Part shown: one piece after another, positions 1 to 64,000 of the stretch | How positions within the stretch are numbered: position 1 is the first letter of the stretch | Layout of the letters: each line of letters begins with the position of its first letter | DNA from: Nitrosopumilus sp. | Lineage (GTDB): Archaea > Thermoproteota > Nitrososphaeria > Nitrososphaerales > Nitrosopumilaceae | Direction of reading: 5' to 3' | Assembly (NCBI GenBank): GCA_965238275.1 | Contig: OZ250186.1 | Span: 704,001-768,000, forward strand | DNA length: 64,000 nucleotides | Translations under genes and position numbers: made by a program | The notes under the pieces: generated by a model | The model's input: only the letters and a program-made list of their open reading frames with translations | The model's database searches: none | What the model was told of the DNA's origin: nothing

Positions 1-904
1 CCTGCTCCTCAAGCTGCGTATGCAGCTCCTTGATCTTCTTTTCGGAGCCGCCTGACTGGATAGTTCTTCCCTCCCTTAGGAGCGACTCTGTAAAGACGGC
101 ATCAAGCCCCCCGATGAAGTCATCGACTGGCTTGCATGACTCGTCTAGGGGATCCAGCGTGACTGGGAGGACCTCTGCCTGCTCGTCTCCCACTATTACG
201 GGGTTGTGTCTTCCAGAGATCACGTCTGAGACAATCCCCTTGGTTGTCTCAAACACGCCCCTGATCTGCTCCGGGCTCAACTGGGTGCCTGCAGCCTTTG
301 AGTCGATCTTGGCAATACCGAATATGCCTTCTACATACCTTCTTGGCAGCCCCAGTGTCCTTCCAAGCCATTTTGCAGCACCAAGTTCGGTCGTTCCAAG
401 CCCGTCAAAGTCGGACCCTGTAATGTTGAATATGTCCAGACTGTTCTGCGGAGGCGGAACATACTCCAGCCCCACGCCAAGCTTCCTGTGCCTGACGTCG
501 ATGGAGTGCTGTAGCGCAAGAATCTTCATCTGGCTGTTGCAGAGTATGATGTTGCCGTCGCCGAAGAACTCGCCTACCAGGACGAACTCCTTTTCAAATC
601 CCTCAAAGACAAGATAGGCCACCCTCTCTGAGCCGATCTGCCGTATCTGCTTGAGCTTGAGCCGCAGCAGATCGCTGCGCAGCCTCCTTTGCAGCCGGTT
701 CTCTGCAATCTGCTCTATTCTTACCGAGGTCAGCCAGATGCCTGACGTGGAGATCATCATGAAGATATCACTCTTCTCCGTGTGATGCATCTTGAAGAGT
801 ATGCTGTCCCGGTTTATTCCATAAATATTACTGACGTAGTAGTCCCTGACCTCTTCAGATATCCTGTCCACAAGGTACCGCAGTTCAATTCCAGCCAGAG
901 CCAT
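1..904 (-). CDS. NFACT/Rqc2 (RqcH-like) ribosome quality-control protein, 3' end beyond window
   Basis: Manual translation from ATG at 904: MALAGIELRYLV...IRQIGSERV...LVGEFFGDGNIIL, the typical NFACT-N motifs. Open to the window edge. Confidence 0.85.
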   Translation of the reverse strand, partial: MALAGIELRYLVDRISEEVRDYYVSNIYGINRDSILFKMHHTEKSDIFMMISTSGIWLTSVRIEQIAENRLQRRLRSDLLRLKLKQIRQIGSERVAYLVFEGFEKEFVLVGEFFGDGNIILCNSQMKILALQHSIDVRHRKLGVGLEYVPPPQNSLDIFNITGSDFDGLGTTELGAAKWLGRTLGLPRRYVEGIFGIAKIDSKAAGTQLSPEQIRGVFETTKGIVSDVISGRHNPVIVGDEQAEVLPVTLDPLDESCKPVDDFIGGLDAVFTESLLREGRTIQSGGSEKKIKELHTQLEEQ

Positions 905-1112
905 CGGGTTGTCACTGGGTATCCGGGTTTATACTTTTACTGTTTGTTGCATTTATCTGGAGTCACGAACCCCCATCACCCGGACGCGCATCTGGAGTAT
1001 GGGATTGAATTCTGGAGATCCTATGCATGAATTTATCCAGATAACTGCCCAATTCCCTTCATAAGCAAGGCTTTTATTCCAGAGGAAAAGTTGCAAATCT
1101 AGTGAATAATTA

Positions 1113-1358
1113 GTGTCCCAACCGAGCGGCTCAAAAAGACCTCTAACAACTCTTCAAAAAAGTACGAAAAAGAGGGTAACAGTAAGACTCAAGAATGAAG
1201 TCGAATACAAGGGGAAGATGGACAATGTTGATTCGTATATGAATTTGATTATGACTGATGCAGAGGAGCTACACGACGGTAGAGCCATTGCAAATTATGG
1301 CAGAGTGATTGTCAGGGGCAACAATGTCCTGTTTATCAAACTAGAAAATGAGCTCTAG
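1113..1358 (+). CDS. Sm/Lsm-like RNA-binding protein
   Basis: 81 aa; Sm1 motif YKGKMDNVDSYMNLIM and Sm2 motif VIVRGNNV. Confidence 0.93.
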   Translation: MSQPSGSKRPLTTLQKSTKKRVTVRLKNEVEYKGKMDNVDSYMNLIMTDAEELHDGRAIANYGRVIVRGNNVLFIKLENEL

Positions 1359-1370
1359 TTAGGCGATTTC

Positions 1371-2537
1371 ATGGCCAACGGTTTTCTGTTTACATCCGAA
1401 TCCGTAACAGAGGGGCATCCAGACAAGCTGTGCGACAACATCTCTGATGCATTCTTAGACGAGTATCTCAAACAGGACAGGGACTCGCGGGTGGCAGTCG
1501 AGACGATGGTGACTACTGATTTTGTGGCAGTCTCCGGCGAGGTAACATCCAAGGCTGACCTTGACAGGAAGGCACAGGAGGAACTGATAAGAAAGACGAT
1601 CAAGGAGATAGGATACGACAACAGGGATCTGATGTTTGATGCCGATACATGCCAGGTAAACCTGAGGCTGCACTCGCAAAGTCCGGATATCAGTCAGGGC
1701 GTGACTGCCACTCAGGACAGAGAACAGGGTGCAGGTGATCAGGGATTGATGTTTGGTTATGCGACAGACGAGACTGAGGAGATGATGCCCATGCCTATTC
1801 TGCTTGCGCACAGGCTGACTCAAAAACTCTCTGAGGTCAGAAAGAATGGAACCCTGCCATGGGTCAGGCCAGACGGCAAGTCGCAGGTATCTGTACGATA
1901 CGAGGACGGCAGGCCTGCTGAGATTGAGACGGTTGTGATCTCAACCCAGCACAGCCCGGAGATATCCCATGATATGATTACTTCTGAGATCACAGAGAAG
2001 GTAATCCGGCCTGTTCTAGGCGCGCGCTGGCGTGACGGCATTAAGATCCATATCAACCCTGCCGGAAAGTTTGTAATCGGAGGGCCCCACGGGGACGCCG
2101 GACTGACCGGAAGAAAGATCATCGTTGATACGTATGGCGGATTCGGCAGGCACGGCGGCGGAGCCTTTTCCGGGAAGGATCCCTCCAAGGTGGACAGATC
2201 CGCCTGCTACATGTGCAGGTATATAGCAAAGAATCTTGTTGCTGCAGGACTGGCCAGTCGGTGCGAGGTGCAGCTTGCATATGCAATCGGAGTGGCAGAG
2301 CCGGTATCCCTGTATGTAAACACGTTTGGAACAAACACAATTTCTGAAAAACAGATTGAGAGTCTGGTCAGGGAGAACTTTGACATGAAGCCGTCGGGAA
2401 TAATCTCGGAGCTGGACCTGAAGAGGCCGATATACAAAAAGACGGCATCATACGGGCATTTTGGAAGGGACGAGCCGGAGTTCTCATGGGAGAGAACCAA
2501 CAAAGCCGAAACCCTAAGAAGGTCTGCCGGACTCTAG
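1371..2537 (+). CDS. metK: S-adenosylmethionine synthetase (bacterial/eukaryal type)
   Basis: [19 protein letters not shown] and [16 protein letters not shown] signatures. Confidence 0.97.
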
Positions 2538-3386
2538 AACCCCCGTCACCGATCGGAACCTCATCTTGGATACCCTTTGCAGTCTGGAATGATCCCCACA
2601 GAAGCCGCCTGCCAGTATGCCCAGATCGTCAACCCCAAAATACGTTCTCGGGTTAACTATTGCGGTGTGGTATGCCTCCTCCAGACTTATCCTCCTGATC
2701 TTCGTGTGGGCTCCTCCTCCTCCTCCTGCAAGGCACCTGGCATACTGCTCAAGGGTGACTGATTCGGGGCCTACAAGATCAAGTATCCTGTTTCTGAATC
2801 CAGGATATGTGACGGATCGAAGTATCACCTCTGAGACATCGTCTATGTGAACCGGCTGCATGGCATATCTGTCCGATCCAGGAATCTCAATTGTTCCATT
2901 TCCCATCTGCCTTCTGAAATGCCTTGTAAGGGAATCGCCTCTTCCCACTATGTACGAGGGCCGGAAGATGGTATGGTCCAGTCCCGACCCCGCAACGACC
3001 CTTTCGGCCTTGAATTTTGAGATAAAGTATGCCAGAGGCGTGCCTGCAGAGGCGCCCAGGCCGCTGACGTAAATGATCTTCTTAATTCGGGCACTCTTGC
3101 ACAGATCCACGGCATTATGCGCCGATTCTACGTTTACTGCATCATAGCCTGTCCTGACAGACTGCCTGCCGATCCCTACAAGATGAACCAGCGCATCTGC
3201 ATCGGCAGCCTCTGAGACTGCACGTCTTTCGGTATAGTCCCCTGATACGACTCCAGTCTCGCCATGGAATGTCTTGATGCTGTCCCTTGATATTGAGACC
3301 AGCCGCCGGTTGCCTCCTGCAAGGTACCTTCTGAGATTCCGCGCAACATAGCCGCTTGCCCCGGTAACCACCAGCTTCAGACCCAT
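2514..3386 (-). CDS. NAD-dependent epimerase/dehydratase (atypical SDR, NDUFA9-like)
   Basis: VTGASGYVA Rossmann motif, [20 protein letters not shown]. Confidence 0.85.
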
Positions 3387-3450
3387 GGAGATACCGAGCC
3401 TCTTCTGACTTTAAGTCTATTTGGGGTAAACCGTTCCCGGCCCCTGCTGC

Positions 3451-4050
3451 TCATTCCGGCTTGGTAGCTGACACTATTGTTACCGGATTCCGTGCAAGCA
3501 TCATGGTGCCCGTGCTGGTCCTTCTGCTCTTGGAGATTGTAACCTGCGTGATGTCGACAGAATCAAACTCCAGCACGTCAAGCACCCGCAGTACGGCATA
3601 AAGCGTCTCGATCAGTATGGTTCCGATGACGATCCTTCCCCCGCCCTTGAGTCTCTTGTGGCACAGCTCCACTATAGCAGCAGTATCCCCACCCGTTCCG
3701 CCTATGAATACTGCATCTGCAGTGTCCATGTCCGGAATCCTCTCCTTGGCGTCCCCGTGAACCTGCAGGACGTTTGAGAGTCCGAACCTGCTGGCATTCC
3801 TTCCTGTCAGTTCTATTGCGTTGATGTCGCGGTCCACTGCAAGCACCCTGCCTGACTCCCCTATCTGGATGGCGGCCTCGACTGAGATTGAACCGCTTCC
3901 GCAACCGATGTCATAGACTGTCTGTCCTGGACGGAGCCTGGCCTTGCTGATCTGGATTACCCTTACCTCCTCCTTTGTTATCGGCACCTTCTCGGTGCGC
4001 TCAAACATCCCGTCTGGAATCCCGGGAGTCCTAAAGTCCCACATGTTCAC
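3451..4050 (-). CDS. cbiT: Precorrin-6Y/cobalt-precorrin-6B C15-methyltransferase (decarboxylating)
   Basis: PITKEEVR, YDIGCGSGSISVEA, FIGG and ARNPV motifs. Confidence 0.92.
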   Translation of the reverse strand: MNMWDFRTPGIPDGMFERTEKVPITKEEVRVIQISKARLRPGQTVYDIGCGSGSISVEAAIQIGESGRVLAVDRDINAIELTGRNASRFGLSNVLQVHGDAKERIPDMDTADAVFIGGTGGDTAAIVELCHKRLKGGGRIVIGTILIETLYAVLRVLDVLEFDSVDITQVTISKSRRTSTGTMMLARNPVTIVSATKPE

Positions 4051-4058
4051 TCTTCAGG

Positions 4059-4538
4059 CTAGACGTTGATCCCACTGGAGACGCTTCCCGCATTGGCTAA
4101 TGTATGGGTGACTATCCATGTAAACAGATACAAAAAGACATAGCTTCCGATTGCCTGCGTGACGACCTTCTTCCTGTCAGACGAGGCCAGTTGCATCTTC
4201 ATGTTCTTTGCAACCACTATAGTTGCAAGAAATATGATGATCATGAATCCGATTGAGGCCCACCTCTTGTCCTCCCCTTCTATATCCTCAAAGATGAATG
4301 TCGCGGCAACTCCTGCAATTACGGCAAGGCTTACCCGCAGCCAGTAGAGAAAGTTGAGTTTTCTGGTGTTCTCGCTGCTCCTGATCCCTTCCATCTTGGG
4401 CTCGCCTGAAGGTGCCGACGGCAGGGAGGTCCCGGAATCCTCCGCATTCGGGGTGGCATCCCCAGACGCACCGGATGGCACCTTCTTGCTGCCAGGATCA
4501 GACGTTGGTTGAGATCTCTTTTTTTTGAATCGTGCCAA
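4059..4538 (-). CDS. Hypothetical membrane protein (3 TM)
   Basis: 159-aa ORF with hydrophobic segments. Confidence 0.7.
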   Translation of the reverse strand: MARFKKKRSQPTSDPGSKKVPSGASGDATPNAEDSGTSLPSAPSGEPKMEGIRSSENTRKLNFLYWLRVSLAVIAGVAATFIFEDIEGEDKRWASIGFMIIIFLATIVVAKNMKMQLASSDRKKVVTQAIGSYVFLYLFTWIVTHTLANAGSVSSGINV

Positions 4539-4706
4539 GTAAATTTCTAGCGTGTCTTCATCAAACCTTGTTTAAAATCTTTGGTAATTTTGGCTCTGTT
4601 CAATTATGGTGATCTGTAGCATTTGCTGTTCAAAAGAGGCATTCCTAAAATCTCGGAACGATTCTGGATTTTGCAGTCACTGCGACGATGCTTATGATTG
4701 CGACAG

Positions 4707-6147
4707 CTATAGCGGCGAGCGAAAGTTCGTGCAAACAGATCTCTCTGTAGCGTGTCCTGATGCTCTTTCCGGCGCTCTGTCAGACCTTCCAATATTGTCG
4801 TCGTTGTCGGGTCCAAGCCGACCTGTCGAATTGTTCATTCCAGAACCATCCGATCCGTGATCCTCGCGCCTTGTGACGACCTCGACACCCGCAATGGTGT
4901 CTCCACGATTCCCGTGGGCTTGGCCGCCAGTCTCCTCCGTATGGAGACAGTCATTATCCAGAATGTTTTTTGCCGCGTTCTTGTCGGCATGGTGGCACCA
5001 TCCGCATGAGACGCAGACAAATGATTCGCCGTTCCTGGATTTCTTGTCCACTACCCCGCAGGCAGCGCATCTCTGGCTTGTATGTGCGTGTTCCACGCGT
5101 CTTGAAATTCCGCCTTTCTTTTTCATCTGCCATTCAACCTGGCTCCGAAACTCGCCCATTCTGGAATAGGCCATCTCGCGGTTCAACCCCGTCTTTGAAG
5201 CGGCCCCGTTGGATCTCCTCATCCTGGTCAAATCCAGGTCTTCCAAGAACAATACGGACAGTCCTTTTGTTATCCGCCTGGCAATGTCGGCCTCGTTGTG
5301 TTTTTGCCTGTTTGATATCTTTTTCAATTCATGCGTTATCCTGCGGCCGATCTCTTTCCATCTTCTGGAGCCTGGCTGGCATCTTGATCTAAATGATTTC
5401 AGCTGATCAATCCTGTCGCCGTCATGCCTCTTGCAGCCTCCGGGGACACTGCAGTTTTTCATTCCCGTCCTCGTCTGCGACTGCCGCAAGGTGCCTGACT
5501 CCAAGATCCAGCCCTGCCTTGCATCCGCGGCCACCGCCTGTCGCAGGTTCGGGGTCTGGGACTTCTATCTGCAAATGCAGTTTGAATTCGCGATCACCAT
5601 CCTTGGTCTTACGCGTGACCTTGCCTGTGGTGTCAATCATCTGGAATGACACGAGCCTGCCTTCCGGAGCCTTCGTGCGTGGCCTTGCTTCCCCGAGTCC
5701 GGGCAGAAATACGGTGCCGTCGTCCCGCAGTTTTGGCTTTGCGCGTGAATTCAGCGAGCGCAGCCTGGTTGTTTTCCTGCCGCGCCTCATCAGGCTGGAC
5801 GGCTCGGTCCACCGATTGTGCTTGTACGTCTTCTTTTTCCCCAGCTTGATCTGTCTCTTGCGCCAGATGCGCTTGTTGTGCTTGAGCCGGTTTGCCTTGC
5901 GGAATTTGACTGCCGCCTGGAAAGCCTGTTTTGAGGCGGCCTCATGCATGTGGACGCTGCTGGCCAGGTTGAATTCCCTGCGCCATCCTGTTATCAGGTT
6001 GTTGACATCAAACTGTGTGATCCGTGAGTGTGCAAGTTTCATCATGATTGTCATGTCGTAAATGATGTCTGTTTCCCGGGAGCATTTCACGATCTTGCGT
6101 GACAGTTCCCGAGATTGTGTTATCTTGATGATTTTACTGACAATCAT
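4707..6147 (-). pseudogene. tnpB: TnpB RNA-guided endonuclease, frameshifted near 5455
   Basis: ORF 5422-6147 ends with RuvC-I (GLDLGVRHLA). ORF 4707-5534 carries RuvC-II (LEDLDL), a zinc finger (TSQRCAAC...CVSC) and RuvC-III (HADKNAAKNI). Confidence 0.9.
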
Positions 6148-6215
6148 ACCTGTAGTTGGGATTTATTTTCTTAAAAAGGATCTCAAAAAATTGCACGAAC
6201 TTTCGCTTTTCACTA
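4710..6215 (-). mobile_element. TnpB-only element with TIRs and TA target-site duplication (IS630/Tc1-like ends)
   Basis: Left end TAGCGGCGAGCGAAAGTTCGTGCAA versus reverse complement of right end TAGTGAAAAGCGAAAGTTCGTGCAA. Flanked by TA at 4708-4709 and 6216-6217. Removing it restores CTAG and the host reading frame. Confidence 0.88.
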
Positions 6216-6370
6216 TAGTACCATCATGGCAATCGTGCAGAACTCAAGTACGACGTTTTCCCATGCGACTTCCTCGCCAATTGGTCCTGTGAACTCGGTA
6301 TCTGGGAGACCGAAACCGTTGAAGGTAACAGTAACCTCTACCGGATCTGCGGAGGCCAGCGGTGCTGTGG

Positions 6371-6570
6371 GGCTCTGGTAAATTCTAGTGGGCTGATCAC
6401 CAAAATTTACCACCAAGGTGCTAGGATGACTTGTCTCACTTTTGAACAGGCCCGTAGAAGGTACCACACTTTTGAACACCGTGATGAAACATGGTAAGAT
6501 TGAATCTGGAGAAGATCCAAAAACACACTTTTGAAGTGAACGGCAGAGATCACCAGAATTTAACAGAGCC
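6371..6570. mobile_element. 200-bp MITE copy 1 (IS6-like GGCTCTG ends)
   Basis: Ends GGCTCTGGTAAATTCTAGTG and CACCAGAATTTAACAGAGCC are inverted repeats. Nearly identical copy at 9117-9316. Abruptly truncates the PEFG gene. Confidence 0.75.
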
Positions 6571-7215
6571 TACGGGACCGCGTTTGCCTGGATGGGACTC
6601 GTGCCACTGCGACGTGTTTTGCGCAGTCTTTGTACCTGCTGCGAATGGTCATACACGTTGCTCCGACCATGCAAAAAATTCGGGCAGTAATCATGAAGAA
6701 TCAGCATTTATCCCTTGATCCATGCTCATCGATACTCTTACCCTTCGATGTATTCTTGGCTGATTACTGCCTTGATTAGTTAACGTCGTTGTGAAATAAA
6801 AGTATATTTTAGGAATAGTGAACGCCTGTTTGATTTTTCCATTGTTTCTGAATGATTCAAAAGCGGGGGGAGGCTGTTGGAAATTATGGGTCCCTTCCGT
6901 ACCCTGCATGCGTGCGGTTCGGGTCCGGCTTGGCGATCCAGAAGCGGGGATTGGGAAGTCAAGTCAGTTCGCCTGGCTGCGATTCTGACTGCGGAGTTTC
7001 AGCCGCAATCGGATCCGGCACAGTACGCAAAAACCTGACTGGGTAGGCGTTCACGGTCACTGCGATGTGACAGCTCTGGGGCAGGGGCATCTGATATCTG
7101 CCAGGAGGCAGGACTGCCGGTGGCAGCTGCCTTGAAACGAATGCAGGCAGTTCGGGAAAATTCCAAATCCGAAGGGGCGTCAAATCATTTAATGTATGAA
7201 CGCCACTAAAAAATA

Positions 7216-7902
7216 GTGCAAAAGGATAGGCTGTCTGAATGGTTTGTGCCCAAGTTCGGCTCTAGGAATTTTCGGCTATCAATAGGAATCCTGTTTCTGC
7301 CCTACACCGGAATGGTGGTATCCTTTACCGTGTGGGGCTCCCTCTCGGTGGACTTCAGTCTTGACAGGCTGGCGTCAGCCTGCCTGCTCTATTTCCTTGC
7401 AATTGGGATATCCGCACACTGTCTTGACGCACTAGGAAGCAAAAAAAAGCCTTGGGGACGCATATCGCCATCAAAGCTCTGGCTAGTATCGACGGTTTCC
7501 CTGACTGCCTCCCTTTCCATCGGGCTGTACTATGCATTTTTGGATTCCTGGCTGCTGTTCCCGATAGGGGCCATCGAGGTGTTCTTTCTTTTGGCGTATA
7601 ACCTGGAGCTGTTTCGCGGCAAATTCCACAACAACACGTCGTTCGTCATATCCTGGGGGGTCCTGCCAGTTTTTGCCGGCGCCTCAATCCAGTCAAACGC
7701 CGTATCAGTCGAGACCGTAGTGCTTTCCGCGATTGCGGGACTTGCAAGCTATGTCCTCATAACCACGTCCAGAAAATACAAGGAGCTGAAGCGTCAGAAC
7801 GTAGGCCGCGGGTCGTACTACAGAAAGGAGGCAGTTCTCAAGGTGACAAGCCTGGCGGTGATATCTGGCACGGCCTGCTTTTTCATCTTACGGTATCTTT
7901 AA
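7216..7902 (+). CDS. Integral membrane protein, possibly UbiA-prenyltransferase-like
   Basis: 228 aa, multiple TM helices, AHCLDALG and LAYNLE motifs. Confidence 0.6.
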   Translation: MQKDRLSEWFVPKFGSRNFRLSIGILFLPYTGMVVSFTVWGSLSVDFSLDRLASACLLYFLAIGISAHCLDALGSKKKPWGRISPSKLWLVSTVSLTASLSIGLYYAFLDSWLLFPIGAIEVFFLLAYNLELFRGKFHNNTSFVISWGVLPVFAGASIQSNAVSVETVVLSAIAGLASYVLITTSRKYKELKRQNVGRGSYYRKEAVLKVTSLAVISGTACFFILRYL

Positions 7903-7911
7903 TTCATGTAA

Positions 7912-8364
7912 ATGGGATACCATTGTATGAAGTCAGGTTCCGATATACTTCTGGCCAGGATACTGGACGCCCCCGTGGGCCAGGTGGTCACCGTCCTGGG
8001 GGAGGTCCTTGACTGTGCCGTCCAGCTGCAGGTGGTGGAGCAGAACGCCGTTGCGCCCAATCAGTTCGTAAGGAAGGTCGCGATTACCGCGCGCGGGCTG
8101 CCTGTCATAAAGGCAAGCGTGAAATTTGACTCCGCCGTGCTGCCTGAGTCCGTCATGGGCGAGCTTCTGAGGAAGAAGCGCGGCATCGGGACCATTCTCA
8201 ACGTCAATGGCATCGCCGCAACCAGAAGGATCCTGTCCCTGGACCTGCATCCGGGTCAGGGCATAACCTTGAGGGAGTACGAACTCGTTCACGGCGGGGC
8301 CGTGTGGTTTACCATATTTGAGGAGATAAACCTAGACAGTCTTGGTTCCGACAAGCACGGCTGA
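7912..8364 (+). CDS. Hypothetical protein, chorismate-lyase/DUF98-like fold
   Basis: Resembles the DUF98/UbiC pattern: T.VL...L, RKV.I, IG.IL, REYEL...IFEEI. Confidence 0.5.
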   Translation: MGYHCMKSGSDILLARILDAPVGQVVTVLGEVLDCAVQLQVVEQNAVAPNQFVRKVAITARGLPVIKASVKFDSAVLPESVMGELLRKKRGIGTILNVNGIAATRRILSLDLHPGQGITLREYELVHGGAVWFTIFEEINLDSLGSDKHG

Positions 8365-9015
8365 GGAGCCCCACGTCAGATCCTGCCTGCGGGTTTCCAG
8401 TCCGTGATCTTCCATGGCCTCCTCGTACTCCTGCACCCAGTTTGAGGCCCTTATCAGGCGGGGCAGGTCGGCGAAGACCTGTCTCCAGCTTGGGGTGAAA
8501 AGGCCCGCGAGATTCAGCAGCCTGAAATAAAAATCCCACATTCTGCGCACCGGGCCGGCCTTCGGATATGTGAAGTCATGCAGAATTATCTTCCCGCCGG
8601 CATCGAGGTGGTCAAGGCAGCTCCTGATCAGGGTATCCGGCGTGCAGTATTTTGGCAGGTATGACGCAGTGATGCAGGAGAACTTTTCCCCGAGGCTGAG
8701 CTTTTCGGCATCCTGGTTTACAAAGGAGATGTTCCGGTGCGGGGCCGACTTCTCCATGGCCTTCTCAAGGTACCCCTGGGTAACGTCGACGCCCACTATC
8801 TCCGCGCCCGGCAGCATTTTTGCAATCTGTCTCGTAAGGATGCCCGTACCGCAGGCAAGATCCAACACGTTTTTTTCATCAGACAGGTGCTCCAGAATCT
8901 TACGTTTCCAAAGGCCGTCCTTGCCAAAGGTGGTCCAGCTGACTATCCTGTCATACGAGCTGGCGTTGCTGTTAAAAAATTTCGGGACCATGCACTTCGG
9001 ACTCTCTTCGGCCAT
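8332..9015 (-). CDS. Class I SAM-dependent methyltransferase (UbiE/MenG-like)
   Basis: FFNSNASSYDR, VLDLACGTG, GGKIILHDF. Confidence 0.85.
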   Translation of the reverse strand: MAEESPKCMVPKFFNSNASSYDRIVSWTTFGKDGLWKRKILEHLSDEKNVLDLACGTGILTRQIAKMLPGAEIVGVDVTQGYLEKAMEKSAPHRNISFVNQDAEKLSLGEKFSCITASYLPKYCTPDTLIRSCLDHLDAGGKIILHDFTYPKAGPVRRMWDFYFRLLNLAGLFTPSWRQVFADLPRLIRASNWVQEYEEAMEDHGLETRRQDLTWGSSAVLVGTKTV

Positions 9016-9116
9016 GCTTACTGCCGGTTTTTTTGTCTAAAGTAGTTTGTGAGTAGGCAGCCTCCCTTAACGACTAGGGTCCGCGGGGCCGCCTTGGGGG
9101 AGGGGGATGCCTGACG

Positions 9117-9380
9117 AGCTCTGGTAAATTCTAGTGATCTGATCACCAAAATTTACCACCAAGGTGCTAGGATGACTTATCTCACTTTTGAACAGGCCCG
9201 TAGAAGGTACCACACTTTTGAACACCGTGATGAAACATGGTAAGATTGAATCTGGAGAAGATCCAAAAACACACTTTTGAAGTGAACGGCAGAGATCACC
9301 AGAATTTAACAGAGCCAGAAGATCCAGAAAGCTCACTTTAGAACAGTAAATCCCTCAGATCACCATATTTGAACAGAACC
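9117..9380. mobile_element. MITE copy 2 (9117-9316) plus an extra nested end to 9380
   Basis: About 4 differences from 6371-6570. A second TIR-like terminus AGATCACCATATTTGAACAGAACC ends at 9380. Confidence 0.72.
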
Positions 9381-9546
9381 GTAATTTTCAGTCACGAGCC
9401 GCATCATGTACCCCACACGGCATGCATCCGGGTGCTGCATGGACGGTCAATGCCTTCCGTGCAACGGTCCTGCGGTGCCGCCGTCTGAATGCGCTTCTGA
9501 CATGAATACCTGCACCGTTTAAATCATCAGACATACTTTCCAGAAC

Positions 9547-9765
9547 GTGCCTGACATGCCCGACAGAAGCCTTCTCAAAAAGGGCTCGCTTGTTGCAATA
9601 GAGACAAAGAGGAATCAGAAGACAGGAAACCTGACGTATGGTGCGATAGAATCCATTCTGACTTCAAGCCGATTCCACCCGCACGGGATAAAAGTCAGAC
9701 TGCAGGACGGGCAGGTCGGACGCGTCAAGCAGATGATTGGTTCCATGCCTGGGGATCCGGACTGA
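9547..9765 (+). CDS. YwbE family (DUF2196) protein
   Basis: KTGNLTYG...ILTSSRFHPHGIKVRLQDGQVGRV. Confidence 0.85.
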   Translation: MPDMPDRSLLKKGSLVAIETKRNQKTGNLTYGAIESILTSSRFHPHGIKVRLQDGQVGRVKQMIGSMPGDPD

Positions 9766-9937
9766 TCAGGTTCCCTGGATGTCATCAGATGGCCGGCCTC
9801 TGAACCACCATTACTGCATTTCTGGCGTTCTTTGTTACCAGCACGGCCATAATGCATGCCACACCAATGGAATCTTCGCCTTCCGGACTCGCCGTGACAG
9901 AAACCCTAAATTTTCTGCATGTGTTCTGATAGTTGAA

Positions 9938-10597
9938 TTGATTCCCACCGGCCTCCAAAAAATTGACAGGTTTCTGTCCGGTGGAATCCCGGACGGTGTA
10001 ATTACCGATATCTTTGGGGAGAACGGGACAGGCAAGACACAGATGCTGCTCCAGCTTGCAGCCGGCTCGATCATGGACGGGGGGCGCGTTCTATACCTGG
10101 ATACAACAGGCGGATTCAGACCCGAGCGCATCTTAAACATCCGGAATATTCGGGACTCGGTTCCGGATGTTCTTGACAGGATTACCGTGTCCCGCATAAT
10201 CAACACATCCGAGCAGGTAAGGGCGGTTCAAAACCTAAGGGGCGGTACATTCTCGCTGATCGTAATTGACAACATTACTGATCTCTTCTCCTACGAGTAC
10301 AAGGAGAAGGTACATGAGAAGAACATCCTGTTCATGAGGCACATGCATGAACTGTCCCGGTTTTCCACAGAATCCAGAATCCCGGTGGTTGTTACAAACA
10401 TGATCAGAATGTTTCAGGATCGCGAGGTTGAAAACATGAAGGCCGCCATTGATCCATTCACGCACATCAAGATTCATCTGAGCAGGAGGAGGAGGGCCCA
10501 ATCGGGTTTCCGGGGAAGGATCTGGTGGGCCATGGCAGGCATGGACTTCTCCTACATGATTCACGCATCAGGCATATCCGAGGACGGTTCTGTATGA
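9938..10597 (+). CDS. RadA/RadB paralog (RecA-fold ATPase)
   Basis: Probable TTG start LIPTGLQKIDRFLSGGI; Walker A GENGTGKT; YLDT..GFRPER; LIVID. Confidence 0.85.
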   Translation: MIPTGLQKIDRFLSGGIPDGVITDIFGENGTGKTQMLLQLAAGSIMDGGRVLYLDTTGGFRPERILNIRNIRDSVPDVLDRITVSRIINTSEQVRAVQNLRGGTFSLIVIDNITDLFSYEYKEKVHEKNILFMRHMHELSRFSTESRIPVVVTNMIRMFQDREVENMKAAIDPFTHIKIHLSRRRRAQSGFRGRIWWAMAGMDFSYMIHASGISEDGSV

Positions 10598-10669
10598 CGC
10601 GGCAGAACCAAACGATTGCCCAAAAGGCATTCTCGCTAGATATTTAACAGTTGGAGTCATAGCCTATGA

Positions 10670-10789
10670 ATGGCAGGAATATTTGACTCAATCCCAATAA
10701 TCACCGTAGCCATGTTTATCATCGGCTTGGTTGGCGTAGTTGCTTATGAAAGAACACGATCAAACACGGCAGACAAACCAGACTCTTAG
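10670..10789 (+). CDS. Small single-TM protein (39 aa)
   Basis: Manual translation MAGIFDSIPIITVAMFIIGLVGVVAYERTRSNTADKPDS*. TATA-like TATTTAA about 25 nt upstream. Confidence 0.5.
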   Translation: MAGIFDSIPIITVAMFIIGLVGVVAYERTRSNTADKPDS

Positions 10790-13481
10790 ATCCCTGTTTG
10801 AAAAATTCGGTTTTTCCAACCTGACTGAGATTCAGAAAAAGGCATCTCCGACAGTCCTGCAGAAGCGGGACTGTCTGATCATTGCCCCGACAGGCTCGGG
10901 CAAGACCGAGTGCTCTGCAATCCCAATCTTCTCCCTTCTCAGGGGCTGCCGGGCAGACGGACGAATCAAGGCACTCTACATAACCCCACTCCGCGCGCTG
11001 AATCGCGACGTATTCCGAAGAATCACAAGATATGCCAACGAATCGGGCCTGTCCATAGCGATCAGGCACGGCGACACCTCCCGGGGGGACAGGAAGCGAA
11101 TCACCGAGAACCCGCCTGACATCCTCATCACAACACCTGAGACACTGGTCATTCTTCTGACACAGCCAAAGGTGCTTGACGCACTATCCGAACTGGAATG
11201 GGTCATAGTCGACGAGGTTCACGAGCTGCTTGCAAGCGAGAGGGGCGCCCAGCTCTCGCTGAGTATCGAGCGGCTGGAATTCAATTCCCGGTACTCCCTT
11301 ACAAGGGTGGGGCTGTCTGCCACAGTGGGCAACCCCATGCATGCTGCAAAGTTTCTGGTAGGCACCAAGCGAAAGTGCCGGATAGTAAGGGACACGTCGG
11401 TGAGGCGGTACGATGTGGATATAAGATATGTGGAAGGCACCATCACTGACGTCGCAGAGGAGATCATACGGTACATCCAGAAGATGGAACTTGACTCGCC
11501 GATACTCCTCTTTACCAACACGCGGGGCGAGGCGGAATTTCTGGCCTCAATTCTCAAGGAGAAATCCTCGATGAGGATAGATCTGCACCACGGTTCCCTG
11601 TCCCGGGAGGTCCGGGAGGACACTGAGGAGTCCCTTCGCCAGGGAGGGCACCACATCGTGGTGTGTACCTCGTCACTGGAACTGGGACTGGATATAGGCT
11701 CAGTCGAACTGGTAGTCCATTACGGCTCCCCAAGACAGGTATCAAAGTTTGTCCAGCGGATAGGGCGCAGCAGACACAACAGGGCAGAGTCGGCCCAGGG
11801 CCTGATAATTACAAACAATCCCGACGACGAGTTTGAGGCAAGAGCCATACTTGAGCGCATACAGGAGGGTTCGATCGAGGAACAGAAGATTCATTCAGAC
11901 TCCCTTGACGTCCTGGCACACCATCTGGTCGGGCTTGCCATGCAGCTTGGCGAGGTCACTGTGGAACAAGCATACACGCTGGTCACAAAGGCCTACCCGT
12001 TCCGGAACCTGCATCTGAGTGATCTGGGAGGCGTGCTTGATCTGCTTGACTCCAACTTCATCCTTCTCTTTGACCGGAACCGTATGTCCTTTAGGAAGAA
12101 GGGTGGCTCCTTCCGGTACTACTTTGAGAATCTCTCGACCATCCCGGATATCCTAAAGTTCAAGGTCTTTGACAGCGTGGGCAAGAGAATCATAGGCTCG
12201 CTGGACCAGAGGTTTGTAGGCGACTTTGGAGACACGGGCAACATCTTTGTGCTCAAGGGGTCGCAGTGGAAGATACTCAACGTGGATGAAAAGTCGTTTT
12301 CCGTCAACGTCGAACCGTTTCGGGGCGGCGGGATCACCGTCCCATACTGGGAGGGAGAGAACATTCCAATAGACTACAGGACGGCAGAAAAGGTGGCAGG
12401 ATTCCGCACCCGGGTCAGGCATGGCTCCGCCAAGCTCTCAAGCAGAGTGATCCGGGATCTGGACTTTGAGATGCCTGAAGGCAACCACCTTACAGTAGAA
12501 TCAAACAGGATCCAGGGATCCATAGTGATTCACTCCTGCCTTGGAACAAGGATCAACTCGACCCTGTCTACGCTCCTCTCCTCCATGCTCTCTGCAGTGC
12601 TGGGATCCACAGTCGACTCCCGCTCAGACGGCTACAGGATAGCCCTGTCGTCCCGATCCAGAATATCCCGGGATGTGTTCCTTGGAGTCCTGAATGACGA
12701 CTATGACCTCTACTCCGTGGTGGGGGCGTCCCTGACTGGAACGCACAACGTCAACTGGAGGACATGGTGCGTTGCCAAAAAATTCGGAATAGTGGGGCGC
12801 GGAGCCATCTATGAACGCAAGTCTGCCAGATTCCTCTACGAGCGGTACTCCAAGACCGTGCTTGTCGACGAGGCGCTCCGCGAACTGTTCCATGACAAGT
12901 ACGACTTGGACGGAACAGAAGAGATCCTCAAGGGGATCCGCCGGGGGGAGACTCGGGTGGAGTGGCTTGAAGTCGACAAATTCTCCAAGCTGGCAGAGCC
13001 CATTCTGGACCACACCTCAAAGTACTATGCCTCACCTGCAAGCCTTGACAAGGGAATCATTGATCTTGTCAAGGCAAGGCTGAACAAGACAAGGCACCGA
13101 CTGCTCTGCGCGCGGTGCGGAAGATGGGAGAAGGTCGTCGAGACCCATCAGGTGAGCGGCCCCTTGGCATGCCCATACTGCAAGTGCAGGCAGATCACCA
13201 CCACGTTCTACTCTGACTATGACCTGCAAAAGATCATCCAAAAGAAGCACGGAGGAAAAAGCCTGTCTGCGCAAGAACAGCACAAGTTTGAGCGCGCCTG
13301 GAAGGTCTCCTCGCTGGTGGAGAATTTTGGCAAGACTGCAATCGTTGTAATGTCCGGGTACGGGGTGGGTGCAGACACTGCGGCCAGGATTCTGAGGAAC
13401 ATGGTGGATGAGGAGTACCTCTTCAAACAGATCTACGAGGCAGAAAGGCAGTATGTCGTGACCCGGGGATTCTGGGACTAG
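10746..13481 (+). CDS. lhr: Lhr-like ATP-dependent SF2 helicase
   Basis: APTGSGKT, YITPLRALNRD, DEVHEL, SAT, HHGSLS, QRIGRS; C-terminal Zn-binding CxxC pairs. Confidence 0.92.
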   Translation: MKEHDQTRQTNQTLRSLFEKFGFSNLTEIQKKASPTVLQKRDCLIIAPTGSGKTECSAIPIFSLLRGCRADGRIKALYITPLRALNRDVFRRITRYANESGLSIAIRHGDTSRGDRKRITENPPDILITTPETLVILLTQPKVLDALSELEWVIVDEVHELLASERGAQLSLSIERLEFNSRYSLTRVGLSATVGNPMHAAKFLVGTKRKCRIVRDTSVRRYDVDIRYVEGTITDVAEEIIRYIQKMELDSPILLFTNTRGEAEFLASILKEKSSMRIDLHHGSLSREVREDTEESLRQGGHHIVVCTSSLELGLDIGSVELVVHYGSPRQVSKFVQRIGRSRHNRAESAQGLIITNNPDDEFEARAILERIQEGSIEEQKIHSDSLDVLAHHLVGLAMQLGEVTVEQAYTLVTKAYPFRNLHLSDLGGVLDLLDSNFILLFDRNRMSFRKKGGSFRYYFENLSTIPDILKFKVFDSVGKRIIGSLDQRFVGDFGDTGNIFVLKGSQWKILNVDEKSFSVNVEPFRGGGITVPYWEGENIPIDYRTAEKVAGFRTRVRHGSAKLSSRVIRDLDFEMPEGNHLTVESNRIQGSIVIHSCLGTRINSTLSTLLSSMLSAVLGSTVDSRSDGYRIALSSRSRISRDVFLGVLNDDYDLYSVVGASLTGTHNVNWRTWCVAKKFGIVGRGAIYERKSARFLYERYSKTVLVDEALRELFHDKYDLDGTEEILKGIRRGETRVEWLEVDKFSKLAEPILDHTSKYYASPASLDKGIIDLVKARLNKTRHRLLCARCGRWEKVVETHQVSGPLACPYCKCRQITTTFYSDYDLQKIIQKKHGGKSLSAQEQHKFERAWKVSSLVENFGKTAIVVMSGYGVGADTAARILRNMVDEEYLFKQIYEAERQYVVTRGFWD

Positions 13482-14899
13482 TCTTCCTGAAATTTGTCCT
13501 TGGGCTGGTTCTTCTTCCTTATTTGGGAAAACGCAGTCAGGGACAGCTCGACACCGCCCTCAAATCCCGCCCTTGCGTTGACTCCGGTGATATGTATGAT
13601 GTCCCCAAGCTGGCATCCGTCAAGAAGTGCTGCCTGATCCCTCCATCCCTTCACTGAGATGGGACCGGTATCATCCTCCACATACATCTCCGAGAGTGCG
13701 ACCAGATCTCCGGACTTTGTCTGGACCTCGCGCCTCTCGCCGGCCTTTAGGACTATGGCCTCGATACAGTAGATCCTGTCCGGCTTTATCTGGTTTATCT
13801 TTGTCCTGACTTCTGACAGCGACGGGATGGTGCCGTCATCATCCATCTTTCTTACAAACGAGTTCCCGTCAAGCGTTACAGAGCTGCCATACACCTTTGA
13901 GGGCATGAACTCCACCACATCACCCTCGACACACGCGCCTGTCATGCTTGCAGAATCCGTTATGCTGTATATCGCCCTGCCCGAACCCGTCCCGAGTATC
14001 AGGCTTCTGCCTCCGTCGGTCCTGATTATGGACAGGATTCTTACAACAACGGGCTTTATGTCCCCGCCCTTGATCTCAATTACGGTCGCATCATCGCCAT
14101 GGATCTCCATTCCCTGATTTCCATTCTTGATCCTTATTCCGAGCAGCCTTGCCTCAGAAGACTCCTCGATCATGTCTGGAATGCTGGATTCGTCCTTTCC
14201 CCAGAGGACTACCGGCATTGCAGCTCCGCTCTTTCCCCTGAGCCTCATCTTGAGTGCCTTGCCTGGCTGGCCCCTAGAGTTGGTAAACTCCATGCCAAAC
14301 ACCCTTCCTTCAATGACTCCCCTTACCACCACATCCTTCTGTCCCTCCTGCAGTTCGTCTACATCCTTTGTAATGGAGTCTATGGACGGAATCGTGCTTT
14401 GTGCGTCTGCCGGCTCAATACTGGAGCCAGACCCTACATTGATTGTAGGGGCGCCTGTCATATCCGATTTTACGTATGCCTTTATTATCCTGACCAAATC
14501 CCCTGGTCTGAGATCCTCGATTCCTGGAAGCATTGCCTTTTCATCCCACATCTTTACGCTTGCCGTTGTGTCTGCATCATACACTGTCATGGTTCTGAGG
14601 TGGAACGGCGAGCCGTCCTTTCTTGAAAACTGTTTTGCAGGCGAGATGTTCAGAACCTTTGCCTCAAGCGTGATCTCCTTTGCACCTGCATACAGGTCCT
14701 TCAACTCCATCTCTATCTTTTGCGGCGTTGCAAGATCCAGTCCCATCTCAGAGGCAATCAGGAACAGTGCCCCGCTGTCAGTCAGGTATCCTGCACCAAT
14801 CTTGTCCTTCTTTATCCTTATCCTGTCCATGATGTCATCTGATGTCAGTTCAGGTTTGAGCTCAAGCAACTTGCTGAGAAGATCATCATACTCTGTCAA
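13478..14899 (-). CDS. rpa: Replication protein A / multi-OB-fold ssDNA-binding protein
   Basis: Likely TTG start (LTEYDDLL); repeated OB folds (FSRKDG, DDTGPISVKGW). Confidence 0.85.
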   Translation of the reverse strand: MTEYDDLLSKLLELKPELTSDDIMDRIRIKKDKIGAGYLTDSGALFLIASEMGLDLATPQKIEMELKDLYAGAKEITLEAKVLNISPAKQFSRKDGSPFHLRTMTVYDADTTASVKMWDEKAMLPGIEDLRPGDLVRIIKAYVKSDMTGAPTINVGSGSSIEPADAQSTIPSIDSITKDVDELQEGQKDVVVRGVIEGRVFGMEFTNSRGQPGKALKMRLRGKSGAAMPVVLWGKDESSIPDMIEESSEARLLGIRIKNGNQGMEIHGDDATVIEIKGGDIKPVVVRILSIIRTDGGRSLILGTGSGRAIYSITDSASMTGACVEGDVVEFMPSKVYGSSVTLDGNSFVRKMDDDGTIPSLSEVRTKINQIKPDRIYCIEAIVLKAGERREVQTKSGDLVALSEMYVEDDTGPISVKGWRDQAALLDGCQLGDIIHITGVNARAGFEGGVELSLTAFSQIRKKNQPKDKFQED

Positions 14900-15104
14900 G
14901 CCATTACGTGGTAACCCCGTTCCATTAATAAGAATTTCATTATGGCCGGTTCGGGTATGGATATGGGAATCTGCAGGTGCACATGCGGTAGACGCAACCT
15001 GTGCTGCAGGACGGTCGTATCCTGCACCATCATATCCCAAGGCACGCACAGCCTGCCGTGGCTGCAAGAATTGACTAAATAAGCGGCGGCATGATGATCC
15101 CTGC

Positions 15105-16043
15105 ATGATGTCCATTGACGTAAGACACCTCTCAAAGTCGTACGGCTCAGTCAGGGCAGTGGACGACATTACACTTTCAGTCAGACAGGGCCAGGTGTTT
15201 GGATTTCTGGGACCCAACGGGGCAGGAAAGTCAACCTCCATCAAGCTTCTCACCACCCTCATTCCCCCCTCAAGCGGTTCGCTTTCCATACTGGGCGTGG
15301 ATGCAATAAGGGATCCCCTCAGGGTGCGTCACAGGATAGGAGTTGTGCTGCAACAGCCAAGCTACGAGTCGACGCTCTCAGTTGAGAAGGCACTTGACAA
15401 GTACGGGATGATGTGGAACGTACCCAAGAGAGAGCGCCGGATCAGGACAGAACAACTGTTGAAGGATTTTGATCTTGTAGAAATCAGAAAGAAGCGAAAC
15501 GAGGATCTCTCCATAGGACAGCGGAGAAGGGTCCAGGTGGCCCGCGAGTTCATGCACGACATGGATCTTCTGTTTCTGGACGAGCCTACTGCCGGACTGG
15601 ATCCCGGTGCCAGGCGGAACCTGTTGGACTACCTAAAGAACAAGGTGCGTGACGGGCTGACAATATTCTACACCACACACATACTGACTGAGGCCGAGTA
15701 TCTCTGTGATGAGATTGCAATAATCGATCATGGGAGGATACTTACTGTTGACACTCCTGATGCGCTAAAGAACAGATTTGGCAAGGAGAAGACCATCAAG
15801 ATCCATCTCTTAAAGAGGATGCCAGAGGTATCCCCGCTGCTCTCCAAAATACCGGACTGCAGGATTAGTCTTGAGAGCGGGACTGACATCATAATATATT
15901 CAAGACAGTCGGAGCTGGTGCTGCAGCAGGTATTGAAGATACTCAGCGACAACCATATCACAGTAGATGATCTCTCGGCGGTTCCGACAAACCTTGAGGA
16001 GATATTTCTAAAGATGGTGGGGAAGAATGCACCCGATAATTAG
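15105..16043 (+). CDS. ABC transporter ATP-binding protein (DrrA-like)
   Basis: GPNGAGKS, LSIGQRRR, LFLDEPT. Confidence 0.93.
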   Translation: MMSIDVRHLSKSYGSVRAVDDITLSVRQGQVFGFLGPNGAGKSTSIKLLTTLIPPSSGSLSILGVDAIRDPLRVRHRIGVVLQQPSYESTLSVEKALDKYGMMWNVPKRERRIRTEQLLKDFDLVEIRKKRNEDLSIGQRRRVQVAREFMHDMDLLFLDEPTAGLDPGARRNLLDYLKNKVRDGLTIFYTTHILTEAEYLCDEIAIIDHGRILTVDTPDALKNRFGKEKTIKIHLLKRMPEVSPLLSKIPDCRISLESGTDIIIYSRQSELVLQQVLKILSDNHITVDDLSAVPTNLEEIFLKMVGKNAPDN

Positions 16044-16788
16044 GCTTGTCAACCGGAACCTCACAGTATCCCTCAATCCGGGGTTCTTGATATGGCAGGT
16101 CATATTCCCGTTGATCTACATCTTTGTTGCAGGATTTGCCTATGCCCAGCTAATCCCCGAGGTCCAGTACGGCTCAAAGAGTCTGAGCTATCCGGCGTTT
16201 CTGGCATCAGGAATGATCGGGTTCAACATCATGAATAGCACGCTCATATCAGGCATACTCATCTGGAACGACAGACGGGACGGGATGTTTGAGCAGATAA
16301 TGTCCGGACCGTTCACCAGAAACCACTACATACTTGGCAACATATGCACGATAGGCATAATCGGCCTGATTAGCGCAGCCATGATAGCCCTGGTCGGGTT
16401 CCCCGTATTCGTCGGATCCATAGAGTTCTCACTGATTACCATCCCGCTGATAGTGTTTGGTGCGGTTGCAGGCTCCGTACTGTTTGGATCGCTGGCATCG
16501 ATAATCTCTACAAGAATGCGCTCAAGCGAGGGATTTAACGTGATAATCAACACCGTCTTTCTGTTCTTTGCGTTTGTCAGCACGGCATTTTATCCTGCAG
16601 AGGGGGTACCCGAGCCGCTGCGTACGGCATTCTACCTGAACCCACTGACCTATCTTGTAGACGTGATCAGGGCCGGAATCTTTGGAACCGTTACCGAGTT
16701 TGTCATTGTTGAGATTGCAGTTCTTGCTGGTCTGGCATCTGCGCTGTTCATAGTTGCATCCAGACTCCTCACAAGACTGGACTTTTAA
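16027..16788 (+). CDS. ABC-2 type transporter permease
   Basis: Six TM segments, NPLTYLVD motif; overlaps the ATPase gene. Confidence 0.9.
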   Translation: MHPIIRLVNRNLTVSLNPGFLIWQVIFPLIYIFVAGFAYAQLIPEVQYGSKSLSYPAFLASGMIGFNIMNSTLISGILIWNDRRDGMFEQIMSGPFTRNHYILGNICTIGIIGLISAAMIALVGFPVFVGSIEFSLITIPLIVFGAVAGSVLFGSLASIISTRMRSSEGFNVIINTVFLFFAFVSTAFYPAEGVPEPLRTAFYLNPLTYLVDVIRAGIFGTVTEFVIVEIAVLAGLASALFIVASRLLTRLDF

Positions 16789-16875
16789 TATCCTGCCGGC
16801 CTCCGGTACAGCCAGTTTACGCATCAGGTACTGTCATGATGTCCATGGATGCCAGACCATGTTTTGGAGCAGTGC

Positions 16876-16917
16876 ACCACCACCACCACCACCACCACCA
16901 CCACCACCACCACCACC
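16876..16917. repeat. (CAC)n trinucleotide microsatellite, about 14 units
   Basis: Perfect CAC run, intergenic, downstream of tRNA-Gln. Confidence 0.9.
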
Positions 16918-16985
16918 CCGGCATGTCGGTTTCAAGTCATCAAGCTTGAAGTTTTTGGATGCAAGGTACTGCAGCCTCGGGTGTA

Positions 16986-17058
16986 TAGCCCGGCCCAGAT
17001 TCGAACTGGGGTCGAGGGCTCCAAAGGCCCCCATGCTTGACCACTACACTACCGGGCT
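16986..17058 (-). tRNA. tRNA-Gln (TTG)
   Basis: Reverse complement AGCCCGGTAGTGTAGTGGTCAAGCATGGGGGCCTTTGGAGCCCTCGACCCCAGTTCGAATCTGGGCCGGGCTA folds as a cloverleaf with anticodon TTG. Confidence 0.95.
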
Positions 17059-17292
17059 GCAAGATCGAGCACGTCTGTTCCCTTAATGAACTTTCTATGT
17101 GGTGTATCATCCAGAAAGTAGCACATCCCATGCTGGAAACGCGCAGGATCCTGGATTCATTCCTTAATTGCCTGCCTGTACGTCCAAAGAACCGCGTATG
17201 CCAGGGGGCAGAAGTGCAGGCCTGCGTACTCGAATCCTGCAGTATACGAGTACGGTCAATAAGTTTTTTTGTTCTGCCATGTCTGTACTTGC

Positions 17293-18432
17293 ATGGGGAC
17301 AGTCAAAGTAGTGGTGTATGGTCTCAGTACGGAAGGATATGCTATTGCATGCCAGATGGCGATCAGGGGCGCAAATGTCTGCATAATAGACGAGTCCACC
17401 ACCTCTGCAATCCAGATCTCAGCAGAGATTGCAAGAACCTATCCTGATGTATCCTCCTTCAAGGAGGACGAACCCATTCTGCCGATGGAACCTATCAATA
17501 CGGCCATCTCACATGCACAATACCTCTTCTTTACCCCACTGATCCGGCAGACTGGGCAGGACATCAGAATCGAGATCAGTTCCAAGTTCAAGGACGCAAC
17601 CGCCCCGCTGAAGAAGAACAGCTCGGTAGTATTTTCACTCCCAGCCAGACTTGGTGGCAACAGCGAAACCATCACACTGCTTGAGCATGTGACGGGCTTT
17701 GAGGTGGGAAAGAGCATCTCATACTTTTATTATCCACTGAACGACCAGAGCAGGCAGCCCAGATTTATTGGATCCTTCAACGGAAAGAATGACGAGGTTC
17801 TGTCCGGCCTGCTTGCAAGCGGCAAAAAGGAGAAGAAGTTTGTCACAATCACATCCTCTGAGAACTTTCATGCAATCGACGTCCTGACAGGATTCTCGAA
17901 TCTCTGCAGTATTCTGGAGACTTGCAGACACGTACCTGACGAGACTACGAGGAATAACATGGCATCTGACGGTTTTGAGGATATGTTTCTAGACGGGATG
18001 GTCAGCGGCCTGTTTGATCTCAAGATACTGACCTCGTCCCTTGAGAGGACAAACACGCTGATGTATCTGATTAACGGAGGAGTCAAGGGCATTGATGGCT
18101 ACATCAAGCGACTGACTGATGAGATTCGTGCCATACTAAAGAAGAACGAGATCAAGGCAAGCCGGACCAAGGTGGTGCTGTGCTGGGCACTTGACCGGTA
18201 TGCAATGCGCGGAGACAAGATTGAGATACGTCACACGCTGGCATCCCGACTCAGGGACTATATAGGCGATGTTGAAATGCGTGGAGAACATGACTTTGAC
18301 ATGTACCACACAGACAAGACTACCATCTTTGTAGTGTGCACCAAGTCTGATCTTGAAAACACCCGCAAGATCGGAGGGGACTCGGCCCTGATGATTGTAA
18401 AGGCCAATCCGATGTGCGATGTAATTCAATAA
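17293..18432 (+). CDS. Nucleotide-sugar dehydrogenase-like protein (degenerate)
   Basis: N-terminal Rossmann-like VVVYGLSTEG; overall layout resembles the UDP-sugar dehydrogenase family. Confidence 0.55.
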   Translation: MGTVKVVVYGLSTEGYAIACQMAIRGANVCIIDESTTSAIQISAEIARTYPDVSSFKEDEPILPMEPINTAISHAQYLFFTPLIRQTGQDIRIEISSKFKDATAPLKKNSSVVFSLPARLGGNSETITLLEHVTGFEVGKSISYFYYPLNDQSRQPRFIGSFNGKNDEVLSGLLASGKKEKKFVTITSSENFHAIDVLTGFSNLCSILETCRHVPDETTRNNMASDGFEDMFLDGMVSGLFDLKILTSSLERTNTLMYLINGGVKGIDGYIKRLTDEIRAILKKNEIKASRTKVVLCWALDRYAMRGDKIEIRHTLASRLRDYIGDVEMRGEHDFDMYHTDKTTIFVVCTKSDLENTRKIGGDSALMIVKANPMCDVIQ

Positions 18433-18463
18433 GCGTATAAATTAGATTGGCTGGCATTCTGAC

Positions 18464-19381
18464 TTGATATTGTCCAGAACCAATCCAGACGAAACTCCCG
18501 CAGACGAGCCATCAGAGGCGCCACCCGGGGAACCATCAGAGGCGCCACCCGGGGAACCATCAGAGGCGCCACCCGGGGAACCATCAGAGGCGCCACCCGG
18601 GGAACCATCAGAGGCGCCACCCGGGGAACCATCAGAGGCGCCACCCGGGGAACCATCAGAGGCGCCACCCGGGGAACCATCAGAGGCGCCACCCGGGGAA
18701 CCATCAGAGGCGCCACCCGGGGAACCATCAGAGGCGCCACCCGGGGAACCATCAGAGGCGCCACCCGGGGAACCATCAGAGGCGCCACCCGGGGAACCAT
18801 CAGAAGCGCCACCCGGGGAACCATCAGAGGCGCCACCCGGGGAACCATCAGAGGCGCCACCCGGGGAACCATCAGAGGCGCCACCCGGGGAACCATCAGA
18901 GGCGCCACCCGGGGATGTGGCAGAGCCTGAACCCGATATGCTGGATCTGGAGAGGGCCAAAACTGCCGAGTATGAGGAGAAGCTGAAGCGGGCACTTGCA
19001 GACTATGAGAACCTGTCCAGAAAGATGCAGTCTGACATAAAGGGCGGCATCCGTGCAAAGATAGACGAATTCGTACTGGATCTTCTCAAGATACATGACG
19101 ACTTTGTCAGGGCCATCACCGTCTTTGCAGAAAACGGGGTCAAGACAGACGGTCTTGACTCCATCCTGAAAAACATGGACTCGATGCTCAAAAAGTATGA
19201 GGTATCTCCGATTGATGCACTCGGGGAGATCTTTGATCCAAATCTTCACGAGGCAGTATCCGTGGTGGATGATCCCGATCTGGATGATGGCACCATCGTC
19301 AGAGAGATTCGGAAAGGATATATTTCTCACAACTTGGCAGTAAGACCGTCGCTGGTGGAAATTTCAAAGAGGAGTATGTAA
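18464..19381 (+). CDS. grpE: Nucleotide exchange factor GrpE with an N-terminal tandem repeat
   Basis: [20 protein letters not shown]...RPSLV; directly upstream of dnaK. Confidence 0.93.
18506..18913 (+). repeat. 24-bp coding tandem repeat x17 (EPSEAPPG)
   Basis: Unit GAACCATCAGAGGCGCCACCCGGG; 408 bp, nearly perfect. Confidence 0.95.
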
Positions 19382-19382
19382 A

Positions 19383-21413
19383 ATGGCTAAAATAATAGGT
19401 ATTGATTTGGGAACCAGTAACTCTGCTGCCTCTGTTGTAATGGGTGGAAAACCCACAATCATACCTGCAGCAGAGGGTGTGACTGTCGGAGGAAAGGCAT
19501 TTCCATCCGTTGTGGCGTTTTCCAAGACCGGCGATCTGCTGATAGGAGAGCCTGCAAGAAGACAGGCTGTGACAAACCCAGACTCCACCATAATTGCCGC
19601 CAAGAGAAAGATGGGTTCTGATCACACGTTTCGGATTCTGGACAAGGAGTACAAGCCCCAGCAGATCTCCGCATTCATCCTGCAAAAGATAAAAAAAGAC
19701 GCCGAGGCGTTCATCGGGGAAACAGTAGAGAAGGTTGTGATTACAGTTCCTGCATACTTTGATGACAACCAGCGTCAGGCGACCAAGGATGCCGGAACGA
19801 TTGCCGGCCTTGACGTAGTCCGGATTATCAACGAGCCGACTGCAGCATCCCTGGCCTTTGGACTGGACAAGGCAAAGGAGGACATGAAGATTCTTGTGTT
19901 TGATTTTGGAGGAGGCACGCTGGATGTTACTGTAATGGAGATGGGCGGCGGTGTCTTTGAGGTGATGAGCACATCCGGGGATACCCAGCTTGGCGGCACC
20001 GACATGGATCAGACCATAATTAATTACATTGTAGATGAGTTCAGAAAGAAGGAGGGCGTTGATCTGTCTGCAGACACGACTGCAGTGACCCGAATCAGGG
20101 AGGCCTCTGAGAAGGCCAAGATTGAGCTGTCGACTGTAATGGAGACTGACATCAACCTGCCGTTCATCTCACACGACCCCTCATCAGGGGCAAAGAACCT
20201 CGAACTGAGGGTTACCCGGGCCAAGCTTGATGATCTCATCTCCCCAATTGTAGAGCGGTGCAAGCCGTCGATACTCAAGGCGCTTGAGGATGCAAAACTT
20301 ACCGCCTCTGACATAAACAAGATTGTCATGGTAGGCGGCCCCACACGAATGCCCATAGTAAGGCGGTTTGTCAGCGATGTAATCGGAAAGGATGCAGAAT
20401 CCGGCGTTGACCCGATGGAGGCAGTAGCAATGGGCGCTGCAATCCAGGCAGGAATAATTGCAGGCGACGTTACCAGCGATATAGTTCTCCTTGATGTCAC
20501 CCCTCTGACACTGGGAATTGAGACCCTTGGGGGAGTCAGAGAACCGCTTATTGAGAGAAACACCACCATCCCAACATCCAAAGGCAAGGTGTTTACCACT
20601 GCAGCAGACAACCAGACGGCCGTGACCATCCATGTGGTTCAGGGCGAACGCCCAATGGCAACTGACAACGTCTCACTGGGAAGTTTCAACCTGACTGATC
20701 TTCCGCCTGCTCCAAGGGGAGTACCGCAGATTGAAGTCAAGTTTGATATCGACGCAAACGGAATAATCAACGTCACTGCAAAGGATCTTGGAACGCAAAA
20801 GGAGGCCAAGATCACCATCGAGTCCTCCTCAAAACTCTCCAAGGACGATATTGAGAGACTAAAGAAGGATGCAGAGAAGTTCTCCGAGGAGGACAAGAAG
20901 AAGAAAGAGAGCATTGATCTCAAAAATGAGGCGGAGAGCTACATCTACACCACTGAGAAGCTGGTCAACCACGATCTCAAGGACAAGATTACCCAGGAAC
21001 AGGGAATTAAGATTACTGATGCCGTCAGGGAGGTCAAGGAGGCCCTGAACAAGGATGCCTCGGAGCTAAAGCCCAAACTTGATGCATTGCAGGCGCTTGT
21101 TACCGAAGTGACAGTGGAACTTTACAAGAATGCAGCCCCTCCTCCAGGCGGGGAGGGGGCAGGTCCCGGAGACCAGGGCACATCGGGACCAAACCCTGAG
21201 GACTCTGGCACATCGGGACCAAACCCTGAGGACTCTGGCACATCGGGACCAAACCCTGAGGACTCTGGCACATCGGGACCAAACCCTGAGGACTCTGGCA
21301 CATCGGGACCAAACCCTGAGGACTCTGGCACATCGGGACCAAACCCTGAGGACTCTGGCACATCGGGACCAAACCCCGGAGACTCACAGGAGTCTGACAC
21401 TGCAAAATCCTAG
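19383..21413 (+). CDS. dnaK: Chaperone DnaK (Hsp70)
   Basis: [38 protein letters not shown]. Confidence 0.98.
21177..21386 (+). repeat. 30-bp coding tandem repeat x7 ([10 protein letters not shown]) in the DnaK tail
   Basis: Unit GGCACATCGGGACCAAACCCTGAGGACTCT; 6 perfect copies and 1 variant. Confidence 0.95.
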
Positions 21414-21459
21414 ACTGCAAAACTCTAAAATTTATACTGAATCACCAAAATGATGAGTC

Positions 21460-22542
21460 ATGGCTGCAAAACGCGATTACTATGAGGTTCTGGGAGTCTC
21501 AAAGGAGTCCACCCCAGACGAGGTTAAAAAACAGTACAGAAAACTTGCATTAAAGTTTCATCCGGATCGCAACAAATCCTCGGAGGCAGTAGAACACTTC
21601 AAGGAGATCTCCGAGGCATATGCAATCCTGTCTGATGCCGAAAAGAGGCAGATTTATGATCAACACGGTCACGCAGGAGTGGACGGACGATACAGCAGCG
21701 AGGATATCTTCCGGGGCGCACGCGGCAACTTTAGTGATGTCTTTGGCAGCAGCGGTGGCGGATTTGATTCCATCTTCGAGTCCCTCTTTGGAGGCGGCCG
21801 CAGATCCGGCTTTGGTCGGCACAAGGGATCGGATCTTCTCTACGAGACCTCAATCACCCTAGAGGATGTCCTTAATGGCAAGGAGGTCAGGATTGATCTG
21901 CAAAAGCAGGTTCAGTGTGGCACCTGCAGGGGCTCTGGATGCAAACCCGGTACTTCCAGAAAGCAGTGTGCAGGTTGTGGCGGCCACGGACAGGTGCGCC
22001 AGACCCGCAACGTCGGGTTTGCCTCGTTTGTCACGGCCATGCCATGTAACACCTGCAGGGGCAGGGGCTCGATAATCCAGACCCCATGCAGCCAGTGCAA
22101 GGGGAATGGAAAGAGCCGTGGCAAAAAAGAGGTCAAGTTTGCAATTCCCCCCGGAATCGAGTCCGGCGACTACAACGTGCCCGGAGAGGGAGACGAGATT
22201 CCCGACGGCCCCGACGGCGATCTGATAGTCCGGGTCCGGGTACAGCCGCACCCCCACTTCAAGCGCGACGGCAGGGAAATCTATTACGATCAGGATGTCT
22301 CGATGGTTGACGCGGCACTCGGGTGCGAGGTAATCGTCCCGACATTGCAAGGCACCGAGAGGATCAAGGTCAACTCTGGCAGCCAACCAAACATCATAAT
22401 CAGGCTGCGGGGCAAGGGCGTGCCGCACATAGGATCCAGGGGGAGGGGGGATCAACACGTGCGTATCGTGATAAACATACCCAAAAAACTCAACAAGCAC
22501 CAGAAGAATCTTCTGCACGAGTTTAAGCAGACCGGTGATTGA
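21460..22542 (+). CDS. dnaJ: Chaperone DnaJ
   Basis: J-domain HPD and four CxxCxGxG repeats. Confidence 0.97.
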
Positions 22543-22549
22543 TGGATAA

Positions 22550-23095
22550 ATGAGGATTGCACTGGATTTAGACGGTGTGCTTGCCGATGTGATACTGCCG
22601 TGGATAGCCTATAACAACACAATCAGGCCCCCGATAACAAAACACGACATAACTGACTGGATGTTCTGGAAGAGACTGAAAATTAAACCCGAGCAGTTTT
22701 ATACAGAGCTTGGAATGTGCTGGAAGGACTGGAGATCCATCCCTGCCACCGAGGAAGGCCTGCCAGATACTACAAGGCGCCTCTCCGAACTGGGACAGGT
22801 GGATATTGTCACTGCACGGGAGCCATTCACCGACTCTTTTGTAAGGGAATGGCTGGCCCATCACGGGATAGCGTACGACGGGTACGTATCTGTGGCTGCA
22901 GGGACGATGAAGGCTGACCTGAATTATGATGTCTTCATTGACGACTCTCCTCTGAATGCACAGGAGTTCGTCCGGCGCGGCAGATCCGTCATACTGTATG
23001 CCCAACCGTGGAACAGTCACATCCAGGGAGGGATTCCCCGGGTTGCAGACCTGAAAGAGGCCGTCCGGAGAGTCAGTCTTTTGAAAACTTCCTGA
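22550..23095 (+). CDS. HAD-family 5'(3')-nucleotidase (NT5C-like)
   Basis: DLDGVL, VTAR, FIDDSP, PWN. Confidence 0.85.
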   Translation: MRIALDLDGVLADVILPWIAYNNTIRPPITKHDITDWMFWKRLKIKPEQFYTELGMCWKDWRSIPATEEGLPDTTRRLSELGQVDIVTAREPFTDSFVREWLAHHGIAYDGYVSVAAGTMKADLNYDVFIDDSPLNAQEFVRRGRSVILYAQPWNSHIQGGIPRVADLKEAVRRVSLLKTS

Positions 23096-23237
23096 TGTTT
23101 ATCCTGTGGCCTTCCCTGACGTGTATGGAGTGGGATGTCTTTATCACTTCCCCAATCTTGTCATCGCTGTAAAACTTGATGTTGTAGCGTCCCAGTATCT
23201 TCTTGCAGCTGCTGCAGTAGATCTCCCTGAACTCCAT
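23073..23237 (-). CDS. Small Zn-finger-like protein (54 aa)
   Basis: Manual translation MEFREIYCSSCKKILGRYNIKFYSDDKIGEVIKTSHSIHVREGHRINIRKFSKD*. TATA-like element upstream. Confidence 0.6.
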   Translation of the reverse strand: MEFREIYCSSCKKILGRYNIKFYSDDKIGEVIKTSHSIHVREGHRINIRKFSKD

Positions 23238-23300
23238 CTGCCATCCTGACACGCCTGTCGTATAATAAAGAACTTATTCAGGATGTCAGGAAGTCATGTT

Positions 23301-23385
23301 GCGGGAGTCGCCCAGCCTGGTCAACGGCGTAAGGTTCAGGTCCTTATCTCTCAGGAGTTCGTGGGTTCAAATCCCATCTCCCGCA
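23301..23385 (+). tRNA. tRNA-Leu (CAG)
   Basis: GCGGGAG...CTCCCGC acceptor stem, anticodon arm TAAGG-TTCAGGT-CCTTA, long variable arm, GGTTCAAATCC T-loop. Confidence 0.95.
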
Positions 23386-23426
23386 CTACAATCAAACGGA
23401 AACACTTGTTATCTTCAAGGCGCCAC

Positions 23427-23669
23427 ATGCTGCAGGACATGACAAGGCAGATTCCCAGGACGCTGCAGGACAGCGAGTCTGTGCGGCAGTTCCTCAAGGG
23501 GTTTCACGCCGAGGCCACGAGGGAGACGTACTGCAAAAAAAACTCCTCCAGTTCAGACTTCTGCCAGATGAGCCCCGACGAACTGCTCGCAGAGACGCCG
23601 TCAAGAAAGTCCAATACGGCCTTGACTAACCTGATTGGCCACTCCGGCATCCCATGCGTCTTCAGATAG
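23427..23669 (+). pseudogene. Probable tyrosine integrase N-terminal remnant
   Basis: SESVRQFLKGFHAEATRETYCKK then degenerates (A-run); immediately follows the tRNA. Family call by resemblance only. Confidence 0.5.
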
Positions 23670-23906
23670 GCATGTTTTACGTATCAAGACTGAATATCTA
23701 TGCGTGGGCCGGTGCTTTTGATCAGGCTGACCAAATGTTGCAGTGTTTAAGATGCGCTCTGGCAGCTCTTGACGGAGGGAAGGGGGGGGGGCAATAGTCG
23801 AACCGGATGCCGCGTCCCCTCGTTTCAGAGTTGATCTTTCCCGTCAGGAGTTTTTGGGTTATGCCGGGACGATAAATCATATGATAAAATCTCTGGATTT
23901 GGCATT

Positions 23907-24221
23907 CTATTCGGCCAATTTTTTGGCATTCTCATATCCTTTTTCAATCCACTTCATGGCATCGGCCATTGTGGTCAGTTTTGAATCAATTTCAATCCAT
24001 CCCATCTTTGCGCCATGAGAAAACGGTTTGATTGCTCTTGATTTTATAGCAGTTTCCTGCTGATCTTTGGAAAGCCTAACGATGACTTGCTGGTTATTCT
24101 TATTGCTGAATCCAACAAAAAATTTCCTTTCTATTGAAAAACACTGGTAACCAAACATCGGCCTAGTTGTTACATGCTTCATTGATTCAACTTTCTCTTT
24201 TATTGGATCGTAACTATTCAA
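23907..24221 (-). CDS. TfoX/Sxy N-terminal-like protein
   Basis: RPMFGYQCF motif, 104 aa, AT-rich relative to the window. Confidence 0.65.
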   Translation of the reverse strand: MNSYDPIKEKVESMKHVTTRPMFGYQCFSIERKFFVGFSNKNNQQVIVRLSKDQQETAIKSRAIKPFSHGAKMGWIEIDSKLTTMADAMKWIEKGYENAKKLAE

Positions 24222-24476
24222 TGATATTCTCTCTCGATTTGTAAATTGAGATGAGTATTATGTCTGCCGTTTAGCGACAGTTCTGGCATTTCTTGGCTGC
24301 CAATACTTCCTGTCGGATGGCTATCCTGAGGGGCCAGCACGTCTGTTCCTGCAGCTGCTTCCAAGTGTCACAAAACGGTGCTCCCGTTCCCGGATCTGTT
24401 TTTTTCGAATTTGGGCCGCCGGTTCTGGCCTCAAACTGTCAGTGAGGACAGCAGGGTTGTACTACTGCAGAAACTT

Positions 24477-26710
24477 GTAAGAGGTCGCCTTTGCGAAGCG
24501 ATTTCGTGCCTGATCTGCCCCGATTAATTACCAACTGAGCTACGTTTTGGGCCGTAAATGCCCATTTGATTGGCATTATTCAGGATTTTTTCCGGGCGGG
24601 GTGAGGTTCGACTGAGCTGCGTTTTGGCCGATTCGGTGATCGGACTTGCGAAGTGGACCTTTTTTGGTGCTGCCGGGGCGGTGCGTTGTGCCCGAATCTG
24701 GCGGAGGGCCGGTACGGCGGCCTGATACGTGTCAGGCAACCGGTGCGACGGGAGTCGCGCAGGACATGCAGGGCAGCCATGGATGGATTTTGCAGGATTT
24801 ATGCAGTTGTTGCTGCCGCTGCTGCTGTTGCCGGTATCCTTTCGACGATACCTCGCATGTAGTCTACCAAAAAGTCGTGCGGGTTGACGCCGCGCATCCT
24901 GCACGTCTCGCGGATGCTGGCCAGGACGGCGTGGTTGTATGCGCCGGCAAGGCTCTTGCTGCCGCCTGAGACATTCCGGGATGCGACGCTGGGCCGCAGG
25001 GGGCGCTCGGCGTCGTTGTTATGGCACTTTGTGTTGAGGCGGATGAATGGGAACAGGTGGGTGATCTCGCGCCGCAGCCGCTTGACAAACCGCTTGCAGT
25101 GGGGTTCGGTGTAGCTGCCAGACATCAGGCGCCTCATCCGGGCCAGGAGGTTGCGCACCTTGAGGTTTCGCGCGGCCTTGTCGTCGTTTGGGTTGAGTCC
25201 CTTCTCTGCGTGCCAGGAATCGATGATTATCCCCTTTAGGGCCTTAGCAAACTTTTTGAATTCGGGTCCCGGGTTTTTCATGGTCAGGGTGCGGATGATC
25301 TCGCGGAGGTAGTGGTAGTGGCACTTTTGGTGGGTCCTGCCGATGCGGTTCCACGCAGCGTGTGAATCAGAGGTGACGTGGCCTGCGTACCCTCCAAGCA
25401 GGGTCTCCAGCACGTCTCCTCCCCGGCGCTTGTCCACGTAAAAGACAGTCGAGTCGGAGCCGACTAGTATCCACAGCCAGTACAGCATCCCGGCTACCCT
25501 CCAGCTGGTCTCGTCCCCGAAGACATGCTCTGAGAAGAATATCTCCTCGAGCATCTCCTCGTAGAGCGGGTGGAGGGATCCGGTCACGGCATCCACGTGG
25601 CCGATGACAGTCGACTTTGCAAGGTTTGTGTGGTGGATTATGTTGATCAGCTTGCGGATGATTTCGTAGGGAATGCCGTACATCCTCATCGTCGTCTCAA
25701 GGCACGTCAGGCTGGCGCCGAACCGTCCCCCGGGGACGATCCCTGGGATCTCGGGGGCAAACTGCCTGCCGCATTCCCTGCAGTACCTGCGAATAATGGT
25801 ATACTGGATGCCGGTCAGCTTCCCGTCGATAATCTCCTCGACTACCCGGATGGTCACCTCGGTGGGCTCCTTCGAGAGGGCGTGGCCGTGCGGACAGGCT
25901 TGCATGTCGACTAGCTTTTTTTCGGATATCGGGGGAGGATCACGGCCTGTTCGCAGGCAGACGACCTTCCTGAACGGATTCGGCGCAGGCCCGGGCGACT
26001 CTTGGAGCCGCTTCTTGGAGCGGTGAGTCTTGATGTCCAGGTTCTCGGCTGCCAGCGCCGAGTTGGCCGCGTGCGCCTCTTTTAGCTGAGAGGCATGCTC
26101 TGATGCCTGCCGTTCCAGGCGGGCTATCCTGTCCATGACTGCCTGCGAGACGTCGCATCCCTGCAGCAGGGCGGCGTTTTCTGCACGCAGTTTCTCTACC
26201 TCTGTCCTCAAATTCTCTATCTCTGAGTCCTTTTGTTCTATCTCGACGTCCTTTTGCACGCTCTCTTCTTCCAGCAGTTTGATCCGGGCATCCATCTCCG
26301 TCAGCATCACGCGATCCTCGGAGAAGGCCTCTGCCTCCTCCTTCAGCTGCTCGACGTCTTTTCTCAGCGCCATGCTCTCCTCGTCCTTGGATTTGAGCAT
26401 GTCAAGGACGGATTCGAAGAGAGACTTGGTGTCGGTTACGGAGTTCCAGTCAATCTTTTCCAGGTCGATTACAGGCACCATGCCATAACACAGGAAGGCA
26501 TGATCCATAAAGATTTTGGACACGCAGCGTCTGCCGGAAAATACGGTGCAAAATATCCTGCAGGAAATGCCTTGATCTGAAGACCACCATGTTGCAGACC
26601 ATGCTGATAACGTGCAATTAATCGGGTATTTATGGCCGAAAACGTAGCTCAGTTGGTAATTAATCGGGTCAGATCAGGCACAAAATCGCTTCGCAAAGGC
26701 GACCTCTTAC
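24477..26710 (-). mobile_element. IS66-family element (single-ORF, ISBst12-like)
   Basis: GTAA...TTAC ends; 87-bp TIRs with 5 mismatches; 8-bp TSD AGAAACTT at 24469-24476 and 26711-26718. Confidence 0.93.
24799..26523 (-). CDS. IS66 transposase (TnpC-like DDE)
   Basis: Coiled coil, Zn finger, GDETSWRV, TSD, QKCHYHYLRE, NNDAERPLRP. Confidence 0.92.
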   Translation of the reverse strand: MSKIFMDHAFLCYGMVPVIDLEKIDWNSVTDTKSLFESVLDMLKSKDEESMALRKDVEQLKEEAEAFSEDRVMLTEMDARIKLLEEESVQKDVEIEQKDSEIENLRTEVEKLRAENAALLQGCDVSQAVMDRIARLERQASEHASQLKEAHAANSALAAENLDIKTHRSKKRLQESPGPAPNPFRKVVCLRTGRDPPPISEKKLVDMQACPHGHALSKEPTEVTIRVVEEIIDGKLTGIQYTIIRRYCRECGRQFAPEIPGIVPGGRFGASLTCLETTMRMYGIPYEIIRKLINIIHHTNLAKSTVIGHVDAVTGSLHPLYEEMLEEIFFSEHVFGDETSWRVAGMLYWLWILVGSDSTVFYVDKRRGGDVLETLLGGYAGHVTSDSHAAWNRIGRTHQKCHYHYLREIIRTLTMKNPGPEFKKFAKALKGIIIDSWHAEKGLNPNDDKAARNLKVRNLLARMRRLMSGSYTEPHCKRFVKRLRREITHLFPFIRLNTKCHNNDAERPLRPSVASRNVSGGSKSLAGAYNHAVLASIRETCRMRGVNPHDFLVDYMRGIVERIPATAAAAATTA

Positions 26711-26763
26711 AGAAACTTGCAGTTTTTTTGGCTGGGTGATCGGATCATTCTGGAAGACACATA

Positions 26764-27120
26764 TCACTCGGTAAGGGTAGAGAGCAACTTGCATATGGTG
26801 GCGTGAGTTTTTCTGTCTACCTTTCCTATGCATTTCGCTATGATCCTTTTCTCCACGCTGAATATCTTGTCAACCCTTGCATTACTGTCAACAACTAGCC
26901 TTCCGTCTTCCATATTCCTGTTTGTAACCGGCACGCCATATTCTGACGGCCTTGGGTTTGACGTGAGCGGTACGGCCACTACGTCATCTGATTTCCTGTT
27001 GTATCCGTTGTTTGATACGACGATTGCCGGCCTAGCCTTCTTCCGCTGCAGATCGGAAAATGGAAATGGCAGTATGACAACGCAGCGCTGCTGGATCACG
27101 TTTTTAGATACCTGTTCCAT
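26764..27120 (-). CDS. PemK/MazF family toxin
   Basis: PFPFSDLQRKKARPAIVVSN, VPLTS; the start may be 27144. Confidence 0.9.
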   Translation of the reverse strand: MEQVSKNVIQQRCVVILPFPFSDLQRKKARPAIVVSNNGYNRKSDDVVAVPLTSNPRPSEYGVPVTNRNMEDGRLVVDSNARVDKIFSVEKRIIAKCIGKVDRKTHATICKLLSTLTE

Positions 27121-27365
27121 ACCTCGTCCTCCTCGTTGTCCCATACCTTCTTCAGCGAGTATTCAGAGTGCCGTACCACGTCGTCAAAGCCGTCTTCAAT
27201 CAATTGCGATATGTCGGATGCCTTGCTGATCAGGAGTTTTTTGTCTTTCAGGACTAGCACCAGTCTCGAACCCTTCTTAACGGCAAGCTGCACCCTAATG
27301 TCCCGCGGTATCGAGATCTGGCCCTTCTCTGAAACGGTTACGATCCTCATTATCGGTTCTGACAC
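27096..27365 (-). CDS. AbrB/MazE-family antitoxin
   Basis: VSEKGQISIPRDIR AbrB motif; acidic WDNEEDEVW tail; overlaps the toxin start. Confidence 0.88.
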   Translation of the reverse strand: MSEPIMRIVTVSEKGQISIPRDIRVQLAVKKGSRLVLVLKDKKLLISKASDISQLIEDGFDDVVRHSEYSLKKVWDNEEDEVWNRYLKT

Positions 27366-27499
27366 ACGTCATGTAAGATTTTTCTTACTTATAAATACGG
27401 TCTGGCGTGCCGGGCACAGCTTCGTGCATGTGGCATGCACCAGTCAAGTCAAATTCCCTGCACCAGCCAGTTATCAGGTTGTTGACGTCAAACTGCGTG

Positions 27500-28633
27500 T
27501 GTGGAATACGAAAAGTAGTTCCTCCCTTACTCCACATGATACTCCTCCCCTGTCTGCTCATCTATTACTATCTCTCCTTTTGGTGGCATCTTGCGCACAA
27601 ACGCCTGGGCTGGCGTCTCCTCCCCGTCAGGGCCAAGTGACATGTGCGGTCTGTCGTAATTGTACCACTGCATGAAGAGGTCCACCGGGTCGCTCTTGCG
27701 CATCATTATCGCCTCAAATTCGGGCAGCTTCCGCTGGATCTCCCCGTGCAGCCTCTCCAGCTTGCCGTTGGTCTGAGGATGCCTCACGCCTGCCAGGATC
27801 TGCTTGATGCCAAGCTCTGCCAGTCTCTTTTCAAACTCGGATGCGCCCTTTTTCTTTGCCTCTGATGCGGTGGCGTAGAACTGGGATCCGCGGTCAGTCA
27901 TTATGGATGCAGGCTTGCCGTGGTTCCTTATCGCCTCGTCCAATACCGACAGGGCGTTTTCTGCAGTTGCACGCTCAAACGTGCCGTACGCAGTCACGAA
28001 CCGCGAGGCATCGTCCTCGTAGCACAGGAACCACCTGCCGTCATCAAGCAGCTTGTAGTCGGTGTGCCACATCGAGTTGGAATAGGTGCGCTCAAAGCGG
28101 ATCCACTTGCGGCGCTTGCTCTTGTTGGGCTGTCTGGCAGCCAGATCCTCGTCACGCAATACCATGTGTATGCGGTTGTATGGAATATTTATTCCGGTGA
28201 CGTCCCTTATGCGCCCGTGCAGGCGCACGGCCCCGACGTGGTCGTTGCCCTTGGCGCACAGTACCGCGGAGTGTTCCTTCCTGCCGGGAAGGCCGCATGC
28301 GGGCCTGCCCATGTGCATCGGATACGCCACGCTGCTGCGTTCCTGTCCCTTGTACCTGGAATACAGCTTCCTTATCCACCGCGGCGACACACCCATTGCC
28401 TTGGAGATGCATAAATTGGTGGATCCCTTGTCCCTCTCCGAAAGTATCCACCTTACCTTCGATTCGTCCAGCTTTTTCATGATGCGTACTCTCCGTGTTC
28501 CTATATGCCGCCACCGATTGGAGTACATCGTTCTTGCCCACACACCCTTGCTTCCACTCAACACCAAGCTGATCTTGCTTCCAAACACGCCGGCTCCATT
28601 GGGTAGGGGAGGAACTACTTTTTGTACAACGTA
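27500..28633 (-). mobile_element. IS481-family element
   Basis: Inverted ends with core AAAAGTAGTTCCTCCC; 15-bp TSD ACGTCAAACTGCGTG at 27485-27499 and 28634-28648. Confidence 0.9.
27527..28588 (-). CDS. IS481-family DDE transposase (rve core); true start may be near 28483
   Basis: WHTDYK, DDASRF, MTDRGSQF, HPQTNGKLER, YNYDRPHMSL. Confidence 0.92.
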   Translation of the reverse strand: MFGSKISLVLSGSKGVWARTMYSNRWRHIGTRRVRIMKKLDESKVRWILSERDKGSTNLCISKAMGVSPRWIRKLYSRYKGQERSSVAYPMHMGRPACGLPGRKEHSAVLCAKGNDHVGAVRLHGRIRDVTGINIPYNRIHMVLRDEDLAARQPNKSKRRKWIRFERTYSNSMWHTDYKLLDDGRWFLCYEDDASRFVTAYGTFERATAENALSVLDEAIRNHGKPASIMTDRGSQFYATASEAKKKGASEFEKRLAELGIKQILAGVRHPQTNGKLERLHGEIQRKLPEFEAIMMRKSDPVDLFMQWYNYDRPHMSLGPDGEETPAQAFVRKMPPKGEIVIDEQTGEEYHVE

Positions 28634-28865
28634 ACGTCAAACTGCGTGATCCTTGGATGTGCAAGTTTCATCATGATCGTCATGTCGTAAACAATATCTG
28701 TTTCCCGGGAGCACTTCACGATCCTGCGTGACAGTTCCTGTGATTGTGTTATGCTGATGCTTTTGCTGACAATCATGTATACGAACAGAACTTGTTTTCT
28801 TAAAAAAGGACGCATTAATTGCAGGAACATACTCTTAACTATAGTTTCAAACAGAATGAGATCTG

Positions 28866-29045
28866 TTGGAGACGCATAGAAAACTTATGGTACTTGGAGC
28901 CGTCCTGCTGGCCGGAACCCTGATACTGGACCATTACGACTATGAGATTCCCGGAATACAGGTCAGCTACGCGTATGTAACCGGACTTGGGATGCTGGCA
29001 TGTTTTGCAGGCAGCCTGGTCATGTTTACAAAAGATAAGATATGA
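28866..29045 (+). CDS. Small two-TM protein
   Basis: Manual translation (LETHRKL)MVLGAVLLAGTLILDHYDYEIPGIQVSYAYVTGLGMLACFAGSLVMFTKDKI*. Confidence 0.45.
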   Translation: METHRKLMVLGAVLLAGTLILDHYDYEIPGIQVSYAYVTGLGMLACFAGSLVMFTKDKI

Positions 29046-29135
29046 CACAAGCATCCTTGCGCATGTGCTCCCATGAATGGAACGAGACTGCAATGCTTGA
29101 GTGAAGGTTATAAGCAATTACCCGATCTTGCGATC

Positions 29136-29501
29136 ATGCCAGGCAATGAGATTGCGGTTCCCAAGGAGATAAGGGAGTTCATGCCTGAAGGCGCAGAGGA
29201 GACCATCCTGGGCCAGAAGAACGGCGCACGCAGGCAGTACCGGTACGGCAACCTGCACATAAGGGAGTATGATGACAAGTTTCTGGTTCACGCCGACGGG
29301 GTTGATCCCAGGAGAGATCCCATAGGACATCTGGTGACTGATGCCCCGGAGGTTCTGGCAGGTCTGGCATGTGCAATATTTTCCGGCTCCCTGACTGCAG
29401 GGAACAGGAGGCCGTCCCTTGCCTCAAGACTGGCACTGTCTGCTGTTTCGGGGTATCTGGGATATGTTGCAGCCAAAAAAATCAAGGATCGTATGGGGTA
29501 G
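29136..29501 (+). CDS. Conserved hypothetical protein
   Basis: QYRYGNLHIREY...DPRRDPIGHL plus C-terminal TM segments; TATA upstream. Confidence 0.7.
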   Translation: MPGNEIAVPKEIREFMPEGAEETILGQKNGARRQYRYGNLHIREYDDKFLVHADGVDPRRDPIGHLVTDAPEVLAGLACAIFSGSLTAGNRRPSLASRLALSAVSGYLGYVAAKKIKDRMG

Positions 29502-29506
29502 ATGCC

Positions 29507-31051
29507 ATGTCCACACTCAGAACCGTCCGGGTACTAGTCAGACTTCTTCCCTCAATCATCGCGCTGCGCAGGGACAGGAAGAGATGGGTCAAAAAGGAAG
29601 ACAGGGTTGATCAAGCAAAGTTTCAAAGGCATGCTCGAAAGATGCTTGATACATTCATCTCGCTTGGGCCTGTATACATAAAACTGGGACAGTGGCTCTC
29701 ATCAAGAGCAGACATACTGCCCCAACCGTATCTTGTGGAGCTTGCAAAACTGCAGGACAGCGTCCCTGCAGCCCCGTTTGATCTGGTAAGGCCGGTAATC
29801 GAGAGGGATCTGGGACCCATATCAGAGAGATTCGATGAGATAGATACCAGCCCAATATCCGGCGCATCGCTGGGTCAGGTCTATCTGGGAACATCCTCCG
29901 GCAGGCAGATGGCCATCAAGGTAAAGAGGCCCGGCATCGAGAAAGTCGTGGCCCTGGACATAAGGGTTCTGAAGAAGGTGCTTCCGCTGGCACTTAGGTT
30001 TGTAGATCCGGCCCTGCGGTATTCTGCAAAGGCCATGCTGGCCCAGTTCATAGAGACCATTCACGAGGAGATGGACTACACCCGCGAGTCGGCTAACCTC
30101 AAGAGGATCAAACACGACATGAGGGGTAACAAAAAGGTCGTGGTTCCGTCCGTATACGACGATCTCTCCTCAAAGAACGTCCTTACAATGGAGTATGTCC
30201 CCGGAATCAAGATAACAAACATTGAATCGCTCGAAGAGAAGGGAATCGACAGGAAGGCACTGGTCATTGATGTCCACAAGGTCTTCTTTACGATGCTTTT
30301 ACGGTACTCTGTGTTCCATGCAGACCCCCACCCGGGAAACATCTCGGTGACTGATGATGGCAGGCTGATTCTGTACGACTATGGGATGGTGGGAAGGCTT
30401 GACAACGAGACCCGGCTCAGGCTGGTCCGGCTGTATCTTGCCCTGGTGGAGAAGGATCCTGCAAGAACCGTCAATGCGATGGACGATCTTGGCATGCTGA
30501 CTCCGGAATCCAACAGGATGGTGATAGAGAAGGGAATCGGGATGACCATTGGCGCAATGCATGGCAAAAAGCCTGATGACATGGAGGTGGAGAGTTTGAT
30601 GGAACTTGCAAACAGGACCATGAGCAAGTTTCCGTTCGTATTGCCAAAGAACTTGGCCCTGTACATGAGGATGGCGTCGATCATTGAGGGAATCTACAAG
30701 ACGCACAAGGTTGACTTTAAATTTGTCAAGGTGGTCCGGGAGATACTCCAGGAGGAGAGGCTGATCAAGGACGCATACATAGAGGAGCTCAAGTACTCCT
30801 TTGAGAGGCTTGCAAAGTCCATCGACGCCACCATATCTGTCGCACCCGAACTCAAGAGGTTTTTGGACGAGAACCGGTCATTACAGTACGGCCCAAGATC
30901 CCGAACCGACAGACTGATTCCAAGCAGCATACTCTCGGCTGCAATATTTCTCGGCTCTGCTGTAATATACACGACTGATGCCACGATTGGCGCTGCCGGC
31001 ATGATATCATCGCTGATACTGATGGGCGTATTTGTAGCGTTTAGAAGGTAA
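29507..31051 (+). CDS. AarF/ABC1/UbiB atypical kinase
   Basis: GPVYIKLGQ, ASLGQV, AIKVKRP, FHADPHPGN, DYGMVG. Confidence 0.92.
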   Translation: MSTLRTVRVLVRLLPSIIALRRDRKRWVKKEDRVDQAKFQRHARKMLDTFISLGPVYIKLGQWLSSRADILPQPYLVELAKLQDSVPAAPFDLVRPVIERDLGPISERFDEIDTSPISGASLGQVYLGTSSGRQMAIKVKRPGIEKVVALDIRVLKKVLPLALRFVDPALRYSAKAMLAQFIETIHEEMDYTRESANLKRIKHDMRGNKKVVVPSVYDDLSSKNVLTMEYVPGIKITNIESLEEKGIDRKALVIDVHKVFFTMLLRYSVFHADPHPGNISVTDDGRLILYDYGMVGRLDNETRLRLVRLYLALVEKDPARTVNAMDDLGMLTPESNRMVIEKGIGMTIGAMHGKKPDDMEVESLMELANRTMSKFPFVLPKNLALYMRMASIIEGIYKTHKVDFKFVKVVREILQEERLIKDAYIEELKYSFERLAKSIDATISVAPELKRFLDENRSLQYGPRSRTDRLIPSSILSAAIFLGSAVIYTTDATIGAAGMISSLILMGVFVAFRR

Positions 31052-31432
31052 CTACTCTATGGTGATGTCGGTTCCGTCCTTCCGGATGGGAATTGTAACT
31101 GTCAGGATCCCGTCTGCGTATCTTGCAGACGTGACTGCCTCCTCTGCCGGGTGAACCGGAAGTCTTACCCTCTTGTCAATTATGTCCGGCCGCTGGTTGC
31201 AGATCATGTCGTGTTCCTTTTTTGCATCCCTGCTGGCCTTGATGCCAAGAATCCTTCCCCTCAATGACAGCTTGATGTCCTTCTTTTCAAATCCCGGCAT
31301 GTCTGCCTGCAGTACCAGCACGTCCCCGTCCAGATGCATGTCCACCGGCGGCAGGACAAACTCGTAAAACTCCTTTGACTTGTTTCCAATCTCCCTCATC
31401 ATCTCTCTTGCCATCGATCCGGCCAATCCCAT
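31052..31432 (-). CDS. Small heat shock protein (Hsp20/alpha-crystallin)
   Basis: ADMPGFEKKDI, ARYADGILTVTIP. Confidence 0.9.
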   Translation of the reverse strand: MGLAGSMAREMMREIGNKSKEFYEFVLPPVDMHLDGDVLVLQADMPGFEKKDIKLSLRGRILGIKASRDAKKEHDMICNQRPDIIDKRVRLPVHPAEEAVTSARYADGILTVTIPIRKDGTDITIE

Positions 31433-31542
31433 TTTCTATTGTATCCAATTTTTACTTATAAAGCTTGATGGATTCAAAACTAGGCCGCCCCCAAAACCAG
31501 ACGGGGGATTAATTAATACGGGATTGACTATCGTCTATACTC

Positions 31543-32124
31543 ATGATTGTTGTAATCGAGGGCGGGGATCAGGCAGGCAAGATGACCCAGTCTGCCATGC
31601 TCAAGCAGACCCTTACTGCACGTGGAGATAAAGTACAACAGTTTGACTTTCCGGATTATACCACCCCGGTAGGACATGAGATCAGGCGATACCTGGAGAG
31701 GAAACAAGAGTACGCACCACAGGTAATCCACTGCCTTCTAGCTGCAAACAGATGGGAGAAATTTCATGACATTGAGGAGGCCCAGAGGAACAACGACTTT
31801 TTGATAATGAACAGGTACTACCACTCCAACATCGTGTACGGCACTACCAACGGGGTGAACCGCCGGTGGCTTGAGAATCTTGACTCCGGGCTGCCCAAGG
31901 CAGACATCGTCATTCTGCTGGACATTGCAGCAGAAGAGTCGTTCCGCAGGAAGAGCCTTGATCGTGACAGGTTTGAAGGGAATGTGGAGTTTGTCAGGCA
32001 TATACGGGATGCATATCGTGATGCTGCTGCAGGGAATAACCACTGGCATGTGATCGATGCATTAAAGCCCAAAAAGGATATTCATGGAGAGATTCTTCAG
32101 ATATTAGAGCGGGCCTGCAAATGA
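31543..32124 (+). CDS. tmk: Thymidylate kinase
   Basis: IEGGDQAGKMTQ, NRYYHS, LPKADIV. Confidence 0.92.
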   Translation: MIVVIEGGDQAGKMTQSAMLKQTLTARGDKVQQFDFPDYTTPVGHEIRRYLERKQEYAPQVIHCLLAANRWEKFHDIEEAQRNNDFLIMNRYYHSNIVYGTTNGVNRRWLENLDSGLPKADIVILLDIAAEESFRRKSLDRDRFEGNVEFVRHIRDAYRDAAAGNNHWHVIDALKPKKDIHGEILQILERACK

Positions 32125-33350
32125 AAAAGTATCTAGACATTATTGATCCGATTCATGGCTTTATTCAGGTATCCAAGTCCGAACTACCACTGGTTGACAG
32201 TCCGCTCTTTCAGAGACTGAGACGGATAAAGCAGCTCTCCTGTGCATTTACCGTGTATCCCACGGCGCTTCACACGCGGTTTGAACACTCCCTGGGAGTC
32301 ATGTATATCGCAGGCCAGGCAGGCCAGGCACTGTACGAAAAGGGAGCAATAAAGTCAGACGAGATCGACATTCTCCGGCTGGCAGGACTGCTCCATGACA
32401 TAGGGCACGGGCCGTTCTCACACATATTTGAGGAGGTAAGTAGAACCCCAAAGACCACACACGAGGACTTTGGCAGGAGACTCATTCTGGAATCCGATAT
32501 TGGCGACTCCCTGCAGAACAGCGGGTTTGACAAGAGGCTTGTCGCCGATGTTGCATTTTCCCGATCCCAATTCAAGTACCTCAACGAGATAATCTCAGGC
32601 AGCCTCAGCGCCGACATGATGGACTATCTGCTCAGGGACAGCTACTTCACAGGCACCGAACATGCACGGATCGACTACAAGAGAATCACGCACTCCCTTG
32701 ACGTACACCAGAGGCATCTGGCACTGGACCAGTCGGCGCTGTACTCCTTTGAATCCATGGTGTACTCCAGATACCAGATGTTCAAGGCAGTATACTTTCA
32801 CAAGACTGTAAGGGCCGCTGAAGTCATGCTGATCGAGGCACTGAAACTCTCTGATGACGAGTTCGGATTCACCACGTTTGACCCCGATGAGTTCCTTGAC
32901 CTGACTGACGAGCAGGCGCTGATCATGATTGCATCCTCCAAATCCCCAAATCTTGGCCGTGCCCGGAGAATCGTTGAGGACTTTAAAAACAGGAGGCTGA
33001 TCAAGTGCGTATTTGAGAGGATCCACACAGGCAGCACAGACACGGAGATGAACACCGATGACATCCGTGCAGAGATATCAAGGAGAACACAAATCGATGA
33101 GGACGAGATCTTTGTTGACAGCGCGGCTGCCTCCTCGTTACCCACCATGCCCTCAGACAGCATGCACCAGTCGATCCTGCTGATGACGCGCCGGGGAGAG
33201 CAGTCCTCCGGACGTGAGGTGCTGGTCTCAGACATGCCGATAGTCTCGGCCATCTCCGGCTACATGAACATACTCCGGGTCTATACATATCCACAGAACA
33301 GAAAAAAAGTTGAAATTGCAGCAGGCTCAATACTCAAGGATCTGAAATGA
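32121..33350 (+). CDS. HD-domain phosphohydrolase (dNTPase-like)
   Basis: [35 protein letters not shown]. Confidence 0.9.
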
Positions 33351-34030
33351 AGAGGATTGTAATCAAACTGTCAGGACGAATCTTTGGCATGGACAACGTA
33401 AAGATGCTGGCAGACTATGCCGAGTTCCTGGTAAAGGTGAGCAAGGTATGCCAGCCCATCGTGGTTGCCGGAGGCGGAACCATCGCGCGCCACTACATAT
33501 CCCACGCCAGAGACTCCGGCGCAGACGAATCCAGTCTTGACGAGTTGGGCATCGAGATCTCGCGGCTCAATGCCAAGCTGCTGATATACGCCCTCAAGAA
33601 CAGGGCCTACCTGCATCCGCCTGTCACCCTGCAGGAGATTCGTCATGCAGTGGACGGGGGACTGATAGTAGTCACGGGGGGGCTGCACCCGGGCCAGAGC
33701 ACCAACGGGACTGCAGCACTGATCGCAGAGAAGGTTCAGGCCGAGCAGTTTCTCAACGCAACTGACGTAGACGGGGTGTACGACATGGATCCCCAAAAAT
33801 TCAAGAACGCAAAAAAGTTCAAGCGCATCGAGCTGAAGAACCTCAGGGCCATGCTGGTCCACGCGGACTCTGTCGCAGGAGGGTACGATCTGATGGACAT
33901 TCTTGCCCTGAAGATAATAGAGCGCTCCAGAATCAAGACGAGAATAATAAAGGCGGATCCGAAGATCATTGAAAGTGCCATCAAGGGCGCCGACGTGGGA
34001 ACCGAGGTTGTCCTGCCCTCATCATCCTGA
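33347..34030 (+). CDS. pyrH: UMP kinase
   Basis: [30 protein letters not shown]. Confidence 0.93.
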
Positions 34031-34375
34031 ATCGTTCTGGACGGTACGTTTTGTCTCAGTCCAGATGCGGATCTCGCTTTTGGGATACTCTGGTATTCCG
34101 GATTGGCGCAGCTTCCCAAAGACTGACACGGCCTCGTCCCTTCCCATCGTCTTTGACTGCGCCTTTGTAAAGCCGTCACCGTCTACGATAATTGCCACGT
34201 AGCCGCCCTCAGATTCAATCACTGCCGTGTACTCCTCCTCCCCCACGGGCTCAAAACTCTGGCCGTTCTTCTTGGTAGTAAGTGTCAGCATGCCAAATCC
34301 GGCTGCCTTGAACATCTTCATCTGCGATCTGTTTGCCCTCTGTCTTCCCTGCTGAACCGCCTGAAAGTACTGCAT
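34022..34375 (-). CDS. Conserved hypothetical protein
   Basis: Likely ATG start [10 protein letters not shown] inside the longer ORF, which avoids overlap with 34425. Confidence 0.6.
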
Positions 34376-34424
34376 TACATCCTTTTGTTCCAATGGTATA
34401 ATAACTATCTCAACACAGTGCACA

Positions 34425-34979
34425 GTGATGGTCAATCCCAAGATCTTTGTGGGGGTAGCAGTTGCCGTACTTGCAGTCATACTCGGCGGCATTCTTCTAA
34501 CCGGACCGTCACTAATAGAGGCCCCCGGTACAGGCGGCGGCCCCCAGACACAACAGATACAGCCCCTCCAGGTCGAACTTGACGAGATCTCCGTGGCCAA
34601 GATCTCAGAGCGGACTGCCACAATCGACGTGGTATTTACAATCTCCAATCCCAACCCGCGCGCGGTACTAGTCCAGACCATGGACTATCAGCTCTATGAG
34701 ACAGGCTACTCAGAATCCGAGCAGATCTCAGGCGGCCAGATCGGAAGCAGGCCTGAGGGAATGGTGGAGTTTGGCTCCAACTTCTTTACCCTTCTTGGCG
34801 ACAACTCGATCATACTAAAGGACACCATCACGCTGAGAAACTCTGGAAACACGCCGCAGCTATGGGCCGATCTGCAGGACGATTCGGCCTCTTGGAGGAT
34901 CACCGGTACGGTATTTTACAATCTAAGCTCCATGACCAGCGGACAGGAGAACGAGGTTCACTTTGAGTTTGTCCGATAG
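34425..34979 (+). CDS. Membrane-anchored LEA2/WHy-like protein
   Basis: N-terminal TM; F.ISNPN...MDY motif. Confidence 0.65.
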   Translation: MMVNPKIFVGVAVAVLAVILGGILLTGPSLIEAPGTGGGPQTQQIQPLQVELDEISVAKISERTATIDVVFTISNPNPRAVLVQTMDYQLYETGYSESEQISGGQIGSRPEGMVEFGSNFFTLLGDNSIILKDTITLRNSGNTPQLWADLQDDSASWRITGTVFYNLSSMTSGQENEVHFEFVR

Positions 34980-35069
34980 GTATCATAGAATGATAAAATT
35001 ATGATACTTTGTTTTTAAAAAAAATAAATTGGAAAAGTTATAAAAGCTCGTTAAGCCCTTTTTTATTAA

Positions 35070-35180
35070 ATGGCTGAAGCAGGTATGGCCGCCTTTGGCG
35101 CGGCAGCAGGAGTTGCAATTGCACTGGCAGTAGTGTGTTTTGCTCTTCGTGGAAAGGGACATCCCGAACCACTGGATTAA
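35070..35180 (+). CDS. Small single-TM peptide (36 aa)
   Basis: MAEAGMAAFGAAAGVAIALAVVCFALRGKGHPEPLD*. TTATAAAA about 25-30 nt upstream, T-rich tract downstream. Confidence 0.6.
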   Translation: MAEAGMAAFGAAAGVAIALAVVCFALRGKGHPEPLD

Positions 35181-35307
35181 ACAAAGGAACGCATCCTTTA
35201 CAATATTTTTCATTTATCAAGAGTTCAGCCTGTGGTGGGGTCTCTCACGGGCACGAATCTGCACGGGAATCATACGGGTTAGGATGCACGCCGTCTGCGG
35301 TCCTTGA

Positions 35308-35955
35308 CTAGTTCTTGTCGCCCAACCCAAGCATCTCTGCGATGGTTAACTGCTTGGTGTTCTTTCTCTTTGTAAAGCACCGCTCATAGTACTGGCATTC
35401 TGCACATCTGGTAGACGGCTCCAGAACCGGCACCTTCTGCTCCTTGAGGAGGCTGGCCAGCACGCGGATCCTCCTGACAGTCTCCTCGAACATCTTTTTG
35501 TTGCGCGTCAGCGAGAATGTGGTCTCCTTTCTGTCCCCGGTGATGTAGACTATGATGCCGTCGTACTTGTCGTATATCCACATGCATGCATTAAGGTACA
35601 GTATGTCGTCTGCCATCGGATTCTCCGGCTCGACTGTTGCTGACCTGAACAGCAGTATGGCATCATCTGCTATCATGTCTGCATGCCCCCTGAGCTTGAG
35701 ATCGTCTATTGCAAACTCCTTGACCTCGCTGCCGTACTGGAACTTCTTGAGCAGCCCTGAGACCAGCTCGTTGAACCCCCTAATCTCGATATCCAGAGGA
35801 TCCATCCTGTCATAGTACGAGCGCCTCAGACACTGGACTGCCTCCTTGAGGTGGATGGTCTTGATGTCCTTGGAGTCTATGTTGATCTCCAATTCCTTGC
35901 TTATGGATCCAATCGCACCACGTATTGTGGTCTGAAAATCCCTGTCGCCCATCAT
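35308..35955 (-). CDS. Solo Cas4-like PD-(D/E)XK protein with Fe-S cysteines
   Basis: CLRRSYY and CAECQYYERC, LRGHAD; no cas operon or array nearby. Confidence 0.75.
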   Translation of the reverse strand: MMGDRDFQTTIRGAIGSISKELEINIDSKDIKTIHLKEAVQCLRRSYYDRMDPLDIEIRGFNELVSGLLKKFQYGSEVKEFAIDDLKLRGHADMIADDAILLFRSATVEPENPMADDILYLNACMWIYDKYDGIIVYITGDRKETTFSLTRNKKMFEETVRRIRVLASLLKEQKVPVLEPSTRCAECQYYERCFTKRKNTKQLTIAEMLGLGDKN

Positions 35956-35987
35956 GATATATTACCCGTCTGAGTGTTCCTTATAAC

Positions 35988-36224
35988 CTATCTTACTATT
36001 CTGGCCACTGCCCTTGAGATTCTGTCTGAGAATGCCAGGGTCGCAAAATGGACCCCGAATCCGGCCACTGCCCCGACGACCAGCTGGTCTGTCCCAAGAT
36101 ATATTCCCAGAAATATTCCAAGCGGCGGGAGTGCGAATATCATCGCCATGAATGAGCTGCCCCAGATGGTACTGATCAGAGTCTCCGCGGTGGGACCGGT
36201 TCTCCTCCTCAGGCCAGACATCAC
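35988..36224 (-). CDS. Small membrane protein
   Basis: 78 aa, two TM segments, translationally coupled to the ATPase subunit C gene. Confidence 0.6.
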   Translation of the reverse strand: MMSGLRRRTGPTAETLISTIWGSSFMAMIFALPPLGIFLGIYLGTDQLVVGAVAGFGVHFATLAFSDRISRAVARIVR

Positions 36225-37258
36225 TCCTCCTGTAGGATCAGCTTTGACATTGTGGTTGCAGCTGGAATCTTCTGTTCCACTGCAAAGGCGACGGCTGCAA
36301 GATTCCTTACCTCAAATGCCGTCAGCCTGGTGATTCCCACTATGGTTGCAAAACTGAACATCTTTGTGAATGATCTCAGGCTGGTGCGGTAGATCTCCAT
36401 CTCAAAGGCTCTCTCAAATGCCGCCATCAGGTTCAGATCGCCTTCAATCTGTGGAACAAGACCCTTGTACTTGGTACCTGACAGTTCACCGAATGCATCC
36501 CTGATGGTAGCAGCCCCCATCATCCTGCCAAGCAGATCCCTTGCGTGCGGGCCGGTGGGAATTATCAGATCCTGGATCTGTTCTTCCTGCAACTCCCAGA
36601 ATTTTCCCCTTATCACGCTCTGTATGTTGTAAAAATCAATGTCCATTGCAACCAGCTTTACTGCCTCCTTGTCTGAATAGTTCTTCATTGCGCCTGCCAG
36701 ATACTGGTACAGCATCTTGTCAAAGTACGTGTCAAATATCTGGATGTTTCCCTTCTCGTTGTACAGTGCTGCAGCCTTTCCGATCTCCTCGCCAAACTGT
36801 GCCTGGCTCAGGCTTGCCACGGCCTCATCTACACTCTTTGCAGTCAGTGCCTTTACTATCACATCCCTCTGCTTGATAAGCTCCTCTGCGTGAAGGTTGA
36901 CATGTCGTTCGATCTCCTCCTGGGACTTTCCCAACACCTTCCCCTTGAGGATCATCTTCAGGTTTGATATGATAAATTTCATATAGTATGCATCCAAAAC
37001 CCCCGAGTCGCCTGACGTCTTTGCAATGGAGTGGTGGGTGTCGGCAAGCCTGCTTCTGAGGGCCGACTCGATGGCAATCGATGTGTACGGCTTTTGAAGG
37101 CCTGCAACCGCACCGGCATAGACTGTATTCTTGATCCTGGTAATCAGCTCCTCCAGGTTTCTTGATTCTGCAAGAACCTGAAAGTCTGCCCTTGTCAGAA
37201 GCTTGCCCCTCTTGCTGTATGCCTTTACGGACGCATAGACGTTCTTTGAGGAGCCCAT
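36221..37258 (-). CDS. atpC: A/V-type ATP synthase subunit C
   Basis: YASVKAYSKRGKLL, IDFYNI, EVRNL; genomic context. Confidence 0.88.
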   Translation of the reverse strand: MGSSKNVYASVKAYSKRGKLLTRADFQVLAESRNLEELITRIKNTVYAGAVAGLQKPYTSIAIESALRSRLADTHHSIAKTSGDSGVLDAYYMKFIISNLKMILKGKVLGKSQEEIERHVNLHAEELIKQRDVIVKALTAKSVDEAVASLSQAQFGEEIGKAAALYNEKGNIQIFDTYFDKMLYQYLAGAMKNYSDKEAVKLVAMDIDFYNIQSVIRGKFWELQEEQIQDLIIPTGPHARDLLGRMMGAATIRDAFGELSGTKYKGLVPQIEGDLNLMAAFERAFEMEIYRTSLRSFTKMFSFATIVGITRLTAFEVRNLAAVAFAVEQKIPAATTMSKLILQEE

Positions 37259-37409
37259 TTCGATGAAACCTTTCTGAACTGCGGATTTTAATGTTTGGCG
37301 TTGGAATGGCACCATCCTATCCTGCAGGGAATACGGATCGCATCCTGCAGAGACGATCCCAATCCGGGCACCATCTTGGGCCCGGGCTTGTGGAACCGCA
37401 CACGCGGCA

Positions 37410-38075
37410 TCATGTAATCTTGTCCAGAAACCTGATGGCGTCCCTCTTCTCCTGTCTTGTGAGTCGCAGGAATGCCGACAGCATCTCCTTTTGGATCGTC
37501 AGTGAGTCATCTGAGATCTCCTTCAGCCTCGTCAGATCAAGGGGCAGCAGATCCTCGATCTCCCCGTTGCAAAACGCCCTGACATACATCTCAATTATTG
37601 AGTATGTAAAGTTGGGACTAACTCTCAGCATGCTGTATATGATTCCCTCAAACTCCCTCTCTCCGGACTCGGCCCCGGCAAAGAACTCTGTCAGGAGCTT
37701 CTCCCTGTTGCCAATCTCCCTTATTGCCACTGCTGCCAGAATTCCCCTTCTGGTCAGATGATAGTATGGAATTCCCTTCTCCTGAAGCACCCTGGGACCC
37801 CTGTTCAATGGAAGCCTGCCGTTCTCCTCTGCTATCCCAACAGGCAGCAGAACCTCGTCAAGATCGCGAAATATCCCCGAATAGATGTTCTTTGATGCAA
37901 CCCCGTGCCTCCTTGCAATGTTCTGGGAGATTCCCGTCCTGGTCCTCCCCGTGGGATTTGAATTCTCTGCAAGAATTGCAATAATGGCCCTCTGCCTGTC
38001 TGCCTCCCCTGTCCTGACGCCCCTCTTGGTCTTGAACGTGTTGAAGATCGCTAGTCTTGTGCCTGATGTCGTCAT
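37410..38075 (-). CDS. Conserved hypothetical protein, possible wHTH regulator, divergent from amt
   Basis: 221 aa; YYHLTRRG wing-like motif. Confidence 0.6.
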   Translation of the reverse strand: MTTSGTRLAIFNTFKTKRGVRTGEADRQRAIIAILAENSNPTGRTRTGISQNIARRHGVASKNIYSGIFRDLDEVLLPVGIAEENGRLPLNRGPRVLQEKGIPYYHLTRRGILAAVAIREIGNREKLLTEFFAGAESGEREFEGIIYSMLRVSPNFTYSIIEMYVRAFCNGEIEDLLPLDLTRLKEISDDSLTIQKEMLSAFLRLTRQEKRDAIRFLDKIT

Positions 38076-38173
38076 CGTCTGCTCACAGTGATTTAATTTT
38101 CATTTTTTATGTTAGTATCAATACATACTAAAATATAACAATTTACTTTTTTACAACTTTTCAAGTCTTGAAT

Positions 38174-38183
38174 CTTTAAATAA
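38174..38183 (+). promoter_or_regulatory. TATA box of the amt promoter
   Basis: CTTTAAATAA about 25 nt before ATG 38205, in an AT-rich divergent intergenic region. Confidence 0.55.
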
Positions 38184-38204
38184 TTTTCAACGCTGGATAG
38201 TTTA

Positions 38205-39767
38205 ATGAATTCTAGGAACCACAAGTATGCTCTATTACTTGTGGCCGCAGTAGCCATGACAGCAACTGGCGCATTGTCACAAGCATATGCACAGAATGTT
38301 GAAGATGGTATGGACGGATATGTCAAGGGGACCAGTGGTATCTACACTGGAAACCCCAATGAATGCTGGTATGACGACGGCGAAGGAGGTATGCTCCCAT
38401 GTCTTATTGACACGGGTGATACTGCCTGGATGCTGACGGCAACATCACTGGTACTCTTCATGTCTCCGGGAGTCGGTTTCTTCTATGGCGGTCTTGCCAG
38501 ATCGAAGAACATCGTCAACGTACTTGGTATGACCCTGATAGTTATGGGCCTCATGTCAGTGCAATGGATTCTATGGGGGTACTCGCTGGCATTCGGCGCA
38601 ATTGATTCGGACGCAAACATGTTCATGGGCAATCTGGACTACGCAGGGTTTAACCTGGTATCGCCATACGCACCGTTAGGTGAGGTCGGGCCATGTCAGG
38701 ACACGTGGGCCGCAGCCTATCAGATGAACGAGTTCAAGGACGGGGACTATTGTAGCTTAAGCTGGCCGGGGACTGTTCCTCACCAGCTCTTTGCAATGTT
38801 CCAGGGAACCTTTGCAATCATCACACCAGTTCTCATAATTGGTGGTCTGATTGACAGAATCAAGTTCAGCGCAATAGTCATATTCATGCTCCTATGGGGA
38901 ACCTTCGTCTATGACCCAATAGCACACTGGGTCTGGGGAGGAGGCTACATAGGAGGAGGCTCATTAGACCTCAATCCAGACCTATCTCCATCGGGTGCGC
39001 TGGACTTTGCTGGTGGTACTGTCGTACACATATCTTCAGGATTTGCCGCTCTGGCAGGTGCCTTGGTACTTGGCAGAAGGCTCGGATATGGCAAGATTCC
39101 AATGGAACCACACAACATCCCACTCGTAGTCCTCGGCGCAGGAATACTATGGTTTGGCTGGTTTGGTTTCAACGTTGGAAGCGAGGTTCAGGTCGACGGA
39201 ATTGCAGTAAGTGCATGGACGGTTACAAACACCGCAACAGGCATGTCTGTAGTCACGTGGGTCCTGATGTCTTGGGCCCATACCGGAAAACCAAGCATTG
39301 TAGGAGCTGCGTCAGGGGCAGTAGCTGGACTGGTTGCGATTACACCCGCATCTGGTTGGGTTGGCCCGATGGCTGCAATCATTATCGGTATTGCAGCCGG
39401 CACCATCTGTTACTCGGGCATCGCATTCAAGAATGCCCGCAAATGGGATGACGCACTCGATGTGTGGGGAGTCCACGGATTGGGCGGCCTCACAGGTGCA
39501 ATTCTGACTGGTACCCTTGCAAGTCCGCACATCTGGGACACAGGCGATGGTATCGGTGCATGGACAGGCACTCCGGAAGGAATGGAGCAGCAGGCAATCA
39601 ACATTCTCGGTGCTGCAATATGTGTAGCATACGCCTTCAGCGTTACAATCGTAATTCTGAAGGTAATGGACGCAGTATGGCCTGGTGGAATCAGGGTCAC
39701 TCCAAAAGAAGAGGAGATCGGCCTCGATCTTGCACAGCACGGCGAAAGAGCATACGTCAACGAATAG
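38205..39767 (+). CDS. amt: Ammonium transporter
   Basis: DTAWML, FFYGGL, DFAGGTVVH, WFGWFGFN, DDALDVWGVHG. Confidence 0.97.
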   Translation: MNSRNHKYALLLVAAVAMTATGALSQAYAQNVEDGMDGYVKGTSGIYTGNPNECWYDDGEGGMLPCLIDTGDTAWMLTATSLVLFMSPGVGFFYGGLARSKNIVNVLGMTLIVMGLMSVQWILWGYSLAFGAIDSDANMFMGNLDYAGFNLVSPYAPLGEVGPCQDTWAAAYQMNEFKDGDYCSLSWPGTVPHQLFAMFQGTFAIITPVLIIGGLIDRIKFSAIVIFMLLWGTFVYDPIAHWVWGGGYIGGGSLDLNPDLSPSGALDFAGGTVVHISSGFAALAGALVLGRRLGYGKIPMEPHNIPLVVLGAGILWFGWFGFNVGSEVQVDGIAVSAWTVTNTATGMSVVTWVLMSWAHTGKPSIVGAASGAVAGLVAITPASGWVGPMAAIIIGIAAGTICYSGIAFKNARKWDDALDVWGVHGLGGLTGAILTGTLASPHIWDTGDGIGAWTGTPEGMEQQAINILGAAICVAYAFSVTIVILKVMDAVWPGGIRVTPKEEEIGLDLAQHGERAYVNE

Positions 39768-39775
39768 AAAATACA

Positions 39776-39801
39776 CTTTTCTTTCCTTCTTTTTATTATT
39801 T
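39776..39801 (+). terminator. Oligo-T archaeal terminator after amt
   Basis: CTTTTCTTTCCTTCTTTTTATTATTT directly after the stop codon. Confidence 0.55.
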
Positions 39802-39842
39802 GATGACAAAAAATTTAGGTGCATGCGGTTCCATCCTGACAC

Positions 39843-40613
39843 ATGCTGACATCCGTTGCGGAACTCTCCTCTATTATTGGGGACCCTGATCTTCTGGTAG
39901 TTGATGCCCGCTCGTTTGCCGAGTATTCGGCGGGTCACATTCCAGGAGCCGTAAACCTGGATCTGTTTGCGTTTCACTGGATTGATACCACCGCAGACGG
40001 AATCCGAAACTTTGGAAGGCAGGCAGCCGCCCTGTTCTCTGCTGCCGGAGCGGATGGACGGAAGGTCGTCCTTTATGACAACGCCTCCGGGATGCTGGCA
40101 GCCAGGGGACTCTGGATGCTCATGTATCTGTCACACCCTGATGCCGTGATGCTGGATGGCGGAATCACAAAATGGCGCAGGGAGGATCTCCGAATCGAGA
40201 CTGGAACAAACGGGTTCAGGCCATCCGGGTTCTCCGGAAGGGCGGACCGCAGCCTGATCATCGGCTTTGAGGAGATTCGCGACAACCTGGACTCTCTGGT
40301 GGTGGTTGATGCCCGCTCTCCAGGGGAATATGACGGGAGCGTAGTCCGGGCTGCCAGAGCGGGCCACATTCCTGCATCGCTTAATCTTGACTGGAACCTC
40401 AACCTGTCAGAGGACGGCACCTTCAAGGATCCGGACGACCTGTCCGTGCTGTATCGCATGCCAAGGGACTCCAAAATCGTGACATACTGCCACGGGGGCT
40501 ACAGGGCCGCGCACTCCTTTCTTGCCCTGAGGAGAGCGGGATTCAAAGATGTCCGGGTGTATCTTGGGTCATGGGGCGAGTGGGGAAACAATATGGATCT
40601 TCCAGTTGAATAG
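39843..40613 (+). CDS. Thiosulfate sulfurtransferase (double rhodanese)
   Basis: GHIPGA, LDGG, YCHGGYRA, YLGSWGEW. Confidence 0.92.
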   Translation: MLTSVAELSSIIGDPDLLVVDARSFAEYSAGHIPGAVNLDLFAFHWIDTTADGIRNFGRQAAALFSAAGADGRKVVLYDNASGMLAARGLWMLMYLSHPDAVMLDGGITKWRREDLRIETGTNGFRPSGFSGRADRSLIIGFEEIRDNLDSLVVVDARSPGEYDGSVVRAARAGHIPASLNLDWNLNLSEDGTFKDPDDLSVLYRMPRDSKIVTYCHGGYRAAHSFLALRRAGFKDVRVYLGSWGEWGNNMDLPVE

Positions 40614-40639
40614 AGGCATGTACTCCGATCCTGGACATG

Positions 40640-40729
40640 AGACATAATCCGTAATAGGCAGTTTTGGGTCATTTCGTGCCTAGCATCTATTCCCACTTTG
40701 TGCCTAACGACTAATTACGGATTACGTCT
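40640..40729. repeat. 90-bp segment with 16-bp inverted ends and flanking ATG direct repeat (possible mini-MITE)
   Basis: AGACATAATCCGTAAT ... ATTACGGATTACGTCT (15/16 match), ATG on both sides. Confidence 0.5.
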
Positions 40730-40788
40730 ATGGTAGATTCTGCAAATAATCGTGCCCGGCCCTGGTAGCAGAACACTCCGAGGGAATG

Positions 40789-42888
40789 TTATCTCCTCTT
40801 CCAGACTAACTGGTTGTAGATGAGCTCCGGTCTTATCTGCCTGAACTGCTGTGCGCCTCCAACATACCACTTTGTAAAGAACTCGTACAGGTGCAGCCTG
40901 AGCGACTGGATGTACACGATCAGTCCCTCGATCATCATGATTCCAAGGTTTCCTCCGATGATCATGGCTATGGCGGCTCCGGATTCGATACCTCCCAGCG
41001 ATGTAAATGCGTTGTTTACAGTCAGCAGTAGGGCCGCATGCACCAGCAGCATGATGCCCAGCCGGGCGTAGCTTATAGTGTGGGCAAGGCTCTCGACGGT
41101 CTTTCCTAGGAACACCTCCATGACGACGCTTGCCGGGTCGCTTCCGTCCTCCGGATGCCTCTTTGCGTGCATGATGCCCCCAATCATCATTATGACCATT
41201 GATGCAATCACGATCACTACTGCAATTCGTGTGACTATCCACACCTGGGCCCACTCACCGAGAAATACCGTAACCCATGGAACCGCCTCTGTGTGAGCCC
41301 TAGAGTACATGTTGATCACGTCGTACTGCGAGCCTATCGCGCACATCATTATGACTACGATTCCGCCGTACAGGGCAAGGTTTGGAATGGACTCCATGAA
41401 TACTGTCATCCTTTGTCCCTCCTTTAGGAGCCTGATTATTCTCAAAGTCATTGCCCACACCAGGTGGATGATCCCCAGGAAGAGTGATACCTTGAGTATG
41501 TCAATCACCTGGTCAAAGGTCAGTTCTGCAACACTGAGTATTCCGACTATCCAGCTGACAGAGTGCAGCGCCCCGCCCTCCTCGAGCAGGCCTTCAAAGG
41601 GCGCCAAGTGATTCAGGTGGTAGCCAAACGCCTCCCCTGCACCAACTCCGGCTATTGCAGCCGATGCGCCGGATATGGCAATAAGCATTCCCCATCTGGA
41701 CAGCTCGCCCTGTCCCTTCATCTTGAAGAGCAGCCCCATTCCCATGAGGAGCAGCCCGTGGCCCATGTCTGCAAACATAAGTCCGTAGAAGATTGGCCAC
41801 ATCAGTGCGATCATCGGGGTGGGATCCGGTTCCCCGCGTTTTGGAATCCCCTGACTCTTTGTAATGACTTCGAATGTTCTGACAAACCGCTTGTTGTCAA
41901 AGAGCGTTGGAATCTGTTTTACCTGGTCGGGCTCCGTGACATCCTCCACCACGGACATCCACTTCTTTGTCAGATCTGTAAACTTTGTCTCCATCTTTTT
42001 TGGGATGAAGCCCTGGATTAGTGCAAAATTCTTGGTGCCGCCGGGCTTTCTCAGGGTTTCAAGGACATCCTTTGCCACCATGGCCTTTTCGTGAAGGGCA
42101 AGTATGTCGCGCCTGAGCTTCTTTGCAAGTCCTGCCAGTTCCTTTGTCATTGCAGCCTCGCTTGCACCCAGCTCCTTGATCTTTGCCTCTGCCTGGCCGT
42201 AGGCCTGGCTTGGAACCTGTGGGAATCCGTCTGGAATCCTGAACGGGTTTGAGTTAAAGTTTCTTAGAACCTTGAGAACCTTCTCAGAGTCTGCCGCGTC
42301 TGCAATTACCACTACTGCTGACTTGTTCTTGCCTTCCAGCTCGTATCTGGTGAGTGCTGTCTCGTCAAGGGAACGGCTTATCTCCTCAAAGTCCTGCGAT
42401 TCAATCACAAAGAGACCTGTAAAGAAGTATCTTGTAAGGCCGAATCCCGAAAGATCGATATTCATCCTTCTGACCACCTCTAGCGTCTCCTTGATGGTCT
42501 TGTGCTCCTCGATGGACGATCTTGCGGAATCTATGTCCTTTAGCAGTCTTGCTGGCCTGTCAATGACAGACGGAGCCTCAGCCTCTATCCATGAAACCAT
42601 CTCTGCAACCTCGCCCATCTCATAGTCCTTCTTTTTGATTACCGTACCCTTGAAGAGAATCTCCATTATGCCAACAGTGGAAGGAATGTTCATCCTCTTG
42701 ACGACCTCGTCAATTGACTGGAACGACTGCTGCGCCCTTAGCAGGAGATCATCTATCTCGGGCGTCACCCGGTCGTTAGGGGAATCGACCTTGTGGAACC
42801 ACTCAAATTCAGTCAGTCTTGAAATGGCCTTTGGCGACTCGCCCCTTGGTAGGATGACGGTTCCCAGTCGTATGTCTGCAGTTGCCAA
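40789..42888 (-). CDS. atpI: A-type ATP synthase subunit I
   Basis: GLMFADMGHG, SYARL, QSLRLHLYEFF. Confidence 0.95.
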   Translation of the reverse strand: MATADIRLGTVILPRGESPKAISRLTEFEWFHKVDSPNDRVTPEIDDLLLRAQQSFQSIDEVVKRMNIPSTVGIMEILFKGTVIKKKDYEMGEVAEMVSWIEAEAPSVIDRPARLLKDIDSARSSIEEHKTIKETLEVVRRMNIDLSGFGLTRYFFTGLFVIESQDFEEISRSLDETALTRYELEGKNKSAVVVIADAADSEKVLKVLRNFNSNPFRIPDGFPQVPSQAYGQAEAKIKELGASEAAMTKELAGLAKKLRRDILALHEKAMVAKDVLETLRKPGGTKNFALIQGFIPKKMETKFTDLTKKWMSVVEDVTEPDQVKQIPTLFDNKRFVRTFEVITKSQGIPKRGEPDPTPMIALMWPIFYGLMFADMGHGLLLMGMGLLFKMKGQGELSRWGMLIAISGASAAIAGVGAGEAFGYHLNHLAPFEGLLEEGGALHSVSWIVGILSVAELTFDQVIDILKVSLFLGIIHLVWAMTLRIIRLLKEGQRMTVFMESIPNLALYGGIVVIMMCAIGSQYDVINMYSRAHTEAVPWVTVFLGEWAQVWIVTRIAVVIVIASMVIMMIGGIMHAKRHPEDGSDPASVVMEVFLGKTVESLAHTISYARLGIMLLVHAALLLTVNNAFTSLGGIESGAAIAMIIGGNLGIMMIEGLIVYIQSLRLHLYEFFTKWYVGGAQQFRQIRPELIYNQLVWKRR

Positions 42889-43016
42889 GACAAGTTTGGG
42901 GTATTCCCATTGTGTTTAATACCTTTCTGATTTAATGACTGAGGCCGGGGTGGGGACACCTTGGAAGAATCCAGATTTTTCCAAACATTAAAATCCATTA
43001 TGGCTCAACGCCCCCC

Positions 43017-43616
43017 ATGACGCCTGATTTGGCACTGGAGGCCACAATCGACAAGATTTTGGCAAACACCGACAAGGAGATCATCTCGGACACTAGATCC
43101 GTATTTGAAAAATCCCTCCAAAGACTAGACGACGCGGCCAAGATGCTTGAGGAGGAATACGAAAGGATAATCTCTGACGGCAACAGGGAGGCTGAAAAGA
43201 TCTCAAGGCAGATCATTGGAAGCGCCGATCTTGAGGCCAGAAACAAGCAGCTGATCGCAGTTGAGGATGCAGTGGTCAGGGCCTTCTCCCAGGCACTTGA
43301 CGGAATAGCGGGTGCCAAACGGGATAAAGGGTACGAGGGTCTGATCAGGACGCTTTTGAGGGAGACCGTCGAGGTTATGGGAACCTCGAATATTACAATA
43401 TTTACAAATGAACAGGACCGGGCCGTGGTGCAGTCCGTACTCTCAGAGTTTCCGGGGATCGAGATGTCCTCTGATGTGGTGGAGTGCCTTGGAGGGGTTA
43501 CTGCAAAGTCACAAGACGGCTCCATGACATTTGACAATACCGTCGATGCAAGACTAAAACGTCTAAAGCCTTTAATAAGGAAAGAAATTGCATCCAAATT
43601 CGGAGTAGGAGATTAA
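43017..43616 (+). CDS. atpE: A-type ATP synthase subunit E
   Basis: Coiled coil, LGGV...DNT; operon context. Confidence 0.9.
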   Translation: MTPDLALEATIDKILANTDKEIISDTRSVFEKSLQRLDDAAKMLEEEYERIISDGNREAEKISRQIIGSADLEARNKQLIAVEDAVVRAFSQALDGIAGAKRDKGYEGLIRTLLRETVEVMGTSNITIFTNEQDRAVVQSVLSEFPGIEMSSDVVECLGGVTAKSQDGSMTFDNTVDARLKRLKPLIRKEIASKFGVGD

Positions 43617-43619
43617 AAC

Positions 43620-45392
43620 ATGGTAGCTCAGGGCAGAATTGTTTGGGTAAGCGGTCCGGCCGTGAGGGCTGACGGCATGTCCGAGGCAAAGATGTATGAG
43701 ACTGTGACCGTAGGCGATTCCAAGCTGATAGGCGAGGTGATCCGGCTTACCGGCGATGTTGCATTTATCCAGGTGTATGAGTCGACCAGCGGGCTGAAGC
43801 CAGGCGAGCCTGTCATAGGTACCGGAAACCCGCTTAGTGTAATGCTGGGACCGGGAATCATAGGACAGCTGTATGACGGGATTCAAAGGCCCCTCAGGGA
43901 GCTCTCGAAGGCATCCGGTTCGTTCATCGGCAGGGGCATTGTCACCACCCCGATAGACATGACCAAAAAGTATCATTTTGTTCCCACCGTAAACAACGGT
44001 GACGAGGTGGCGGCAGGAAACGTAATTGGAACCGTTCAGGAGACGGATCTCATAGAACATTCCATCATGGTCCCGCCGGATCATCCAGGCGGGCAGATCT
44101 CAGGAATGGTGACTGAAGGCGATTATGATCTAGAGACGGTTCTTGCAACGACTCAGAAGGACGGCCAGAGTACGGATCTAAAGATGTATCACAAGTGGCC
44201 TGTCCGAAAACCCCGTCCATACAAGAACCGATACGATCCGACAGTGCCGCTACTGACAGGGCAGCGTGTCATTGACACATTCTTTCCAATAGCAAAGGGC
44301 GGAACGGGTTCGATTCCGGGAGCGTTCGGAACCGGCAAGACTGTAACCCTTCACCAGATTGCCAAGTGGGCCGACTCGCAGGTGGTCGTGTATATCGGCT
44401 GCGGCGAGAGAGGCAACGAGATGACTGAGGTGCTTGTGGAGTTCCCACACCTGAAGGATCCGCGGAGCGGAAAGCCGCTCATGGACAGGACAGTTCTTGT
44501 GGCAAACACCAGCAACATGCCGGTTGCTGCAAGGGAGGCTAGCATCTACACGGGTGTGACGATTGCAGAATACTATCGGGACATGGGCAAGGACGTAGTG
44601 CTTGTGGCAGATTCCACCAGCAGATGGGCAGAGGCGCTCAGGGAGATGAGCGGAAGACTCGAGGAGATGCCTGCAGAGGAGGGTTATCCGTCATACCTTG
44701 CATCAAGGCTGGCAGAATTTTACGAGAGGGCAGGCCGTGTAAGGGCCGCAGGCAGTCCTGACCGCGACGGTTCTGTAACCTTGATAGGCGCAGTATCCCC
44801 GTCAGGCGGCGATTTTACGGAGCCGGTTACGACTCACACCATGAGATTCATCAAGACCTTCTGGGCTCTGGATGCAAAGCTTGCATACTCTAGACACTAC
44901 CCGTCGATCAACTGGATGAACAGCTACTCGGGGTATCTTGCAGATGTCGCAAAGTGGTGGGGCCAGAACATCAGCGAGGACTGGTTTAACCTGCGAAAAG
45001 AAGCGTACGGCGTCCTGCAGAGGGAGGAGACGCTAAAGGAGATTGTGAGGCTTTTGGGTCCTGAGGCGCTTCCAGACGAGGAGAAGCTGATACTTGAGGT
45101 TGCAAGAATGATCAAGATCGGACTGCTACAACAAAACTCGTTTGATGATGTGGATACATACTGCAGTCCTGAAAAACAGTACAAGCTCCTCAAACTGCTG
45201 GTGAACTTTTACAAGAGTGGCCAGCAGGCACTCAAGGAGGGCGCTAATCTTAATGACATCAAGAACCTGCCGATCCAGTCTTCGCTTCTCAAGGCGCGAA
45301 TGGATGTCAAGGACGATGAGATCTCAAAACTCGATCAGTTTGAAGGGCTGATGCAGGAGCAGTTCGAGAACATAATGGGGGTTAAGATATAA
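43620..45392 (+). CDS. atpA: A-type ATP synthase subunit A
   Basis: [26 protein letters not shown]. Confidence 0.98.
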
Positions 45393-45394
45393 AA

Positions 45395-46780
45395 TTGACG
45401 GTGCAGGGCGGGGTCCAGTACAGCAAGATTGCAGAGATCAAGGGTCCCCTGGTAGTAGTTGACGAGGTTGAAAACGCCGCCTTTGACGAACTGGTAGAAA
45501 TAGATACCAACGACGGCGAGAGGAGGCTCGGCAAGGTGCTTGAAGTGGGAAACGGCAAGGCCATAGTACAGGTCTTTGAGGGAACCACCGGACTGTCAGT
45601 TGCCGGAACAAGTGCAAAATTCGTAGGCAAGGTAATGGAGATGCCCGTATCCAAGGAGGTATTGGGCAGGGTCTTTGACGGACTGGGCAGGCCAAAGGAC
45701 GGACTTCCCGATCCAATAGCCGACAAGTTCATCGATATCAACGGGGAGCCAATGAATCCAGAACAGCGCCAGTATCCAAAGGACTTCATTCAGACAGGCG
45801 TCTCGGTAATCGACGGCATGATCACACTTGTCCGGGGACAAAAACTTCCAATCTTTTCAGGCTCGGGAATGTCCCACAACCTGCTTGCCGCACAGATAGC
45901 ACGGCAGGCCAGTGTGCTCGGCACCAATGACGACTTTGCCGTGGTGTTTGCAGCCATCGGCGTGCAGTACAGCGAGGCCGAATACTTTAGAAGAAGCCTT
46001 GAAGAATCCGGCGCCCTGAAGAGAAGCGTGCTGTTTCTCAATCTGGCCGATGATCCTGCCATCGAGAGGATCATCACGCCCCGCGTGGCACTTACCGTCG
46101 CAGAGTATCTGGCATTTGAGCTTGACATGCACGTGCTGGTAATCCTGACTGACATGACAAACTATGCCGAGGCACTCAGGGAGATCAGCGCAGCAAGAGA
46201 AGAGGTTCCGGGACGAAAGGGGTATCCGGGATACCTGTATACCGATCTCTCCACAATATACGAGCGTGCCGGCAAACTGGAAGGCAGGACGGGAAGCGTT
46301 ACCCAGGTGCCAATCCTCTCAATGCCCTCTGATGATATCACCCACCCGATCCCGGATCTTACCGGATACATTACAGAGGGGCAGATAGTGCTGGGACGGG
46401 ATCTCTTCAGACAGGGAATCTATCCGCCGGTAAACATACTGATGAGCCTGAGCAGACTCATGAAGGACGGAATAGGCAAGGGAAGCACAAGGGAGGAACA
46501 CGGCGAAATATCAAACCAGAACTATGACTTCTACGCTAGGGCACAGGAGGTCCGGGCACTGGCAGGAATCGTAGGCAAGGCCGGACTGACCGAGATCGAT
46601 CTAAAGTACATGGATGCCGGGGATGCCTTTGAAAAGGAGTTCCTCTCACAAAAAATTGACGAGAACCGCACAATCGAGGAGACGCTGGGCGTACTCTGGA
46701 AGATTGCCTCAAAACTGCCAAAGAATGAACTGACAAAGGTTAAGGACAAATACATAGAGCAGTTCTATCAGGACAAGTAG
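45395..46780 (+). CDS. atpB: A-type ATP synthase subunit B
   Basis: [36 protein letters not shown]. Confidence 0.98.
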
Positions 46781-46782
46781 AC

Positions 46783-47415
46783 ATGTCGTTTGGACAGAAT
46801 GTGGCTGCGACCAAGATCGAGCTGTTCAAGTACAAGCGTTCCAGCCAGGTCGCAATCATGGTGCAGAAGATTCTTGACGACAAGCGCAAGGTGCTTTTAA
46901 AGAACATTGAGGAGATGATCGTAGAGGCCTCCAAGGCAAGGGGCGGAATCTGGGATCCGCTCCAGGACATCTACAAGTCTGTAAACGAGGCGTATCTTTC
47001 CCTAGGTACAAGCACTGTAGACTCTGTTGCAGAGTCCACCCCGCCTGTCATGGAAGTCGACGTCAACGTGCGAAGGGTCGTCGATGTCAAGATTCCGACA
47101 CTGTCAGTGACTGAAAGCGATACCGACTCCATGCCGTACGGCTTTGCCGACACAAACTCGTCAATCGACAGGGCGTCAAAGCAGATAAAGGAACTGCTCC
47201 CGAAGATCTGCAAGGCCGCCGAGCACGAGAACTCCATATTCAGCCTTGCAAAGGCGCTGGAGAAGACGCAAAAGCTCCTCAACGCACTTGAAAACGTCAT
47301 TATCCCGCAGTACAAGGAGAGGATACGGTTCATCCTTGCGACCATAGAGGAGAGGGAGAGGGAGGAATTCGCAAAGTTAAAAAAAGTGAAGGCAAAGATG
47401 GAGCGCAACAAGTAA
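46783..47415 (+). CDS. atpD: A-type ATP synthase subunit D
   Basis: LDDKR, NALENVIIP, EEREREEF. Confidence 0.95.
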   Translation: MSFGQNVAATKIELFKYKRSSQVAIMVQKILDDKRKVLLKNIEEMIVEASKARGGIWDPLQDIYKSVNEAYLSLGTSTVDSVAESTPPVMEVDVNVRRVVDVKIPTLSVTESDTDSMPYGFADTNSSIDRASKQIKELLPKICKAAEHENSIFSLAKALEKTQKLLNALENVIIPQYKERIRFILATIEEREREEFAKLKKVKAKMERNK

Positions 47416-47546
47416 TGGCAAAAGACGAGATTAAGAGGCTGATTGAGGACTCCAAAAAGGCACTGGGCGCAGACTATGACGCCTTTGAAAAGTCCATCAA
47501 GAAAGATCTGGCCTCGTTCAAAAAGGATACACTGGATCGAATCTGA
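47415..47546 (+). CDS. Small charged helical protein (43 aa) coupled to atpD, possibly an ATPase stalk subunit
   Basis: TAATG overlap; MAKDEIKRLIEDSKKALGADYDAFEKSIKKDLASFKKDTLDRI*. Confidence 0.6.
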   Translation: MAKDEIKRLIEDSKKALGADYDAFEKSIKKDLASFKKDTLDRI

Positions 47547-47771
47547 TTCCCAGTCAGAATCATACCATGCGGCACCTGTGGGTATCGCCATCATCATCAT
47601 GCATGCGGTTCGTACCCCGATGTCTGCCGTCAACAGTTCGTGGTACCTGTAGGGTGCAGCCTGCGTTTGACTGCGCTTAGACGGCATGATTCTCGTACCA
47701 CGCGCTGGGCGGATCCTGGAGGGGAATTCTACCATGATTTAAATAAGGATCTGAACGAGCCTCAAACATCA

Positions 47772-48077
47772 ATGAAAACTATAGCCTTGTTACTTTTGGC
47801 GGCATCAGCGATTTCAATTCTGGGTTCTACCGGGGTTGCATTTGCACAGGACGATGCATCTAGCAGTGGTGACTCTATGAAGCTTCTGGGTGCTGGTCTG
47901 GCCTTTGGTATCGCAGCCGGAGGAGCTGGAATAGGTCTTGGCCAGGTGGGTGCAGCAGGTCTTGCAGTCATCAGTGAGAATCCGGCACTGCAGTCCAAAG
48001 TATTCATCTTCGTAGGAATGGTTGAGTCCATCGCAATCTACGGCATAGTCATGATGTTTATCATACTGGGACAATAG
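47772..48077 (+). CDS. atpK: A-type ATP synthase proteolipid subunit K (c)
   Basis: Signal-like N-terminus, GAGIGLG, catalytic E in MVESIAIYG. Confidence 0.93.
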   Translation: MKTIALLLLAASAISILGSTGVAFAQDDASSSGDSMKLLGAGLAFGIAAGGAGIGLGQVGAAGLAVISENPALQSKVFIFVGMVESIAIYGIVMMFIILGQ

Positions 48078-48114
48078 TTCTGACTAGATATTTTTCAATT
48101 CAAAAATTTTTATC

Positions 48115-48576
48115 CTAATTATATCTCAATTGGTCCGTGTTCAGTATCCTTGCACAGTACCTGCATCTGAGCACCCTGCCCTTCCTGTCCACCAGCTCCA
48201 TGACGGATTCGATGTACTCTTGGCTGTTTGTTATGCAGTCCGGATTCGGGCACTTGAAGATCCGCTCTATCTCGTTTGGAATGGTGACCCTTCTCTTCTC
48301 CACAAGCTTGTAGTTCCTTATCATGTTGATGGTGGCGCTAGGGGCGATCACTGCCAGCTTGTTTGTATCGTCATCCCTAAGGAACCTGTTCTCCACCTTG
48401 ATAATGTCCTTCTTTCTGAACTTGCCGCTTGGGACGTTGAGGGCGATGGTAATCAGACCTCCGTCCCCGTCGTTGAGCCCCAGCGCGTCAAGAACGCGAA
48501 GGCCCCTGCCTGCATCAATGTGGTCAATCACGGTCCCCTCACGGATTCGTCGAACCAGAAGCTCGGACTCTTCCAT
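48115..48576 (-). CDS. pyrI: Aspartate carbamoyltransferase regulatory chain
   Basis: GTVIDHI, KKDIIKVE, CPNPDCIT, CRYC. Confidence 0.95.
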   Translation of the reverse strand: MEESELLVRRIREGTVIDHIDAGRGLRVLDALGLNDGDGGLITIALNVPSGKFRKKDIIKVENRFLRDDDTNKLAVIAPSATINMIRNYKLVEKRRVTIPNEIERIFKCPNPDCITNSQEYIESVMELVDRKGRVLRCRYCARILNTDQLRYN

Positions 48577-48616
48577 AAAAATACTTGTATAGCCACTTGT
48601 ATATATCATTGAGAAT

Positions 48617-49549
48617 ATGAACGAGTTTTACGGGAAGGACGTCATCTCAATCAAGGACTTTACCCGGAAGCAGCTTGAAGAGATCTTTGGCGCAACCGAC
48701 CGGCTGATGGAACTTGACCCGTCAGTCCGGAGCGAGATCTGCAGGGGCAAGACGCTTGGGTACCTCTTTTACGAGCCCAGCACCAGAACCCGGCTGAGCT
48801 TTGAGGCGGCAATGGCATCGGTGGGCGGAAACTCCGTTGGAATCTCTGATGCCTCCTCCTCATCAATCCAGAAGGGCGAGAGCCTCTCTGATACGGTGCG
48901 GATCACGTCAATCTATTCAGACGTGCTGGTACTGCGGCATGCCATGGACGGCTCAAGCAGGTTTGCAGCAGAGATCTCCAGAAAGCCGGTAATCAACGCA
49001 GGCAGCGGGACCGAGGAGCACCCCACCCAGGCAATCCAGGATCTATTCACGATCAAGAAGGAGAAGAGAAAGATCGACGGCCTCAGTATTGGAATAGCAG
49101 GTGATCTAAAGTACGGAAGGACCGTATACTCCCTGCTGTACGGGTTGGGAAACTATGATGTCGACGTACACCTCTTCTCACCGGAGTCCCTCAGGATACG
49201 GACCGACTCAGTCTATGAGATTAAAAAGAAGATGGATTTTACCGAGTCCAACGACATCGAGGATCACATTGACGAGCTTGACGTCCTTTACGTGACAAGA
49301 ATCCAGAAGGAGAGGTTTCCCGACGAGGAGGAGTACCGCAAGGTAAAGGGAAGCTACACGGTGGGACTTGACACCCTCCGGCAGATGAAGGATGATGCAG
49401 TCATACTGCATCCCCTTCCCAGAATCGATGAGATCTCCCCCGAGATTGATGCGACCAAAAACGCCAGATACTTTGAACAGGCCGAATACGGCATGCACGT
49501 CCGCTCTGCCCTGCTGGGACTGATCCTGAACAGGGACGGCTTCTTCTGA
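48617..49549 (+). CDS. pyrB: Aspartate carbamoyltransferase catalytic chain
   Basis: FYEPSTRTRLSF, HPTQ, GDLKYGRT, HPLPR. Confidence 0.97.
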   Translation: MNEFYGKDVISIKDFTRKQLEEIFGATDRLMELDPSVRSEICRGKTLGYLFYEPSTRTRLSFEAAMASVGGNSVGISDASSSSIQKGESLSDTVRITSIYSDVLVLRHAMDGSSRFAAEISRKPVINAGSGTEEHPTQAIQDLFTIKKEKRKIDGLSIGIAGDLKYGRTVYSLLYGLGNYDVDVHLFSPESLRIRTDSVYEIKKKMDFTESNDIEDHIDELDVLYVTRIQKERFPDEEEYRKVKGSYTVGLDTLRQMKDDAVILHPLPRIDEISPEIDATKNARYFEQAEYGMHVRSALLGLILNRDGFF

Positions 49550-49588
49550 TTAGGCATTATTATATCCTGATGCGTGTTAGTGTGACTG

Positions 49589-50281
49589 TTGACAAAGACC
49601 ATACCGATATTCCCGCTGGATCTGGTGCTGTTTCCAAGGCAGAACCTTCCGCTGCGCATATTCGAACCCCGCTACAGGCAGCTGGTCGATGACTGCATGC
49701 TTGGGGACGGACAGTTTGGCGTATGCCTGACAGACAACACCCGTACCGTCAGCGGATGGGAATCTCCAAGATCCGTCGGAACCGTTGCCAAGATCACCGG
49801 ATGCAAGGATGTCGGGCTTGACGGGGCGCAGCTTCACATTGAGACTGTCGGCAGGAACCCGTTTAGGATCAAGAGAATAATTCCTCCGTCGCTTCCCCGG
49901 CCTGCAGACTATGATCCGCAATCCCCCGAAGGAGTCTCCGGGATGCGCACGGATACAACAGGCGCCACCCCGTACATACGTGCAGAGGTGGAGATGATAC
50001 CTGAGATCGACCAGGACATAACCCTGGGCAGATGGAACAGAATGGTTGATCTGTGGAAGCGCAAGGTTGCCGCAGAGGCGCTGCCGCAAATAATCGAACC
50101 CCACGCACTTGACCACCTTCTGGGGCAGTACTATCTTGTAACTGACACCCCCACCATGGACTACGTCTATTCGCTGGCAGCCCTTGGCGCAGGGAGTCCG
50201 GACGAACTACAGCCGATTCTGGAGGCTGCATCCGTTGACGATCTTATCGGCAGGATCGAGGATCTGCTGACAATAAAATAG
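49589..50281 (+). CDS. LON peptidase substrate-binding-domain protein
   Basis: IPIFPL..VLFP..LPLRIFEPRY. Confidence 0.85.
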   Translation: MTKTIPIFPLDLVLFPRQNLPLRIFEPRYRQLVDDCMLGDGQFGVCLTDNTRTVSGWESPRSVGTVAKITGCKDVGLDGAQLHIETVGRNPFRIKRIIPPSLPRPADYDPQSPEGVSGMRTDTTGATPYIRAEVEMIPEIDQDITLGRWNRMVDLWKRKVAAEALPQIIEPHALDHLLGQYYLVTDTPTMDYVYSLAALGAGSPDELQPILEAASVDDLIGRIEDLLTIK

Positions 50282-50283
50282 AT

Positions 50284-51666
50284 GTGATGGAGATGGTGAT
50301 GACGCTATTGTTCAAATCATGTATCGTTCTGGCAGCAGCCTGCATGGTTCTTGTTCCGGCAGGCGCATACGGACACGGGCTGGACCTGGATCACATTCGC
50401 TCAATAGACGTGCAGGGGACGGACATAACAGTGTCGGTTGCAATGTCCCCCAATGTCGGGCCAGGTGACGAGAGGCGGCTTACACTTACGGCAACCGAGG
50501 ATGATACAAGGGACAATGCCCGGAGCGTAACCTTTCTGATCGGCATGTTTGACGGGGGCAAGATGCTGCTCAGGGACTACTTCTTTGCCCCGGACGGGGT
50601 CCTGCACATTGACATCGCGCCGTCGCAGGGCGAGCTTGAGATTCATGGTGAGCAGGATGACATTCTCAGGGCGTGGCACGGAACAGAGTCCGACCCTGTC
50701 CTGATAACCGGTCCGATATTTGACTCGGGAGGCCTGTACACCTTTGAGATTGAACTGAGAACCATAGACGAGCCCACCAACATAATAGACGACTCCCAGA
50801 CGCACCATGCAGATCTCAGCATAGTGGATGATGCCATACATGTGGCAGCTGATGCGCAGGGGGATGATGTTGAGTTTGGGACAAAGTCGTACTTTGATAG
50901 CGTGTCCGAATTCGGATACGATCCACAGACTGGCCAGGCCACAGTCAGGATGCCCTTTGACTGGAGTGAGAGCGTAATGTCGCACATTCCGGTTCTCCAC
51001 GTGGAGGTCTCCTTTCCGGACGACTTTGAGGAGTTTATCTCTCCAAGCTATACCGGAGTCGCAAACGGGATAGATCTCTTCAAGGCATCCGTAATAATCG
51101 ACGACTATACGGCAGACGATTCAAGGATAGTCCACATAGTCTTGTTGCAGGATCATCTGAGATTCCTAAAGAACAGCATGAAAAAGTCCGGCGAGCCGCT
51201 GCCTGACACCATCACCTTTTCCATCTCCTCGAGCCCGGACTTGGCGTTTCCACTTAGTGCCTACACCAAGAGCGAGGACTTTCTGGTGAACCTTGCATGG
51301 GATCCGGTAGAACCCGAGCCTGACGTCGCAACAACATTCGTCTTTACCATCCGGGACGGCGCAACCGGCGAGCCACTGAGAAATTCAGAGTACACCTTTG
51401 TGGTGGTTCAGAACGGCCAGGAGATACACCGGGCATCCGGACTGGCCCAGATTGGCGGCCACTTTGAAAAGTTTACCTTCGGGGAGGGACAGACCGGCCC
51501 CACAATCATAAGATTTGAGAACATCCGGAATACGGGACAGGAAACCGAGTTTGGAATGGTGGTGGTTCCTGAGTTTGGCCCAGTCATCCTGCTTGTGCTG
51601 GCCGTCTCCATTGCAGGAGCCATTGTCGCATCCCGAAGAGTCGGTTACGTTACTGTGACCGGCTGA
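50284..51666 (+). CDS. PEFG-CTERM surface protein
   Basis: Signal peptide ending AYG|HG; C-terminal VVPEFG + TM + basic tail. Confidence 0.85.
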   Translation: MMEMVMTLLFKSCIVLAAACMVLVPAGAYGHGLDLDHIRSIDVQGTDITVSVAMSPNVGPGDERRLTLTATEDDTRDNARSVTFLIGMFDGGKMLLRDYFFAPDGVLHIDIAPSQGELEIHGEQDDILRAWHGTESDPVLITGPIFDSGGLYTFEIELRTIDEPTNIIDDSQTHHADLSIVDDAIHVAADAQGDDVEFGTKSYFDSVSEFGYDPQTGQATVRMPFDWSESVMSHIPVLHVEVSFPDDFEEFISPSYTGVANGIDLFKASVIIDDYTADDSRIVHIVLLQDHLRFLKNSMKKSGEPLPDTITFSISSSPDLAFPLSAYTKSEDFLVNLAWDPVEPEPDVATTFVFTIRDGATGEPLRNSEYTFVVVQNGQEIHRASGLAQIGGHFEKFTFGEGQTGPTIIRFENIRNTGQETEFGMVVVPEFGPVILLVLAVSIAGAIVASRRVGYVTVTG

Positions 51667-51696
51667 TCATGCCGTCCTGCTGCTCCTGCTGCTGCA

Positions 51697-54516
51697 TCAT
51701 GCGGGTTCATCTGCTGCTGACTGGACAGCCTCGGACTCTTGCTCGATCATGCCATTGATCCTTCTCTTGTCGTGAACGGCCTTTACGTAGAACAGGGCAG
51801 ACGCAATGATTCCTGCTGCTATTAGTGGCGAGGCGATCTCAGAGTATGCCAGGCCAGAACCATCTGATGATACCGCCGCCTGCTCTGCTGCCACCACCAC
51901 CACCGGAACCTCCGTGATCTTCACGGTTCCAAGCTTGTTTGATTCCTGCTCTGCAAACCAGATGTTGGAGTCGCCGTCTGCTGTCATAAACTGGACCCAT
52001 GATGTCTCGGTGGGAATAGGAACCTCCACAAGATCGTTGTTGTCCGGATCAAACACTGCTATCTTGTCGACTGTGTGCAGCGCAAACCAGATGTTGCCGT
52101 ATCTGTCCTGGGCCATTCCAAAGGGGAGCGACTCCGGGTCTGGAACCGGAATGCTCTCAAAGGTCTCCAGGACAGGGTTGAACCTGGTGATTGCAAGACC
52201 CGTATGCTCCGTGATCCACATGCCTCCCTCTCCGTCAAAGAGCATGGCCTCCGGACCATTCAGAATCCTGTCAGTTGATATCTCTACCGGCCTGCCTGTT
52301 GCAGGATCCACATATCCTATCTTGCCGGTGCCGGTGGTGCTGTACCACACCCTGCCTGACTGGTCCACTGCAAGCGCAAACGGCAGCGTCTCCCTTCCAT
52401 CCAGCACAATCTCCTCAAACACGCCGGACTCTGGCAGATACTTTACGATCCTGTCCTTGTTGATTACGGTTACCCAGATGTTGTTGTCATGGTCTGACTG
52501 GATGGAGAATAGCACGTTTCTTGATATTGTGGGATCCAGACGCGGAACCGGTATTGTCGTGATGTTTCCGGTGCTGATATCGACGTACCCTATCTGGTTT
52601 CCAGGACCGTCTGTAAACCAGACCCTTCCCATGTTGTCCAGCGTGATGAATATTGTGGCACCCCCGTCATACGAATGCGACGAGAACTCCCGCGTCTCCA
52701 GGGAAAACTGCCACAGCCGGGGGGCAGACGGATCGCTTATCCATATGGAACCCCGGCCGTCATAGACTGGCTGCAGGGGAGTTGCCTCCTCGGGAAGATC
52801 GTACTCTACTATCTCGACTCGGATGTCTGAGAGCCTGGGCTTTACAGACAGGTCCAGTATGACTGACTCGCTTGCGTTCTCCGTTCTCTGGGCGGTAACC
52901 TCCATAAGCCACTCCCCGGAGAACCCCAGGGTCATCTCTCCCTGAAACCCGGCATCTCCGGCCTGCTCCATCGGAACCTCAATGGGGAAGATGTTCTTCG
53001 ACGGGTTTGATATCTTTACCTTGATGCCGTCCAGATCGTCCAGCGGGTTCCCGTCCAGACCAACTATCCTGACTGAGACCGTGTTTGTCCCGCTGGCGAA
53101 TGGAAACATCTCAACTTCAAACCTTGCATTCTCCGTAAACTCTATGGTCTCATACCCGTAAATCGTCTGGCGTGCCTCCGTCCTCTGGATCTCCCCTGCA
53201 GGCAGCGTCCCGTTGGTCAGCAGTGCCACTACCCCCAGAATGGCAAATCCCAACACAACGTCTACCTTGAGCATCCTCTTGATCTTCCTGTGTACTGCTG
53301 CTCCCCCCGACCGGATACTCCTCTCGGCCCCCCTCTGCACCCCAAACTGCATGTACCCTCCCATGCCTACCATGATTCCGGCAAGCACTATCTTTAGGAT
53401 GATCAGCTGCCCAAAGACGGATTCTGTGATCAGTCCCACGTCGCTTTCGATGAGCCACATCAGAACCGGCCCGGTGACGATCACCACGCCGACTGAGACG
53501 ACAAACATCATTGAGAACCTTGGAATCATGGCCAGGCTCATGTGCCCCCGCTCCCTGTCTGCAAGTACGGATAATGCCGGAAGCAGGGTAAAGACGAGAT
53601 AGAATATGCCTCCTATCCAGACTGCTGCGACCAGGTTGTGCACATAGTCCAGCGAAAGGCCGGCAATGCCGCCCAGGGACGAGCCGTGGCCTATCATGCT
53701 GGTCGTCGCAATCAGCGCCAGGGATGCTGCAAGAATTGGAATGTGCGCCCTTCCTGACAGTGTGGTCCTCCTGTTCATCACAAACCATATGCCCAGAAGG
53801 ATCACAGTCATGATCATTCTGGCAAGCCAGATGGTTCCGAAACTTGTCCCAATGACACTCAGCGGCGAGGCATCGAGCCTGACTGACTGGACCATGATGA
53901 TTAGAATGTCTGATATCAGCACAAGTACAAGCCCCACCCCGGTGGTCAGCATGAACCTTCCGTGGTGAATCCCCTCCACTGCGCCCAGCCTGTCCCTGAT
54001 TATTCTCTTGTTCTGCGTTCCCCATACCATGAGGGATGCTACTGCTGCGCCCAGCACGATGGTCTGGCCTATGAGGCCTGGAAACTTGGCAGCAGCCCCT
54101 GGCACAAACACAATCTCTTCTGGTCCCTGCTGCTCACGCAGCGAGGGGTCTACTATGGCACCACCCACGGCAAACAGGAACGTGCCTGGCACCAGATGCC
54201 CGTCAATCTTGGAGAGCACCTTGGTTGATGCAGTATAAATCCCGTCCTGAAGCGGCGGGGTGGTTACAACGAGCGACTCGTCGCCCTCGTAATATTCCGT
54301 ATCCCTGTTGTCTATCTGCTCCCCGTTGCCGTCAAAGACCTTTATCTCGCTAAAGTCAATATCCACTGCCTGCGAGAAGAAGACAATCACCTCCGTGGTG
54401 CCTACAGGCGCATTGGAGGACAGGTCCGGAACCGTCTGCTCTGTGAATGGGTGTCCCCATGCCATGGGAACCGACACTGAGAGGAGTACCAGCATGACAA
54501 TCAGAGGCCGTTGCAT
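51697..54516 (-). CDS. CopC-CopD fusion with a Vgb/NHL beta-propeller (copper uptake)
   Basis: Mature N-terminal His (AWG|HPF), DGH motif, CopD TM block (HNLVAAVWIGG), propeller repeats (G.IWF). Confidence 0.88.
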   Translation of the reverse strand: MQRPLIVMLVLLSVSVPMAWGHPFTEQTVPDLSSNAPVGTTEVIVFFSQAVDIDFSEIKVFDGNGEQIDNRDTEYYEGDESLVVTTPPLQDGIYTASTKVLSKIDGHLVPGTFLFAVGGAIVDPSLREQQGPEEIVFVPGAAAKFPGLIGQTIVLGAAVASLMVWGTQNKRIIRDRLGAVEGIHHGRFMLTTGVGLVLVLISDILIIMVQSVRLDASPLSVIGTSFGTIWLARMIMTVILLGIWFVMNRRTTLSGRAHIPILAASLALIATTSMIGHGSSLGGIAGLSLDYVHNLVAAVWIGGIFYLVFTLLPALSVLADRERGHMSLAMIPRFSMMFVVSVGVVIVTGPVLMWLIESDVGLITESVFGQLIILKIVLAGIMVGMGGYMQFGVQRGAERSIRSGGAAVHRKIKRMLKVDVVLGFAILGVVALLTNGTLPAGEIQRTEARQTIYGYETIEFTENARFEVEMFPFASGTNTVSVRIVGLDGNPLDDLDGIKVKISNPSKNIFPIEVPMEQAGDAGFQGEMTLGFSGEWLMEVTAQRTENASESVILDLSVKPRLSDIRVEIVEYDLPEEATPLQPVYDGRGSIWISDPSAPRLWQFSLETREFSSHSYDGGATIFITLDNMGRVWFTDGPGNQIGYVDISTGNITTIPVPRLDPTISRNVLFSIQSDHDNNIWVTVINKDRIVKYLPESGVFEEIVLDGRETLPFALAVDQSGRVWYSTTGTGKIGYVDPATGRPVEISTDRILNGPEAMLFDGEGGMWITEHTGLAITRFNPVLETFESIPVPDPESLPFGMAQDRYGNIWFALHTVDKIAVFDPDNNDLVEVPIPTETSWVQFMTADGDSNIWFAEQESNKLGTVKITEVPVVVVAAEQAAVSSDGSGLAYSEIASPLIAAGIIASALFYVKAVHDKRRINGMIEQESEAVQSAADEPA

Positions 54517-54607
54517 TTGTTTTGTAGACTGTGACTGATAATTTAAACAGTCTTCTGGTTCTGGAAATGTACCAGTCCGCATAAGAATAATAATATCGAT
54601 CAATCAG

Positions 54608-55246
54608 ATGATGAACGTGAGGATACTTGTTCTGGGAATTGCCGCAATGTTCCTGATTGGGATGATGGGCACCGAGTCATATGCCCATACCACAGTCCAT
54701 GTTGGAGAGTACGAGATTGAGGCTGGATGGGGCATAGAGCCTCCCATTGTGGGAATCCGAAATGATATAGTCATAAAGGTGCTGGAACCGGGAGGAACCC
54801 CGGGCACGGTAAAGGGCGTCACCAATGTGTTTCGTGATGCCGGGGCGGCAGTAGGGTTTGGCGGTGCATCCAAACCGCTTGACATCAGCTCTGACCCGCG
54901 ACCAGGATACTACTTTTCACCCATAATCCCAACCAAGACCGGTTCGTATTCCGTGTCGATCCAGGGTAAGATTAACGGAACCCCGATCGATGTCAAGATT
55001 CCAGTCGAGGATGTCGAGCCTACCGCAATTCTGGATTTTCCTCCAACCAGTGGTGGTGGTGGGGACTCTGTGGATGTCAGTGCCATGAAGAATGCAATCT
55101 TGTCAATACAGCAGGACATCTCTGATCTGAAATCCGGCCAGACTGAATCCGATGGCGGGGCGGCATACGACTATGCAGTGTTTGGAATGTCGATTGCAGT
55201 GGCAGCCATAGTGTTGGCAATTGTTGCCATGATAAAAAGAAGATAA
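54608..55246 (+). CDS. Secreted/membrane-anchored hypothetical protein
   Basis: Signal SYA|HTT, GW.IEPP, C-terminal TM + KRR. Confidence 0.75.
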   Translation: MMNVRILVLGIAAMFLIGMMGTESYAHTTVHVGEYEIEAGWGIEPPIVGIRNDIVIKVLEPGGTPGTVKGVTNVFRDAGAAVGFGGASKPLDISSDPRPGYYFSPIIPTKTGSYSVSIQGKINGTPIDVKIPVEDVEPTAILDFPPTSGGGGDSVDVSAMKNAILSIQQDISDLKSGQTESDGGAAYDYAVFGMSIAVAAIVLAIVAMIKRR

Positions 55247-55540
55247 GATAATTCCAAGTATTGGAATTGTTCCGAATTTTGCAATTGATGATGGCGATGC
55301 CTGTAATTATGACCGCTACATCATGAATAGCCCTTGCCATGATAATAAGATAATTTGGCTTCCATTGAAAGCAGATTTTGTTAATTAAATCTGTTTCAAA
55401 AATCCGGCCTGTTACGATGCCCCAAGTGCTGGAATCATCTTGGAGTTACTGTGATGATGCCTGCGATGATGCCTGCGATCATGACATCTATACCCTTGGC
55501 AGTCCTTGCCATAATAAAAAGAAAATAAGAAAGAGAATTC

Positions 55541-56890
55541 CTAAAGTCTTGGAACCACTCTAGATTTTGCAGTTATTGCGACGATGCTTATGATCGCGAC
55601 AGCCAGTACCATCATTGCGACGGTGCCAAATTCTGGAACAACGTTCATGAAAGTTACCCCTTCACCTACAGGCCCTGTGAACTCCTCAGCGTCTGGGAGA
55701 CCGAAACCTTGGAAGGTAACAGTAATCTCTACCGGATCTGCAGAGGCCAGTGCTGCTGTGGTGTGAGTGTATTTGCCGTCATGTGAGTGTGCGCCCAAGT
55801 CATCTAGTACGTTCACGCCGTTCTGCGTTACTACTATGTCGTAGTTGACATGTTCCACGCCTCCGCTCTCATCCATCTTGTCCTTGCCGTCCATCATTTC
55901 GTCCTTGTCTTCCATCATGGCGTCTTCCATCATTTCGTCCTTGTCTTCCATCATGGCGTCTTCCATCATTTCGTCCTTGTCTTCCATCATGGCGTCTTCC
56001 ATCATTTCGTCCTTGTCTTCCATCATGGCGTCTTCCATCATTTCGTCCTTGTCTTCCATCATGGCGTCTTCCATCATTTCGTCCTTGTCTTCCATACTAC
56101 CGTAGTTGGCAAACTTGATGAAGATCTCCATCATCTCACCTGCGGCTGGTGCATCGGCCCAGATTTTGACCATTGTGCCGTCTGATAACATGCCGGTGAC
56201 ACTTGGGTCGCCTTCCATCATCATGTGTTTGTCGCCTTCTTCCGTCATGGCATCTTCTTCCGTCATGGCATCTTCTTCCGTCATGGCATCTTCTTCCGTC
56301 ATGGCATCTTCTTCCGTCATGGCATCTTCTTCCGTCATGGCATCTTCTTCCGTCATGGCATCTTCTTCCGTCATGGCATCTTCTTCCGTCATGGCATCTT
56401 CTTCCGTCATGGCATCTTCTTCCGTCATGGCATCTTCTTCCGTCATGGCATCTTCTTCCGTCATGGCATCCTCGTCATCCATCGTAGCACCTGCTTCCTG
56501 TACAATGATTGTACCCATCATCCAGAGATGTGCTTGGCAATACCACGCTACTTCGCCTACCTCGGTCGGTGTCCATTCGTAAGTGTCTCCGGGCAGCAAG
56601 AAACTGGTGTCAAATTCACCGGTTGGTCCATCAGCTAAGCTTAGCCCTGCTGTGTTGGTGTGTAAAGTAGTGTCAGTGTTAGTAAAGATAACCTTGCCAC
56701 CTACATCCACAATTGCTACTGTAGGGATACTACAGCCTTCAGGAGTTTCTTCGCAACCTGGAAAGCCAGCGCCTTCCACCGGAGCGATTGTGAGCTCAAT
56801 GTGATCTGCAAAGGCAATCGATGGTGTTGCAACCATTCCGACCACAAGGGCAGAAAGCACGAAGAGAGAACTTATCGTTATAGTCTTCAT
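55541..56890 (-). CDS. Cupredoxin-domain PEFG-CTERM protein with Met/acidic repeats
   Basis: LHT...YCQAHLWM type-1 Cu motif; VPEFG + TM. Confidence 0.88.
   Translation of the reverse strand: MKTITISSLFVLSALVVGMVATPSIAFADHIELTIAPVEGAGFPGCEETPEGCSIPTVAIVDVGGKVIFTNTDTTLHTNTAGLSLADGPTGEFDTSFLLPGDTYEWTPTEVGEVAWYCQAHLWMMGTIIVQEAGATMDDEDAMTEEDAMTEEDAMTEEDAMTEEDAMTEEDAMTEEDAMTEEDAMTEEDAMTEEDAMTEEDAMTEEDAMTEEDAMTEEGDKHMMMEGDPSVTGMLSDGTMVKIWADAPAAGEMMEIFIKFANYGSMEDKDEMMEDAMMEDKDEMMEDAMMEDKDEMMEDAMMEDKDEMMEDAMMEDKDEMMEDAMMEDKDEMMDGKDKMDESGGVEHVNYDIVVTQNGVNVLDDLGAHSHDGKYTHTTAALASADPVEITVTFQGFGLPDAEEFTGPVGEGVTFMNVVPEFGTVAMMVLAVAIISIVAITAKSRVVPRL
55892..56092 (-). repeat. 36-bp repeat x5.6 (EDKDEMMEDAMM)
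   Basis: Perfect tandem units in the coding region. Confidence 0.93.
56240..56473 (-). repeat. 18-bp repeat x13 (EEDAMT)
   Basis: Unit CCGTCATGGCATCTTCTT on the plus strand. Confidence 0.93.
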
Positions 56891-56989
56891 TAGAGTGGTT
56901 AAACAAGGCGGTACATAAAAACCTGACTAGAATTTCAGTAACACAAATGTGCCGCCGTTTAGATTCGATATATCGTATGTCCTGTTATG

Positions 56990-58157
56990 GAGGTTGGTGC
57001 ATAATTCTGATGTGTCCTAACATGCATATTTCTCGCCACGCTTTCACGGGCGGGGTCGGATGCAAACGGGTCGGATTATCAGGCGCACTCCGTGCAAGCC
57101 GAGCCGCCGTAGGACGGTATCGGTATATTTAGCCGGCAGGCACACTCAAACCGGTTGAGGACCCGGATGTTCCATGAGATTGCCCTTCCCTTGGCAAACC
57201 GGCGCCGATTGTCTTCGCGCACGAACCTGCAGTGAAGCTGGTGCCGCCGGCTCTCCTCGGCCCCGAAGATGCCTTCTATCAGGGCTCTTGTCTTGTACTC
57301 GTATGGGTCAAACAGTCCGGCCGCCTTCTTTCGGCTGGGCTTGCCCCTGCTGACGGCGTCTTTTCTCTGCTTGATGTTGGGCACCATGCCCATCCAGAAC
57401 AGCTCCTCGAAGTTGTAGTCGGCGTCATACCCGCGGTCCGCATCAAAGACGCTCCCCGAAAAGTCATACCCGCGGCGCCTGATCTCGGCCAGCATGACTG
57501 GCAGCATCGTGACGTCGTTGACGTTACCCGGCGTGGTAAACGTGGCCAGCACAATCTGTAGTCCCAGGATGGCCGTTATGTGGTATTTCCAGTAGGTTTT
57601 TTGACGCATCTCGACGAAGTCACGCTCCTTTTTGTAGGGTTTTTCGATGTTTTCGTACCTGGTAGTCTCCACCCCACTGCTGTCTGCGCCCAGCGGGCCA
57701 GTCGCGCCGGCCGCCTCGGCGATGCAGCGGCGGGCAGTCTCGGCCAGTATCAGGTCCATCCAGTCCGGCGGAATGGTCTGGAGGTGCCTGACCATCGTGG
57801 TGTGGTCCGGAACCGGCTCGTCGTCCCAGGGAGTCCGCATGTCGCGCAGGTCTGATTCGATCCTGCGGAAGGTGTTGTTGTAGGCCATCATCAGCAGGCA
57901 GGCAAAATCCATCTTGTCCTTGGAGTGGATCCTGGGACGGCCCCTGTTGCCGTTTTCGGGGCGCGGGCAGGGGTTCTCTCGAATCATTTCAATCAGCGTC
58001 CTCCTCAGGTGGGATGCCTCGACTTCGTTTGCAAGTTCGTAGTACTGCCAGTATCTTTCCCGTCGGTTGTGTTTGATCATTACCGCGTGCGGGCGATCAT
58101 GGGATCATTGAATGTATCGGACGAGATTAGCAGCCAAAGGATTTACGCACCAACCTC
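56990..58157 (-). mobile_element. IS5-family element
   Basis: TIR GAGGTTGGTGC(A/G)TAA; 9-bp TSD CCTGTTATG at 56981-56989 and 58158-58166. Confidence 0.9.
57079..58080 (-). CDS. IS5-family DDE transposase
   Basis: PDHTT, ADSSG, KYH, DADRGYD, YKTRALIEGIF. Confidence 0.9.
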   Translation of the reverse strand: MIKHNRRERYWQYYELANEVEASHLRRTLIEMIRENPCPRPENGNRGRPRIHSKDKMDFACLLMMAYNNTFRRIESDLRDMRTPWDDEPVPDHTTMVRHLQTIPPDWMDLILAETARRCIAEAAGATGPLGADSSGVETTRYENIEKPYKKERDFVEMRQKTYWKYHITAILGLQIVLATFTTPGNVNDVTMLPVMLAEIRRRGYDFSGSVFDADRGYDADYNFEELFWMGMVPNIKQRKDAVSRGKPSRKKAAGLFDPYEYKTRALIEGIFGAEESRRHQLHCRFVREDNRRRFAKGRAISWNIRVLNRFECACRLNIPIPSYGGSACTECA

Positions 58158-58275
58158 CCTGTTATGTCCAGTGAGAATGAGACAATTGACCTGATGACCT
58201 CATGATGCTTGTAATCATTGCAGCTGACCGTTGGCAGTCCTTGCCGTAATAAAAAGAAAATAAGAAAGAGAATTC

Positions 58276-59519
58276 CTAAAGTCTTGGAACCACTCTAGAT
58301 TTTGCAGTCACTGCTACGATGCTTACGATTGCGACAGCCAGTACCATCATTGCGATGGTGCCAAATTCTGGAACAACGTTCATGAAAGTTACCCCTTCAC
58401 CTACAGGTCCTGTGAACTCCTCAGCGCCTGGGAGACCGAAACCATTGAAGGTAACAGTAATCTCTACCGGATCTGCAGAGGCCAGTGCTGCTGTGGTGTG
58501 AGTGTATTTGCCGTCATGTGAGTGTGCGCCCATGTCTTCCAGTACGTTCACGCCGTTCTGCGTTACTACTATGTCGTAGTTGACATGTTCCACGCCTCCG
58601 CTCATCATCTTGTCGCCGTCCATCATTTCGTCCTTGTCTTCCATCATGGCGTCTTCCATCATTTCGTCCTTGTCTTCCATCATGGCGTCTTCCATCATTT
58701 CGTCCTTGTCTTCCATCATGGCGTCTTCCATCATTTCGTCCTTGTCTTCCATCATGGCGTCTTCCATCATTTCGTCCTTGTCTTCCATCATGGCGTCTTC
58801 CATCATTTCGTCCTTGTCTTCCATCATGGCGTCTTCCATCATTTCGTCCTTGTCTTCCATCATGGCGTCTTCCATCATTTCGTCCTTGTCTTCCATCATG
58901 GCGTCTTCCATCATTTCGTCCTTGTCTTCCATACTACCGTAGTTGGCAAACTTGATGAAGATCTCCATCATCTCGCCTTCGGTTGGTGCATCGGCCCAGA
59001 TTTTGACCATTGTGCCGTCTGATAACATGCCGGTAACACTTGGGTCGCCTTTCATCATCATTTTGTCGTCTGTGTGATCTTTGTCGCCTATCTCGCCGTC
59101 TATACTGGTACTTGCATCCTGTACAATGATTGTACCTGCTTCCCAAGGATGTATACTACAAAAGTAGGGAACTTCGCCTGCTTCTGTTGGTGTCCATTCA
59201 AATGATGGTGACTCTGGATTTTCTAACAAACCGCTTAGAAATTCGTCAGTTGCAGCCGCTGAGGTTCCAGACATAAAAGAATGTTTTCTATCATCATCAG
59301 TGATGAGAATATTACCTTGCCGCCAACATCAACTGTTGCGGTCAGTGGGGTAAAGCATCCTTCTGAAGTTTTTTCACATCTTGGTTCGCCTTCATCCTGT
59401 TCTGGGACAGGTGTGATTGTAACTTCTGCGTGATCTGCAAAAGCAATCGGTGGTGTTGCAACCATTCCGACCACAAGGGCAGAAAGCACGAAGAGAGAAC
59501 AAATCGCTTTAGTCTTCAT
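58276..59519 (-). pseudogene. Cupredoxin PEFG-CTERM paralog, frameshifted near 59303
   Basis: ORFs 59235-59519 and 58276-59274 join with a 1-nt shift (…GKVIFS/TDDDRKHSFMSG); paralog of 55541-56890. Confidence 0.85.
58621..58929 (-). repeat. 36-bp repeat x8.6 (EDKDEMMEDAMM)
   Basis: Same unit as 55892-56092. Confidence 0.93.
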
Positions 59520-59527
59520 TAGGATTC

Positions 59528-60532
59528 TTAAATTGAGTGAGACATAAAAACCTGACTAGAATTTTTTGACCTTTTTTGCCTGTTTCTATATAATATCATG
59601 GTTCCAAATATGGGAGATCCGACATACATTCCAAGATTCAGCAGTACCATGGAGACTCCATAACCTAACATCTCTCCCTCCGAGTCGATATCTGCATGAT
59701 TCAGCAGGGATAGGGATGCCAGCATCGGAGTCAGTGCTATCCTTACCATCTCCCTGAATACAGGGTGCTCTCTTTCCAGATCAGCTATTGCAGGAGAGAA
59801 CGAATAGTACACCTGGTTGAATCCTGCCATGAATGCAGCGCCCGACTTTGTTGACAGCACCGTATTATCCCTAATCTCCCTTAACTGCTGTACCTGTGGC
59901 GCAAGCTCCGAGCCGTATGCGGCAGTCGCAATCAGACAGCCCCCGTTCGGTGGTGGAGGATCTGGATCTGTGGTGTTAGACTGCGTGGTGTTAGACTGCG
60001 TGGTGTTAGACTGCGTGGTGTTAGACTGCGTGGTGTTAGACTGCGTGGTGTTAGACTGCGTGGTGTTAGACTGCGTGGTGTTAGACTGCGTGGTGTTAGA
60101 CTGCGTGGTGTTAGACTGCGTGGTGTCTGGCACACTGCCTGCAACAATCACAAAAGATGCCGTCTCTGCTGGAATAGGCTGGAACAGTATCCCTTCCACT
60201 TGGATATCCATGATGTATTCCCCCTCACCCTGATTAAACTCGATTGGAATCTTTACCGAACCCTTAGACGTATGGATCAACGGAGTCGGACCAAATACCT
60301 TTTCGATACCCTTTGAGACTGTAACGTTATAATCGATATGCACCTGAATTTTCTGCGTCACTGGATTGATAAAGTCGATACCTATCCTCGTCTGATCCCC
60401 TGGTTCTATTGCATCGTATGTCAGCTTGACATCCAGCGTGCCGTCCTCCGTAGGAAGGGTCTGGGTCTCTGCAAATGCAGGTACAACCAGCACCGGAATC
60501 ATCAACAGCAAGGCAGACATCCAAAGTCTCAT
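59528..60532 (-). CDS. CFI-box-CTERM surface protein
   Basis: [26 protein letters not shown]; signal peptide. Confidence 0.9.
59971..60126 (-). repeat. 15-bp repeat x10 (TTQSN)
   Basis: Unit TGGTGTTAGACTGCG on the plus strand. Confidence 0.93.
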
Positions 60533-60698
60533 GGCACATGTTGTCATCCAGCAAATAAAAATCGTACTTTGCAGAAATTATGATTTGCCGGCGTTCCAAA
60601 TACATAATGTCACCATGATGTCATTCCAAGCATCACCAATCTGCCTGAAATCAACTATGGCGTTGTTCAGCTTTAAATATGGTTTTTACATAATTCTT

Positions 60699-62378
60699 TT
60701 GTTGTATTATCTGTCTGGACTGTTTGCTGTGGTGGTTGGCGTACTTGCAATTTCTGTTGCCCTTCCCGTTGCCTTTGGACACGGACTGGGAGGTGATCAG
60801 GCCGAACCCATCAGCTTTGAGGGCATGGAAGTCACGGTACGCACTGATATCACCCCGGCAGACCTCACGATCGGGAGCATAGACGATGTCAACCTGAAGA
60901 TCAGATTCTTTGATCTTTTGACAGACAATACGCTGGATCAGGTGACATACAGGGTGGAGGTCTGGAAGACTGAGGATCTGCTTGCAAGAAGCCTCTTTTA
61001 TGATACTGACGGTATACTCTATGTGAAGGTTCGTCCAGACAGTGATTGTGACGAGGCAGACCTCGACAAATGTACCGTTTACGGCGGTTCCCTGCATGTG
61101 AGTTCCCCGGGAGCGCTTTTTGTGCAAGGGACCGAATGCAATGATGAGAATGTCGATATATGTGCCAGACCAACTATTACGGGACCTGTATTTGACAAAG
61201 GCGGTCTGTACAACATCAAGATAGACATCGAGGGCGCAACCAGTCCGAAGGTGCAGGTTGCGCAGCGGCTCAGCTACGATACATTTGTCAGCATCGCACA
61301 GGAACAGGACTTTTTAATCAGTACGGCGCATGCAGAGGAAATTCCCGTGGTTGTCAAGACATACTATGACGACGTGAAAAACTTTGCATTTGATACCTCT
61401 GATAATTCCATCACGTTTGACATGCCTTTTGACTGGAGTCCAGATTATGTGAATCTGGTTCCTGTGGTACACGAGGAGATTCAGATTCCATCAAGTTTTG
61501 CACCCTATGCCGAAGGAACGCAGTTCACGGGGTATGTCAACGGGATTGAGCTTGGCCAGAGGGCGCTTCTCAACGATCCATACTCCATGGACGACACAAA
61601 CATCATTCATTTCCTGGTATCCCAGAGCGAACTGGAAAGGATCAATGCCGCCTTGGGTCCAGAACACCATGCCAACAAGAACATGAACTTCCACTTGGTC
61701 CCAATCTATGACGTATCGAAAAGCTTCACCGAATTCTTCCTTGTGGATCTGGTAAACTATGAACCAACTCAGACCAACATCCGCCTCTCATGGGATGACA
61801 CATACGGTGCAGGCCAGACAATTCCGTTCGAGTTTGCATTCCTTGATTCTGACAAACAAATAATCCCTGATGTCTGGTATGAATACTCTGTAATTGACGA
61901 ATCTGGCCAAGTATTGTTCTCATCCATTGCCGTCGATCCTAACAATCCCCTCATTTCCGCCCCCGAGGGAATCGATGTCCAAAACATTCATGTCCCAACC
62001 GAGGAGCTTCTCAGGATCGACGTTCACATAGCCGGAACAGGACTAGACCGTGATACCACATACTCTGGCATAGGTTCTGCGCTTGTAGAGATAGGTCCCG
62101 GTCAGCCTACGTCAATCCCAGAATGGATAAAGAACACCGCGGCATTTTGGGCAGATGGCACGATTGATGATGCCGCCTTCATAGGGGCAATCCAGTTTCT
62201 GATTCAACAGGGCATCATAGATCTTCCCCCAACCGAATCCGGTGACGGCTCCGGCTCAGACAAGATTCCAGAGTGGATAAAGAACACCGCGGCATTTTGG
62301 GCAGATGGCACGATTGATGACACCGCCTTCATAGGGGCAATCCAGTTTCTGGTTCAACAGGGCATCATAGCGGTTTAA
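60699..62378 (+). CDS. Secreted surface protein with two [15 protein letters not shown] repeats (thaumarchaeal family)
   Basis: Probable TTG start after a TATA box; signal AFG|HG; duplicated C-terminal SLH-like domain; paralog of 50284. Confidence 0.8.
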
Positions 62379-62473
62379 TCCATTTTCATGCGCCCTGCAC
62401 TGTCATTCAAACAGCCTGCAGATGACCCGGCTGCATGTCATAGGTTTTTAAGGAAATTCTACAAACCCCAGAT

Positions 62474-62680
62474 GTGAGAGATATCAATGAAATAATGCCC
62501 AAGGTTCCAAACATGCGGTGGGGGGCACTGATGAATCGGCGACCAACCAGCGAGAGGATCATGGAGATGAACAGACTCTTTCCGGATAACGGCAGATGGC
62601 ATACGGTATTTGAAGAAAGCGATCAAGTCACCATCGACGGCAGGGAGATCAGAAAGGCAAACCCCCAAAGATGGATCTAG
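62474..62680 (+). CDS. Small conserved hypothetical protein
   Basis: 68 aa MRDINEIMPKVPNMRWGAL; TATA upstream. Confidence 0.65.
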   Translation: MRDINEIMPKVPNMRWGALMNRRPTSERIMEMNRLFPDNGRWHTVFEESDQVTIDGREIRKANPQRWI

Positions 62681-62779
62681 CATGCCCTGTCCAGATGGCA
62701 TGCCCAGAGACGGCCAGATTTTAAAAATACCAATGTGGTGTCTTTAGATTTTTAATAGACACGCGCCGATTCAAACCAA

Positions 62780-64000
62780 TTGACGCAGCTCTACATGTTG
62801 GCATTCCTCTCCCTGGGAATACTTCTCTTTGTGCCCGGCAGTGCGCACGGCCACGGAGATCCAACCGAGACCTTTCCCCCAGTCGAGTTGGATGGCAGGC
62901 TTGTCACCCTGGAGATATCCTCCGACCCAGCTACTGACAACGATGATCAACGCATCTCAATTTCCATGATTGACTTTGATTCCAAGATCACCCTGCGGGA
63001 TGTAACATTCCTGATAAAGTCCGAACGGGGGGAGACGTTCCTGTTCGAGCAGGAGTTTCGGGCAGACAGCGGATCCATAGTATTCAACTTTGTATCCGAG
63101 GATACGGATTCCGTGGTGGTACGGGAGGCAGAAGGAGGCCTTTTTGGTTCCCTGCTGGGACTTGACAACTACCTGTTTCATGTAAGGGGACCGAACCTCG
63201 GCAACGGAGGGCTATACAAGTTTGATGTAACCGTACTTACAGCAGACGGCTACTCCAGAACGCTTGCCGAACCACTGGTATTCAACGGCGGTGTCTCAAT
63301 TGCGCAGACTACGACGCATGCGATTGCAGATCCGAACTTTGGGAACCAAACCATCAACGTGATTACGTACTATGACGAGATATCCGGCTTTGAGTATGAC
63401 TGGGAGTCAAGGGGCATCAGATACTCGATGCCGTTTGAGTGGAGCCAGGAGAACATCGACCAGACATTGGTGGTACACGAGGAGATCTCCGTTCCGTATA
63501 CGTTTGGCGATCTGCTGGTGTCAGGATTTACTCTGTATCTGAACGGGGTTCAGATGCCTGAAGATGTGGTACAAGTTGATGACTTTTTTACCGACTGGCG
63601 GACTGTCCATTTTATCATACCCCAGAGGATTCTGTTTGAAATACTTGAGGACAACCAGGACCTTGACGGGATGGATTTTGTGATCCTGCCGGATCGCAGC
63701 TACCCGCACCTGAGATCGGTCACAGAAAACGGCCAGTTTCGGATCCTCCTACAGTGGGAGCCTGAAAATCTCGGCTCCGGCTCCGATGCAAGGATACTCT
63801 TTGATGTTACCGACATCTTCCTCAAGAACAGGCCAGTTGCCGTAAGCTACGAGTTCTCAATAACCCAGAACGGCAGGACGATCTTTGAGCAGAAGGGTAC
63901 TAGTTCAGACTCCCGCGAATCCCACAACGCTGCAGAGTTTGTCATCCCGGAGGATGTCTCGGGGATAGTGCATCTCAACTTTGAAAACCTTGCAGGCAAC
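62780..64000 (+). CDS. Secreted surface protein (paralog of 50284 and 60699), runs off the window
   Basis: Manual translation LTQLYMLAFLSLGILLFVPGSAHG|HGDPTETFPP...TYYDEI...MPFEW...VVHEEI. Confidence 0.8.
   Translation, partial: MTQLYMLAFLSLGILLFVPGSAHGHGDPTETFPPVELDGRLVTLEISSDPATDNDDQRISISMIDFDSKITLRDVTFLIKSERGETFLFEQEFRADSGSIVFNFVSEDTDSVVVREAEGGLFGSLLGLDNYLFHVRGPNLGNGGLYKFDVTVLTADGYSRTLAEPLVFNGGVSIAQTTTHAIADPNFGNQTINVITYYDEISGFEYDWESRGIRYSMPFEWSQENIDQTLVVHEEISVPYTFGDLLVSGFTLYLNGVQMPEDVVQVDDFFTDWRTVHFIIPQRILFEILEDNQDLDGMDFVILPDRSYPHLRSVTENGQFRILLQWEPENLGSGSDARILFDVTDIFLKNRPVAVSYEFSITQNGRTIFEQKGTSSDSRESHNAAEFVIPEDVSGIVHLNFENLAGN

Follow-up and report, generated by a model that had tools for sequence, protein, structure and literature searches.

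The Nitrosopumilus sp. contig OZ250186.1 contains, within the 64-kb stretch of DNA that was analysed (the window), a 1506 bp insert (window 4710-6215) that has tnpB as its only gene, terminal inverted repeats (TIRs) at its ends and TA directly outside both of them. We consider it most probable (roughly 0.78) that this insert represents a non-autonomous, IS630-type transposon of the cut-and-paste kind, with 25-bp TIRs and a duplicated TA target, in which a TnpB-omegaRNA cargo replaces the transposase and which is mobilised in trans and maintained by TnpB. It is not an autonomous member of the IS630 family, because tnpB is all that it encodes. The features of the window that concern this element are the following:

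4645..4707, minus strand: C-terminal part of the host gene (membrane-anchor tail and stop codon), from in silico excision and the ortholog P0163
4688..4707, minus strand: flank predicted to encode the guide, ~20 nt immediately outside the right-end TA, from TnpB/Fanzor precedent
4708..4709, no strand: TA, copy of the target-site duplication at the tnpB 3' (right) end; TA in 19/19 right ends examined
4710..4734, minus strand: right-end TIR (tnpB 3' side); homologous TIRs in all related copies
4710..4948, minus strand: predicted scaffold of the omegaRNA, sharing sequence with the 3' tail of tnpB and with the right TIR, from RNAalifold covariation
4710..5534, minus strand: downstream frame of tnpB (RuvC-II, zinc finger, RuvC-III, tail), from Pfam (Cas12f1-like_TNB E=2.5e-16, OrfB_IS605)
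5422..6147, minus strand: upstream frame of tnpB (WED/REC region, RuvC-I), from ORFs, Pfam and alignment
6160..6179, minus strand: A/T-rich stretch resembling a TATA box, ~13-35 nt before the ATG; putative tnpB promoter of archaeal type
6191..6215, minus strand: left-end TIR (tnpB 5' side), from sequence reading, repeat search and comparison of copies
6216..6217, no strand: TA, copy of the target-site duplication at the left end; TA in 18/18 left ends
6216..6479, minus strand: N-terminal part of the host gene, from in silico excision and the ortholog P0163
6218..6218, minus strand: flanking C (G on the plus strand) 5' of the left TA, candidate TAM base, from comparison of copies
27425..28846 (~27425-27499 and 28634-28846), minus strand: second, decayed 5' fragment of the element family, from blastn

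The two TIRs, each 25 bp long (4710-4734 on the plus strand and 6191-6215 on the minus strand), are identical at 21 of 25 bases and share a layout of TAG, five variable bases (1/5 identical) and a core of 17 bases that is identical throughout, the ends of the insert reading TAG...CTA with the TA outside. This 17-mer core occurs exactly twice in the 64-kb window with up to three mismatches allowed, against a chance expectation of 0.09, and none of 100 shuffles had two or more occurrences. In a repeat search, no inverted repeat of the region was longer than the TIR pair (28 nt with C-TA/TA-G, 86% complementary). Reading of the sequence, core counts against shuffles and repeat search therefore confirm the 1506 bp insert with 25-bp TIRs and TA flanks that had been proposed in a preliminary description of this DNA.

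Targets similar to CTAG are preferred by the IS630 family. Removing 4710-6217 in silico leaves CTAG and a single open frame on the minus strand, ending in a hydrophobic stretch and basic residues. The ortholog of this host gene in another genome (P0163, 104 aa, 96% identical) is uninterrupted across the junction (...AMMVLAVAIIS...), and because it reads straight through, an empty-site allele exists. The preliminary description had claimed that excision restores CTAG and the host reading frame, on which excision and P0163 agree, and had advised looking for alleles without the insert, of which P0163 is one. It had also called the restored frame PEFG-CTERM, a label that has no confirmation from a model, since the N-terminal half of the host gene had no match in NCBIfam; the motif is LEFG, a variant of PEFG, in P0163 and LEFC in the window. 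The window element is a dead copy, and its insertion knocked out the gene of a small membrane-anchored protein.

The tnpB gene runs on the minus strand from 6147 to 4710 and is split over two frames (5422-6147 and 4707-5534) by a frameshift near 5445-5465. Compared with intact relatives one residue is missing and the frame changes between ...NEKL and PGGC..., and the protein alignment is consistent with a deletion of 2 nt. Bridging the frameshift with a four-letter step (CCCC=P) gave a read-through protein that scored 122.4 bits with NCBIfam guided_TnpB (cut-off 100), and the two pieces matched OrfB_IS605 (32.3 bits, cut-off 30.5) and Cas12f1-like_TNB (60 bits, cut-off 26.3) of Pfam. IS607_TnpB was the best specific NCBIfam model with 94.7 bits, far under its cut-off of 350, and IS200_TnpB gave 59.6 bits. 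Among 18 sequences of the clade D214, D388 and the cysteines C360/C363/C378/C381 are invariant, and E302 is found in at least 90%; the window gene keeps the full D/E/D triad and the C4 zinc-finger residues, but on two frames. An AlphaFold model of another TnpB of the clade (P0001; pLDDT 71 overall, residues 1-403 mostly above 70) had its best PDB matches in ISDra2 TnpB (8h1j, E=1e-16) and ISFba1 TnpB (8iaz, E=5e-16), with TM-scores of only 0.31-0.48. Pfam, NCBIfam, the invariant residues and the TnpB fold are thus in agreement with the earlier identification of a sole tnpB gene with RuvC D/E/D and zinc finger. A tblastn search of P0001 against plasmids (2013 records) gave nothing informative on partners, all the matches listed being under 31% identity.

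In the core of tnpB, variable sites are in excess at the third codon position (0.60 vs 0.31 and 0.21), indicating purifying selection on the protein. Only ~43 nt of promoter-like sequence separate the left TIR from the ATG of tnpB, and related copies have similar TTAAG/ATAAA stretches at the position of the putative promoter. At the other end the frame reads through the right TIR (...CTNFRSPL), and the stop codon is made up of the TA of the duplication and the flanking G, so that in the window copy it is indeed supplied by the target site, as had been claimed. Five of the eight closest protein relatives read ...CTNF(R/C)SPL through the TIR, followed by a stop or by Y (that is, TA plus one base).

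The last ~240 nt of the element, right TIR included, form a structured RNA. From 19 copies RNAalifold derived 69 pairs, 23 of them with compensatory changes; 97.6% of the cells were paired in the consensus structure vs 30.6-45.6% with slid partners, and 0/500 shuffles reached its score. The conserved structure extends from just after RuvC-III through the right TIR, within which lies its last predicted hairpin (helix 14 of the consensus). Over this RNA the tail of tnpB has no excess at the third codon position and is predicted to be disordered as a protein. Folding of the single sequence was no better than shuffles (z=-1.11, 26/200) and is uninformative alone, and Rfam at gathering score found two tRNAs only and no omegaRNA family in the window. 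We predict that the structured 3' RNA is the omegaRNA. According to passages of PMC10711439, the scaffolds of Fanzor reRNAs contain TIR and TSD, and reRNAs run about 15 nt beyond the TSD in the TnpB/Fanzor precedent; by analogy, the omegaRNA would end in a 3' part transcribed from the ~20 nt that lie just outside the right-end TA.

Related copies were found in another thaumarchaeal genome, OZ244137.1, where 17 loci and one extra copy make up 18 complete elements of 1417-1496 bp. Their subfamilies have DNA identities of 55-64% to one another and to the window copy, and mostly 92-99% within a subfamily. Homologous TIRs with TA outside each of them are found in all 18 complete copies, and there is one further copy with only the right end. 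A single ORF of at least 449 codons is present in 8/17 loci and missing in 9/17, and none of the 19 copies carries a transposase or HTH gene. The search for further copies and their duplications suggested in the preliminary description thus shows boundaries, TIRs and TA recurring in all 18 complete copies; it had named a tnpB of this kind elsewhere without these TIRs as counterevidence, and no copy of the clade was seen lacking them. The exact TIR pattern of the window, TAG-N5-AGCRAAAGTTCGTGCAA, had no match in 185,579 representative genomes, a scan outside which the window's own lineage falls. The second, decayed copy in the window (blastn identity to the first 88% over 143 nt and 90% over 48 nt) is split by an rve-type IS at 27500-28633, with a Pfam rve match for 27530-28588, and after its left TIR, which is decayed too, come TA and C.

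The connection with IS630 was found in the same genome as the 18 copies, where a decayed IS630-family transposase fragment (L005:12494-13045) starts at TA and a TIR of the window family. Its frames matched HTH_23 (E=1.3e-3), DDE_3 (E=0.011) and the NCBIfam IS630 transposase (E=2.3e-4), all of them below curated cut-offs, and the element has an internal deletion, frameshifts and a decayed right end. A phmmer search against 1.84 billion proteins gave 42 matches, with DDE_3 in eight of the nine that were run through Pfam, and P0131, a protein of 337 aa with HTH and DDE_3, matched the fragment by tblastn with E=4.9e-15. Relatives of P0131 are located on contigs of 2034521, 2459686, 2325306 and 1888311 bp, which correspond to four of the seven TnpB-clade contigs of at least 1.8 Mb when bp count is taken as a proxy for identity; the other three did not appear among the 120 listed of 247 transposase matches. 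Among full-length relatives of the transposase 32/91 end in C[TKR]N[FL], and the TIR cores TGCACGAACTTT, TGCAAAAACTTT and TGCAGAAACTTT encode exactly CTNF, CKNF and CRNF. The recurrence of TIRs and TA and the presence of the same TIR type on an IS630-family fragment support the earlier proposal of an archaeal, IS630-like and non-autonomous element carrying TnpB. By Pfam no IS630-type transposase, Y1 or serine recombinase was detected in 147 flank ORFs (17 loci) or 39 window ORFs, and as these TIRs were not seen at the DNA level on any intact IS630 copy, mobilisation in trans is something we infer. The transposases that Pfam did find in the flank and window ORFs were of the IS66, rve and DDE_Tnp_1 types only, a DDE_Tnp_1 one being in the window (57082-58080), together with one unrelated TnpB.

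A C directly precedes the left TA in 18/18 complete copies and also in the decayed second copy of the window (19/19), while the mirror base after the right TA is G in only 8/19 (Fisher p=1.3e-4 against C in 18/18). This asymmetry of bases fits a TAM composed of the flanking C and the TA (C-TA), and the 5' TSD has been described as part of the TAM (PMC13565253). The bias for C could instead stem from the transposase. In the mechanism that we propose, a DDE transposase of the IS630 family, encoded at another locus of the genome, would bind the TIRs and move the element in trans. The omegaRNA would be transcribed out of the right end, so that the guide would be the flank beyond the TA. TnpB with this guide would cut the empty site, recognised through the TAM of flanking C and TA, and repair of the cut site from a filled copy would restore the element. 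In the filled site the guide match would be preceded by ATA and not CTA, and the element would thereby escape cleavage by the nuclease it encodes.

Most prokaryotic tnpB genes are housed in IS200/IS605 or IS607 elements (PMC13565253), and one such ordinary element could have been nested by chance in an unrelated MITE with TIRs, an origin for which the best specific model being IS607_TnpB (94.7 bits, far below 350) might also speak. There is no room for inner ends, with ~43 nt at the left and the ORF or its stop, as well as the structured RNA, reaching into the right TIR. Besides, 18/18 copies from three subfamilies only 55-64% identical hold the TIRs at a constant distance from tnpB, the clade was never seen without them and no Y1 or serine recombinase was found in the 147 flank ORFs. 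Retention of TIRs and TA across such diverged copies, with no inner IS605/IS607 ends, rules out an IS605 nested in a MITE; we rejected this origin, whose probability is next to nil. Movement by an IS607-type serine recombinase, with the TA as its 2-bp crossover dinucleotide and no duplication by a DDE enzyme, would agree with the higher score of this TnpB for IS607_TnpB than for IS200_TnpB (94.7 vs 59.6 bits), and IS607 is flanked by a conserved dinucleotide (GG) and excised without scar (PMC13565253). But IS607 has no TIRs (PMC13565253), and here a 17-bp identical core is present, inverted, at both ends; a TIR of this type is also joined to a fragment of a DDE transposase of the IS630 family, and neither the flank ORFs nor the window yielded a resolvase domain. 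On these grounds the IS607 model was rejected as highly improbable. That the ends derive from another DDE family duplicating 2-3 bp, such as the IS5-family groups ISL2 or IS1031, is very unlikely, even though ISL2, IS630 and IS1031 are all listed as DDE partners of TnpB (PMC13565253) and a DDE_Tnp_1 transposase lies in the window. The sole transposase remnant behind this TIR type is IS630-like (DDE_3, HTH_23, NCBIfam IS630), the C-termini of the IS630-like transposase clade match the TIR core in translation and TA is duplicated in every copy examined.

A different doubt accepts the IS630 type but makes TnpB irrelevant to the maintenance of the element, the C then reflecting either that the transposase prefers CTAG or that the ends are asymmetric. 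The enrichment of G after the right TA (8/19) goes in this direction, and so do the broken tnpB genes, which amount to about half of the copies (9/17 loci without an ORF of at least 449 codons) and include the frameshifted one in the window. However, a symmetric target preference combined with random orientation would not be expected to give the C/G asymmetry described above. Furthermore, the third-position excess in the tnpB core indicates purifying selection, the catalytic residues are invariant, 23 covarying RNA pairs are kept and the transposase-derived element that lacks tnpB has A, not C, before the TA (n=1). We regard an irrelevant TnpB as unlikely, though well short of negligible, and favour an IS630-type element maintained by its nuclease.

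The combination of TnpB with IS630 was already outlined in 2023, and here it is detailed in a new archaeal lineage. The suggestion in the preliminary description of a possibly undescribed family has to be withdrawn, since passages of Altae-Tran et al. 2023 (PMC10691335) describe TnpB branches linked to DDE transposases including IS630, with symmetrical ends formed by inverted terminal repeats, and propose that solo TnpBs within such DDE ends are mobilised in trans. Among the papers since 2021 that a search for TnpB and IS630 found, the association was treated only in that paper and in PMC13565253, which calls the pairing of TnpB with DDE transposons rare in prokaryotes; in the preprint of Meers et al. 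IS630 serves as negative control. Literature searches found nothing on TnpB with a transposase in Thaumarchaeota and, among the papers listed for AOA or sponge hosts, no mention of IS630. According to the same passages of PMC10691335, the DDE-6 and other DDE branches likewise have TnpB within symmetrical TIRs and the 3' end of tnpB near the transposon end, but in DDE-6 an IS630 transposase and, separately, an HTH protein are encoded along with tnpB, which is the case in 0/19 copies of our clade. The clade of the window is thaumarchaeal, and it was compared with the branches in these passages by architecture.

Like the IS1341 group (tnpB-only IS200/IS605), the window element is a multicopy element with tnpB alone, and its predicted omegaRNA overlaps that gene at the 3' end. 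Elements of IS200/IS605 lack TIRs and TSD and use subterminal hairpins and a Y1 transposase (PMC13565253), whereas here there are TIRs and a TSD, no subterminal hairpins were seen, and there is no Y1 in the 147 flank ORFs or the window. It differs from IS607 in its TIRs and its TAG...CTA ends, in the lack of any resolvase domain found and in an IS607_TnpB score below cut-off. With the IS630 family and its deletion derivatives, whose TSD is TA (PMC13565253), it shares TIRs, the TA duplication and CTAG-like targets, but it has tnpB and omegaRNA in place of the transposase gene, encoding no DDE_3-type transposase with N-terminal HTH, and its use of the target is one-sided (C-TA-N). This lineage offers a compact natural system for asking why TnpB would help a DDE transposon that already leaves a break. 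For IS605/IS607 transposons, which leave no scar, the benefit of TnpB-type nucleases is thought to lie in cutting the donor site again once it has been emptied. The lineage provides multicopy elements of ~1.5 kb, intact nuclease genes in relatives, a guide-RNA model supported by covariation, a concrete TAM prediction (C-TA) and candidate partner transposases, and its clade might supply a small nuclease that needs only a short TAM.

A further likeness in architecture is with Fanzor1 of eukaryotes and their viruses, also a TnpB-type nuclease that is the sole cargo of a non-autonomous element with TIR and TSD. Fanzor1 elements occur in Tc1/mariner and other TIR transposons. The window element differs in being archaeal and in having an ordinary-sized TnpB with canonical D/E/D, and neither by sequence nor by fold does the TnpB of its clade match mimivirus Fanzor2 more closely than it does ISDra2 TnpB. 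In passages of PMC10711439 on Fanzor the guide-RNA scaffold includes the TIR and probably the TSD, and the TSD is proposed as part of the TAM, both of which are likewise predicted here. We put forward, tentatively and as somewhat less than an even chance, that the clade is an old and independent archaeal counterpart of Fanzor1. The TnpB-omegaRNA would have replaced the IS630 transposase in ammonia-oxidising archaea, with the right TIR as last hairpin of the scaffold and TA plus C as a TAM telling the empty site (CTA) from the element's own right junction (ATA). One subfamily would have a nuclease gene without a stop of its own, supplied by the target, and the TIR variants (CTNF/CKNF/CRNF) would be paired with transposase subfamilies that end alike. 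If true, this would show in what way a cut-and-paste DDE transposon of a prokaryote can benefit from an RNA-guided homing nuclease. The element is also a prokaryotic parallel to the step that gave rise to the eukaryotic Fanzors.

Direct reading of window 4400-6500 gave an insert at 4710-6215 (1506 bp) with 25-bp inverted repeats at both edges and a TA dinucleotide immediately outside each of them. Each terminal inverted repeat (TIR) consists of TAG, five variable bases (one of five identical) and a 17-base core that is the same in both arms, with 21 of 25 positions matching overall. The core occurs exactly twice in the 64 kb, even with up to three mismatches (chance expectation 0.09; two or more occurrences in 0 of 100 shuffles), and the region has no longer inverted repeat than this pair. 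Scripted removal of 4710-6217 left CTAG and a single open minus-strand frame, whose end is a hydrophobic segment and then basic residues. Two proteins were returned with the N-terminal half of this host ORF as query. One of them, P0163 (104 aa, 96% identical, on a contig of 2,325,306 bp), is uninterrupted over the insertion junction (...AMMVLAVAIIS...) and, judged at the protein level, is the empty-site allele that the preliminary description had proposed to look for. Since it reads through the junction, the C and one TA are part of the target. The insert, its ends and the restoration of CTAG and of the host frame (MMVL/AVAIIS) were thus as first described. The PEFG-CTERM label given to that frame is plausible; the sorting motif is LEFC in the window gene and LEFG in P0163, and an NCBIfam search with the N-terminal half of the host gene gave no match.

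The insert has tnpB as its only sizeable gene, encoded on the minus strand and split between two frames (5422-6147 and 4707-5534), with Pfam matches to OrfB_IS605 and Cas12f1-like_TNB. Its read-through scored 122 bits against the NCBIfam guided_TnpB model (cut-off 100), 94.7 against the IS607 model (cut-off 350) and 59.6 against the IS200/IS605 model (cut-off 425). A word-indexed search in which 8000 candidates were scored found 134 homologs. Among these P0001-P0024 group tightly in one clade (185-1022 bits, 44-95% identity), whose contigs span ~3.5 kb to 2.46 Mb and include seven of genome size (1.9-2.5 Mb), and the next matches are ordinary TnpBs at 96 bits or less. Alignment of 18 sequences shows D214, D388 and four zinc-finger cysteines without variation and E302 in at least 90%, in agreement with the RuvC D/E/D and zinc finger reported earlier for this sole gene. 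The AlphaFold model of the intact relative P0001 is confident over residues 1-403, and its best PDB matches are the TnpB structures 8h1j (E=1e-16) and 8iaz (E=5e-16), with modest TM-scores (0.31-0.48); a PDB sequence search agrees. Compared with intact relatives, the window protein is one residue short and shifts frame between ...NEKL and PGGC..., which indicates that this copy is dead; at the protein level the change is consistent with a 2-nt deletion.

In the window subfamily, tnpB lacks its own stop codon, as the preliminary description had it for the window copy, where the stop comes from the target site. In the window (4707-4760) and in P0001, P0003, P0004 and P0006 the frame runs through the right TIR, on the 3' side of the gene, and either ends at TA plus G or A or adds up to ~40 flank-encoded residues, depending on the insertion site. 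Five of the eight closest proteins have the TIR-encoded tail ...CTNF(R/C)SPL, after which they stop or go on with Y (TA plus pyrimidine) into unrelated sequence, and their translations place a TA directly after the TIR in these copies also.

The exact window TIR pattern was absent from 185,579 representative genomes. A protein-alignment scan found 17 loci, all in OZ244137.1, a chromosome titled Nitrosopumilus MAG; the locus flanks encode archaeal AmoA and CdvA, indicating an ammonia-oxidising archaeon as host. An additional, degraded copy at locus L014 brings the complete elements to 18 (1417-1496 bp), besides a right end only at L016. A degraded copy at L014 has these coordinates:

L014:7726-9142, minus strand: degraded tnpB copy with duplicated left end

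The further copies sought with their target-site duplications were therefore found, all with TIRs homologous to those of the window (TA(C/G), five bases and a core of type CGCAAAAGTTCGTGCA) and flanked by TA at 18/18 left and 19/19 right ends. Subfamilies are only 55-64% identical to one another and to the window copy, and within them identity is mostly 92-99% (99.0% for L009/L014b, 98.0% for L005/L015), with a few members at 75-87%. Such shared ends across divergent subfamilies, together with nearly identical members, indicate that tnpB and these ends have long travelled together and were recently mobile. An ORF of at least 449 codons is kept at 8 of the 17 loci. An ordinary IS605 or IS607 element nested inside the TIRs was excluded, since the tnpB ATG lies only ~43 nt from the left TIR and the ORF, or its stop six bases earlier, abuts the right TIR, leaving space for inner ends on neither side.

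Some copies show local peculiarities. A ~162-bp tandem duplication at L014:9080-9310 covers the left end of the degraded copy and its flank, so that the left TIR is present twice. One left TIR (L006:5937-5945) starts with CAG instead of TAG, and the tnpB ORF of that copy is intact. At L016:3491-4876, 1.2 kb from the truncated copy, lies a TnpB of another type (462 aa, sharing ~28% identity with the clade); the clade TIR pattern was not found around it, and it seems to be flanked by its own inverted repeat (ATTATATACATTAGTAAA / TTTACTAATGTATATAAT).

For 19 copies, the final 300 nt were aligned and folded with RNAalifold, giving a consensus of 69 pairs, 23 of them with compensatory changes. In this structure 97.6% of the cells pair, compared with 30.6-45.6% when partners are slid by 1-3 columns, and the 23 covarying pairs compare with 3-8; the observed score was reached in 0 of 500 shuffles, the structure being somewhat favoured by having been derived from the alignment on which it was tested. 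With so wide a gap and so many independent pair types (for instance helices 6, 7 and 11), chance is unlikely. A single-sequence fold was not distinguishable from shuffles (z=-1.11) and no Rfam family matched. The predicted RNA begins directly behind the RuvC-III motif and extends to the right TIR, whose core is a small palindrome (CGAA-AG-TTCG in the window, e.g. 4719-4728; GCAAAA-G-TTTTTGC in other copies) and can thus form the last hairpin. Sorted by codon position, variable sites of the tnpB core are in excess at the third (0.31/0.21/0.60 and 0.27/0.21/0.46) and those of the tail are not (0.21/0.22/0.21 and 0.16/0.10/0.14), which, with the low pLDDT (~28) of residues 404-494 of P0001, indicates that the tail is conserved as RNA. 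The reRNAs of TnpB and Fanzor reach ~15 nt past the target-site duplication, with TIR and duplication inside the scaffold, according to the available text of PMC10711439; by analogy, the guide of the window copy would be 4688-4707, minus strand.

A C precedes the left TA in all 18 complete copies, and in 19/19 when a decayed second copy in the window is included, and the base after the right TA in 19 copies is G in 8, A in 6, T in 4 and C in one (left C against right G, Fisher p=1.3e-4). If the preference were for CTAG, symmetric, and the orientation random, the two frequencies should be equal, so the asymmetry is tied to the orientation of tnpB. Our hypothesis is that the target-adjacent motif (TAM) contains C-TA. 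An empty site would present C-TA and then the guide match, and the right junction of a filled site A-TA and then the same match; a nuclease with such a TAM would act on empty sites and leave its own element uncut. The hypothesis is in line with the 5' duplication reported as part of the Fanzor TAM in the available portion of PMC13565253. Alternatively, the invariant C might reflect a one-sided preference of the transposase, against which stands the sole tnpB-less element, with A before its TA (n=1). A TAM with C-TA is the reading that we prefer.

No IS630-type, Y1 or serine-recombinase gene was found among 147 flank ORFs or 39 window ORFs. A degenerate TIR pattern, with ~0.006 chance matches by our own estimate in the 570 kb searched, gave one further site, L005:12494, where TA is followed by a TIR of the tnpB-element family. 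Directly behind it three frames together resemble an internally deleted, frameshifted IS630-family transposase, with matches to HTH_23 (E=1.3e-3) in one piece and to DDE_3 (E=0.011) and positions 239-268 of 299 of the NCBIfam IS630 transposase (E=2.3e-4) in another, all three under the curated cut-offs. L005:12494-13045 is then a ~550-bp internally deleted IS630-type element with this TIR at its left end. Exhaustive phmmer with its 119-residue piece gave 42 hits; of nine examined with Pfam, eight contain DDE_3 and one, P0122, no family. The full transposase P0131 (337 aa, HTH_29/32/28/23/33 and DDE_3) matches L005:12778-13013 by tblastn (E=4.9e-15), its sole match in the 285 kb searched. Two proteins from other sources, P0127 (129 aa) and P0122 (189 aa), resemble translated deletion derivatives of this kind, and the element may itself belong to a MITE-like family that is spreading.

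At E<=1e-10, 247 relatives of P0131 were found. Among the 120 listed are proteins on contigs of 2,034,521, 2,459,686, 2,325,306 and 1,888,311 bp, sizes equal to those of four of the seven large TnpB-clade contigs (a proxy for co-occurrence), the other three not being among the listed matches. Full-length relatives end in C[TKR]N[FL] in 32 of 91 cases and in x[TKRA]N[FLI] in 71 of 91. The three TIR cores seen in tnpB elements, TGCACGAACTTT, TGCAAAAACTTT and TGCAGAAACTTT, translate to CTNF, CKNF and CRNF, the exact ends of 4, 5 and 6 transposases, and on the simplest reading these genes would end inside right TIRs of this same family. P0164, like P0131 on a contig of 21,400 bp, has an IS630 HTH N-terminus (62% identical to P0131) joined to the sequence just upstream of the interrupted host gene (97% identity). 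This chimeric ORF corresponds to window ~6480-6575, minus strand, with the join at or next to the TA of a GTAG, and indicates that IS630 elements are present in close relatives of the window. Of the cognate transposase sought, a decayed candidate behind a TIR of this family was found; for an intact one the link is inferred, as is mobilisation in trans.

Other mobile elements in the window and at the loci are:

Window 27425-28846: another copy of the tnpB element family, a decayed 5' fragment with 88-90% identity to the first
Window 24802-26523, also L006:3137-4519: IS66-family DDE transposase
Window 57082-58080: DDE_Tnp_1 transposase

The second fragment is split by an rve-type IS at ~27500-28633, with 14 bases (CGTCAAACTGCGTG) repeated on both sides; its left TIR is decayed and still ends CTA-TA with C outside. 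The region ~24.8-28.8 kb is a nest of insertion sequences. The IS66-family gene at L006 adjoins a ~80-nt decayed right-end/omegaRNA fragment (L006:4622-4702).

The mechanics of the original interpretation hold, with mobilisation in trans as their inferred part, and only its suggestion of a possibly undescribed transposon family was overstated. As far as the available text goes, six branches of TnpB are linked to DDE transposases in Altae-Tran et al. 2023 (PMC10691335), every one of them having inverted terminal repeats, and that study also reports solo TnpBs inside nearly identical ends for which mobilisation in trans was proposed; IS630-linked TnpB is as a kind already known there. A 2026 review (PMC13565253, available portion) repeats the pairing and terms it rare in prokaryotes. 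Our literature search found no paper joining TnpB with Thaumarchaeota. Compared by description with the branches of PMC10691335, the additions are the archaeal lineage, the stop-less ORF, the RNA model, the one-sided C and the solo architecture. In the DDE-6 branch, as described in that text, TnpB is linked to IS630 transposases and an HTH protein, with symmetrical ends, whereas the window clade is solo in all 19 copies.
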